Source: Eledone cirrhosa (lineage: Eukaryota). From it: a stretch of 64,000 nt of DNA. The notes under the pieces are model-generated. The model was given only the letters and a program-made list of their open reading frames with translations. It had not been told where the DNA came from and did no database searches. Numbering within the stretch: the stretch's first letter is position 1; every line of letters starts with the position of its first letter. The position numbers and the translations under genes were made by a program. Of this stretch, positions 1 to 64,000 are shown piece after piece. Location: contig OZ024743.1 in NCBI GenBank assembly GCA_964016885.1, positions 264,430,001 through 264,494,000 on the forward strand. Direction: 5' to 3'.

Positions 1-1349
1 CTCAGCGCTTCCCCTATTTCAGCGGCTGAAATCGGCCTCTCGCAGGACTTCGCCTCCCCGTCCGAGAGCCGCGCCAGACCGTCGAGGTATGGACCAAAAT
101 CCATGGCCCCACCCGGCCCGCCGCCCCTCCCGAACAGTCGTGCAAAGCGCTGTTGAAAGGCCGCGCTCATCCGCTCAGGTTCAAGGATCACGCGTCCATC
201 CTGGTCCTTCAAAGACCGAATCGTGGACTTGTTTCCACTTTTTGCCTCTGTAACTCGGGCCCAGCTAACAGCGTTGGCTCCCTCGTTACCCAGAGCACGT
301 ATTTTTCTCCTGACAACGCAGCCTTCGTGCTTCGCATCAAAGAACTGGTCTAGGGCCGTTCTTGACGCCAGCACGCCGGCCACGTTGCCACTCCTAATCG
401 CCTCTTCTACTCTATTTGTTAATTCACTTTCAGTTCTATTCCTATCTGATGCTAATTCCCGACTAAAACCTATCGATTCTATTCTAATTTCTCTCTTGAG
501 AGAGCCCCACCACCTGTTGTTGACAATTGCCCCCGTCAAACGCTCCTTAACTAGTGTGCTAATCCGCTCACTGTAAGCTTTGTTTGTCGGTAAAGACAAG
601 TTTAGCTTCCAGTAACCGGGTCCCTGTCTATGAGTTCTATCAAGGTTGACCACTCCGGTCAACAACTTGTGATCCGAATAGTCAACCATGAACATTCGTG
701 GACAGCTTAATCTGTCCCTATCCTTATTTCTAACTAGGAACCTATCTAGGTACGACCTGGATGTTCCGCAGCGATTACTCCACGTCCACCGTGGCACAGT
801 CGGAAAATCCAGTCGATATCTATCGGCCAGATCAAATCGGCCGATTAATCGTTTGAGGCTGTTACACCCCCCTCTATCGGGACATGCCCCTACATAGTCC
901 CAACGTGCATCCAGGATACCATTCCAGTCCCCCACTAAAAGCAAGGAGCGAGACGCTCCCAGGAAATTCTCCAGGCGTCGGAAGAAGTCCGGTCGCGGTG
1001 TCCCCGATAGGGCATACTCTGCCACCAGCCTGAAAGCTCCACCTTCACCACTGCCGACGTCTAAAACCACCAGTCGACTCTCCGGGTCCACGTGTACCTT
1101 CTGTGTGGCAAGGCCCAGGTATTTTCGCAGCAGAACGACAACCCCACCCCCACCCCTCGGCTGACAGAGAGATGCGTAGATCTCAAAGTAGTCGAAGATG
1201 GGGGCCAGTTGGCGCTCGCTGCTGATCCTGGACTCGCAAATAACCATTACATCCACTCTGTGCGACCTGAGGTCATTTAAGAGTTTGCCCTGCTTCCTGG
1301 ACATCCCCAAGCCGCGTGCATTCACACATCCAACTCTTATATTGGCCAT
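1..1349 (-). CDS. L1/Tx1-type LINE ORF2, N-terminal APE endonuclease and linker (continues past window start)
   Basis: Manual translation from ATG 1349: MANIRVGCVNARGLG...LVGDWNGILD...SYLDRFLV...YSDHKL...PGYWKLNLSL. I saw no stop before base 1, which explains its absence from the ORF track. Confidence 0.9.
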   Translation of the reverse strand, partial: MANIRVGCVNARGLGMSRKQGKLLNDLRSHRVDVMVICESRISSERQLAPIFDYFEIYASLCQPRGGGGVVVLLRKYLGLATQKVHVDPESRLVVLDVGSGEGGAFRLVAEYALSGTPRPDFFRRLENFLGASRSLLLVGDWNGILDARWDYVGACPDRGGCNSLKRLIGRFDLADRYRLDFPTVPRWTWSNRCGTSRSYLDRFLVRNKDRDRLSCPRMFMVDYSDHKLLTGVVNLDRTHRQGPGYWKLNLSLPTNKAYSERISTLVKERLTGAIVNNRWWGSLKREIRIESIGFSRELASDRNRTESELTNRVEEAIRSGNVAGVLASRTALDQFFDAKHEGCVVRRKIRALGNEGANAVSWARVTEAKSGNKSTIRSLKDQDGRVILEPERMSAAFQQRFARLFGRGGGPGGAMDFGPYLDGLARLSDGEAKSCERPISAAEIGEAL

Positions 1350-1391
1350 GTTGGTGCTGTAGAGGTAAAAAGGAAGAGGAAAGGAAATTAC

Positions 1392-2989
1392 TTACCTCTT
1401 CGTCTCCTGGGGACCAGGCTGCACAATTTCCATGGGGGTGTTGGAAGGGTTGTTTCGTGGGGTGGTGGTTTGTGGTGGGGTGAGGACATCAGTGTGTGGT
1501 GGGATTAGGGTGTTTGGTGGGGTGTGGGTGTCTGGTGTGGGGGTGGGGAAACATCTCAATAGGACGCTGTTATGTGGTTTGGTGCAGTTGGTCCCCACAT
1601 GCATTGGATGGTTCTTTTTCAAAGTTACATAGGTTCCCGTTGGGACCCTAATCATCATTAGGTGCGGTTTGTTCGCTGCGTAGGTGATGTGATCCCTTCG
1701 GTTTCCACCGAAGGGTTATTTTCTATCGCTTTCATCAACGTTTTATTGTTCTTGTTAATGTATGTATAGAGTTTTTGTTGTGTTGTGTTTGTTTTTGTTT
1801 GTTGTTCTTGCGGGTGTTTGCGTTTTATAGTACGTGTTATGTTTTGGGGAGGGGTGGTTTTTTTTATTTGTGATGTTTGTTCTGTTTGTGCTGGTGGTTG
1901 TGTGTTTGTGGCATTTTTGTTAATGTGGTGCCTTTTTTTTTCCTTTTCACCTGTTGAAAGGGTTCTCCCTCGTCGTCACTCGGTGACGTTGATACGGAGT
2001 CCTCTTCCGTGTTGTTGGGGAGGGGTATATTTTGGGGTTTTGTTGTGGTTGCTTTTGTATTTGTTTTAGGTGGGGAGGGGTTGGGTGGAACAGTGTTTTG
2101 TGTTGTTATTTTTCCGTGTTGTTGTGGTGGTGGTGGTGGTGGTTGTGTTGTTGTGTTCGGAGTTGGCAAGAGAGCCTTTTTTTTTTACTCGTTAATTGAG
2201 GACAGGCAGCCCTCAGGTGATCCCTGCTTAAGCAGTGGTAACATGACGGCCGCCTTCCCTCCACTGAAATGTTTATATAAGTTAGCCCGTCCAGAGGCAC
2301 GCGTTGTGGGATATTCGCTATTCCTTCTGGGCTCATTTGCACCAGAACTTCTACGGTGGTCCCACCAAATACACCTCCGGAGGACTTTCCTATTGAAATT
2401 ATCATGCTTCGTCAAAGTTAATTATTCCACATAGTATCCACCAAATGTTTACATTTGGTGTGATACTCATTATTTTTATTCTTTGTGTCCTTCATTTTGT
2501 GATAATTGAGCTGGTATTCTAGTTACGTTCGATATTGTCCTGAAAACCACAGTTTTCAGGACAGCCTCTCTACGTAATTCCTGTGGAGAATTGATGCTAA
2601 AAGCACCATTTTCGCCAAAAGTCACGAATTGTTTTGCGTCTTGTAATAGTTGTTTAGCATTTGTTATGTCTATTGGCGTGTATAGTTCGTTTTTTTTTAC
2701 GGTCTGTGCAAATGTTGTTTTGGTGTTGTTGTCTTTCGTGTTACTGTCACTGTTGGTAATATTGGTGTTGCTATTGTTGGTTGTGGTGTTGTTGTCATTG
2801 TTCTTGTTGTTGGTGCTGGTATTATTTACCGGGTTTGGTTTCGCGGTTTCGATATTTTCCACGTTTTTCGATGATGCTAGGGGGGACGGCTGCAAGCTTT
2901 GTACTCCTACCTTCCCTCCACCACTTTTCTTAGTGGGCGTGGCACTCACGACAGTGTGCGAGGTGGAAATGGCATCCATTGCCACCAAG
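1392..2989 (-). pseudogene. LINE ORF1 (gag-like, CCHC zinc knuckle), frameshifted
   Basis: ORF pieces 2476-3117, 2106-2405 (CYHCLSRDHLRAAC = CX2CX4HX4C), 1864-2169 and 1392-1658 lie directly upstream of ORF2 on the same strand. Confidence 0.8.
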
Positions 2990-3184
2990 TCTACAGTTTT
3001 TAGATGAAAATTGAAAATTTCGCCCCAGAAAGGGGCGAAAATTTGTTGACTTAACGTCTGACGGCCAAGGCAAGGGGCTAAACCAAACAATGTTATTAAA
3101 TTGATCAATAAACTCACAGTTCTTTTTTACAACAATCCGCAAAAATCCGGAGCAAAGTAAATCACGTCTATATCAAGTGGTAAT

Positions 3185-4140
3185 TGATATAGAGAGGGGT
3201 GTTGGGAGAGGGTGCTGTACGATAGATATATAGAGGGGGAGCGGTTAGTGGTTATGGTTATAGAGAGTGAGATAAGGGTGAGTGCTGTGTGGTAGAGGGT
3301 GGAGGTAGGTGTATGGTAGATATAGAGAGGGGACGAGTTTAGTGGTTATGGATATAGAGACGAAGATAATGAGAGAGTGGCGTCTGATAGATAGAGAGAG
3401 AGAGGGAAAGATTGCTGGTCGTAGATATAGAGAGGGGGGGGGGGCAGTTTAGTGGTTATGCATATGAGGAGAAAATAATGAGAGGGTGCCGTGTAGTAGA
3501 TAGAGAGAGGGGTAGTGAATACTGGTTGTAGATATGGAGAGAGTTTTGGGGAGAGATAGGAGTATAATAGACATAAAGAGGGAGAGAGTTTAGTAATAAG
3601 GGATATATAGAGAGAGATAATGAGAGTGCCCTATGGTAGATAGAATGAGAGTGAGTGTGGTGGTAGTAGATATAGAGAGGGGCTGTTGGGAGAGAGTGAT
3701 GTACGGTAGATATAGAGCGGGGGAGCATTTGGTGGTTTGGGATATAGAGAGTGAGGTAATGAGAGTGCCGTGTGGTAGATATAGAGAAGGGAAGAGTTAG
3801 GTAGTAGCATATATAAAGAGGGGTGTTGCGAGAGAGATTTGTACGCTAAATATAAAGAGGGGTGTTCGGACAGATAGGTGTAGATAGATAGAAAGGGGGA
3901 GAGGTTGGTGGTAGTAGATATAGAGAGGTGTGTTGAGAGAGAGTGTTGTACAGTAGGTAAAGAGAGGGGGGGAGAGATTACTGGTAGTAGATATTGAGAA
4001 GGGTGTTGGGAGAGAGTGTTGTACGGTAGATATAGGGAAGGGGCGAGTGTAGTGGTCGTGAATGATATGAGGGGGATTGGAAGCGATAAGTATAGAGGGA
4101 GAGATTACTAGTAGTAGATATATAAATGGGTGTTGTGAGT
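3185..4140. repeat. Purine-rich degenerate minisatellite
   Basis: Recurrent TAGATATAGAGAGGG-like units with strong G/A strand skew. Confidence 0.75.
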
Positions 4141-4175
4141 GGTATGTGTATGGTTTTCTTTTCTATTTTCCTTTT

Positions 4176-4225
4176 GTGTTAATCCTGATGAAGGGCAAAT
4201 ACCCGATACGTTGATTATGTAACAC
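4176..4225 (+). ncRNA. Minimal type I hammerhead ribozyme, core-mutated
   Basis: taatc-CTGATGA-a-ggg caaata ccc-GATA (for GAAA)-cg-TT-gatta; stem I taatc/gatta extended by gtgtt/aacac. Confidence 0.6.
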
Positions 4226-4395
4226 ATACTTTATTCTCCAAACGTGAAACTAATAAACTTCATGTTATTGCATCCTCTTGTTTGTTCGTTGCGTGTTTTC
4301 TTGACTAATATATAAATATAAATGCATGTGTGTGTGTAGCATTCGTAATGATTACATAGAATTGAAACAGTTCCAGTCCAGTAGACGCGTTTTCT

Positions 4396-4477
<82 letters not shown>

Positions 4478-4563
4478 CTTATATATATATACATATATCA
4501 TTATATATATATATATATATATACGATATAAATAAATGGAAACTATATTTATAAAACCATATT

Positions 4564-4629
4564 TATTTCATTATATATATTTCAGGGATATCATATTAAC
4601 AATATGTTATGCCTTCTTCAGACAAAATA
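4564..4629 (-). ncRNA. Type I hammerhead ribozyme
   Basis: Minus strand: tattttgt-CTGAAGA-agg...catatt gtt aatatg...cct-GAAA-tatata-TA-atgaaata; 8-bp stem I including 2 GU pairs. Confidence 0.7.
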
Positions 4630-4711
4630 CAATATAGACAGTTTTATAGATAAATAGATTTGAAATACCGTTCAACATCGACTTGTATTTGATATATATA
4701 TTTATTTAAAA

Positions 4712-5927
4712 ATAAATGGAATAGAATGAAACGAAATTTCATTTCTCCCTCTTAGTACGGCGCTTACTTAAATGTAAGTATGTATGCATGTATACGTACA
4801 TACATATATGTATATATATATATATATGTAAATAAACAACCACCCCGAATTACGCCGTACAGTGTTTAGGCAACCATCGTCACCTTTTTGTTCAACACTG
4901 ACACAGGAATGATGTACTAGTTTCTAGCTTATTAGCTATCGCCAGCATCGTATACCTTCCTGCCAGATGGTTGAACGTCTGAAAGTATATACTTTCCTTA
5001 TGCATATTAACGGCTGAGCAGCCTAATTTGCATATCGAGTGAGTTCTGCCGGCCACACCGAAAACGATAAATGGAATAGAATAAAACGAAATTTCATTTC
5101 TCAATCTTAGTCTGGCACTTACTTAAACGTAAATATGTATGCATGTATACGTACATACATATATGTATACAGACCTATAGTAGTATGTATATATATATAT
5201 ACATACATGCACACATATATATATGCACGTATCGGTTTACCGAACATTTATTATAATGCTCGGTTTGTTTGTTTGTAAACAAAAAAACAGACCTAATTAC
5301 GCCGTACAGTGTTTAGGCAACCACGTCACCTTTTCGTTCAACACTGACACAGGAACGATGTACTAGTTTCAAGCTTGTTAGCTATCGTCATCATCGTATA
5401 CCTTCCTGCCAGATGGTTGAACGTCTGAAAGTATATCATTTCCTCATGCATATTAACGGCTGAGGAGCCTAATTTGCATATCCAGTGATTTCAGTCGGCC
5501 GGGCACACCGAAAACGACAAATGGAATAGAATGAAACGAAATTTCGGTGTGCCTGGCCGACTGAACTCACTCGATATGCAAATTAGGCTGCTCAGCCGTT
5601 AATATGCATAAGGAAAGTATATACTTTCAGACGTTCAACCATCTTGCAGGAAGGTATACGATGCTGACGATAGCTAATAAGCTTGAAACTAGTACATCGT
5701 TCCTGTGTCAGTGTTGAACAAAAAGGTGACGATGGTTGCCTAAATACTGTATGACGTAATTCGGGCTGTTTGTTTGTTTACAACGAAACAAACCGAGCAT
5801 TATAATAAATGTTCGGTAAACTGATACGTGCATATATATATGTGTGCATGTATGTATATATATACATACTACTGTATGTCTGTATACATATATGTATGTA
5901 CGTATACATGCATACATACTTACATTT
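4712..5927. mobile_element. HHR-bearing non-coding tandem/foldback element (retrozyme-like family A, ~445-bp unit), locus 1
   Basis: Two minus-sense units (HHRs at 4911-4949 and 5355-5397, 446 bp apart), inversion at about 5543, then a plus-sense unit ending in (TA)n; no ORF. Confidence 0.85.
5658..5700 (+). ncRNA. Intact-core type I hammerhead ribozyme (family A)
   Basis: acgatg-CTGACGA-t agct aata agct t-GAAA-ctag-TA^catcgt; predicted cleavage after 5694. Confidence 0.85.
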
Positions 5928-5974
5928 ATATATATATATATATATAATCATTATATATATATAACATGGGGTGG

Positions 5975-6160
5975 GGTGGATTGGTAGTATCAGTAGAGGG
6001 TCGGATGCCATGCTTTCCAGCATAGTTACGTCCCTTTATGATCTGAGTTCAAATCCCGCCGAGGTTGACTTTGCCTTTCATCCTTACGGGGTCGATAAAA
6101 TAAAGTAGCAGTAATGCACTGGGTAATTGCTGGCCTTGTGCCTAAAGTAGAAACAATTAT
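5975..6160 (+). mobile_element. tRNA-derived SINE
   Basis: B-box GAGTTCAAATCCC followed by core CTTTGCCTTTCATCCTTACGGGGTCGATAAAATAAAGT; further copies or fragments at about 13430, 14736, 15300, 32290, 48405 and 55103. Confidence 0.8.
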
Positions 6161-6222
6161 ATATATATATATAAGATATGGCAACATGAATGACCCTGTT
6201 ACTTTTCTGTAAAATCTCTTTA

Positions 6223-6257
<35 letters not shown>

Positions 6258-6323
6258 TGTGTGAGTGTGTGTGTATGTGTGTGTGTGTGTGTTTCCGCTG
6301 GAATCTTTTAATCACTATATATA

Positions 6324-6391
<68 letters not shown>

Positions 6392-6395
<4 letters not shown>

Positions 6396-8169
6396 CAGCG
6401 GAGGTCACCGATCTTGTGGGAATTTACATAGCCCACATACTACATGGTAAATTTAGTAATCTACAGGGGGGAATATATAGAGATGACGGGCTCTTATGAG
6501 TTAATTACTTAAATAACCAACATCTTGAAAGGCTACGGAAAAACATTAGAAAATCTTTTAGTGAACTGGGTCTAAAAATAACGTACGAATACAATCTTAA
6601 AGTAGTAGATTTTCTAGACGTAACTCTTAATTTAAATACAGGACTGATACGACCCTTCCACAAGATAAATGAGAACCTAACCTATATCAATTTTAACTCA
6701 AACGACCCACTTTCCATGATCAAATCGGTTCCCCGTAGTATTTCTCTTAGAATCTCTCGCCAATCGTCTGACTCTGAGATTTTTAGTGAACATGCTGAAT
6801 ACTATAATAATACATTAAGGAATGCCGACCACCGGCATACAATTGAATACATTGATAATAATCTCCATAACACACATAGCTCTACACGAAATCAAAGAAT
6901 ACGTAACCGGGGTACTGAAATACAAGCGCACTTACGCAGTACCACCAGACATACTAATAATAGAAAATCATCACCAAATAAATCACGTTGTAGAAAGTAT
7001 ATCTGGTATAATCCCATTTTTAATGCTTCGATTAGTACAAAACTATCTCTTTCATTCTTTAAGTTATTCAACAAGCATTTCCCTAGTTCCCATTAATATA
7101 GTAACATTCTGAACTCTAAAACTATTAAACTATCATACTCCACTGCACCAAACCTTGAAGCATACATAAAAAAATTTAATTTAAAGCAATTAAACAACAC
7201 TACAAAACAAAATATTTTAATAACAGATTAGCATAACGTAGTATCGGCCTCCCAACCACTAAATGGGAGACGGGTATTACATAACCCACCTGTACTGCTA
7301 TCCCAACCTATCCATGGTATACCCGCTACCCACAACAAAAACTGTAACTGCCACCTTCCTGAAATATGTCCATTGAAGAATAAGTACCTAAAGTCCGACA
7401 TTGTTTACCAATGCACTGTTGAATCGTACGACCAGAAATGGTATTACATCGGGTCTACCACTACTTCCTTTAAATCTAGCTGGTATCGTCATGGATTCTC
7501 AATTAAACATCCTAATCACCGTTTTGTGACCACGCTCGCCAACAAGACCTGGCAACTCCGTGAACGCAACCAACAGTTCATCTTGAAATGGGATATACTT
7601 TCCAGCGCTAGTGCATATCGGAGTGGATTGAAGTACTGTAGGTTCTGTAACCTTGAACTCTTTTACATCTTAAAATCCAAAAATAAATTACTAAATGATA
7701 GAATCGAACGATCATTATACTGCAAGCACAAACTGAAGGCTAACTTCTCTCACTATAAAATAACTTAACATTCGAACCCGTAACTATAACATTGCTTTCT
7801 AGCTAACCACTTTCTCTTCCCCCACATTACAAGACAATGCCCTGCTTATCACTATAAATGGAAACTTAGTGCAATTTGTAGACTACTACTATGAACTCAA
7901 TGTACAGCCATCCCATAGCTTTCGTTTGTCCCCTCTCTATCTCTCCCTCTCTATTCATTCCACCCCCTCTCTCTCTCTCTCGCCCTAGGTCCACCTCCAT
8001 CCCTCTCCACATCTATGAACTTGCCCTCTGTGGCAATAAATAATTCCAGCCTTGACTATCAACGCATCGCTTAAGGTGGTCGCTTTAAGAGTAACCAGTA
8101 TAATAAAACCCCTACCACAACATTTTGATTAAGATATCTACAAACCACTCTCTCCCATTTCTCCAACCG

Positions 8170-8208
<39 letters not shown>

Positions 8209-8535
8209 TCCCCTTCTTTTCTCTCTTCCGTTTCTACTCTATCTTCCCCAATAACCTCCCTTAAGGTATTTACATTGTACATTTTAACCATTCTGCTCTG
8301 AAGATACAGTGGTCACAGCATTCGATAATTCAGTTTTGCAAATAGTTATAAATTTGCACGTAGCATAACTAGGCTGTATAACCACCGTGGAAACATTTGT
8401 AAGCACACAGAATAAATTACTGCAATGCTAGGCTGAATTACGTATCAACCTTAAGCATCATTTACCGGCAAATAAATGTATACAATTACAAGTAAACATA
8501 TATGTAGAATCCGTTGAGCATATAAGCCTGTATAC
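6392..8535 (+). mobile_element. 5'-truncated Penelope-like element (RT, C-terminal GIY-YIG, 3' pLTR), degraded
   Basis: AEVTDLVG...GGIYRDDGLL RT motifs and CNC..CPL..IVYQCTV..YYIGSTTTSFK endonuclease (7373-7768); flanked by microsatellites. Confidence 0.9.
8291..8412 (+). ncRNA. Hammerhead ribozyme with long stem II in PLE 3' pLTR
   Basis: tgct-CTGAAGA-tacagtggt...accaccgtg-GAAA-catttg-TA^agca. Confidence 0.7.
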
Positions 8536-8621
8536 ACTAGAAAGCATACGACTGATGTATGTATGTATGTATGTATGTATGTATGTATGTATGTATGTAT
8601 GTATGTATGTATGTATGTATG

Positions 8622-8654
<33 letters not shown>

Positions 8655-11600
8655 ACGTGTGTGTGTGTGTACGTGTGTGTATGTATGTGTGTGTGTATGG
8701 TGTTGTTTATGAGAAAGAGAGAGAGAGAGTGAGAGCGAGAGAGAGCGAGCAAGAAAAATAATCTGTGTGTGTGTATTTTAAACAGCAGTGACAAAATGAA
8801 AAAGCGATGTAGTTTGAACGAATTTCTCTGCAAGATTCGTTCTGCACTGAGTATCTTGTCGATCAAAGATATCAGTGAACCAATGATATGTCTGTTGGAA
8901 ACTTGTAAACATCGACGTCATTGATTAACTGTGATATAAAATATATATATTGAAAGCATAAAATAGAAGTAGCGGTTTCGTAATAGTTTCGTTGCTAAAT
9001 TTTTAACATGACATTTTATGTTCAGTTGAATACGAGTCTGTTTCCTTCAGGTGAATTCTGATTGCGCATTTTCTGGTGTTTGATTTTTATTTTGCGTGTG
9101 TGGGATCTTTGACTATTGAAAAATTTGCGATTTTACATATCAAGTTGATTTTTTGTATGTGCTTTTTTTTTTTTTTACTATTTATCCTATAAAGGTCTGG
9201 TGTGATGGTTTAAGATTTTGCGAGTTTGAGATGAGTCTGAGTTATTTTGGGTTTCTATTTCTAGCAGGCCTAAGTGATCACATGAAGGCTCACACATTAG
9301 CTTGAGAGTGAATAAAGTAAATTGTTTGGTGAAAGTGTGTTGCAGCGTCCGGTTGCAATGCGTCAGGTCTTTGGAAACGAAATATCGTGTATCGCTTTTT
9401 TTTTTGTGTTGAACGTTTTGGAGAATATTTCACATTAGAAGACAGTGTGTACATGGCATGAACATATAAAGAGGGTGTGGGAAGGAATTGTGTTTTATGC
9501 AGTGTTAGATTAGAAGCATGCATACAAAAACCAAAACAGACATTATAGGCTACATATTTCTACTGTGATTTTATGCCTCGCTATTTTATTCCTCTCGTTC
9601 ATACTGTTCTGAAGAAATATATTTATAGTTTTAAAATCAACACAGTCTTCCAATTGCTAAATTTGTCTGAGAGGGCAAAGTTTATCTGTTTCTGTATGAA
9701 AAGGAATTAGCCTAATTCATATATGTTTTGTTGTTTTGTTTTTGAGGAAATACGAATTTGTTGCCTTTAACTAAATGTGTAGAAACCATGTATACTTGTT
9801 GTTTAACTCGACATTCACATCGAACTGCAATCACCCATACTTCATTTTTACCAGATGTAGAAACATGTTAACAGTTAAATAAATTCTGGTTTATATAAAA
9901 TGCTTATCTTCGATGTCAGGCGTTTATTTTTGCTTCATCTTATATAAATAACTTAATCTCCAGAAAAGGCCCAAATGAACATCCTGTTTTAAGTTCTCCC
10001 CCATTACTTTCTTCCTCTTTCTTTTTCTCTCTCGCTTCCTCCTACCCCCAAGTTCTTCCTTCTCTGTGTCTTGCAACTTCAGATATTTTTGTCAGGCTTC
10101 TTATTCTTTATTTTATTTTAACTGAACATACATAGTTTCGTGTAGAACCAGAAAAGAGTGCAATAAATACCATCATATATTTCCAACTTCATTTTTGTGT
10201 GAGGTTATATCAAAGAAAAATCATTGACTTGACATATAGACACAGGATGTGTGTAAGGTGTATACTCGTTTTGCTGCTAATTTGCTTGTGTTGTATGTCT
10301 GTATAGGGTGCTCTCTGATCTTTAATACGTTCCAAATAATATTTTTGTAAATTTATATTTTAAGCCCATTTAGTTTTTCCCACGATATATCAAAAGTTTT
10401 TCTCTTCCTACGTATCAATGTGGAATTTTAAACCTACAGATGGATTCGAAATTGTGAAATATATTGTGTTTCAGAATGGTCTGTAAATGTGTTGTTTCTT
10501 TCCTTATGTAGAAGAAGCTTTTTGTAGAAATAGTAACCTCTAGTTACAGCATACGGTATTGTAAAAAACTGACGGGTTCGCCATTGTTTTCTGGACTTCA
10601 AGACATGATTAGTATTTCAAATAAAATACGCCACCCATTTTAAAACCAGATAAATAGAGGCATAAAAATCATTGTTTATCCAGAAACATATTTTTACGTA
10701 AGATGTTACAGACACGCAGCAACATTCATTGCGAAATATAATGATGTCATTCCCACTTCGTCAGACACAAAAAGGCCACCGCATGAAACCCACTACTATC
10801 ATCTATCCACAGCATCAACAACAGCAACGAGAGCAGCAAACAAAATATGAGTGTTGAAAGTTAATAACAGAAGAAACCCAGCACCGCAAAAAAATAGTTG
10901 TGACAACAGCAGCAAAAAAAAAACAACACAAACAAAACGTATTTCACAGGTATGACGGCATGAACAAGGGGACTGTTCCGAATGTCTCTCAAAAATGGAG
11001 ATAGAAACAGGCAAAAACAACTCAGATCACTCGTTAGAGTTACCCATCAATGCATGGTTTCTTCCCTTGCGGCAGTCGGTTTCGGTTCCATTTCCCGAGG
11101 CTGAATGACTACAATGTGCAGTGTTATGTGCTCAGTAGACGGAGTAAATTACCACCCAAACGATATTTTCAGATTTAAGCGCCTGTTCAATCTAGTATCT
11201 TCGGTATATACCGATTCAAAAGCCAGAGAGGAAGCAGGTTGAGAGACATCCACCACGAACTCGGATGCGGAAGATAACTGTCGGCAAATGCGTACAACGT
11301 AACGTATTGGAGAACAAGCATAAAGAAGTGATCGACACCGTAATAAGGGAATACTTAGCGGTATCAGAAGAGAGAATTAATTAGCAAACCTTAAGAAACC
11401 TGTATCTCAACAATCAACAGTGGCGTGGGGCGGTAGATGCACGTAAATGTGAGATTGCTTGGGTTCTGGGAAGGTTAAGATCACCAGTATGACAAAACCT
11501 GTGATGAGGTGATGAGATAATTAATTGTTTGCACCTAGAAATCGTTCGAAAAGAAGCTAACCCTGAAATGCTGGACAGAGTTGGGGAACACCTATATCAC

Positions 11601-12689
11601 CACCACACAATGTTACCATCTAATCGCCGGTATTTGTAACAGTTCCATTCTGACCAGACGGGAACGTCTGTTCTTTTTCTTTTTGTGGAAGGAACTCCAT
11701 CCACTTGTCAGGTGTTCTATTTTCTGTCAACATACGCTGTGTGCAGGACTTGAGGTGTTGTGGATGATGATGCGCAGGCATGACCCATGGCCGCGTTATG
11801 TTCAGCGTTTTTGTTTTTGCCCGGCAGTGCTACTGATCCACATTGAAGGTTTGGGATACACAAAGCACACACATCCAGTACCACAATATTGCTGACTTTC
11901 TGTTGGGTGGATATGGCTGAGTCTATTGCAAAGATCTCCCTGCCCCTGTCCTTTGGCTAGAAAGGAAAGCAGAATTTTGTGACTAGTGGCCACGGTGAGA
12001 GTTTGTGGCGGAGAAGTTTGTCTAACCTTCATAGACATGTTCAAGTTTCACTTAAAAAAACGAAAATGTGGATAGAGAGAGAATTGCTACCTTATAGTAT
12101 ATTTGTTGAAAAGGGGATGAGAGTGTCGAGCATGTTTGCCCCTATAGATTGGACAATAACCTGCAAAAGTCACATGCTGTAGTGGTCAGGACGAAACTCT
12201 TTATTATGCATTTTCCGACGAGAGTTCTTCGTACGTCTCCCTGGCATGGAAACCTCTTCGTTTAAATGTTATTGTTAGCTCTTTAGGTTTTGTTTTTCCG
12301 TCTCATAATTACACGAGTCCTTAAAAGCTCCCTGTATCTTATTGTATCACTCATAAGGTCTCTTTTGTAAACCATGTCTTGCTAATATAGAAACCCTTAT
12401 CAATATCATTATTATCATGCAAGGGCAGTGTAGCGCAAGGATAGCAGATTTCATATGGCTCGTGACTGCAGAGACAGAACAGAAAGGACTGAAGATAGAC
12501 ATTTTCCTATTCGGCCAAGCCTTCATGGACATTTGCAAGTCCCACGTTGCAAGCAAGCTGAATATTTGAGGTGCTGCAACCTGTAGAATGAATCATGGGA
12601 AAAAGAAGAATTTAAACAAGACAGAGAATTACAACTTGAATAGACGGAAAGATAAAAATATGCGGTCAATCCTTTCGTGAAATGCCTGA

Positions 12690-13320
12690 GAATATTGAGA
12701 AAGAAAAGAAACGACATAAAAGTTGAAACTGTGGAACAGACACTGAGAGCGAATTATATCAAGTTCAATAGTGACATGTCACTGAATTCCCCAATTTGTA
12801 GGCTGTGTAGTGAGAAAAGTGAATCATTAAACCACTTTATTAGTGAATGTAAGATGCTTGCTCAGAAAGAGTACAGGAGAAGGACCGACAACATTGTAAA
12901 ATTGTTTCATTGGAAGTTATGTCATACTGCAAGGGCAGAAGTGAGAAAAGTTTGCTGAAAATGAACATTATAAGATTTTGTGGGACATGATCATCCAGTG
13001 AGACCATTTTACGGTGACTAGAAAGTCTGACAATATTTTCATAGAAAAGAAGAACAAGGCATGCTTCACCTTGGGACCACAGGGAGAAAGAGATGGAAAG
13101 TGAAACATTTGAGAAATACTAGGAGCTGAAAAGAGAAATCAGGAAGCTGTGACGAATCAGAAACGTAGAAGTGGTACCGATTGTGGTTGGCGCACATAAA
13201 GCAGTTAATAGATGGCTGGATGCGTGGTTTGAGAAAGGATGAATTACCACTAGGACAGGATTGTTGCAGAAAACAGACTTGCTGGGAACAGCAAAAATTC
13301 TAAGAACGGTCTAGGAAAGT
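12690..13320 (+). pseudogene. R4/Dong-like non-LTR retrotransposon C-terminus (CCHC plus restriction-like endonuclease)
   Basis: CRLCSEKSESLNHFISECKMLAQKEY...HWKLC, KILWD and VEVVPIVVGA motifs with stops and frameshifts. Confidence 0.75.
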
Positions 13321-13543
13321 TGAAGAAAAAGGAATGACCCAAAGAATGTTTGGCGATTGGCTTTGGCTCACTCTTTTGGTATAGTGTCAGTATAAGATCT
13401 TCCAGAACAAAAAAATTACGAATAATAATAATTGTTTCTACTTTAGGCACAATGCCAGCAATTACCCAGTACATTACTGGTACTTTATTTTATCGACCCT
13501 GTATTACGAATAATAATAATAACCACAATTATATTGACAATGA

Positions 13544-13587
13544 TGAAGAAGAAGAAGAAGAAGAAGAAGAAGAAGAAGAAGAAGAAG

Positions 13588-13619
<32 letters not shown>

Positions 13620-13653
13620 CGAAAACAACAACAACAACAACAAATAACAATAA
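13544..13653. repeat. (GAA)n(CAA)n trinucleotide microsatellite
   Basis: Direct reading. Confidence 0.95.
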
Positions 13654-14735
13654 CGATGGCCACGGCAACATCGACAACAAAAAACATTTAATCCGATAAA
13701 TATGCATTCTTTTAAACATGTGAGAAAAAAAGATTTCAACAGGAACCTTTTCAAATACTGCCTAGTTGCCAGTTCAAAGCGATTATCATGTGACAGTATA
13801 CAAACAAACAAAAAAAAAACCGACAGATGTATGGTGCTCCATGATATCACTTTAAAAGCTATATGTCAAGTATAGCTAAACGAGGTTGTCCGTATTCCAG
13901 AGCAAATTTCCTGGTTAGCCAATATTTTTTCTGTGTTTTCGTGTATTTTGATTTGTGGCCTGGGAATAAAAAAAGAACCACATAAATCCTCACCACCACC
14001 ACCTTCATCAACTTCTACGTGTGAATTCGTTCTTTAAATATCTCAAAAGAGAATTTATTCGCCTGTGTGAAGTACTTCTTAATCACCTCTCTTAAAGATA
14101 TATTCCTTTCTCTACTCGCTTCCTCCAATGCACCCGAAAGAGATATTCTTCTAATATACATAAAGATCCCCCACGTATTATAGCTCAGCCTACTATATAT
14201 TATCTCATAGGGAATAGAAATAATAAAACTGTTCAAATAATGAAATATTAGTTGGCGAACATATAACCTGAAAAGTATTTCTCACGTGGGAGAGTGTCGC
14301 TGGATTGACGTAAAAACGTCGAAATCTGGAATCTATTGAGGTTTAATACTATATTAGAGTTTCATAATGATGTAGGCTTCATATAATAAGAAGCATTGTG
14401 GGATTATATGAAGCAATTTTCAACGAGACATTAAGTAATAGAGAAGTAATTTAGTGATTCGCGCATGACGGTAGTAGCGAGTGCAAACAGAAGGGTTCGG
14501 TATTGCATAATATGGACTATTCAATAGCATCTTTTTTGTATATTAAAGTGTAATACCCACCTAGCTTTTGATTTCACGGTTTTCGAAACAAATATGAAAA
14601 AAATATAGTCAGAATATATTGTTGAAATAGAACACCTGGGTATATGTACGATTAAGAATGGAACGCAATCCATGCCACCTCGCCATGTCTATTCTAACAT
14701 GCTGCTGTAATTGGTTAAAATATTCTGTATTGAAA

Positions 14736-14920
14736 TAATTGTTTCTACATTAGGCACAAGGCCAGCAAATACCCAGTGCATTACTGGTACTTTATTTTAT
14801 CGACCCCGTAAGGATGAAAGGCAAAGTTAACCTCGGCGGGATTTGAACTCAGAATGGCAAGGGCCGTAACTCTATACGTCAAAGCATGGCGTCCGACCCT
14901 CTCCCAATACTGCCAATCCA
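14736..14920 (-). mobile_element. tRNA-derived SINE (same family as 5975)
   Basis: Reverse complement of the 5975-6160 element including the B-box. Confidence 0.8.
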
Positions 14921-15299
14921 ATAATGTTTACCCAATGCAAAGTATATAATACACGTTAATAACCTTATTAAGCAGTGGGTGGTAAGCTTCACTGTTGCAA
15001 GACTAATGTTATGCATAATGGACGTTGCTAATGTTCTTGAAGTTCTTGTAACGAATTAAAATTGTATGAAGCCATACCTTGCTAGCTTTAAATCCTAATA
15101 TAATGTTTTTGTCTCCCTTATTGTTTATATAGCTTAAGCAAATTTCCACGCAGAATATTTCCACCAGCAGAGATATGTTTCAGCACCATGTTCTCTAGCT
15201 ACAAATCTAAATATTTTCCCTGCTTTACAAGCATTTCTCAAGAGCCTGAGTCACCATTTTTGACTTTGTATATATGTATGTTCTTCTGGTGGTGGAATG

Positions 15300-15460
15300 G
15301 CCATTTACGTTCTGAGTTCAAATTCAGCCAGGGTTAATTTTGCCTTTCATCCTTACGAGGTCGAAAAATAAAGGACAAGTAACGCACCGGGGTCAATGTA
15401 CTCGATATTATCCTCCCCCAAATTGTTGGCATTGAGCCTCAATCAGAAATAATTATTTTA
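15300..15460 (+). mobile_element. tRNA-derived SINE, diverged
   Basis: CTGAGTTCAAATT...TTTGCCTTTCATCCTTACGAGGTCG. Confidence 0.7.
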
Positions 15461-18282
15461 TAAATTCTCAACAGTAGAGAGAAAGCCAGTCTCAGTCACA
15501 GAAACAAACTTTTACATTGGAATTTAGGCATCAATCATGTAAATATCTATGTAAGTCTATATGCGCGCGCGCGCGCACGCGCGCGTGTGTGTGTGTGTGT
15601 GTGAGTGTATATGAATGTGTGTATTTGTGTTTGTGGCGGTATCGCTGTTATTGCATGTGAGGATTGGTACGTTTTCCTTTATATTTGTTCACCTTAAAGA
15701 ACAAGGAATTTACTGACAGTATAAATAGTACCACACAGAGACTGTCTCATTAAAATATACCCCTTCGTTATTCTATTTTATCAGACAATATAAAGCGCCT
15801 TCTCTGTAGTAAACATCGACCTAGTAACCCAGCAAGAATATTGGTTCCGTATGACTCTGATTATGATATCTGTGAGTTTAGCGAGTCAAAGGACCTACAT
15901 TATCTAAGAGTAAGGAAGAGAATCGAATTCTTTCCGGAACTACAGCTGGACTTAACCAAGTTTCTCCTTTCTTTTTAAATTAAGAGGTGCTCAACAAAAT
16001 CTCCTTTCGTCCTAACTGCTGGCTCATCTATGGTGATATTGCTATAGTCACATTCATTCTGGGAGAATATATTTAGACAGGGTGTATACATTGAAAGCTT
16101 TTAGATTTTGGCCTGCATTAGGTCGGTAGTTTTTTGTCAAGTAAGTGTCCTCGCTTTGGGAGAAAAACTGTGTTTCTGCTAATGTCAGCTGTTTGATATA
16201 TCTATACTTTCTTTGAGAGATTATTGGTAGAGGTTCGTAAGATACATCTGATTGTAAGTCAGTTTTTGTACCAGTGACCGAAAATCATGTCTCTTCCTGT
16301 GCTTTCTTATCTTGAGGTTTTCTTATCAGAGTCTCAAGGAAATGTTGGTGCTATAGAGTGGCAATCGTTTGTTCAAATCTCATTCAACCACACTGCAACT
16401 TGGTTGAAATCCTTTCCCCCACCACATATTTTTCTCAAAAGGAATCTGTTTCTGAGTCAGTCACAGTGAAATCTATTGATTTGCCACTTATACCTCTATA
16501 GATTGGTGATTGGTTTCGCATACTGGCGTGTTTGAACATTCAAACGATCTCTATACTCGAGCGCGTAGCGGCTTCACTCATGTATGTATGTATGTGATAT
16601 GTAGGTACAATATGTATGTAATCATATTTCGTGTCCATATATATATTTGTTTTCTGTATATAAACATGTATACATCCGAATGTATGTGAATATATATATA
16701 TATATAATAGAATTGGAATTTAGCATCGAACATAGCTGTATACATATATGTATTTGAATTTCGTATATCTAAAGAAATACGATATGTTTATAAATAAACA
16801 TTTAGAAATCCATAGCTATGCATAACACACTGGCAGCTATCTCCACCAGCGTGCTCGACACAAGCATGGGGGACAATGGTCGAGGTACCGATATTAATGT
16901 TTGGTTCGGCTATTTCATGTGTCATTACTATTTTACGCTTCTATCCACTCATCACTACAACTATTACTACTCCTATTACCATTATTATTATCATCATTGA
17001 TCTTATCATTATTATTGTTGTTTTTATTTATGTTTTTCTCCCTTGTATCTAAAAATACTAGCGCACTGTATCATGTAAGGAAATCAATATTCTGTAATTA
17101 AAGTCGAGTGACGTGACTTCTAACGATCAGCGACATTAAGACACACCAGACTAATGAAACAATTATAAATACTTTAAATAAACCCTATTGTTCAACCAAC
17201 CATGTTATTCTTCATTCTTTTACTATATATATATATATAACATTATCGGTTATAAATTATGACACATTTAATTTCCATCCGCGCAGCAAGGAATAAACTC
17301 CTTGTTTTATATTGGTTTTGTACTCTTCAGCATTCAAAACAACAAAGTTATTCCTATTATTTATATTCCTGTATTGTATACGGAAGTTTTCACTTCCGTT
17401 TTCACAGGATTTTCCTCGAACCACTTTTTGGAGATTTTCTTGATGGATTCCTTCATAATATATTATTTCCATACAGTTATCAGTATCTGACCCTTTTCAT
17501 GCAGAATATACATTATTATCTAAATATGTATAATGAATGAGAGTTAAAATTCTCTACATATGACTGCTTCACTTTTAATGTGAATTCAAGAGAAAAGAAC
17601 AGTGTATTCGATTCTGCTATTATATTTACTCTATTATTGGAATGGCTTTAGAATTATTTCTTTTAACCTGGTTTTCTCTCAGATCTTTCACCTTAGCAAC
17701 ACACACTGCGTAATCCACCGGATTTTCTAGAGGCCTTGTTTCTTTCATATACTCAGCATCGGGTCAAGGATTATGGTAAATAAATGAAAGAGAAATTCAA
17801 CTATATACGAAGCTAAAATGAGTCTATTCTATAGAAGTGTAGAAATTATTCCCTTGAGATAAGGAACACGAAGAATTCCGCGATTCAAGGAAAAAATATT
17901 ACAATTAATCTGCTAGAAAGAATCAATCTGATTTCGTTTTACCGTCGTGAGAATATATCTTTGTAACCTTATACATGCAAACAATACAAAGCTGGGTTGC
18001 GGAAATAAGAATATATTACAAACCGACATTATTCAACTCAGATATGGCTGCTTTGTTGTATAAGAAGAAACAGTGTAAAGTATATGGAAAAGGATTTGAA
18101 ACTTTGTGTATTTGGTACAATATTTAAAGTGATAATATATCGACATAAATGGAAATGGAAATTGTGACAGGGTTTCGGTTTGACTGGAATTTTATCACTT
18201 TAAGTTTACTGCATAAATGATTGTCCCTCACTCACACACACACATATATATATATTTATGTACATATATATGTATATATATG

Positions 18283-18355
<73 letters not shown>

Positions 18356-18463
18356 GCAGCTGAGCTAGAATGAAGGGTTCATTCTACTGACATCGCTTGT
18401 TTGCATAATTGCAAACGAATCGAATGTTATTATGGATATTCGAAAAACTGAGACTACATTTGT

Positions 18464-18555
<92 letters not shown>

Positions 18556-18625
18556 GTGGGTAATAATAAATATTACCCGATTACAATATGAAAATAGCTC
18601 AATGTAAAATACCAAGTGTACTACA

Positions 18626-19100
18626 GAGTCGAAATACAATATAAATGACAATCAAAGAATGTTTAAAACATTAAATCGCTTACGATCGTTTCATCCTAGC
18701 ACAATGCCAATTCATTGATAATAAAGGTCAAACACAAATAATATATCAACACTTCGTCACAAGAACATACGTAATATAGGAGGCTAGATAAGCATAAGTA
18801 TCAGCATTTATATGTAGAGTAGAACACCCGAGATTCGTTGGGTCACGTTCATTTCAAAATATCTTTTAAAAATCATGTCCAATGAAAAATAATTTTCAAA
18901 AAATTGAAATATACACAGATATGTATATAATGTGAAATGAAACTGGAAGGCCCTTAAATATATATATATATATATATACGTATGTGTATGTATATATATA
19001 TATAAATGTGTGTTTGTATACATACATATATATATATGTATGTGTGTGTGAGAATATATATGTGTGTGTGGGTGTTTGTGATCTATATTCACTGCTCATA

Positions 19101-19172
<72 letters not shown>

Positions 19173-20025
19173 TATATATATATATATATATGTATATACA
19201 CACACACACAGACATCCACATATATGTATATACACAACAATACCACCAACTCTATTCCATTCTCCTACTCTGTCTTCTCTCCCTCTCTCTATGTCTCACT
19301 TTCAATCTACTCTGTCACAATTAATATTTCTTCCTCCCGATCTCGATCTCTCTCTCTCTATTTGTCTCTCTCTCTTTCTTTGGTGGTCTGATTTAAGCGA
19401 AATTTGTATTATTCCATTTGTATTCCCATTTCAGGGACAACTTCCTTTCAAAGTATTTCCCCATTATGCACCCGTTTGGCTGTATTACATTACAGACAAG
19501 CAAGCAAGCAATCACAGACTTTTAGTAATGCATATATAGCAGAGGCGGAAGAGACATAAGAAGAATAGTAGCATATAAATTCAATACAAATTAGAAGCAG
19601 ATAAAAGCATTTCAAATAAAAAAAAATTAATAAACATGCTTTATAGAAAAATTGGAAAATATGCTGCTACTGAAAGGTTAAGTACGATGAAAAACACATA
19701 TCCTAAGTAGTAACGAAATTAATGGAGTTAATAAGGGGAGGCATGAAATTCAAATATGAATTCAAAAGACATCGCCAAAAAAATATTTTTAATTTTTCAT
19801 TTAAAAAAATATTTTTCATTATGCTTTAAAAAAATTTAAATTCCATGCTAAGATGGGGTTTTTTATGCTTTACGATACATGACTTTATCTCCCTTATTCT
19901 AATATGGGATTCTTTTCGATGATGTATTCTATTTACTCAACATTAACTCTTTTGGATGGTGGGGAAAAAAAATTATTATTATGATTGAATTACGTAGTCG
20001 AACTTTTTTTAAATGCATAATATAC

Positions 20026-20074
<49 letters not shown>

Positions 20075-20715
20075 AAGGTTTATATATATATATATATAAA
20101 GTCATAAATATACATGTGTTTTGCAACGGGTCACTTTGTGGCTCAATGAAGAATTAATAAATTAAATAATCAGAGATATATATCATAAAACATGTCTATA
20201 GAATCACCAGATAAAATATATACCCTTTCCTCTCCCAATTAGCATAATTAACCATATAAAAAATCAATTAGACCAAGCTATAAGAATAAAGGCTCCTACG
20301 AAGAAATCTCCGACAAATAACCGCAAGTAACCCCTTCGCAGCGGTTACGACGGATCATTTATCGAATATTTCGACAGCATGTATGAGTCGAAATACAATA
20401 TAAATGACAATCAAAGGATGTTTAAAACATTTAATCGCTTACGATCGTTTCATCCTAGCAAAATGCCGATCCATTGATAATAAAGTTCAAACACAAATAA
20501 TATACCAACAGTTCGTCACAAGAATATTATGAGGATACGTAATATAGGAGGCTAGATAAGCATAAGTATCAACATTTATATGTAGACTAGAACACCCGAG
20601 ATTCGTTGGGTCACGTTCATTTCAAAATATCTTTTAAAAATCATGTCCACTGAAAAATAATTTTCAAAAAATTGAAATATACACAGACATGTATATAATG
20701 TGAAATGTGGAAGGC

Positions 20716-20805
<90 letters not shown>

Positions 20806-20940
20806 GTATGTGTATGTATATATATATATAAAGGTGTGTGTTTTTATACATACATATATATATATGTATGTGTGTGTGAGAATATATATATGTGTGTGGG
20901 TGTTTGAGATCTATATACACTGCTCATAGACATACACACC

Positions 20941-20990
<50 letters not shown>

Positions 20991-21847
20991 GACATCCACA
21001 TATATGTGGATACACAACAATACCACCAGCTCTATTCCATACTCCTTCTCTGTCTTCCCTCCCTCTCTCTATGTCTCACTTTCAATCTACTTTGTCACAA
21101 CCAATATCTCTTCCTCCCGATCTTTCTCTCTCTCTATTTGTCTCTCTCTCTCTTTCTTTGTTTATGAAGGTACCCGGAAAACCCCATATCTGGGGAACCC
21201 GTGGTCTGATTTCAGCGAAAGTTGTATTATTCTATTTGTATTCCCATTTCAGGGACAACTTCCTTTCAAAGTATTTCCCTATTATGCGCCCGTTTGGCTG
21301 TAATACATTACAGACAAGCAAGCAATCAATCACAGACTTTTAGTAATGCATATATAGCAGAGGCGGAAGAAGCATAAGAAGAATAGTAGCATATAAATGC
21401 AATACAAATTAGAAGCAGATAAAAGCATTACAAATTAAAAAAATTAATAAACATGCTTTATAGAAAAGTTGGAAAATATGCTGCTACTGAACGGTTAAGT
21501 ACAATGAAAAACACATATCATAAGTAGTAACGAAATTAATGGAGTTAATAAGGGTAGGCATGAAATTCAAATATGAATTCAAAACATATCGCCAAAAAAA
21601 TATTTTTAATTATTCATTTAAAAAAATATTTTTCATTATGCTTTAAAAAAAATTAAATTCCATGCTAAGATGGGTTTTTTTATGCTTAAGGATATATGAC
21701 TTTGTCTCCCCTATTCTAACATGGGATTCTTTTCGATGATGCATTCTATTTACTCAACATTAACTCTTTTGGATGGTGGGGGAAAAAATGATTATTATGA
21801 CTGAATTACGTAGTCGAACTTTTTTTAAATGCATAATATACATAAAT
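18626..21847. repeat. ~1.4-kb diverged direct duplication (18626-20029 and 20385-21847)
   Basis: Both copies run from GAGTCGAAATACAATATAAATGAC to AATGCATAATATACATAAA with scattered substitutions and indels. Confidence 0.9.
18815..19538 (+). mobile_element. Putative non-autonomous rolling-circle (Helitron/HINE-like) element
   Basis: Starts (A)CTAG..CACCCG..TCG..GGGT, has internal microsatellites, ends ACAGACAAGCAAGC...CTTTTAGTAATGCATATATAG; copies at 20585-21357 and from about 63715. Class assigned by resemblance to Lep1/DINE-1 layouts only. Confidence 0.45.
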
Positions 21848-22370
21848 AAATAAATACAATATCGGAGAAAGCTTTTTAGCGATACTCCGGCCACATTCCA
21901 ACTCACTCAACAAACATTAGGAAATAAGTGATTATATTCCCAATTATGCATTCGGGGTGCTAACTAAAAGTATTGCGTGGAAAATTGGCTGTATTATTTC
22001 ATTTGAGACATATCTAATATATCTCTTCCCAGACGGACGTCTCGTTTCATTATAGGATTCCTACAATTTGGGTGAAATTATACCAATTTATGTAGGAGCA
22101 TGTATACCATCAATAGATATATATTCAAGTGGGCTCCTATAATTCATCAGTGGGTGCCCCATTAATACTAATATTGATAATCTAACCAACATCAGCATTT
22201 AGCGATAATCACTTTCTGTGCCTAAGGTATCTGTCAGGTTGCCAGTCCAGCAGTTCTACAGAAGTGCTCAAACTGATTCAAAAAATGAGGAAGTGAATTA
22301 CCGCAAAAAAAAACAATACATACGCGTGACAATGAATTCTGAAAGGAATTCAGGCCACCTGCTAAGAACT

Positions 22371-22463
<93 letters not shown>

Positions 22464-23479
22464 AATGAAAAAGAACAAAGGAACTATTATGACATTATAA
22501 CAAGTTTATTGCCGACAGCCGTTTCGTCCGACCATATGGTGTGACTTTTCAAGACATATAATATGTGATTGCAAGTTCATTATTTACATCAACGTTTCAC
22601 TCAAGATTAGCAGTTTGAAATTGTGGTATATTTCAGCAGCTCCGCTTGTATATTTGGGGTCTATATTCTAAGGGGGCTCTTTTATATTAGTTATCGGATT
22701 TGTAAAAGGGATGGGTTATGGGGAGTTAAGAGAATCTGAAAAGGGCCTAAGAGTCAGGGATCGAAGGTTAAAAATTAGATAATTTATAATTTACGCATTA
22801 AAAGTAAAAGACTTTGATCTCGTAGAAGCACCTTAAAAAATCCCTCAATAAGTGCATAAAGCTTATAAGCCCCAATAAACCTAACAAACCAGAAGAGATT
22901 AAGAGACTAAAAAAATAAAAAAATAAAAATATAAAGTTTCCTAAAAAAATATAAAGTTTCCTAAAAAATTCCTTCGAGAGAAATTTTTTTTTTAGAAAAT
23001 AAGGTGCTTCTACGAGATTCCAAGTCTTTTACTTTTAATGCGTAAATTATGAATTATCTAATTTTTAACCTTCAATCCCTGACTGTTAGGCGCTTTTCAA
23101 ATTTTCTTAACTCCCCATAACCCATCCCTTTTACAACTCCGACAACTATTATAAAAGAGCCCCCTTAGAATATAGACCCCAAATATACAAGCGGAGCTGC
23201 TGATGTATACCACAATTTCAAACTGCTAATCTTGAGTGAAACGTTGATGTAAATAATGAACTTGCAATCACATGTTATATGCCTTGAACAATCCCATCAT
23301 ATGGTCGGACGAAACGGCTGTCGGCAATAAACTTGTTATAATGTCATAATAGTTCCTTTGTTCTTTTTCATTTATATTTCTTCTCTGCTTAGACGCATAG
23401 AGCTTAACTAGCTACCGTCGCGTATTTGGTAGGTCAGGCGTGAACATCGCGATTCACATACGACCTACCATACATCTTG

Positions 23480-23482
<3 letters not shown>
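22464..23482. mobile_element. Foldback pLTR-like element with decayed HHRs
   Basis: Inverted arms 22464-22835 and 23000-23372; HHR remnant tgcc-TTGAACA-atcc..ggac-GAAA-cggctg-TC-ggca at 23280-23326 with a mirror copy near 22510-22556; (TA)n on both sides. Confidence 0.8.
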
Positions 23483-23522
<40 letters not shown>

Positions 23523-23529
<7 letters not shown>

Positions 23530-23919
23530 GATAAGCAGAACAAGTAAAATTCAATCAATTTTTCAAAATACATTAAAAAATATAATATAAATATTTACCT
23601 CTTCTAGTGGCCCTTACTGATCAGTTTCGCTTTGTAAAACCTCATAAATCCGATGGATTTATGATGGAAAACCAAAGCTCATCAGAGAAGCATTTTCCCT
23701 TCCTAGGGCTAAACGTCCCAGGAACGACAAAATATACAACCTCCTGCCAGCTAATAAAGGTCTGAAAGGTCGTAAAAGTGACCCGTATGTAAACTGGACC
23801 GAAGTAAAAGCGGGAAAATCAAAGACTTGCTGTCTACAATTACTACTAAAAAAATAGCAGCCAAGTAAAGCAACAGATTTGTTCTCAACGGACGGAGAAA
23901 AAGGTAGAAGTTAATATGT
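23523..23919 (-). repeat. Inverted partial copy of the 485-bp unit, with HHR at 23610-23691
   Basis: Reverse complement of about 23948-24344; abuts (TA)n on the left. Confidence 0.95.
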
Positions 23920-26145
23920 ATTTCTAGGGGTACCTAGTATCCCTGGACATATTAACTTCTACCTTTTTCTCCGTCCGTTGAGAACAAATCTGTTGCTTTA
24001 CTTGGCTGCTATTTTTTTAGTAGTAATTGTAGACAGCAAGTCTTTGATTTTCCCGCTTTTACTTCGGTCCAGTTTACATACGGGTCACTTTTACGACCTT
24101 TCAGACCTTTATTAGCTGGCAGGAGGTTGTATATTTTGTCGTTCCTGGGACGTTTAGCCCTAGGAAGGGAAAATGCTTCTCTGATGAGCTTTGGTTTTCC
24201 ATCATAAATCCATCGGATTTATGAGGTTTTACAAAGCGAAACTGATCAGTAAGGGCCACTAGAAGAGGTAAATATTTATATTATATTTTTTAATGTATTT
24301 TGAAAAATTGATTGAATTTTACTTGTTCTGCTTATCTTAATATTAAAGTTCTGGTGTATCATATTAACACCATTGAACAACCTTGAATCATAGACAACCT
24401 ATGTATTTCTAGGGGTACCTAGTATCCCTGGACATATTAACTTCTACCTTTTTCTCCGTCCGTTGAGAACAAATCTGTTGCTTTACTTGGCTGCTATTTT
24501 TTTAGTAGTAATTGTAGACAGCAAGTCTTTGATTTTCCCGCTTTTACTTCGGTCCAGTTTACATACGGGTCACTTTTACGACCTTTCAGACCTTTATTAG
24601 CTGGCAGGAGGTTGTATATTTTGTCGTTCCTGGGACGTTTAGCCCTAGGAAGGGAAAATGCTTCTCTGATGAGCTTTGGTTTTCCATCATAAATCCATCG
24701 GATTTATGAGGTTTTACAAAGCGAAACTGATCAGTAAGTGCCACTAGAAGAGGTAAATATTTATATTATATTTTTTAATGTATTTTGAAAAATTGATTGA
24801 ATTTTACTTGTTCTGCTTATCTTAATATTAAAGTTCTGGTGTATCATATTAACACCATTGAACAACCTTGAATCATAGACAACCTATGTATTTCTAGGGG
24901 TACCTAGTATCCCTGGACATATTAACTTCTACCTTTTTCTCCGTCCGTTGAGAACAAATCTGTTGCTTTACTTGGCTGCTATTTTTTTAGTAGTAATTGT
25001 AGACAGCAAGTCTTTGATTTTCCCGCTTTTACTTCGGTCCAGTTTACATACGGGTCACTTTTACGACCTTTCAGACCTTTATTAGCTGGCAGGAGGTTGT
25101 ATATTTTGTCGTTCCTGGGACGTTTAGCCCTAGGAAGGGAAAATGCTTCTCTGATGAGCTTTGGTTTTCCATCATAAATCCATCGGATTTATGATGTTTT
25201 ACAAAGCGAAACTGATCAGTAAGGGCCACTAGAAGAGGTAAATATTTATATTATATTTTTTAATGTATTTTGAAAAATTGATTGAATTTTACTTGTTCTG
25301 CTTATCTTAATATTAAAGTTCTGGTGTATCATATTAACACCATTGAACAACCTTGAATCATAGACAACCTTTGTATTTCTAGGGGTACCTAGTATCCCTG
25401 GACATATTAACTTCTACCTTTTTCTCCGTCCGTTGAGAACAAATCTGTTGCTTTACTTGGCTGCTATTTTTTTAGTAGTAATTGTAGACAGCAAGTCTTT
25501 GATTTTCCCGCTTTTACTTCGGTCCAGTTTACATACGGGTCACTTTTACGACCTTTCAGACCTTTATTAGCTGGCAGGAGGTTGTATATTTTGTCGTTCC
25601 TGGGACGTTTAGCCCTAGGAAGGGAAAATGCTTCTCTGATGAGCTTTGGTTTTCCATCATAAATCCATCGGATTTATGAGGTTTTACAAAGCGAAACTGA
25701 TCAGTAAGGGCCACTAGAAGAGGTAAATATTTATATTATATTTTTTAATGTATTTTGAAAAATTGATTGAATTTTACTTGTTCTGCTTATCTTAATATTA
25801 AAGTTCTGGTGTATCATATTAACACCATTGAACAACCTTGAATCATAGACAACCTATGTATTTCTAGGGGTACCTAGTATCCCTGGACATATTAACTTCT
25901 ACCTTTTTCTCCGTCCGTTGAGAACAAATCTGTTGCTTTACTTGGCTGCTATTTTTTTAGTAGTAATTGTAGACAGCAAGTCTTTGATTTTCCCGCTTTT
26001 ACTTCGGTCCAGTTTACATACGGGTCACTTTTACGACCTTTCAGACCTTTATTAGCTGGCAGGAGGTTGTATATTTTGTCGTTCCTGGGACGTTTAGCCC
26101 TAGGAAGGGAAAATGCTTCTCTGATGAGCTTTGGCTTTCCATCAT
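23915..26145 (+). mobile_element. 485-bp tandem array, one HHR per unit (retrozyme-like family B, 4.6 units)
   Basis: Unit starts at 23915, 24400, 24885, 25370 and 25855; CTGATGA at 24181, 24666, 25151, 25636 and 26121 (last truncated); only isolated substitutions between units; no ORF. Confidence 0.93.
24175..24256 (+). ncRNA. Type I hammerhead ribozyme (family B, first direct unit)
   Basis: gcttct-CTGATGA-gctttg..tcataaatcc atc ggatttatga..caaagc-GAAA-ctgatcag-TA^agggc; predicted cleavage after 24251. Confidence 0.85.
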
Positions 26146-26377
26146 GACGTGGCAGCGGTCAAGTTAGAAAGGTTGTGATTAGTTTCTTACGGCTGGTAGG
26201 CTTTTTGCTAGAAAGCGCAGCCCAATACAGCCAAAATTGTATCTCAACCTAACGGGAGATTACTACATATAAAGGTTTACATATATATCTATATATAAAG
26301 TCATAAATATATATGTGTTTTGCAACGGGTCACTTTTGTCACTCAATGAAAAATTAATAAATTAAATAATCAGAGCT

Positions 26378-27109
<732 letters not shown>

Positions 27110-27117
27110 TCGTGCGC

Positions 27118-27171
<54 letters not shown>

Positions 27172-27599
27172 GCGTGTGTGTGTGTGTATGTGTGTGTCTG
27201 TGCATACTTATTTCATATATATTACTTACACAATCTCAAACTGATGTCTTCGACCCTCCTCCAGGAGTAGAAGCATCTTTTCTTTTGACTAGGATAAATA
27301 GCTCCAGCATTCAGAAGGTTTTTGCGATTTCAACGGTAATATATAATAATATTTCGAACACTTACTCTTCTTTGTTTTTAAGTAAGAGAAAAAAATCTGT
27401 CCTGTTTCTCTGTTTGATAATGAAGAAAGAATTGAAGTGGGTGTAAAAATGGGAGGCACATAGAAAAAAGAGCGAGATAAAATGGTCATAAACAAAGTAG
27501 AAGAAAATAATAATTGACGGGAAGAGGTCAACATAGTCAATACCTAAACTGAAGATGGCAGAATCTCTGTCATCGGAACAGACTGCTCTTTAATCAACA

Positions 27600-27840
27600 T
27601 GTACTATGACACAATTCTCAGGGGGTTCAGTGTGACACCCTCTTTGACAAAGCCAGTCGTTCTAATTACAGGCACAATCCGTCGAACGGATTCTAAACAG
27701 TTCCTATCTAGTCAATTTCAACCACAAGTTTTGGACTGACATGTGGATATGTTAAATGACACATCCTCATGATACCAAGCAGTAAGATTTAACCTGGGAC
27801 CTAATGGTTGTAAAGCGAACTTCTTACCCATTGAGGCATG
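27600..27840 (-). mobile_element. Second SINE family, diverged
   Basis: Minus-strand head GGTAAGAAGTTCGCTTTACAACCATTAGGTCCCAGGTTAAATC resembles tRNA-derived octopus SINE heads. Confidence 0.5.
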
Positions 27841-28369
27841 TTTCGTTCACAACACCACAAGCAATTCAGAAGCAAAAAGTGGAGTTCAAAGATCTAAAGG
27901 GAGGATTGCGTATCTTGAAAGGTTAGTAGAGTGAGCACGAAAAAAAGTGTAACTGCACCTAGTATAGCTATTTATGTATGAATTCCTCCATAGTAATACT
28001 ATAGATTTTCTGAATTATTTTAAAGCAAAAAGCCATAAAAATAATAATAAATAAAACATGTTAACTCTCATACACCTACGTCTCTGCAGGCATATTATTT
28101 ACAAAAACAAACACATCTCTACTTACACACACATTTCTATATACACAGCGTATAGGTCGTGTCCTTGTACTATACGACATACTGCCTTGCAGTATCTCTA
28201 TTTCTCTACACAACCTTCAAAGACCGAAGTCATTTTTACTGTGTATACCTTTGTATTCGATAAAATAGAGAACCAGATAAGGATGGGTGATTATTAAAAC
28301 GGTGTTTGCTCATACTTTTGCATTTTTAGTTTTTTGGTGGTAGACGTGGTGTTATTTAACACGACGGAA

Positions 28370-28826
28370 AGTGGTCCACAACTTGCACTCGAGAGGTTTG
28401 ATGCCGAGTGTTGCATGGTTGGAATGAAAATCATTGCTACACATGGAAACAGAATTCAACTGAAGCAGGTGGTGCAGATCAAGTAACCCGAAGCCGTGTT
28501 CACAAGTGATGGATGACAGGGGGAGGAATAAAGTGCAATAATTGCAGGAGCTTGTGCATTAATACGCTAGCTTCAACATTCGGTAATCAGAAAAAGGGAG
28601 GTAGGTGTAAAAACAAAACTTTAATCTTCAATTAAGTATTCCTCTCAATCCACGAGCTTGGCTGGTCACACTTGGGAACTCAGCCGGCTCAGTTGGAAAC
28701 GGTTGCATCAGACAGATTCCACTGGAAGGAGTATTTAAGGGCTCTGCTACCACGTCCTTCTCAGAAATAAGTTTGCAAAGAAGAAGAAGAAAAAGATGAA
28801 GTAATAGTAGTAGTAGTAGTAGTAGT

Positions 28827-28916
<90 letters not shown>

Positions 28917-29243
28917 GGTTAGTATGTGGTTAGAATGACTCAGAAAAGAATCAATAGACAGATATTATGGACAAAACCAACCGGCAAGAGACCCAGGGTT
29001 AGACCCCGAGCAAGATGATTGGATAACATCCATGATCTTCTGGTCACGCTTGGGGATCCAGCTGGATCAGTTGGAGACGATTGCTTCCGACAGAATACGT
29101 TGGAATGAATGTTTGAGGACTCTTTCCCCACGACCTTCCCAGGAATAAGTGGAAGAAGAAGAAGAAGAAGAAGAAGAAGAAGAAGAAGAAGAAGAAGAAG
29201 AAGAAGAAGAAGAAGAAGAAGAAGAAGAAGAAGAAGAAGAAGA
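28370..29243 (+). pseudogene. RTE-like LINE 3' fragment with (GAA)n tail, interrupted by (AGT)n/(AGC)n
   Basis: LALERFDAEC..GMKI and VFTSDG remnants near 28380-28515; KPTGKRPR.RPRAR.LDNI at about 28972-29030; GAA tail 29152-29243. Confidence 0.6.
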
Positions 29244-31574
29244 CATATAATGTTACAAGTGTATTGAATTGATAAGTTATGATAGTCATTTTTTTCAAAA
29301 TATTAACGGTATAAATATTCGTTGTTTAGCATCAAGTCACCTCTAATTGACCACTCCTGTGATGAACAGTTTTCAGCTATCAGCATCCTGCTTTGTAATT
29401 TTACAACAGGTATATTATCCAATGTGCCCCTCATTTTTCAAATACTGTAGTGTGTAATCTGAGGTTCATTTGGCTGTTGCTCTTTGCAAGTTAAACGATC
29501 ACTTGAGAGAGATTTTTCAAAGATCCATGCAGTACACGCGAAACGAACTTGCCTGAAAATATACATTTGTTTTCTTTTAATTATGCAGTATATACCGACC
29601 AGCATTCTGGGAACACCAATATAATTCTGCATTCAAACCCCACAAAAGATGGATTTTCTTTAATTCTCACCAGTGTTACTTCACAATTGACATGCTAGAT
29701 AGTTTTAATAAAGATGGACTTGTTATGGATCGAATGAACTTACACATAGCTATGCTCATTCGTGGTTTTGAACGCAGATTGATAAATACCGTAACTATGT
29801 GCTGCAGTGTGGTTTTGACAATAAGAAATGAAACCTGCATCCCGCACTCGGGATTCCAGAAGTTTACCACCAACCTATGTGGGTCAACGTTGATTAAACA
29901 AGCCTCGTTGGAAAATAAACAAATATATCGTCATTGATTTTTTTCTCCATGCACATTTATTACTTCCTTTTATATTCCCTGGATATATATCTGTTTTGTT
30001 TAACATTAGTTTGAAAGATCTGTTTGAATGTTGTATCAAGACAATTCTCTGACATATTTTCTCCATTGTCTCCCAAGAGAAACCAACAGTTGAGCAGAAG
30101 AGACAAATTGCCGCGCAAAGAAAGCTAGAAGGATTAAACAACGATTATGTTTGCTAGCTGTTAAACACAAATGGAAGACGATAATTTAGTCCCTCTAATT
30201 CTGTATTAATTTACATCATATAAATGTTCAACAAAACACAAAGATATTCCTTATCACGTTTTCTATTCTTAAACAGTTGCAAAACAAAACCAGTTTAGAC
30301 AACATGTTACTTTTTTTGTTCTTTTTTACTTCTTTGATGTCACACAATAATTTCCTAGCTAAAACGCAACCATATTTGTTTATCTTGATTCTGTAGCTTG
30401 TCGCTTTATTTTTGTTACATTTTTGCCAATAGCCAATAGTTTTGGTGATTTCGATATTGACTACATTAATTACTAGTAAAATAACAAAACGTTAATAGCT
30501 TGTGATAAATACTTCTAGAAATATTACACAGATTTCGATAAAACACGAAATAATGTGTAATAAGTAGTATATGATGTTGCAAGATGACGAGAAAATAGTG
30601 GACATTTCAGACATTAGAATCTTCGTAATTTTGCAAAGAATTATATTGATGAGATGTGATTGATGATAATCATTTGAATACCTCTTTAATTCTCTGCAAT
30701 CGACTATGCCTGTTATTAAACAGTGTTTTTAAGCTACCTGATATTTTATCATAGTACATTTTCTTTTCGTGTATCTCGATAGTTCACACGGTCTTGATTC
30801 GACTTTGAAATGGCAGAGAAAGTTAATAATATTAACTCGAATGTAGTATATACTTGTTGAATATAGTGAATGCAGTGGCCACTGAGTTTGATATTCAGAA
30901 GTAGAATGTTAACAGAACCTGATACACACACACGCACACACACATATATATATATACACACACACACACACATATATATATATATGAGAATTAGCCGACG
31001 AAACGGCTTGAGCTCAGCCGTCGGGGTCCTACTCGTTCCTATATATATATATATATATATATATAATGCGAGAGAGAGAAAATATAACATATGTGTGTGT
31101 GTGCAATCGCAACATTTGAACTTGTGAGTTTTCTCAAATGCAGAAAATAAAAATAAAAACAGTTCATTGCTATATTTCAGAAAATTTGGCGACTTATATT
31201 TAGAGACGGAAGAAATTTGGCAGATAATCTTACGAGGAATCGAACACAGTATCCAACAAATAAGAATTGTAATAATTGTTAACTTAACGTATTCGTATTA
31301 CCAGATATTTTAAAGATATAATTTATTATTCTGTTAGTTAAGCTAGTTGTGAATGTGGTGTTATGTTACCATTGTCGATCTAAAATTATATTTTAGCAAT
31401 CACAAAATGATTGAGAACATTCGTAACAAATAATTTCTGTGAAGCAGGGAATTTTAATTCATTAAGATTTTACCGTGGACGAAATTCCAGGCATTCCACA
31501 GTCGATCTTGTTCGCCATATTCATATCGTTGGTTTCTTTCTCAGAATATGTTGATTATACAAATATATAAAAAC

Positions 31575-31970
31575 AGACACGTGAAAGTGAAACATTGGCT
31601 GCTACCACCGGTAGCAGTTCACTGCCACACGTCACACCAGTTTGAGGCATAGAACGGAAACCTGTTGATAACGTGAGTCAACAGTTCGATCATCGAATAC
31701 TACAAACTTGCTTATTACGCAAGTAGGATTGTTGATTTCGGATTTTTAGAAACGTATCGGACGTATTGCATAATATCGTTCGATTTGGCCCAGGTCAGTT
31801 GTCTGACCTGATTGGTTTTTTCGTTGATTTGGTATTATGTGGTTAGGCTTCCTTGCCGCAATTTTCAATTTGTCAAGCTGTCCAGACGTATGTTCGATGC
31901 CTCAACCCGGTGTGACGTCTAGCAGTGAACTGCTACCGGTGGCAGCAGTCAATGTTTCACTGTCACGTGT
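31575..31970. repeat. ~65-bp inverted repeats around a ~270-bp spacer (MITE-like or foldback)
   Basis: ACACGTGAAAGTGAAACATTGGCTGCTACCACCGGTAGCAGTTCACTGC.. matches its reverse complement at about 31909-31970. Confidence 0.75.
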
Positions 31971-32384
31971 GTGTTTGTATTTATTTGTTTAGGGTTTATT
32001 TTACTGCTCATCCTTTATCTGAACTGTTATTACTTTACCTTTTATTTATATATATATAGATATTTGTGTATATTAATTTATTTTATTTTTTATTCTATTT
32101 TTAGAGTCGTATTCTTTTATTTTTTTACGTATTCACTACCTGCATCTCACTACCATCCTCATATTCCGTAATATTTATTTATATTTTTTTTCATCACATC
32201 GGTATATTTGTAAGGATTGGTTTTATTTTTGTATCTTTATTCTTTAACCCTTCTATTTTTTACTTTTGTATTCTTGTTGTGTGTCATTATGAGGTTGACT
32301 TTGCCTTTCATCCTTACGGGTCGATAAAATAAAGTACCAGTAATGCAGTGGGTAATTGCTGGCCTTGTGCCTAAAGTAGAAACA

Positions 32385-33792
32385 ATTATAAATGGTATGA
32401 CCAGTTCTTGGATTCTTCTTCCTTGGGTTGTCCTAAGTTGTTATATAAGTATTTTTATAGCTCGCTGTATGCCATTTTTTTATAAGTAGAGATGGGTATT
32501 TTTGTTTGAGCAAACAGAACTGAGAGAATTTTGGCTCAAACAAAAATACCCATCTCTACTTATAGAAAATTGCATACAGCGGGCTTTAAAAAATACCTAT
32601 ACAACAACTTAGGACAACCCAAGGAAGAAGAATCCTAGAACTGGTCATACCATTTATAATGACACACAACCCATGTCACCAGAATATCTTCAACACTGAC
32701 AAAGCAAACCTACCGACCATTGCTCAAAGTAATGAATTAAAAGGTTTAATCACAGACCGAGCTTTGATTCTTAGTAAAAGACAGCCGAAAAATGTGAAGC
32801 AATTACTAACAAAGGCAAAGTTTGACATTAACAAAAAAGACCAATCATTCACTATATCTAAATGCAATGATAGTCGATGTGGCACATGTCAGTTCATAGA
32901 TACTGGTCAATATATGAACACAAACACTGGAAAGATATTCCCAAATGCAAATATGAACTGCAAAAACAAAAATCTAGTTTGCTGCATTAAATGCCCGAAT
33001 TGTGAAGAACTATATGTCGGTCAAACTTGAAATGCACTATCGGAACGTGCACGGGTGCACCGACAGCAAATCAGAGACCCAAATGTCCGGCAGATACCCC
33101 TGAGTAACCATCTAGCAGCATGTGGTCAGAAAATATTTTTAATATTTCCATTCTACAAACTACACAGCCCAAGTGAAATCAAGAGAAAAATTAAAGAAAA
33201 TAATTTATTGATAAATTCCAACCCAAGCTAAATGAACAATAATAATGCTTAGGGGTATTACTTCTACTATGACTATGCCTACGACCATGTTGGATCCCAC
33301 CACTAGCAACAACAACCATGACAATAATAAAAGTGATGTTGATGTTGATGATTACTGAAGATTTTTTATAAAACCCTAGAAAATGCTATTTTCATCATTT
33401 CTAAAAATAGCAAAACAATTGATGCTTTGGATAGGGTTAAATAGAAGTCGTTAGACATGCTCAACCAACAGTGATGCCTAAACCTATCAGCTTTAGTAAT
33501 CTAGTGAAACCACACACCGATTGGTCGAAATACAATTTGCAAAACTTAGCATTCTGTAGCACCTTTTTACTGTATATAAGGCACAGTTTTTAGCCATCTC
33601 ATTACAGTTGAAAATTGCCAACTTGACTGAAACCACTGAATATAAACCTGAAGATTGCGAAAGCATGAAAGTACTTGTTCAATTAACATTTAACATTTAA
33701 TATTCAACCATACTATTTCATTATAATGTCATTATAATTTTAAATGATTGTAAATAAAACTAGTAAATCAAACAAAGTTGGAATTCCTTTTA

Positions 33793-33797
<5 letters not shown>
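32385..33797 (+). mobile_element. 5'-truncated PLE (Neptune-like C-terminus and GIY-YIG) with 5' foldback
   Basis: SKRQPKNVKQLL..CNDSRCGTC..IKCPNCEELYVGQT; 32385-32514 is the reverse complement of 32532-32660; HHR CTGAAGA-ttgc gaaa gcat-GAAA-gtac-TT at about 33644-33680. Confidence 0.88.
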
Positions 33798-33829
<32 letters not shown>

Positions 33830-35964
33830 TTTTTTACGGCAAAATTACAGGCACCAATAACACCTTCAACCTGAAATCGAGAGCCTACCCTCCTAAGGTA
33901 AGTGAAGATGCTCCTTTCGAGACGGACCTTCTTGACTTAGTCGCTAACAGTTCCTTTCGCAAACACTAACATCTTTCAAACTAAACTCAGAAATGATATT
34001 GAGAAATGTTGGTCTTCTAATAACACCTTCGTTCTTTAAGAGAAAACTAATAATATTTACGAAATCGACAACACCACTTTCCACCACCTGGCCCAAAACG
34101 CTATTAGTTCTAAATATAAGAAAGCTAACCCTATGGCCTACCACGATATTAATACAGAAGCCAAAGAACTTGTCGCCGAATTAAGGTAGATAAGAAGCTA
34201 CAATCTTTAGCTAAACGGAAGGCGTTCCTAACCGTGAAAGATCACAAAATAAACTTTACTTCTATCCGACATGTAGAATAAGAAACACGACACGCACAGA
34301 TATAAGACTAGTCAATAAGGCCATACTTAGAAACATAGTTAATACTATTAGGACCAAGTCCAACCTGCCCCAGTGGGAGGACAGCAACTCCGTAATTAAG
34401 TGGATTAACTCCGTAAAATCCAAAAAAGCGAATTTCACACAGTTTGACATTGTCGATTTTTACCCGTCGATATCAGAGACCCTGTTAAACAAAGCGCTGG
34501 ACTTCGCTACCACTTACACCACCGTCGATGGTTTAGACAGGGAAATACTCGCTCTCTGCCGGAAAACCCTCCTCTTCAACGACGGAGTAGCCTGGGCAAA
34601 GAAGTCTACAACTTCAGACCTATTCGACGTCTCCATGGGATCGTTTGACAGTGCTGACGTATGTGACTTGGTTGGCCTATTTATCTTAGACATATTACGT
34701 GTTAAATTGCCGGACTTCCACACGGGAATATACTGCGACGCTGGACTGACTTTATCGAGCCATAAAAGTTGGCACGACCTCGACCGGTTTAAAAAAGACT
34801 TAGATTCTACCTTTAATGAGTTAGGACTTAGGATAACAGTAGCTACCAAACTCTCTATCGTAGATTTCTTAGACATTAATTTAGACCTTAGCACACACAC
34901 CCACAGATCCTTGCATAAGCTAAACGAAAAACTCAATTATATTAACAAGGACTCATGCCACCCTCCCACTGTTTTTAGAAACTTCGTAAATAATATCAGT
35001 ACTAGAATCTCAAACCTCTCCTCTAATAAGCCTATCTTTGACAGGGTGGCACCCTACTATAACACGGCGTTAGCTAACAGCGACTTCTCGCAACCTATCA
35101 CTTACTCTCCCACTATCAACAACAGCAATAGGAAAAGTAAGCGCAACAATAGACAAACCATCTTGATCTCTCCTCCCTTCTCACTCAACGTTAAAACCAA
35201 TATATGAAAAAAATGTCTAGCCCTCTTTGATAGACACTTTCCCATAGCTCATAAATACCGCTCCATCTTTAACCGTCACAAAGTTAAACTAGTATACTCC
35301 TGCGCCAAGAACTTGAAGGCCCATATCACCAGCAGCCCTAGGAGCAACACCCACCAGGGTGCTCTTGCCGTAAGCCCGAAGCTTGCCAACTTCAACAGCA
35401 ATGCAACACACCAGCTGTAATTTATGAAGCTGTGGTCACTTCCGACCAAACCAACCACAGGCGGTCAAATCCTATGTGGGCATGGCGGAGGGCCGATTTA
35501 AGGAACGTTTCCTGAACCACAAGTCGACCTTTAGTTACCCGGACAGACGTTCATCCACGAAACTCACGAGCCACGTATGGTCCCTCAAGGACTGAGGTAT
35601 AGACTACTCCATTCAATGGAAATCCATCACTAAGTCCAAGCCATACGCAAGGGGAAATACGTCGTGCAACTTATGTATTGACGAACGAATAACTATTCTA
35701 AAGAGATTATGCAATAGTGATTGCCTAAACACGAGAATTAATTTTTCACACGTTATCCACACGTCACCAAACACCTATTAGGTAACTACAAAGCTCCGGA
35801 CAGAGTCATTGTAATTTTCTTATCAACTAAACACTTTTCGGACTTTCGCAGTTATCTCCCTTACACCTCTCGCACGCTTTCTAGCTTTGCTTGTGTGAAG
35901 TGACCGGTTTCTGCGCATGCGCGTTTATACGGTTGTCCTTCCTGTTTCTATAACCATGCCCATT

Positions 35965-36004
35965 CCGAGCTGAGGACACGCTAAGGTGAAACAATTGTTC
36001 TCGG
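35965..36004 (+). ncRNA. Type I hammerhead ribozyme
   Basis: ccgag-CTGAGGA-c ac gctaag gt-GAAA-caattg-TT^ctcgg; weak stem II. Confidence 0.75.
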
Positions 36005-36119
36005 TATGGTGAACTAACTGTTGTGTAACCACTTCTATATATATATATATCAACCTTGATGTGGATTTAACCCCAAAAACTCTTTCCGAGCTATATAAGG
36101 AACACTTGTGATTATTTAT

Positions 36120-36159
36120 GCCCTTGAGAAGCCCAACTGGGCGAAACGTACGTAGGTGC
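36120..36159 (+). ncRNA. Decayed hammerhead ribozyme
   Basis: cc-TTGAGAA-gccc aact gggc-GAAA-cgtacg-TA-gg. Confidence 0.55.
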
Positions 36160-36889
36160 TGTTTTAAATAAACATTTTTTAACGGTCTATTCTCCGATTT
36201 TTTACTTTCCCACGTATATATATCTATATATATATATATAAATATGATGGCGGCCCCCTTGTTATCGAGTATGGCCATAGCACGGTATACCATTATTAAT
36301 AATTATTAATTAATTCTATCGTGCAATGCCTGTGCGTGAAGATATTTTTTAAAGTGAGGAAAGAATGTGCACTGAGCCAATCGCACTCTCTGAGCGACGG
36401 TAGCTATAACCAGAAAATAAGAAAAGATCAACACCATCCGTAACCACCGAGCCGCAGATTTTATATCGGAGTTATCCCAGTTTCCTGAGTTGCATTCTCT
36501 TTGAAGAATGCCCTGACAAAGTGGTTTAACTGCGCAGTACTTGTGTATATACATATTTGCACAATTTCGGATGGCCGTTGACTCTTATGGGTTCTTCGCC
36601 ATTTGTCAGGAATGTATTAGGTTAACCCTTGAAATAGCAGGAAGAGGCTCTTAACGTTTCCCATGCTAGTCCTTCATCAATACCAAGAATGAGAAATAAG
36701 ATAGATTGGAGGGACCAGTGGGGTGGAATTAGAAAAAAATGTCTTTAGATAAAAATAACAGGTCCATTCATGTTGACCACCTTCACCACTTATCGTTTTG
36801 ACAGTAATCTTAAACCCTTTGGTACCAAACATTATGTGGTCAGTCATTCGTCTGTATGTGTAAGTATATATATATATAAACTCGTATAT

Positions 36890-38302
36890 AAACTCTTAGT
36901 ACGGCTGTTACTTAAATATAAGTATGTATACGTACATACATATATGTATACAGACGTACAGTAGTATGTATATACATACATGCACATATATATATATATA
37001 TATGTACGTATGGATTTACCGAACATTTATTATAATGCTCGGTGTTTTTCTAAACAAACATCCCAAATTAAGCCGTACAGTGTTTAGCAACCATAGTTGC
37101 CCTTTTGTTCAACACTGACACAGGAACGATGTACTAGTTTCAAGCTTATTAGCTATCGTCAGCACTGTTTACTTTCCTGTCAGATCGTTGAACGTCTGAA
37201 AGTATATACTTTCCTTATGTATATTAACAGCTGAACAGACTAATTTGCATATCGAGTGAGTTAATCGGCCGGGCGCACCGAAAACGATAAACGGAAAAAA
37301 TGAAACGAAATTTCATTTCTCACTCTTAGTACGGCTGTTACTTAAATATAAGTATGTATAGGTACACATATATATGTATACAGACGTACAGTAGTATGTA
37401 TATATGTACATACATACACACATACATATATATATGTATGTATGGATTTACCGAACATTTATTATAATGCTCGGTGTGATTGTAAACAAACATCCGGAAT
37501 TAAGCCGTACAGTGTTTAGCAACCATCGTTGCCCTTTTGTTTAACACTGACACAGGAACGATGTACTAGTTTCAAGCTTATTAGCTATCGTCAGCACCGT
37601 ATAACTTCCTGCCAGATGGTTGAACGTCTGAAAGTATATACTTTCCTTATGCTTATTAACGGCTGAGCAGCCTAATTTGCATATCGAGTGAGTTAATCGG
37701 CCGAGGGCACCGAAAATGATCTGGCAGGAACGTATACGGTGGTGACGATAACTAATAAGCTTGAAACTAGTACATCGAAACTAGTACATCGAAACTAGTA
37801 CATCGTTCCTTTGTCAGTGTTGAACATACTGCTGTACGTGTGTATACATATATGTATATACGTATACATACTTATATTTAAGTAACAGCTGTACTAAGAG
37901 TGAGAAATGAAATTTCGTATTATTTTTTCCGTTTATCGTTTTCGGTGCGCCCGGCCGATTAGCTCACTCGATATGCAAATTAGGCTGCTCAGCCGTTAAT
38001 ATGCATAAGGAAAGTATATAATTTAAGACGTTCAAACATCTGGCAGGAAGGAATAGGGTGCTGACGATAGCTAATAAGCTTGAAACTAGTACATCGTTCC
38101 TTTGTCAGTGTTGAACAAAAGGGCAACAATGGTTGCTAAACACTGTACGGCTTAATCCGGGATGTTTGTTTACAAACACACCAAGTATTATAATAAATGT
38201 TCGGTAAATCCATACGTACATATATATATGTGTGCATGTATGTATATATATACATACTTCTGTACGTCTGTATACATATATGTATGTACGTATACATACT
38301 TA

Positions 38303-38303
<1 letters not shown>
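36890..38303. mobile_element. Retrozyme-like family A, locus 2 (two minus units then two plus units)
   Basis: HHRs at 37126-37168(-), 37558-37600(-) (432 bp apart), 37736-37778(+, GTGACGA mutant) and 38057-38095(+); inversion at about 37719. Confidence 0.87.
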
Positions 38304-38400
<97 letters not shown>

Positions 38401-38426
38401 GATATAGATATATATATATATATAAC

Positions 38427-38471
<45 letters not shown>

Positions 38472-38552
38472 ATATATGTATATATATATGTATATATGTA
38501 TATATTTGTATATATATGTATATGTATATATGTATACATTTGTATATATATA

Positions 38553-38607
<55 letters not shown>

Positions 38608-40170
38608 AAAATGAGTTTTTTTTTAAATGAAAAGAAAGACGAAATGTCCTACACGAGTGAAAGTATAAGGAAAAAAGATGAAATCGAAAATGAAACTGGA
38701 ATCCATTTAAGAATATGTATTTGTTTCCTTTACCGGTTTCACAGTTCTTATACTTTTCAAAAGTCGAATTTAGATGGAGGGTTTGTGGTTTTTCACATTT
38801 CTGGTTGGTGTTCGAATGCTACTTCTGTTTTATGTGGTAAAAAGGTGCTCGAAATCCTAGGTGTTTTAGAAAAGTAATTTGGTTGGTTGATGACTGTCAC
38901 GTGAATGAGTCTAATAAATTTGGCGCCTATTCGTGTTACAGGTTTCTTATTGTATTTGCCTTTTAAAAAAGCGGCCAAGGGGCTCATATTGTTTTTCCAT
39001 ATATGAGTGAAATTAGTTATTCACGTGAATAAGCACATCAACTTTCGCGCCAGTTCGTGTTTGAGGGTTCTCTTGGCTTAAAAAAGTGGCTAAAAAAGTT
39101 GTTTTTTTACAAATGTAATTTGATTGGTCATGACTGTCACGTGAATAGGTACATTAAATTTCGATCCAATTCGTATGTGGGGGTTCTTTGTAGACGTTTA
39201 AAGAGTTTGTGTCAAACAAAAGATAATGGTCAAGGAAAAAAGGATGGGGGGAATTTTTCTGGTTTAGGGAGTATGGCTGATATGCTGAGATGTCCAAATT
39301 CAGACTTTCTATTGAAATAAAGAAAATAGAGTTGTATATTTTTATTTGTGTGGTGATGTGTGTGTGTGTCTGTGTAGGAAAATGATTCCATTAGTAGAAA
39401 TGTGGGGAGGGAGTTATGTGTGTGTGTGTATGGGTGTTATATGTGTGTGTATGTATGTGTGGGTATGCTTAGCATGTTAATGTGTTAGAGCAAAGGTTCT
39501 AAACGGGAGCATATGCCCCGCGGGGGTGTTTCGGAGCTCCAGGGGATGATTTGGGAGAAAGGGGGCGTTAGGGAGGGGCGTTTGAAGATTTGGGAGCGCT
39601 GGAAGCCCCTTTAGTTTTGAAGTTTGCTAAGTTTTATAAGTCATATTTGTACGTCTCCTAGACAGCTATTGTGAATGCATTTGAATGAAGAAAACGTAAA
39701 AAATAAATAAATGAATTCCCTAGGGAGATAAAAAAAACGAAAGAAATCAAAGAAAATGAACATAAGGATGTCAGCTTTAACAACAATTACAAGAACAACT
39801 TCAACAGAAATGACAACAAAAAGAAGCATTGTTGATGAAAGGTGTGGGTGTATATATATACATACATACGAACGTACACATACATGCATACGTACATACA
39901 TACATACATACATACATACATACATACATACACACACATACATATATAGACACACAGGCCTGCGTTAGTGTTTGATGCGGTTGAGACTCTGGTCAGCTTT
40001 CAGCTAGAGCTGTGGTATTTAATCTCCCTAGGTAATAAAATCTGGAGATAATTTTCACTGTACCAAAAAAAACCAACATAAATATAAATGCATAGCTATA
40101 TACATACGTAAATGTATGTATCTATATATGTATGTATATCTGTATGTATACATATATATCTATATATATC

Positions 40171-40215
<45 letters not shown>

Positions 40216-40217
40216 CT

Positions 40218-40273
<56 letters not shown>

Positions 40274-40375
40274 GTAAATCTATATACATACCTACATTTA
40301 CGTATGTATATAGCTATGCATTTATACATTTGTATATACATGCATTTATATTTAAGTGTTTAAGAATATATATAT

Positions 40376-41613
40376 ATTGTTATACATTGGGAGGGTCATG
40401 TTGCCAATAAGAAACACACGCACCATTTGCTTTCACTTCAATTTATTATATATTTATAAATTTATAAATTTACAAATCTACAAATTTATAAATTTCTGGT
40501 TGGTTGGTTGGTTCCACAACCAGATAGTTGTTTATATATAGTCATAGTCCTTTCGTCACACACTCTGTGACCTCTTAGGTGACTGGGGATTCCTTTCTTT
40601 GTTTCTGTGCCTTTCCTTCCTCCCTAGACCCCTAGAGGCGAACTAACCTACAAATTTAGAAGGGCCCTAAATAAACATAAACTCAATATTAAGATAGTAG
40701 AAAGACCAGGTACCTCCGTAAAACACTTATTAGCAAGACATACCCGTTCCAAAGACCCTCATGTATAGATAAGAAATGTATAACCTGTAAAATAAGCCCC
40801 CATATTAACTGTAAAACTAGAAATGTAGTGTATAGCATAAGATGTACTGAAGGACAATGTAGGAACAAAAATATAGTGTACATAGGTGAGACAGCTCGTA
40901 GTATAGGGGAACGGATAAATGAACACTGGCGAGACCTTCAAGATAATAAAGAATCATCTGTACTCTACCAACATGCTAAGATAGAACACAAGGGTAAATT
41001 AGAGAACATAGAAATAAAAATAGAATCTACACACAGAAAAGATGCAATGTTTAGACAAATTACAGAGGCAATAAACATAAAAGAATTACAACCAAAATTA
41101 AATAGAAAATATGAGTGGAACAGCAACATCACAACTTACAATTAAGGACAAAATGAAAACATACACACACATAGAACAAACAACCAACCAATAACATGTA
41201 AATAATTAAACAAATAGATAAATGAACACAAACACACACAGACACCCGGATGTGGCGCATGCGCAAACTGAGCACACAACACACACACATAAACAAAATG
41301 GCGTAGGACAGAAGAAAGGAAAGGCACAGAAACAAATAAAGGAATCCCCAGTCACTGAAGAGGTCACAGAGTGTGTGACGAAAGGACTATGACTATATAT
41401 AAACAACTATCTGGTTGTGGAACCAACCAACCAACCAGAAATTTATAAATTTGTAGATTTGTAAATTTATAAATTTATAAATATATAGTAAATTGAAGTG
41501 AAAGCAATTGGTGCGTGTGTTTCTTATTGGCAACATGACCCTCCCAAAGTATAACAATATCGGTTTCAACACACGATTTCAGATAAAGAATCTTGCTAAA
41601 CAAATTCAGAAAC

Positions 41614-41616
<3 letters not shown>
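40376..41616 (+). mobile_element. 5'-truncated PLE: inverted pLTR, GIY-YIG endonuclease, pLTR
   Basis: VYSIRC..VYIGETARSIGERINEH..EAINI..PKLN (to 41145); 40376-40619 is the reverse complement of 41317-41558. Confidence 0.9.
41350..41394 (+). ncRNA. Type I hammerhead ribozyme in pLTR
   Basis: agtca-CTGAAGA-g-gtcaca gagtg tgtgac-GAAA-ggac-TA^tgact; decayed copies near 40540-40585(-), 48719-48761(-) and 50273-50315(+). Confidence 0.82.
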
Positions 41617-41681
<65 letters not shown>

Positions 41682-41823
41682 TTCCGTAGTGTTGTAATAT
41701 GAATATTACACAGAGTAGATGGACAGCTCACGTAGAGTTTGCTCGACCGTTCCAGTTGTAGTTTCAAAAGTAATCCGGAGAAAATAGAAGAATTTAAATG
41801 GATACAGTTTAGTTAAAAGGAAT

Positions 41824-41944
41824 TTATTGACATGTGTTTCAATAACAGTTACATAACCTGAAAACAGCTGCTATCTACAAAGTATTAATTATGCAGACAC
41901 TCAATATTTCAATGTTATTATCAACTATCATTTCATCAGAATAA
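41824..41944 (-). ncRNA. HHR with long stem II (3' pLTR copy)
   Basis: ttatt-CTGATGA-aatgatagtt...aactgttatt-GAAA-cacatg-TC^aataa. Confidence 0.78.
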
Positions 41945-42485
41945 TTTTATTGAGAACCTGTTTGGTTTTTTATAGAGAATATTAAGAGGGAGGGGTGAAG
42001 TTGTTAGAAGAATAGTTAAGCGAGTGGATGGAGATTTTTTTGATAGCAGTGAGAATTGTTGGTAGCAGTGAGTAATTAGATTCCCATCTGTTGTTTTAAC
42101 ATTTTTATAGAATACATTATTTGGCGTTGGTTATTTTTCTAAATCTATAGAAGGATTAGAGATAGTAAAGATATGCATGGTTGGTTTTGTGTTTGCATTT
42201 AATTAACATACAGACTTAAATTTTTCTTTCAAGTGTACGTATCCGTTCGTCCACACATTCACACACAAACATATATGCACACCTCTACAAAATACATACA
42301 CTCACATACACATACTTACATGCTCATACTTACATACATATATACCTGCACATATATATATATATACATATATATACATATATATATGTACATACATACG
42401 CATTCATGTATATACATTTTCATACTCAACTTATCTTCATATACACACGTATAGGCACACACATATATACATACATACTCCTGTC

Positions 42486-42536
<51 letters not shown>

Positions 42537-42811
42537 ACTTTAATACATGAATACACATACATCTAACTATACACATCAAACATATATATATATTTACTTA
42601 TATATATACATTTTCACATATATATACATACATATGGTCGCTTTTAGACACATTCATTATAGCATATTCTCACCTATTCTCATCAGCATATTTTTCCATT
42701 ATTAGTGTGGCAATTTAAGGTTATTAATATATATATATATGTTGAGAAGAGATTGTTTTTATATTTTTCTAACTAGATTGAGGTTTATATAGTTGGGGGG
42801 ATGTCCCTCTT

Positions 42812-45140
42812 TTATCTAATATTCAGCTTGTAGTGGGAAAAAAGGGTTTTAGTTCGGTGACGACAGAATAATGTTCGTTCAATTCTGTTATTAAGCAATT
42901 TCTTCTTGTGTGTGATTATGTAATAAATCTCAAGATTACACAATTTGCAGAAATTTTGGCTCCTGGAAAAGCTTTGGGTTTTAGCTAATTTCTCCCATGT
43001 TAGGGTAAACTTTTGATCGCTATCTCTGAGCGTCCAAGCTTTTTCTGCTAAATTTGTTACATTTATTTGGCTCTGGTGTTTTATTGAATAGGAATTCCTA
43101 TATAATCGAGATTTAAACGATGTTGCCGTTGATCCCACGTAGTACCACTCGTTGCCTCCGGATTCAATGGTACACTTATAGATGATATTTGTTTCCAGGC
43201 AGTTATTGCCGAGGGGGCAATTGTCAGGATAGGTGCAGTTACAGTTGTGTACGTTGGTTTTGTAGTTAGGTTTACTCTGGAGTAGTATTGCGGACGAACT
43301 TTGGTGTGGTTTATTTATGTTCTGTAGTGTATTGTCTATTGTTTTTTTTGTGTTCTTCATACTTAAGTTTTTAGTGTTTTCGTTTAACCTTCTAGTATTG
43401 ATCTTTTTTATGTGTTGTTCGAGGTTTAACGCTGTAGAGTATGACAGTCTTATAGTAGTAGGGTTTAGGATTTTGTGGTATTTGTGTGATGTAGGAAAAT
43501 GTCTCTTAACTATTTTAAAGAAGAGTACTGGTAAATTTGTACTAATGGAACTATTGTATTCAGGGTTATACCATAAGTACTCTTTGCATCGCTTTCTATT
43601 AGTTTTGTTTGTTGGTTTACTGGTGTGTATACTATGGTAGTAAGTGTGGTTTGGTGTTGTGTTATTATATCTACCTATGTGGGATTTATTTTGGGTGTTT
43701 TGATTGTTTTCATCTATATACTCTATTTCGTTAGCCTGCTTTACTAAGGGCGTTATCGTAGTACTCGGCGTGTTCCTTAAATACTTGTATGTTAGAAGAT
43801 AGACCCGAGATTCTAAAGGAAATATTTTTAGGGATAGATTTAATTATAGAGATGGGGTGGTTAGACCCAACATTTACGTACTTGAGATTTTCATTCAATT
43901 TATGAAACGGTTTAATTAGACCAGAGTTTAAATTGAGTGTGACATCCAGGAAGTTAACTACTTTAAGGTTGTATTCATATGTTATAGTTAGTCCTATTTC
44001 AAGTAGTAGTTTACTTATATCTTTGCGTAGTTTTTCTAGTTTTTGGTTATTTAGGTTTTTAACTAGGAGGAGAACATCGTCGCGGTATATTCCACCGTGG
44101 AGATTACTGAATTTTTCCTGGAGTCTAAACGCGATAAATAACCCCACAATATCAGTTATTTCCGCCGAATCGTTAGAGCCCATTGTTATGTCAAAGTTAG
44201 AGGGTCTATCTTTACGAACCCAATAACTGTTCTCAAATTTGACTATAGTTTTCCTAGCTTCTAATATAATCTTAATTTCTTCGTTTGTAAGGTCAGGGTT
44301 ATCCTTAGCAAACTTAATGGCTCTATTCAGAGTTTCAGGTGATATCGATGAGTAATATTCGTCGATATCAAACTGGATAAACTTAGATTTATTCTTATTG
44401 CTAATGCTATTAAACCATCATATTGCTTCTTGGGTCTTCCCCCAGAGTTTAATGTTAACCCTAGCCTTAATTTGGGGGATGATTCTATCTAAGATATATT
44501 TGCTTATTTTTCCTATATCTGATTTAGAGGGGCAGATTAATCTAATTTTAGGGTCATTATCAAAGTTTACCTTATGGTCCTTAAGATTGAAGTTGGGTAC
44601 CGCCGGTAAGAGTGGTCCTGTCCTATCTTCGATTCCGAGATTTTTCACTATTTTGCATGCCTCATCATTGATGTGCTTAAGAGTTACTTCACTCGTTTTT
44701 CTATATTTTTTATGTAATTCTTTTCGAATGAAGTTGTTCTATGTTGTGCAGTCCATAGTATACAGGTTAGATGTTTTGTCCGCTTTTACTAGAATTCCTT
44801 TGGTGTTTTATGGTCGTCCAGTAGTTTTTTAATATCTTTCTGTAGTTTGTTGTTGGTGTTACGTCCTTTGAAATTAATTTTAAGGATTAAGTCCATAAGG
44901 TCCTGCTCAAATGCATCTAATAGTGGGTTAGTGGGTGGGTTTGTACACGTTCTAAAACCAAATTTTGTTGTTTACACCACTTTCAGATGGTGAGTTCATA
45001 CGGCTTCTATCATAGTGGAGCGTTTTCCACCTGACACGTCGAATGAATTCATTTGTTTTTTGTATCATACTCAATAAGTATTCCTTTCTACCTTGGGTTG
45101 GTATGTTTTTGAGTGACATATTCAGGTAGTGCTTTTCCAT
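42812..45140 (-). pseudogene. PLE RT plus GIY-YIG polyprotein with stops and frameshifts
   Basis: MSLKNIP..FIRRVRWK, FDIDEYYSSIS, MGSNDSAEITDIVG, GGIYRDD, CNC..CPL..IIYKC..YYVGST, LCNLE..CRH. Confidence 0.92.
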
Positions 45141-45400
45141 TGTTGTGGTTACGTTTGCTGTGTGGGTTGCTCAAATTTACAGGAGGTAAATATATAGTAT
45201 TTTCCGTAGTGTTGTAATATGAATATTACACACAGTAGATGGGAAGCTCACGTAGAGTTTGCTCGACGGTTCCAGTTGTAGTTTCAAAAATAATCCGGAG
45301 AAAATAGAAGGATTTAAATGGATACAGTTCAGTGAAAAGGAATTTATTGACACGTGTTTCAATAACAGTTACATAACCTGAAAACAACTGCTCAATAAAA

Positions 45401-45521
45401 TTATTCTGATGAAACGATAGTTGATAATAACATTGAACTATTGAGTGTCTGCATAATTAATACTTTGTAGATAGCAGCTGTTTTCAGGATATGTAACTGT
45501 TATTGAAACACGTGTCAATAA
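45401..45521 (+). ncRNA. HHR with long stem II (inverted pLTR copy)
   Basis: ttatt-CTGATGA-aacgatagtt...aactgttatt-GAAA-cacgtg-TC^aataa. Confidence 0.8.
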
Positions 45522-45553
45522 ATTCCTTTTAACTGAACTGTATCCATTTAAAT

Positions 45554-45637
<84 letters not shown>

Positions 45638-45821
45638 ATAATATATTTATATATATATATATTCATATATATATTAAAATAACAGATTAAAGTTTAAGCA
45701 AAGAATTGCTTGCTCTACGCTTCTTATATATTTGATATATATTTATCCTTATCAAGCCCTCTTTGTATTTTAGTCTTCAAATTTATTATTATTACTATAT
45801 TTATTACAAATTTACTATTAT

Positions 45822-45856
<35 letters not shown>

Positions 45857-46636
45857 GTTGTTATTTGGTGTCGTTGAAAAGAGCAGTGGCCTTTGACCTG
45901 ACAATAAAAACTGGAGGCAAAATACTTTCTGTACCAAAACCAAGGCACACACAAACACACACAAGTTTGCGTGTGTGTATATGTGTCTGTTTGTGTGCGT
46001 GGGCGTTTTTGTGTGTTTGTGGTTGGGGGTGTATCTATATATATATATAAGGGGTACAGGTATTACTTTCTCCAAGCTTCTCAATTCATTCCTTGCTACT
46101 AAGTATTTTATTTTGCTACGAGGTATATTGTTTTGCAAGGTACTATTTTTTCCCCTGAGTTTGTGATTTCAGAGAAAGGTAAGAACTTCTTCATATTTTG
46201 CATCTTTTGTATTTTGACCTTACAGTTTCCATTGTAGAATTGTCTATCCACTCAAATTAATACAACAGCTAACAGTGACATATAGAATTTAAAAAAAAAT
46301 GCTTTTTAGACTGAGATCAAATGTTTATTTATATTTCAAAAATATATAATTTGAAAAAGCTTGCTTTTGTTTTGGACTGAACATTTGTTTGTATTTAATT
46401 CGTACGAGTAGTTTTTTAAGATTCTAAGATAACTTGATTTGGCCCAGTAATCTACTGATATCAAAATCAGTAGTATATTGAAAAATGGAAAAATAGGGTA
46501 GGGGGGCGTTTCGGGATTCCGAGGGGCAAAAGGGCGTTTGGCCGAAATGGGTTGAGAAACTTTGTGTTAGAGTCTTAACGCATGTTAAAGGCTAATTACC
46601 TCCGGTTTTTATATTCGAATACAGAAGAGGGTGTTA

Positions 46637-46717
<81 letters not shown>

Positions 46718-47436
46718 CTGTCTGTTTGGAAGGTTAGCATGTTATGGTGTTAACATATTAATGTATATTAAACTATATTTAATGGTTGTCTATATTTTTG
46801 AATAAACATATTTTTCTTATTTATTCGTAATTGGTCTGTTGTATTGTTAGCGCAAAAATGAAGTGGGAAGACTTGGAATGTGGGTGTCTTATCGCTTGAC
46901 ACCCATTTCTGGACAGCTTGATCATAAAAAAGACACAAATATTGAAACTGACACGAATATTGAAACAGGTAAAGGAAACAAATAAATATGCTAAAAAGAC
47001 TCCAGATGAATTTTCGATTTCATCTTTTTTCCTTAAATATATATATATATATATATATGCTTGGGTTGTGTGTGTATATATATGTATGTTTGCATGCATG
47101 AATGAATACAGTAAACTTTACATTTAGTAGAATGTACAACCACTGATTCTATCTATTTACACTATTATATATTTTGGTTTCTCTTAATTCTCTGCGGAAT
47201 TGGTTAACCAAATGCTTTGCTTAATTGTTTTATTTATTTTTATGAAAATGTATTCTTTCTCTTAGACTTCACCTATGTTTTGAAAGCTAAGCATTGGCCC
47301 CTAACATACTACAGTGGGCCCTGCAATGTGCAATGCAACCATGGGCGCCCTGGAGCCCACTTGCCTTTGGGCAAACTGGCAACCTGGCCTGTCTATAACT
47401 GTATATATATATATATACATACATACATACACACAG

Positions 47437-47496
<60 letters not shown>

Positions 47497-48162
47497 TATT
47501 TGTTTGTTAAAATAATCAAATTAAATTAATTCAACAGTTAAACACACATGTATAACGAGGTTGTTACCAGAGAGCCAGAAGTTTAACAAGTCAACCCTAA
47601 ATATGACTAATAGCTCTAGGAAAGCCATGAACGACACCACATATTTTAAACTTTGATTTTGAAAGTAGGTTTATAATTATTAAATTTCTTTATACTTTAG
47701 TAACTGTCTCGGCGGACTAGTAGGAGGAATCATACAAGGTGTTGATCCTGGTCAGGGGTTTCATCTTGGTCTCGAGTTTGGTTCCCGATAAACCTTTCAA
47801 ATTTGTTTATGTGATGTTATATAAAAACTGAAAATGACCTCTGAACCAGGATTGAACCCAATACCAGGATCGCCACCGTCTTTAGTATCTAACGCCAGGC
47901 GATAGAGACAGCTTCGAAAATCTAATTAAAATTCATACTTATAAACCTAGTTTCAAAATTTTCAACACAAAATGGTTGGGTTTCGTTCATGTAATTTTTA
48001 TGTTATTGTTTCTACTTAAGGTCGATTTCTAAATCATTTGGGTGTTCCATAAACCATATCCTCGTTTTGTTTCGCATCTATCAAGATTATATTTCAACCT
48101 GTAATCCATGTTTCATTTCTGTTTCACCTCTTTTTCTCTATGATATTTGAAACTGCTATGGC

Positions 48163-48216
<54 letters not shown>

Positions 48217-48522
48217 TTGCCAGGAGATGAAGGGGACACACTTATTTATATAATGCTATGATTTAAATTTTATAATGAATAAATAACATTTACAAAAAAT
48301 AAATAAGTGGAAACAAAAGAATGCAATCAATTTTTTGCGGAAAAATATATTACCTTCTCCAATAAATAATAATATGTATTTTGCGAAATCCAGAGACTTT
48401 CTTTAATTGTTTCTACTTTTGGCACAAGGCCAGCAATTACCCAGTACATTACTGGTAATTTATTTTATCGACCCCGTAAGGATGAATGACCATTGGTCTT
48501 TCACACTCACACGCAATATCTG

Positions 48523-48578
<56 letters not shown>

Positions 48579-48583
<5 letters not shown>

Positions 48584-49087
48584 ATACTTTGGGAGGGTCA
48601 TGTTGCCAATAAGAAACACAACCACCAGTTGCTTTCACTTCAATTTATTATAAATTTAGGAATTTATAAATTTCCGGTTGGTCGGTTGGTTCCACAACCA
48701 GACGATTGTTCATATATTGTCAAAGTTATTTCGTCACACATTATGTGACCTCTTCAGTGACTGGGGATTAATTTATTTGTTATTGTGCCTCTCCTTTGTT
48801 CTGTCCTACGCCATTTTGTCTTTGTGTGTGTTGTGTGCGTAGTTTGCGGATCTGTTACATCCGGGTGTCTGTGTGTGTTTATATTTGTTTATCTATTTGT
48901 TTATTTACATGATATTGGTTGGTTGTTTGTTCTATGAGTGTATGTGTTTTCATTTCGTCATTAATTGTAAGTTGTGATGTTGCTGTTCCATTCATGTTTT
49001 CTATTTAATTTTGGTTGGAGTTCATTTATGTTTATTGCTTCTGTGATTTGTCTAGACATTGTGTCTTTTCAGAACTCAGAAACGAAA
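48579..49087 (-). mobile_element. PLE 3' end and pLTR (family of 40376-41616)
   Basis: Reverse-complement similarity to about 41040-41558, followed by a tiny plus-oriented pLTR tip (CAGAAACGAAATA). Confidence 0.85.
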
Positions 49088-49205
49088 TATATATATATAT
49101 ATATTATATGCAAAAGTTTTATTTAAGATTGTTGGGTTACATACACACATCCAGAAATAGCCGTCGAAACGGCTTGAGCTCTGCCGTCGGGGTCATACTG
49201 TTTCC

Positions 49206-49243
<38 letters not shown>

Positions 49244-49660
49244 TATGGTGGCTGCCAACTCGTTTTCGAGTACGGCCACTACTACTTTATATCCATGTAG
49301 GAAAACCCCTACCGATGCGCTGAACGAGTGTGACATATTAGTCCAGCCAGCGACTTGAAAACTCTGGTACAAACACTATACTTGTGACTATTATTGACGT
49401 ATAGTGTTGGGCCCATGGTACCATGTGACGACAAGTGCAGAGAGATCTACATATATAAAGCAAAGCCTGTGCCGTGAAGCTTTTAGAGTGAGCAAAGGCA
49501 CTGCACAAAGCCAGTCCCACTCTTTTAACCAAGATGATATTTACCAAAAAGAAGACCAAGTCAACATAATTGGATACCATCTGGGTTGCAGGTGTTATAT
49601 CAGAGTTTTCCTTCTCCTAGAATTCTGCGTTGATAAGGCTAAGGGGTCATCTCTCCCGGG

Positions 49661-49691
<31 letters not shown>

Positions 49692-49750
49692 CATACATAT
49701 ATACATACATATATAAATATATATATATACATATATATATACATACATAA

Positions 49751-49795
<45 letters not shown>

Positions 49796-49878
49796 CATTA
49801 TATATATATATATATATATACATACATACATATACATGTATGTATATATATATGTATGTATATATATATACATATATA

Positions 49879-49910
<32 letters not shown>

Positions 49911-49951
49911 CCTATATATACATACATACATATATATATATACATACATAC

Positions 49952-50466
<515 letters not shown>

Positions 50467-50494
50467 AATATATATATATATATATATATATATT

Positions 50495-55043
<4,549 letters not shown>

Positions 55044-55102
55044 TTGTCGAGTATGCCATTGGACGATATACCATTATAAATAATTATTAATTTAGTCTAT
55101 CG

Positions 55103-55270
55103 AGTGGATTGGCAGAATCGGTAGAGGGTCGGACGCAAGGCTTTGACGTATACAGTTACGGCCCTTGCCATTCTGAGTTCACATCCCGCCGAGGTTAACT
55201 TTGCCTTTCAGCCTTACGGGGTCGTAATGCACTGGGTAATTGCTGGCCTTGTGCCAAAACTAGAAATAAT
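55103..55270 (+). mobile_element. SINE inserted into another repeat
   Basis: Same family as 5975; the host repeat is uninterrupted at about 36260-36440. Confidence 0.8.
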
Positions 55271-55439
55271 TGACTAATTCTATCGCGCAGTGCCTGTGCG
55301 TGAAGATATGAGGAAAGACTGTGCACTGAACCAATCCCACTCTCTGAGCGACAATAGCTATAACCCGAAAAGAAAAAAAGATCAACATTGTCGTGTGAAA
55401 GACCAATGGTCATTATAGAAAGTTTCATGATTTGGCACA

Positions 55440-55631
55440 GTACATCATATTTTTTATTGGAGAAAATAAGATATATTTCCGCAAAAAACTGATTGCACTC
55501 TTTTGCTTCCACTTATGTATTTTTTGTAAATGTTATTTATTCATTATAAAATTTAAATCATAGCATTATATATGTAGGTGAGTCCCCCCAGTCTCCTGGC
55601 AACCAATATTTTTAGACCCTGTCCGCCACTG
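55440..55631 (-). mobile_element. Non-autonomous DNA-transposon-like end (CAGTGGCGGAC terminus)
   Basis: Related copies at about 61675-61846 and 48210-48390. Confidence 0.5.
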
Positions 55632-55748
55632 TATATATATATAACTGCTAAGATTGGCATAAAATATATGTATATATATACATATACATATATATATATA
55701 TATAATGTCAATCATAGCAGTTTCAAATATCACAGAGAAAAAGAGATG

Positions 55749-55805
<57 letters not shown>

Positions 55806-56044
55806 CAAACGACCAGCCCTGTCCATTGTTCAATTGGTCAAATATAGATTAAAATAGGCACTCACAAAAATTCTTATTTAGATAAAATAAGCCATATACT
55901 CATTGTATTCTCATTAAAAACCTTCTATATACTTGTTTATCAGCAAATTGAATTGCCATCTGTCATATACTATCCCTTCTCTTCTTCCTTTCTTACAAAT
56001 AATATAAATACTTTAATTTTTCTGATTTTTTCCAATTTATCCAA

Positions 56045-56162
56045 TATCTCTGAAGAAGTGACAACTGATTATACATTTGCTATCGAATACTTGCTAACAT
56101 TATATGATTACGCAAGCAGCGATACATAGGTATTCCGTCTGTTACAGAAACACATGTGGATA
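56045..56162 (+). ncRNA. Decayed long-stem-II HHR in a solo pLTR-like insert (55802-56211)
   Basis: tatct-CTGAAGA-a gtgaca...tgttac a-GAAA-cacatg-T-ggata; the cleavage-site nucleotide is missing or G. Confidence 0.5.
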
Positions 56163-56211
56163 CCTAATAAATTCCTTTATAAAAGCACTTTCATTTTATA
56201 TTCATCTTTTC

Positions 56212-56242
<31 letters not shown>

Positions 56243-56312
56243 TTATGTATTATGTATATATATATACATAAATAAATATACACGGGTGTGTAAGATTGTG
56301 CTTAGAAGATTA

Positions 56313-58521
56313 TATTAATAAAAGGAATTCCAACTCTGTCTGATTTACTCGTTTTATTTACAACCAGTTTTGTTTAATGGAGTGATGGGTGTAGGTTATT
56401 CAGGAGGATATTGAACTCATCCAGAGTATCTAGAGATTCTGTCCAGATGATGAAACTGTCGTCAAGCTATATTTTCCAAGACTTTTCAATGTACTTTCTA
56501 AATTCAATGCTATATACTTCCTCTATTTCTTGGTAGAATTGTTGTTCTAATTATCCCATTACAGAGCTCGACTAAACGGGAGCGAACTTCGTTCCCATCT
56601 CTGTGCCTCTAATTTGGATGTAATTCTTTCCATTGAAGAAGAATGTTAGACTGCGTCTAATATAAATGGCACTGTGAATCTGGTGGGAATCACTTCTCTA
56701 TGTTTTTCCACCCAGTATTTAACCACCTTTATTCCTAAATCCTGTGTAATTTTGGTGTAAAGGCTTACCACATCAAAACTAAGTAGAAGTGAATTCGTTT
56801 CCGTGGTTTTGGGAAGATGGGACAGGAAGTCGATATCATCCCGGATGAAACTGGGATGTGAATACATAGTGGTTTCTTAGACGGTGGGTATGGCATGTTA
56901 GACCAGCTATAATATGTCTATTTTTTAAGTCATTTTGGGTGTACTAATTTAATGTACTCCTGAATAACCTACACCCATCTCTCGATTATACAAAACAGGT
57001 TGTAAATAAAACGAGTAAATCAAACAAAGTTGGAATTCCTTTTATTAATATACACCCATCTCTCCATTTTACAAAAGAGATGAGAAGTATCAAATTACCA
57101 GTCCTAGATATAATGGCAATCAAAAACGAAACTACCATTACCATGGACATATACTATAAACACACAGACACCCATAGATATCTGAATTTTATGTCGTGCC
57201 ATCCACCTCATACAAAACGCAGAATCCAATACTGCCTAGCCAGAAGAATTTGTACCATTGTAGAAGATACGAATACCAGGAACAAACGCCTAAAAGAACT
57301 GAGAGAATTTTTGCTCAAACAAAAATACCCATCTCTACTTATAGAAAATGGCATACAGCGGGCTATAAACATACATATGCAACAACTTAGGACAACCCAA
57401 GGGAGAAGAAACCAAGAACTTGTCATACCATTTATAATGACACACAACCCATGTCACCAGAATATCTTCAACACTGCCAAAGCAAACCTACCGACCATTG
57501 CTCAAAGTAAGGAGTTAAAAGGTTTAATCACAGACCGAGCTTTGATTCTTAGTAAAAGACAGCCGAAAAATTTGAAGCAATTACTAGCAAAGGTAAAGTT
57601 TGACCTTAACAATCATTCACTGTATCTAAATCCAATGATAGTCGATGTGGCACATGTCAGTTCATAGATACTGGACTGGTCAATACTGCACAAACAGAAA
57701 TCTAATTTGCTGCATTAATTGTGAAGAACTATATGTCGGTCAAACTGGAAATGCACTATCGGAACGTGCACGGGTGCACCGACAGCAAATCAGAGACCAA
57801 ATGTCCGGCAGATGCCCCTGAGTAACCATCTAGCAACATGTGGTCAGAAAATATTTTTAATATTTCCATTCTACAAACTACACAGCCCAAGTGAAATCAA
57901 GAGAAAAATTAAAGAAAATAATTTATTGATAAATTCCAACCCAAGCTAAATGAACAATAATAATGCTTAGGGGTCTTACTTCTACTATGACTATGCCTAC
58001 GACCATGTCGACTACCACCACTAACAACAACACCAACAATAATAATATTAATAATAAAAGTGATGTTGATGTTGATGATTACTGAAGATTTTTTATAAAA
58101 CCCCTAGAAAATGCAATTTTCATCATTTCTAAATATAGCAAAACAATTGATGATTTGGACAGGGCCAAATAGAAGTCGTTAGACATGTTCAACCAACCGT
58201 GACGCCTAAACCAATCAGCTTTAGTAATCTAGTGAAACCACACACCAATTGGTCGAAATACAGTTTGCGAAACTTAGCATTCTGTAGCCCCTTTTTACTG
58301 TATATAAGGCACAGTTTTTAGCCATCTCATTACAGTTGAAAATTGCCAACTTGACTGTCACCACTGAATATGAACCTGAATATTGCGAAAAGCATGAAAG
58401 TACTTGTTCAATTAACAGTTAACATTTAATATTCCACCATAATATTTCATTATAATATCATTATAATGTTAAATGATTGTAAATAAAACTAGTAAATCAG
58501 ACAAAGTTAGAATTCCTTCTA

Positions 58522-58526
<5 letters not shown>
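56313..58526. mobile_element. Neptune-like PLE with inverted RT segment (same family as 32385)
   Basis: Minus-strand RT 56380-56950 (FDVVSLYT, MGTKFAP, LDD-like) continues on the plus strand from about 57051 (VLDI..DIYYKHTD..RRICTIV, LYVGQT); HHR remnant tgaac-CTGAATA..GAAA-gtac-TT-gttca at 58371-58410. Confidence 0.88.
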
Positions 58527-58579
<53 letters not shown>

Positions 58580-58609
58580 ACTATCGCCAGGGATTTTAGC
58601 AGATAATTG

Positions 58610-58686
58610 ACTCCCTGATGAAGAAAGGAATTGTCCATGGTATGAACACTATGTATATCCCCTTTCAGAAACTAATTAGTTGGAGT
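58610..58686 (+). ncRNA. Intact type I HHR (family C, copy 1)
   Basis: actcc-CTGATGA-a gaaagg..cctttc a-GAAA-ctaattag-TT^ggagt. Confidence 0.85.
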
Positions 58687-59129
58687 GAAACTTAAGTAAG
58701 TAAGTTAATTATTATAATTTTCTTATTTTACGTGTTTCATATAATTGTTCTACATTTTTGTATTGAACCACAAAGTTACTAAGACAAAACCTATATCTTG
58801 CTAGCATAAGTATACTTCTGTATAAATATTTTGGTAGATATACTAATTCTTTATAATTATCTCCAACTTATTTGTTGTGCAAAAATGTGCCTGAATACTG
58901 CTATTATTCATAGTAATGTTTTGGCTACTGTCTTTTTCACACCCCACTCCTCACTCATTAATCTCGATATCACGTGATTGATTCTTTTGAATTTGCCATT
59001 GACCGGGAAGGTAGTGAAATTTTCAGTGACTTGAAATTTAGTCCGCGCTTGCTTCTTTTCCATTCACTGAATTATTTTTGTTTGAGATCCCTGTGCCCGC
59101 CTATCGCCAGGGATCTTAGCAGAGATTGG

Positions 59130-59207
59130 ACTCCCTGATGAAGAAAGGAATTATCGATGGTTTTGAACACTATCTATATCCCCTTTCAGAAACTAATTAG
59201 TTGGAGT
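59130..59207 (+). ncRNA. Intact type I HHR (family C, copy 2)
   Basis: Same core and stems as copy 1; differences are confined to the distal part of stem-loop II. Confidence 0.85.
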
Positions 59208-59827
59208 GAAACTTAAGTAAGTTAATTATTATAATTTTCTTATTTTACGTCTTTCATATATATATATATATATATGAAAGACGAATATATATATATATAA
59301 ATCCGAAATCGACAAAGTCCACTTGCAGGGGTCTGCAAGTTAAAGGGTTTTGGAAGTTAGAACAAGGGTTAAAGGGTTTTGGAAGTTAGAACAAGGAATT
59401 TACTTCGTCAACAAGTTTTTCGTTCTTATCCGCCCGGGTGTGAAAGCTAGCAGTAAGCACTGTCAGAAGGCACATGGTTTTCCTGAAGGGAGGTAACCCC
59501 CGGTTTTGGCGGTCAATCAAATTTGGAACAAAGGAATAAAATTCCTTTACACAAACCGAATTAAGCACACAACTAGAAGTTATCAAACAAACGTAAACAG
59601 TTAATCAATCAATAGAATTATCAAATTAAATTAATCAATTAATCGTTAATTCTAGGAGATAATAATACAAAACTTAGTACAGCATCAACGAAGCTTTGGT
59701 TGCAGCCAAGCTAACGAATGCAATCTCGGTGTGAAGCTAAGAACGCAATAGGGTATATTACCCTAGAGTTATAACATTACGTTTAGACAGCTTTGCAAAT
59801 TGAAAACAGCGACCGATAGACGGGCCG

Positions 59828-60166
59828 CAGTGACCATAGCGACGAAAAAAACTGAACTCAGGATAACATTTTTGACTAACCTGGACCATCGCGTTGACAT
59901 CATACACAACACATGATATATACCATGTAATATACATCACCTATAATATATGTATGTATATATATATGTGTGTATGCATATATATATATACGTATATATA
60001 TGTATATATTATATATACATATATATACGTATATATATACATACATATATTATAGGTGATGTATATTACATGGTATATATCATGTGTTGTGTATGATGTC
60101 AGCGCGATGGTCCAGGTTAGTCAAAAATGTTATCCTGAGTTCAGTTTTTTTCGTCGCTATGGTCAC
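59828..60166. repeat. ~120-bp inverted repeat around a TA-rich spacer
   Basis: 59828-59948 versus 60048-60166. Confidence 0.85.
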
Positions 60167-60169
60167 TTT

Positions 60170-60768
60170 TGCCCGATCCCACCTTGAATACTGTTGTCCA
60201 CTGTGGTCACCCCACAAAATATCATGAAAGTTGAAGCACCCCAAATGTCAATTACAAAAAAGATATATGGCATGACAGGCCTTGATTATTCCAGTCGATT
60301 AGAAAAGCTCAAACTTTATTCTCTCCAACGTCGCCGTGAGCGCTACAATATCTGTATGATGTGGAAAATATTCCATCAGCTTTGCGCGAATGATGTTGGC
60401 ATCGCCTTTAGTGTACACCCAAGGATTGGGCCCCGTGCTCTCCGCCCACGACAAAAATCTCGCTCGCATCACATAACAACAATACGGCACAATTATTTCA
60501 CCTCAATTGACCCTGCACTCTTTAATATTACACCAAAACACATCAAAGCAGAGACAGACCCCATCAAGTTCAAGAAATGTTTGGATAAATTCCTTCAAGA
60601 TATCCCGGATATGCCTCCTACACCCGGATATGCCTCCGTAAACAATTATTCTCTGCTCGAGTAGGCCATGGTGCCCAAACACTGATTTTTAAGACTTCGC
60701 GAGGTGGTGCTATTAAGTTAGACATGACCTGGGCCAATACTGGACGAAACCTATCAAAGCTATCAAAG

Positions 60769-60770
<2 letters not shown>
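60170..60770 (+). pseudogene. CR1-like LINE 3' end (ORF2 C-terminus and 3' UTR)
   Basis: [40 protein letters not shown]. Confidence 0.8.
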
Positions 60771-60865
<95 letters not shown>

Positions 60866-60878
60866 AAAATATATATAT

Positions 60879-60932
<54 letters not shown>

Positions 60933-61100
60933 ATATGTATATATATATGTATGTATAAATATATGTATGTATGTATAAATATATGTATGTCGGGTCACTC
61001 TTGAGTGCAATGGTATCATGTAACCCAGTACAACCTGTCGCACGGTCGCGTCGTCGGTGACTCATATACTGTACCGATTGTGTTGTTAATGCTGTTTACC

Positions 61101-61165
<65 letters not shown>

Positions 61166-61272
61166 AATTAGAATTGGTGCTCTTAACCGCTCTGTATAAT
61201 CTGTTCCTGATTATTACTGGAATTCTATAAGAATCAAACATTCATAATTTCCAGCAAACAGGCGGTGTAGTT

Positions 61273-61317
61273 AGCTTTGATAAGCACCAAAAAGTGCGAA
61301 ACAGGATTCTGTCAGCT
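61273..61317 (+). ncRNA. Decayed hammerhead ribozyme
   Basis: agct-TTGATAA-gcac caaaaa gtgc-GAAA-cag gatt ctg-TC-agct, enclosed by cagcaaacagg/cctgtttgctg. Confidence 0.6.
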
Positions 61318-62901
61318 TTATCTCCCCTGTTTGCTGAAAATTGAAGTAAGTGAGACTGTCACTACTGTAAAACAATAGCGTAAGGTCTTCGAAATGCTTT
61401 TAATTAAGCATACACTTTATTGCAAAATACACTATATATACATTCATATATATATATTTATTTATTTATTTATTTATTTTTACATACACACATACATGCA
61501 CATATACATATATATTTATATACACACAACACATATATAAGTTAGATCACTAGCGATTTTTGTACAAGTTAAAAACATGTTATGTATACATATATATAAA
61601 TCTATATATTCACATATACACCCACCCCATATGTTGAGTGGGTGTGTTAGTCGCTGGATTTCGCAAAATACATATTTTTTATTGAAGAAGATATATTTCC
61701 GCAGAAATTTGATTGCACTGTTTTGTTTCCAATCATGTATTTTTTGAAAATGTTATTTATTCATTAAATAAATCATAGCATTCAATATGTAGGTGGGCCC
61801 CCTTCCTCTCCTGGCAACCAATATTTTTTGAGACAGTCCGCCACTGTACATATATACATACATAAATACGCGCACACACACACACGCACATATATATTAT
61901 CTTACCTTGTAAATATTGAGGTAATAAATCTTATTTAAGGCGTGTAAATGATAGTAAATGCTTTTATAGTTTGCTCAATCCCAAAGAGTGTTTACGTACG
62001 TCAACATTATCCCGCATAAATGTTAATGGCGTAATTCGTGGACGCATGTGCTACAATCTCAAACATCTCCTTCAAGATGTATTAACAAAAATATTAGATA
62101 TCTGGTCGAACAATTATAATCGACGAAGTGATAAGTCATGCACGAATATTCCGAGAAGAGATACATCCCTATCTGTTCGAGCAATGAATACATACGCAGT
62201 ACGACGGTGGTATTTCCATGAAAACCCTATTTATAAGTGCATCTGAAGCAGTACGATCACTCACTCTACCTCGCATTGGAGCGAGCACGTCGAAAACGCT
62301 ATACTGCATCCGCAACCATCAAAGACAAAAGAAATACACACACACACATAATACATGTTTGAGGAAAGAGTGCAACGAGTTTCCAGCCACGTCTGATACT
62401 TACTTATTCTACAGTGGGCATAATGAAGTTTCCCAAGATATTCAATTCAAATTACCCAGTCGATCGAGAGTAACGTGAAGACAATCTAATAGTGTTGAGA
62501 GAAGACAATTACAAGATGTTGTCTCCTTTAGCTACAACGACAGCGAAGAACCGTGAAAATAATTAACCCCATTCCTAACACAGATACAAAATAATTGATG
62601 TGATCAGTTCAATATGTCACATTCGAGGTGTGGTATGTAATTAAAACTGCTATTGAAATTCTAGATGTGGAAATATTAGGTTAATTTCATATCAGTTTGC
62701 AAGATCAGCTGTTTTAGAAAAACGCTCTGATGTAATCAATGTAATTTTACTATAACGTTTCAGTTACTTATTCGACTTAATATATTTAAAACATGTTTAG
62801 AATTACTTAGCAAATACACATAAATTCGTACGCAAAAACTCACACATCCAGAGACTCACACACATACCCAGACACGCACACACATATATATGTAATATAC
62901 C

Positions 62902-62979
<78 letters not shown>

Positions 62980-63145
62980 CATATGTATATATATATACAA
63001 TATACAAAGAATCGCTGCTTTCACCCTTAACGGGATCTTCTGAAACGGCGGTTCTTTGCTCAAACTTTAATCTATATACAATATACCTATATATATATAT
63101 AATATACATAAATAAATATATATATATGTATATGTATATATGTAC

Positions 63146-63178
<33 letters not shown>

Positions 63179-63435
63179 ATACACACACATACACGTATAC
63201 ATATATATATATGTATATACATATATATGTGTATATATATGTATATATATGTATATATATATATGTATATATATGTATATATATATATATGTATATAAAT
63301 GTATATGTATATACATTTATATATATATATATATTTGTATATATATATTTATATATATATATATATATATTTATATGTATATAAATGTATATGTATATAC
63401 ATTTATATATATATATATATTTGTATATATATACT

Positions 63436-63467
<32 letters not shown>

Positions 63468-63519
63468 AATGTATATGTATATACATTTATATATATATAT
63501 ATATTTGTATATATATATT

Positions 63520-63550
<31 letters not shown>

Positions 63551-63557
63551 TTATATA

Positions 63558-63615
<58 letters not shown>

Positions 63616-63642
63616 TTATATATATATATATATATTTATATA

Positions 63643-63706
<64 letters not shown>

Positions 63707-63822
63707 TAATATATACTAGACCACCCGTGACCCGTTGTGTCATGTTCACTTTAAAATAATTTTTAAATAATTAAAATATACTCAAAATGTATATATACGT
63801 GTATGTGTGTGTGTATATGTAC

Positions 63823-63872
<50 letters not shown>

Positions 63873-64000
63873 TTGTGTGTGTGGGTGTCTGTGGCCTATA
63901 TACATTGATTACAGACACACGCACAAATACATCCTGTCCTAACACAAGTTATAAGATACATATAACTTAATATTTAGTCACTAAATTCCAGCTAGATACA

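Follow-up and report, generated by a model that had tools for sequence, protein, structure and literature searches.

The window analysed here, a 64,000-nt stretch of the Eledone cirrhosa genome (contig OZ024743.1, forward strand), contains at 23915-26145 (+) a direct array for which a tandem finder gives a period of 485, 4.6 copies and 99% matches, and among its five direct units only four single positions, in total, vary. Head to head with this long arm lies an inverted arm of 397 nt at 23523-23919 (-), which is 100% complementary to the direct units, covers unit positions 33-429 and ends at 23523 at a fixed site that we call A. The two arms overlap by 5 nt at 23915-23919, a microhomology at the inversion junction, and the target on the left side is a (TA)n microsatellite found by the tandem finder at 23482-23526. 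The 485-bp unit has a GC content of 35%, and the longest ATG-started frame in a dimer runs to 34 codons. The tandem finder and the complementarity of the arms agree with the sequence-only reading of the locus, which had described 4.6 near-identical 485-bp units without ORFs and an inverted partial unit. The array is a single insertion of a non-coding 485-nt repeat family.

Numbering unit positions from window position 24400, which places the predicted ribozyme cut after unit position 337, we located four consecutive complete hammerhead motifs in the direct array, all on the (+) strand: at 24177-24255 (core 24181, predicted cut after 24251), 24662-24740 (core 24666, predicted cut after 24736), 25147-25225 (core 25151, predicted cut after 25221) and 25632-25710 (core 25636, predicted cut after 25706). 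The core and motif positions reproduce the four cuts predicted in the earlier reading. In unit 2, stem I is weakened by a G>T change at 24739 that is found in this unit only. The fifth unit has a truncated motif at 26117-26145 (+), its core at 26121 being cut off, and the inverted arm carries one complete minimal type I hammerhead at 23611-23689 (-; core 23685, predicted cut after 23615), likewise identified from its motif. Site A lies 92 nt past the predicted cut, at unit positions 426-431, and a second site, B, lies 103-106 nt beyond A, at positions 41-50 of the next unit. The tail between them, exemplified at 24829-24934 (+) by the stretch from site A (24828) to site B (24931-24934), has two hairpins marked by compensatory changes. 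Soon past the cut there is also a GTAAAT donor-like site, with an AT-rich stretch and then a possible acceptor behind it (24750-24835, and so in every unit); from a reading of the sequence only, this arrangement resembles the 5' intron known from Penelope-like elements (PLEs), and site A would fall inside it.

The true 3' end of the element sits on the inverted arm and not on the long arm, which is broken at 26145. The long arm stops at unit position 291, where a B end would be expected instead, and abuts, at 26141-26145, the interior of another repeat family, with 4 of 5 nt shared. The facing end of this second family is likewise missing at the junction, and the simplest account, a likely one, is that both inner ends were lost in a later deletion. 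The window copy is one of the five inverted insertions with one broken end in the genome-wide tally given below. Both the unit and the unit-to-unit joint are present in four contig runs of one study, which, as contigs, are uninformative on RNA ends and unit number.

Each complete hammerhead is laid out as a 4-bp stem I, CUGAUGA, a 6-bp stem II with a loop hairpin, GAAA, a palindromic stem III and GUA. The minimal hammerhead of metazoan PLEs has been described as having a helix I of 4-5 bp, a long helix II and a palindromic helix III (PMC4209133), and the short helix I, helix II and palindromic helix III are all matched here. An exact pattern of the core has 567 matches in the 3.0-Gb genome, compared with 0 for the reversed control, and a second, largely overlapping core-pattern search gave 575. 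The comparison with Rfam that the sequence-only reading had proposed gave no hammerhead family at the gathering score, nor at E values up to 10, but the helices do covary across relatives; because of the missing Rfam match, the hammerhead call rests on motif and covariation. Some miRNA-like Rfam hits were rejected as being only the hairpin at the inversion centre.

In 22 copies spanning the subfamilies, 95.5% of the alignment cells pair in the hammerhead helices. Stem III switches from U-A to C-G in 9 of these copies with the palindrome kept, and the loop-II hairpin has a G-C to U-A change in 4 of the 22. When a sister family (see below) was added, stem I in the catalytic register changed from C-G to G-C in 4 of 10 scored rows, with U-A and A-U at the same pair in further relatives. 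Since the shuffle control ignores the relatedness of the copies, we weighed independent changes and not counts. Motif and covariation agree, for complete units, with the earlier claim of a type I hammerhead in each unit.

The efficiency of this ribozyme is another matter. In the minimal PLE hammerhead, G10.1-C11.1 is a conserved pair and stem II is preceded by an extra base (PMC4209133); in the window hammerhead the pair is present and the extra base absent, while across the family this first stem II pair is broken in 10 of the 22 aligned copies, and it is U-U in the sister family. The active fold is predicted at -25.3 kcal/mol against -36.2 kcal/mol for the local minimum and is thus disfavoured by ~11 kcal/mol; this more stable competitor is a different fold from the CTTCT/AGAAG pairing that had been suspected of interfering, which is not kept in relatives. 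We consider the hammerhead to be a real but weak ribozyme, one that likely needs a dimer or a protein. Such help has been reported for PLE hammerheads (PMC11167929, PMC4209133). Eight of nine Xenopus retrozyme dimers were reported without cleavage in vitro (10.64898/2026.07.22.740005), and insertion by PAc, a PLE of Anolis, works in vitro without hammerhead cleavage (PMC11167929).

The family is dispersed over many contigs, with the 567 exact ribozyme cores accompanied by 447 exact A-end junctions. A genome search with one unit, in which 39 of 1978 first-look candidates were scored, gave 188 matches, and a B-end pattern that fits young subfamilies only gave 104 overlapping matches, with 59 distinct sites among the 100 listed. 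Loci were gathered through the unit search and the ribozyme, A-end and B-end patterns and then mapped. Before the tally we dropped overlapping re-fetches, the duplicates L034 and L042 (of L033), L038 (of L037) and L125 and L163 (of L124), L237 for its N gap, and the row 'x467', which belongs to the sister family. This left 141 insertions at 137 loci, with lengths from 65 to 7606 bp and up to ~16 complete units. Arms shorter than 20 nt were unscored, so L150 and L255, whose second arms of the complementary kind are very short and fall below this threshold, count as direct insertions.

Subfamilies down to ~75-80% identity retain the permuted unit and its ends. The sister family has a unit of 466 nt, 61% identical and collinear with the main one, and its lineage has 343 core matches; one example (L035:4286-4880, (-) strand) has a perfect 5-bp stem I. 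Lineages intermediate between the two families are found at L345, L347, L351, L357, L358 and L262. The proposal of a very recent insertion therefore stands for the window copy, which is young, but not for its lineage, which is old.

The ends of the insertions follow a strict pattern. In the tally set, (TA)3 or more follows 192 of 199 terminal A or B motifs, and any target-site duplication is unreadable within (TA)n. There are 63 direct insertions with an A end and 15 with a B end. The inverted insertions comprise 56 that pair an A end with a B end, none with A+A, none with B+B and five with one broken end, leaving two other cases; whenever both ends of an inverted insertion are intact, they are thus A+B (56/56). 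As many as 33 of the 56 had been selected without use of the B end, and 33 of 33 has a probability of ~1e-10 if each end were drawn at even odds. No outward-facing A/A pair within 10 kb occurs among the 83 A ends listed on one contig (C1). The sister family repeats the pattern, with A+B in 12 of 12 intact inverted insertions (28 loci) and neither end intact in one more inverted copy. The 5' ends, by comparison, are scattered round the unit. The two hairpins between A and B have compensatory changes across both families, with 92% of cells paired, and are likely to form a binding module for the enzyme, judging from this conservation. A plain satellite that happens to contain a hammerhead-like motif and was spread by recombination would fit the lack of an Rfam hammerhead match; we give this reading next to no credence, as it is contradicted by the fixed 3' ends, the scattered 5' ends, the insertion into (TA)n and the compensatory changes seen in every ribozyme helix.

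Fixed 3' ends, a tail, an inverted arm, a (TA)n target and scattered 5' ends are all insertion marks of PLEs, and in PAc, the one PLE studied in vitro, the two ends have a counterpart. PAc reverse transcription begins inside the RNA at 111-118 nt of the ORF and the hammerhead cut lies at 26, so that the first start is 85-92 nt past the cut; the genomic tail stems from a second start site (PMC11167929). Site A, at 92 nt, falls within this range, whereas the tail is 103-106 nt here and 30-40 nt in PAc. Both target strands are cut and extended by PAc, whose protein is predicted to be a dimer; against a division of the two sites between the strands, PAc showed no strand difference in start site in vitro (PMC11167929). 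The match of the A+B pattern with two in vitro PLE start sites suggests that both target strands prime on one RNA, and we consider it likely, from the insertion ends, that each inverted insertion derives from a pair of cDNAs, each primed by a different target strand and each starting at its own site on a shared RNA.

Young insertions have the same haplotype on both arms. Across 59 inverted loci, 257 variants are common to the arms and 113 are confined to one arm; three older copies (L151, L164 and L229), whose arms differ at 13-29 sites, account for 70 of these. A common haplotype would also arise if a single strand were primed and the cDNA then folded back and copied itself, to be resolved at the other site by the endonuclease or through (TA)n-like microhomology. 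Self-priming of this kind has been proposed for rotifer PLEs (PMC3846280), 39 of the 56 inverted insertions are geometrically compatible with it, the junctions have short microhomology and some recur, and a later deletion at the centre of the palindrome could hide such an origin. In the other 17 of the 56, neither arm covers the template span of the other, and fold-back cannot yield these as they stand unless they were trimmed later. The 5' ends of paired arms lie 0-240 nt apart on the circle, with a mean of 123, as with independent lengths, and such evenly spread offsets are not the small ones of a fold-back; the arm lengths (medians 306 and 315 nt) are without positive correlation (Spearman -0.23, p 0.09). 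A folded-back cDNA must also stop at the opposite site in both directions, never at one of the same kind, even where an arm of many units runs past several sites of each type. We regard fold-back as improbable and two-site priming as the better reading of the inverted insertions. Several junction positions recur (L142/L257; L043/L058/L256; L051/L052), as is expected if short shared sequences guide the joining.

In twin priming of LINE-1, cDNA synthesis is primed by both target strands on a single RNA, and the products join at microhomology, which gives an inversion. The second site is variable and internal there; in the present family the two sites are fixed, and the template spans of the arms overlap. 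PLEs frequently have a tail at just one end of an inverted insertion, a feature that has been ascribed to self-priming or endonuclease resolution (PMC3846280, PMC8557442). EN+ PLEs share with the present family the 5' truncation, partial tandems, head-to-head inverted arm, one-end tail and microsatellite target; they differ in that the one-sided tail is strict here (56/56) and described as 'often' there, and that up to ~16 complete units occur here. In the literature searched, mostly text outside subscription papers, figures and supplements, we found no statement of a strict A+B rule or of twin priming in PLEs. Both this rule and the direct PLE footprint on a retrozyme may be new.

The family has the insertion anatomy of autonomous EN+ PLEs and lacks their RT and GIY-YIG ORF: in the fetched loci no such ORF was found in the unit or joined to a family copy. 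PLE protein matches within 900 bp upstream were absent from all 524 (redundant) hits of the main hammerhead type. A PLE-like RT fragment of the window has 121 scored relatives, and ten of their loci were without likeness to the unit. The conserved tail-hairpin pattern was found in 18 places, all matching the two ORF-less families, and profiles run over 1.5-1.7 Mb of fetched DNA from the 3-Gb genome returned ORF-less relatives only and no autonomous partner. The sequence-only reading had named an alternative in which an autonomous PLE has the unit as its pLTR, so that the arrays would be concatemers of pLTRs. A minimal hammerhead, a tail and inverted arms are features of pLTRs (PMC8557442, PMC4209133), and the family was inspected in part (39 of 1978 first-look candidates; 137 loci overall), but no copy in the fetched loci runs into a PLE ORF, the count of 0/524 points the same way, and the diverged relatives are likewise ORF-less permuted units. 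Because no copy in these loci is continuous with such an ORF, the family is not simply a pLTR concatemer, and we hold that alternative to be very improbable.

Enzymes of the PLE class have nonetheless been in the genome, as the window itself is rich in PLE-like remnants. Pfam gives a GIY-YIG domain in one of five window ORFs; the others we take to be PLE-like from their motifs. Remnants of several PLE-like RT and GIY-YIG ORFs lie at 6500-7768, 32590-33030, 34215-35207, 40693-41145, 42812-44417 and 56948-57667, and three hammerhead-like motifs occur (41355, 48757 and 58615), of which two lie directly downstream of PLE-like ORFs. Going by the insertion marks, the 485-nt family is very probably a non-autonomous one mobilised by a PLE.

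Behind their fixed end, many insertions contain over one full unit, which requires a template that is circular or multimeric. Across 44 young arrays we counted 97 fixed variants, shared by all covering units, along with 9 partial ones and 76 singletons (0.12% per base); 9 of the fixed variants are fixed in one array only, one of these in the window. This pattern points to a single-unit bottleneck before each insertion, and the internal uniformity of the arrays favours a circular monomer as template. All 296 pieces that cross the predicted cut do so without a deletion at 335-340, and in the first 39 loci, where insertions at the cut were checked, none was seen nearby. Nor do 5' ends pile up there, with 1 of 79 direct 5' ends at 333-343 (Rayleigh p ~0.13). 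The absence of both cut deletions and a 5'-end pile-up speaks against jumps between cleaved linear monomers. A cluster of 5' ends does occur at 343-363, at a TA-like stretch, and may be due to microhomology or alignment drift. The circular monomer folds at -138.1 kcal/mol (z -6.1), and 0 of 60 shuffles were equally stable.

Four young arrays have variants patterned with a period of two units (L055 and L059), four (L062) or three (L066), a pattern that fits later duplication at the DNA level or multimeric templates. These arrays fit a reading in which the same PLE-mobilised family with the same start sites is copied from an uncleaved linear multimer, or by template jumps across monomers, with arrays lengthening by DNA duplication and the hammerhead weak or dispensable. 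The disfavoured active fold and the unconserved G10.1-C11.1 pair agree with it. So does published work: in vitro, PAc acts predominantly on uncleaved RNA (PMC11167929), and local amplification has been proposed (10.64898/2026.07.22.740005). Yet the 5' truncation in each round would shorten such arrays, and complete permuted units persist to 61% identity. Variants private to an insertion are common to all its units and, where covered, to both arms, the hammerhead core and helices have been maintained through compensatory change, and neither 5' ends nor deletions pile up at the cut. Given these observations we consider a linear multimer unlikely and favour, with moderate confidence, a circular monomer template. 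For the earlier proposal of rolling reverse transcription by a PLE RT, the insertion marks and uniform units are thus in agreement, but the arrays with periods of two to four units allow for other templates.

A circular RNA intermediate and mobilisation by PLEs have already been proposed for the animal non-LTR retrozymes (PMC7229834; 10.64898/2026.07.22.740005). Like these, the present family has low-GC tandem units that lack ORFs and carry a single type I hammerhead, and its dispersed copies range from monomers to multimers; by its genomic features it belongs to this class. Its unit of 485 nt exceeds one published range, 150-450 bp (PMC7229834), and falls within another, 51-972 bp (10.64898/2026.07.22.740005). 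The hammerhead is of the minimal PLE type here and canonical there, and the case made there from shared motifs, co-occurrence and pLTR homology is made here from the PLE footprint at the insertion ends. No pLTR parent was found in our fetched loci. Target-site duplications of the animal elements, when present, exceed 4 bp, whereas (TA)n masks any duplication here. Among other PLE derivatives, the Chlamys elements such as MRC1 of Chlamydomonas (PMC8557442) are also non-autonomous, have pLTRs and form head-to-tail multicopy insertions.

Taken as a whole, the account of a non-autonomous retroelement (a non-LTR retrozyme) copied by a PLE enzyme through two-site priming, with a probable circle as template, seems to us reasonably probable. 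Arrays of at least two units would be transcribed, and the hammerhead, likely acting as a dimer or with the help of a protein, would release 485-nt monomers that a host ligase closes into circles. A PLE protein, likely dimeric, would bind the A-B hairpins and nick (TA)n on one or both strands, one nick priming reverse transcription at A and the other at B of the same RNA. Each enzyme would then circle the template for a random length, giving arms from partial to multi-unit. If both cDNAs are kept, head-to-head joining at a few shared bases would produce an inverted A+B insertion, and if a single one is kept, a direct insertion would result, mostly A-ended. Some arrays would later be duplicated or cut in DNA, probably including the right end of the window copy. 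More tentatively, and with somewhat less than even confidence, we suggest that viroid-sized circular RNAs, forming an old clade that lacks a close parent element, replicate through this genome; a dimeric Penelope-type enzyme would sit at their two-hairpin module, prime one strand on each side and roll two RTs round one circle. If this is true, the A+B rule would be a general explanation of inverted one-tailed Penelope-like insertions, and rolling-circle reverse transcription would have left an in vivo record in this family. The family links two questions, namely which enzyme moves animal retrozymes and how inverted one-tailed PLE insertions originate, and gives countable genomic marks together with exact RNA sites (A, B, the two hairpins and the cut site). 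Arrays that a tandem finder would label as satellite can thus be freshly retrotransposed.

Two neighbouring repeats in the window deserve mention. The second family at the right-hand junction is also a permuted tandem one, at 26141-27014, with a unit of ~647 nt, a CUGAAGA-type hammerhead at 26658 and two ends ~108 nt apart; it has 2495 first-look candidates in the genome and another piece at 20067-20391. A third family, at 22460-23481, is present as an inverted insertion with 358-nt arms and a tail of ~106 nt on one side only. Its unit is ~1.4-1.5 kb, a long ORF was not seen in it, and in a hammerhead-like motif near 23280-23330 the C3-G8 core pair appears, by eye, to be replaced by U3-A8.

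Follow-up and report, generated by a model that had tools for sequence, protein, structure and literature searches.

A probable 1.3-unit hammerhead retrozyme insertion in a TA microsatellite, proposed to be mobilised by a Penelope-like element

Within a 64-kb window (the whole stretch of DNA that was analysed, 64,000 nucleotides), we identified a non-coding putative mobile element of 680 bases, which is inserted in a TA microsatellite and carries two hammerhead motifs 521 nt apart. This cassette is probably a 1.3-unit, partial-tandem insertion of a non-autonomous hammerhead retrozyme of the non-LTR type, mobilised in trans by the RT/GIY-YIG protein of a Penelope-like element (PLE), and it adds one family to the known class of animal retrozymes riding on PLEs. 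Such an origin is suggested by the ribozyme anatomy together with a chance test, the pattern of conservation between the repeats, folding, a family of related contigs, the layout of two other hammerhead families in the window (families B and D) and the literature. It should be noted on the other side that an autonomous partner with a matching pLTR was not found in a comparison comprising the two copies of one PLE in the window.

The features of the cassette and its surroundings are listed in Table 1. A descriptor scan of the window revealed two type I hammerhead motifs, with predicted cuts at GUU triplets exactly where the initial annotation had placed them (after 58681 and 59202, about 520 apart); the spacing of the cuts is 521 nt and the repeat starts lie 520 apart. 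An equally strict descriptor had no match in 20 Mb of Markov sequence with the composition of the element, compared with two in the window, its thresholds having been chosen post hoc with the motif already seen. The direct repeat (58577–58739 and 59097–59256) is identical in 149 of 164 columns and its upstream copy is 5'-truncated, which bears out the proposed retrozyme-type partial tandem (a 1.3-mer). The family unit, about 517–521 bp long, is arranged head-to-tail, is non-coding and structured, and contains a single type I hammerhead. As had been described, the cassette is devoid of coding frames: no stop-to-stop frame of at least 100 aa overlaps it, and the longest ATG frame on the predicted circle has 30 aa on the plus strand and 51 aa on the minus strand. 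The 521-nt monomer has a GC content of 33% and a folding z score of −5.48, and none of 100 shuffles folded as well. Neither a purine run of 10 or more outside the ribozyme nor a poly(A) was present in the cassette. When TRF (2 7 7 80 10 50 1000) was run on the cassette, only the TA tract and a 29-mer were called and no tandem. The cassette, which comprises 1.3 units, is missed by these settings of Li et al. 2026; the criterion of two consecutive full units applied there is a pipeline rule for 'active' copies and not a family trait.

Table 1. Features of the hammerhead cassette and of the adjoining sequence (positions in the window)
Feature	Position	Strand	Basis
Decayed C-terminal-endonuclease PLE with inverted 5' part; neighbour, outside the cassette	56311..58525	+	sequence motifs, homologs
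(TA)25, left part of the microsatellite target; also adjoins the PLE 3' end	58526..58575	.	
Upstream repeat, 5'-truncated, pLTR-like: arm B, hammerhead 1 and 58-nt tail hairpin	58577..58739	+	
Arm B of copy 1, predicted lock on hammerhead 1	58577..58593	+	complementarity, folding
Hammerhead 1, type I, cut after 58681	58610..58686	+	
Predicted ribozyme-to-ribozyme monomer, 521 nt (linear or circular RNA), highly self-paired	58682..59202	+	
Unique internal part of the 517-bp unit	58740..59096	+	
21-bp hairpin: arm A (59074-59093) with arm B (59106-59126); -25.0 kcal/mol	59074..59126	+	
Hammerhead 2, type I, core as in hammerhead 1, cut after 59202	59130..59207	+	
54-nt tail, cleavage site to 3' end; enters (TA)n with ATAT microhomology	59203..59256	+	
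(TA)9 separating two facing 3' ends	59257..59274	.	
Stub of 9 nt that mirrors the 3' end of the element itself, tail to tail	59275..59283	-	
(TA)7 after the mirror stub	59286-59299	.	

All canonical elements (CUGANGA, GAAA, NUH and stems I–III) are present in both motifs; hammerhead 1 is built of a 5-bp stem I, CUGAUGA, a stem II with 6 bp plus a distal part, GAAA, a palindromic stem III and GUU. The two hammerheads had been called intact, which is right for the catalytic letters, all kept in both copies, and too strong for the base of stem II, where the descriptor scan places A opposite A in both, so that a base pair 10.1–11.1 directly between A9 and G12 is absent from both copies. Two readings of the position are possible, either an A.A mismatch at 10.1–11.1 or two additional bases, one after A9 and a second, an A, in front of G12; both cores depart by an extra A from the geometry of G10.1–C11.1 and G12. 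An extra base between A9 and G10.1 is described as usual in PLE hammerheads (PMC4209133), and U.U at the base of stem II is reported from active natural motifs (PMC3088659). The axolotl HHR_Amex2 resembles the cassette in having a mismatch at the stem II base, but with U.U there instead of A.A, and its reported cleavage was 22% as a monomer and better as a dimer (PMC7229834). Our literature search on A.A (A10.1/A11.1) or a G10.1/C11.1 mismatch found nothing relevant, and A.A or GUU variants may already be published. GUU is a weaker triplet than GUC. It is listed among the cleavable triplets (PMC3138052). A58622, A58667 and GUU were unchanged among the 40 of 227 contig variant rows listed, where neighbouring changes are present, which suggests that they represent the family state. 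The 10-nt palindrome of stem III permits a double hammerhead (duplex −9.0 kcal/mol). Rfam gave no match at the gathering score over the whole window, and none of its 36 matches at E≤10 over 58400–59400 was a hammerhead, most of them being to TA tracts. If the A.A/GUU hammerhead cleaves, the known tolerance of the core would be widened, and the failure of Rfam and of strict descriptors on such families would be explained. Family A, with minimal hammerheads at 5658–5700, 37558–37600 and 38057–38095 in tandem and inverted repeats of about 400 bp, has U.U at the stem II base and is a second family in the window with a mismatched 10.1–11.1 position.

The 3' end of the element lies 54 nt past the second cut and runs into (TA)9. 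A clean position between (TA)n tracts, as stated in the initial annotation, holds for the flanking (TA)25 and (TA)9 and breaks down just beyond, where the 9-nt mirror of the 3' end is found, the only mirror with more than two G/C among the 95 TA tracts of the window. This stub may have arisen by two-strand priming or, alternatively, by replication fold-back on the self-complementary TA tract; a target-site duplication is unreadable inside (TA)n. We propose that a multimeric transcript of the family, either linear or a circle produced by ribozyme cleavage and ligation, would be bound by the PLE protein, and that a nick in the (TA)n tract would prime reverse transcription 54 nt downstream of the cleavage site, with ..CAUAU.. 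of the RNA pairing with the target. Synthesis would then cover one full unit plus 163 nt and stop in the hairpin loop, leaving a pLTR-like direct repeat, and the mirror stub would be left by a second priming event, on the other strand, that was aborted. A PLE protein studied in vitro is reported to prefer and nick AT-rich DNA, to extend both strands and to start inside the RNA; insertion took place there without ribozyme cleavage, and the PLE hammerhead cut only in the presence of the protein (PMC11167929). Partial tandems, inverted copies and a (TA)n bias are described as PLE traits, most insertions being 5'-truncated partial tandems (PMC8557442).

Families B and D share the layout of the cassette, each combining tandem units with a 5' copy in inverted orientation and a (TA)n tract at the 3' end. 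Family B (23482–26145) consists of 485-bp units identical at 483–484 of 485 positions, with a canonical G-C at the base of stem II and a GUA triplet; it has an inverted 5' copy and ends on (TA)22. It looks much younger than the family of the cassette (family C) and appears to be the better candidate for an active retrozyme. Family D (26377–27014) lies inside a 640-bp palindrome, its motif (26653–26730) being intact on one arm only, and has its 3' end on (TA)32. Comparison of the cassette with families A, B and D gave no similarity in seven of eight tests; the remaining match, to the minus strand of family A (score 31, shuffle maximum 30), was set aside as noise among 12 tests in all.

The cassette had been placed right after the 3' end of a PLE, and the neighbour is indeed a PLE by seven homologs (47–54% identity) that have RT and/or GIY-YIG Pfam domains. 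RT motifs on the inverted piece, the thumb region, a CxxC linker and GIY-YIG could be distinguished, the Pfam match of the last (E=0.0037) being below the cut-off. The CxxC linker is given as a mark of Neptune and Nematis (PMC8557442), and the neighbour appears to be of the Neptune/Nematis type. Two decayed copies of the same PLE are present (32385–33796 and 56311–58525), about 90% identical; in each of them the 5' part is inverted and the 3' end lies on (TA)n. Since the second copy also ends on (TA)n, adjacency to the cassette is explained by a shared target. The pLTR of this PLE, similar in size to the cassette unit, has only a degenerate hammerhead-like core, near 58082. Local alignment of the cassette with the pLTRs of both PLE copies gave best scores of 22–26, which 37–190 of 200 shuffles reached, in agreement with the earlier view that the two are unrelated. 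Promoter-like motifs of the pLTR face the cassette from 280–370 bp before it (CCAAT at 58211 and 58245, TATA at 58301), and pLTR promoters are reported to drive the downstream copy (PMC6765202). Thus, read-through from the PLE pLTR is a plausible candidate source of transcripts across the cassette.

It is also conceivable that the cassette was never independent and represents the 3' terminus of a longer, autonomous PLE, whose pLTR of about 520 bp was copied twice by a 5'-truncated tandem insertion. PLE insertions are mostly of this kind, the neighbour's pLTR is of similar size, and an extra base between A9 and G10.1 together with a palindromic stem III is typical of PLE-borne hammerheads. However, the tail-to-internal junction recurs within continuous contigs of other copies, which shows the unit itself to be head-to-tail, the unit contains no coding remnant, and the whole of it folds as one structured RNA; we therefore consider this origin unlikely.

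Other copies of the family, which the initial annotation had proposed to survey, were sought in the window and in public sequence data. The descriptor scan detected no second family C copy within the 64-kb window, whereas public contigs of one sample, possibly from a relative, contained a multi-copy family. The three contig runs of this sample (X1–X3, organism A; library type not given; 0.25–0.31 of the words shared) included 1519, 1643 and 1616 contigs matching at 82% likeness, with a range of 82–99% and most of them 90–99% alike. Summed depth peaked at 406,000–509,000 over 58699–58730, compared with 5–48 for the 24 single records listed; summed contig depth is not copy number, and we take it only as pointing to a strongly repeated family, in the source species or a relative. 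Since there is no long identical piece among the matches listed, organism A may be a relative. The junction from tail to internal part is bridged by at least 31 letters on each side in 2 of the 24 records listed, and the head-to-tail order is thus not peculiar to this copy. Strand-changing joints were found at 58699/59059 (X1 and X2) and at 58608/58798 (X2), and such opposite-strand joints appear to resemble the inverted pLTRs of Penelope elements; a further joint, 58728–59213, occurred at a depth of 2–4 with 20 other letters between. At many positions the cassette departs from the majority letter of organism A, and contig depth is low over the 5' half of the ribozyme, which may reflect divergence or truncation.

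A very deep family of this sort might also be a hammerhead satellite or minisatellite, spread by DNA-level recombination or extrachromosomal circles and not by reverse transcription, and an origin of satellites at PLE termini, followed by expansion through unequal crossover, has been proposed (bioRxiv 2026.07.22.740005). We regard this as very improbable, because target-primed insertion accounts better for a single 1.3-mer within a microsatellite, for a 3' end that is defined on (TA)n while the 5' end is ragged, and for the joints between opposite strands seen in other copies. Among other candidates, read-end pile-ups in run X4 were rejected as defined termini and assigned to library cuts, since all six shown lie at AATT, the cut site of a reduced-representation library, and X4 depth was left out of all counts. 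A metagenome scan with the specific two-part pattern and a genome pattern scan each gave 0 matches; one metagenome match to a 20-mer (L001) and one match among viral contigs (L002) share only the searched words and were attributed to chance.

Between the two repeats there are 10 substitutions, four of them in distal stem II, and 2 indels, one of them likewise in distal stem II. None of the 10 substitutions falls within the 45 positions of the core, stem I, proximal stem II and stem III (P=0.03), and the claim that the hammerheads of both copies differ solely in distal stem II proved correct. Within this part, C58636–G58653 of copy 1 is replaced by G59156–C59174 in copy 2, a compensatory swap by which the helix is kept, and a second helix-keeping change sets a G-U pair against A-U. 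The chance of two of ten changes falling on one given pair is about 0.0036, and over all pairs about 0.05 as a rough estimate. Letters unlike the family majority are common to both repeats at 58691 and 58694/59215, which indicates that both come from one lineage; elsewhere the majority letter is that of copy 1 (59126, 59128 and 59156) or of copy 2 (58734). A 1.3-mer copied from a monomer circle should have had identical repeats at birth. At this one locus the repeats differ by 9%, with the core left untouched and a compensatory swap among the changes, and this leans, weakly, towards a template of two already unlike units or towards later conversion.

Copy 1 begins in the loop of the hairpin that is found whole at 59074–59126, and only the 3' arm (arm B) is therefore present there. 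This arm is complementary to the 5' strand of the hammerhead 1 core (58611–58621) and to the cleavage site (58677–58683), whereas the 21-bp hairpin is predicted to keep arm B off hammerhead 2. In short contexts, the active-fold penalty of hammerhead 1 rises from 2.8 to 8.9–10.1 kcal/mol once arm B is included; an equal penalty was reached by 8 of 400 shuffles and 4 of 400 GC-matched windows, a modest and post hoc support. The upstream ribozyme may thus be blocked by a complementary arm left unpaired after 5' truncation. We do not extend the lock to the family, since copy 2 truncated in the same way is unremarkable (66 of 400 shuffles). For a transcript starting at 58330, the penalty of hammerhead 1 is 6.6 kcal/mol, close to the 6.0 kcal/mol of hammerhead 2 within the monomer. 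A penalty of 12.9 kcal/mol was obtained for the double-hammerhead fold, and for the predicted circle the penalties are 6.4 (active fold) and 13.0 kcal/mol (locked fold); all values are from equilibrium folding, which ignores tertiary contacts and proteins.

These values bear on what the inserted copy could do. A transcript across it, perhaps from the promoter of the neighbour's pLTR, might self-cleave at both sites, a step to which we would give at best an even chance; cleavage would more likely be weak or rely on a double hammerhead formed by way of the palindromic stem III, and the resulting 521-nt RNA could be circularised by a host ligase. It is doubtful that this copy releases the 521-nt RNA, the chances being roughly even against it, because hammerhead 1 is predicted to be masked in short contexts, both cores are non-canonical and only one of nine Xenopus dimers cleaved in vitro (bioRxiv 2026.07.22.740005). 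It is about equally plausible that this copy, though of the same origin, is a dead relic, in which arm B, set free by the 5' truncation, masks hammerhead 1, the sequence has moved away from that of the family and the 521-nt RNA is not produced. Such a state is compatible with all insertion steps and competes only with the self-cleavage step. Besides the rise in folding penalty, it would agree with repeats that are 91% identical, compared with 483–484 of 485 positions for family B units, with the many positions off the majority letter in organism A and with the failure of eight of the nine tested Xenopus dimers to cleave (bioRxiv 2026.07.22.740005). On the other hand, hammerhead 1 transcribed from 58330 comes close to hammerhead 2 in penalty, the catalytic letters are all kept in both copies, and equilibrium folding leaves out tertiary contacts and proteins. 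The initial annotation had further presented the 1.3-mer as established to be the smallest transposition-competent form, and this goes beyond the sources: two ribozymes are said to be needed to start the cycle, mobilisation itself is treated there as a hypothesis or model (PMC7229834; bioRxiv 2026.07.22.740005), and a PLE was inserted in vitro without ribozyme cleavage (PMC11167929).

A more far-reaching possibility, which we think rather improbable as a whole, joins two proposals: the family would have a built-in lock and key, in which arm B, antisense to the core strand and the cleavage site, is held off only with arm A, so that full units and circles are free and 5'-truncated or internally started transcripts are off; and the repeats would have diverged under selection, the template being a linear multimer of unlike units. 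If true, 1.3-mer insertions would allow the circular-template model for retrozymes and PLEs to be tested from genome sequence alone. The cassette also offers a small natural construct for two questions raised in the literature, namely whether retrozyme and PLE insertions are copied from a circular RNA and what purpose the hammerhead serves.

Comparison with known systems places the cassette nearest to the non-LTR animal retrozymes (Cervera and de la Peña 2020, PMC7229834; Li, Clavereau and Pollet 2026, bioRxiv 10.64898/2026.07.22.740005), described as having one type I hammerhead per unit in a head-to-tail, non-coding and self-paired arrangement of <50% GC, with PLEs co-occurring. Its 521-nt unit is longer than the 170–400 nt given in 2020 (PMC7229834) and within the 51–972 bp of the 2026 preprint (bioRxiv 2026.07.22.740005), which also relates retrozyme units to pLTRs. 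Unlike these elements, the cassette has a GUU triplet, a long distal stem II and only 1.3 units, and it is known here from sequence alone. With insertions of C-terminal-endonuclease PLEs (Neptune, Nematis and Poseidon), as described in PMC8557442, PMC4209133 and PMC11167929, it shares a 5'-truncated copy before a full unit, inverted copies in relatives, the (TA)n target, a 3' end shortly downstream of the hammerhead, an extra base after A9 and a palindromic stem III; it differs from them by the lack of an ORF, the additional A between C11.1 and G12 and the fact that no matching autonomous element was found. Non-autonomous elements of Chlamys such as MRC1 (PMC8557442) likewise travel with PLEs without coding for protein, have pLTRs and lie as head-to-tail copies within microsatellites, but according to that account their 3' end generally resembles that of the autonomous partner and most lack hammerheads, whereas the cassette has a hammerhead and no similarity to a partner in the window. 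Plant LTR retrozymes and hammerhead viroids (PMC7229834) also use two ribozymes to delimit a circularisable RNA and contain ribozyme-complementary sequence; the plant elements are described with type III hammerheads, LTRs, PBS/PPT and 4-bp duplications, in contrast to the type I cassette, and the plant or viroid ribozyme is blocked in the circle, whereas the locked state of the cassette would be 13 kcal/mol unfavourable in the predicted circle.

No tRNA was found in the window, and Pfam searches of its 15 long frames, including those of 60188–60770, gave no matches. The segment 60188–60770 presumably resembles the 3' end of a CR1/L2-type retrotransposon, and it ends in short tandem repeats before (TA)n. 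Before it lies a tail-to-tail inverted repeat (59821–60175), with 166-nt arms that are 94% complementary and a TA-rich spacer of 23 nt. The right flank of the cassette (59300–59520) is itself a repeat family in organism A, where contigs are 82–90% alike, and contains a perfect 29-bp tandem duplication (59339–59396).
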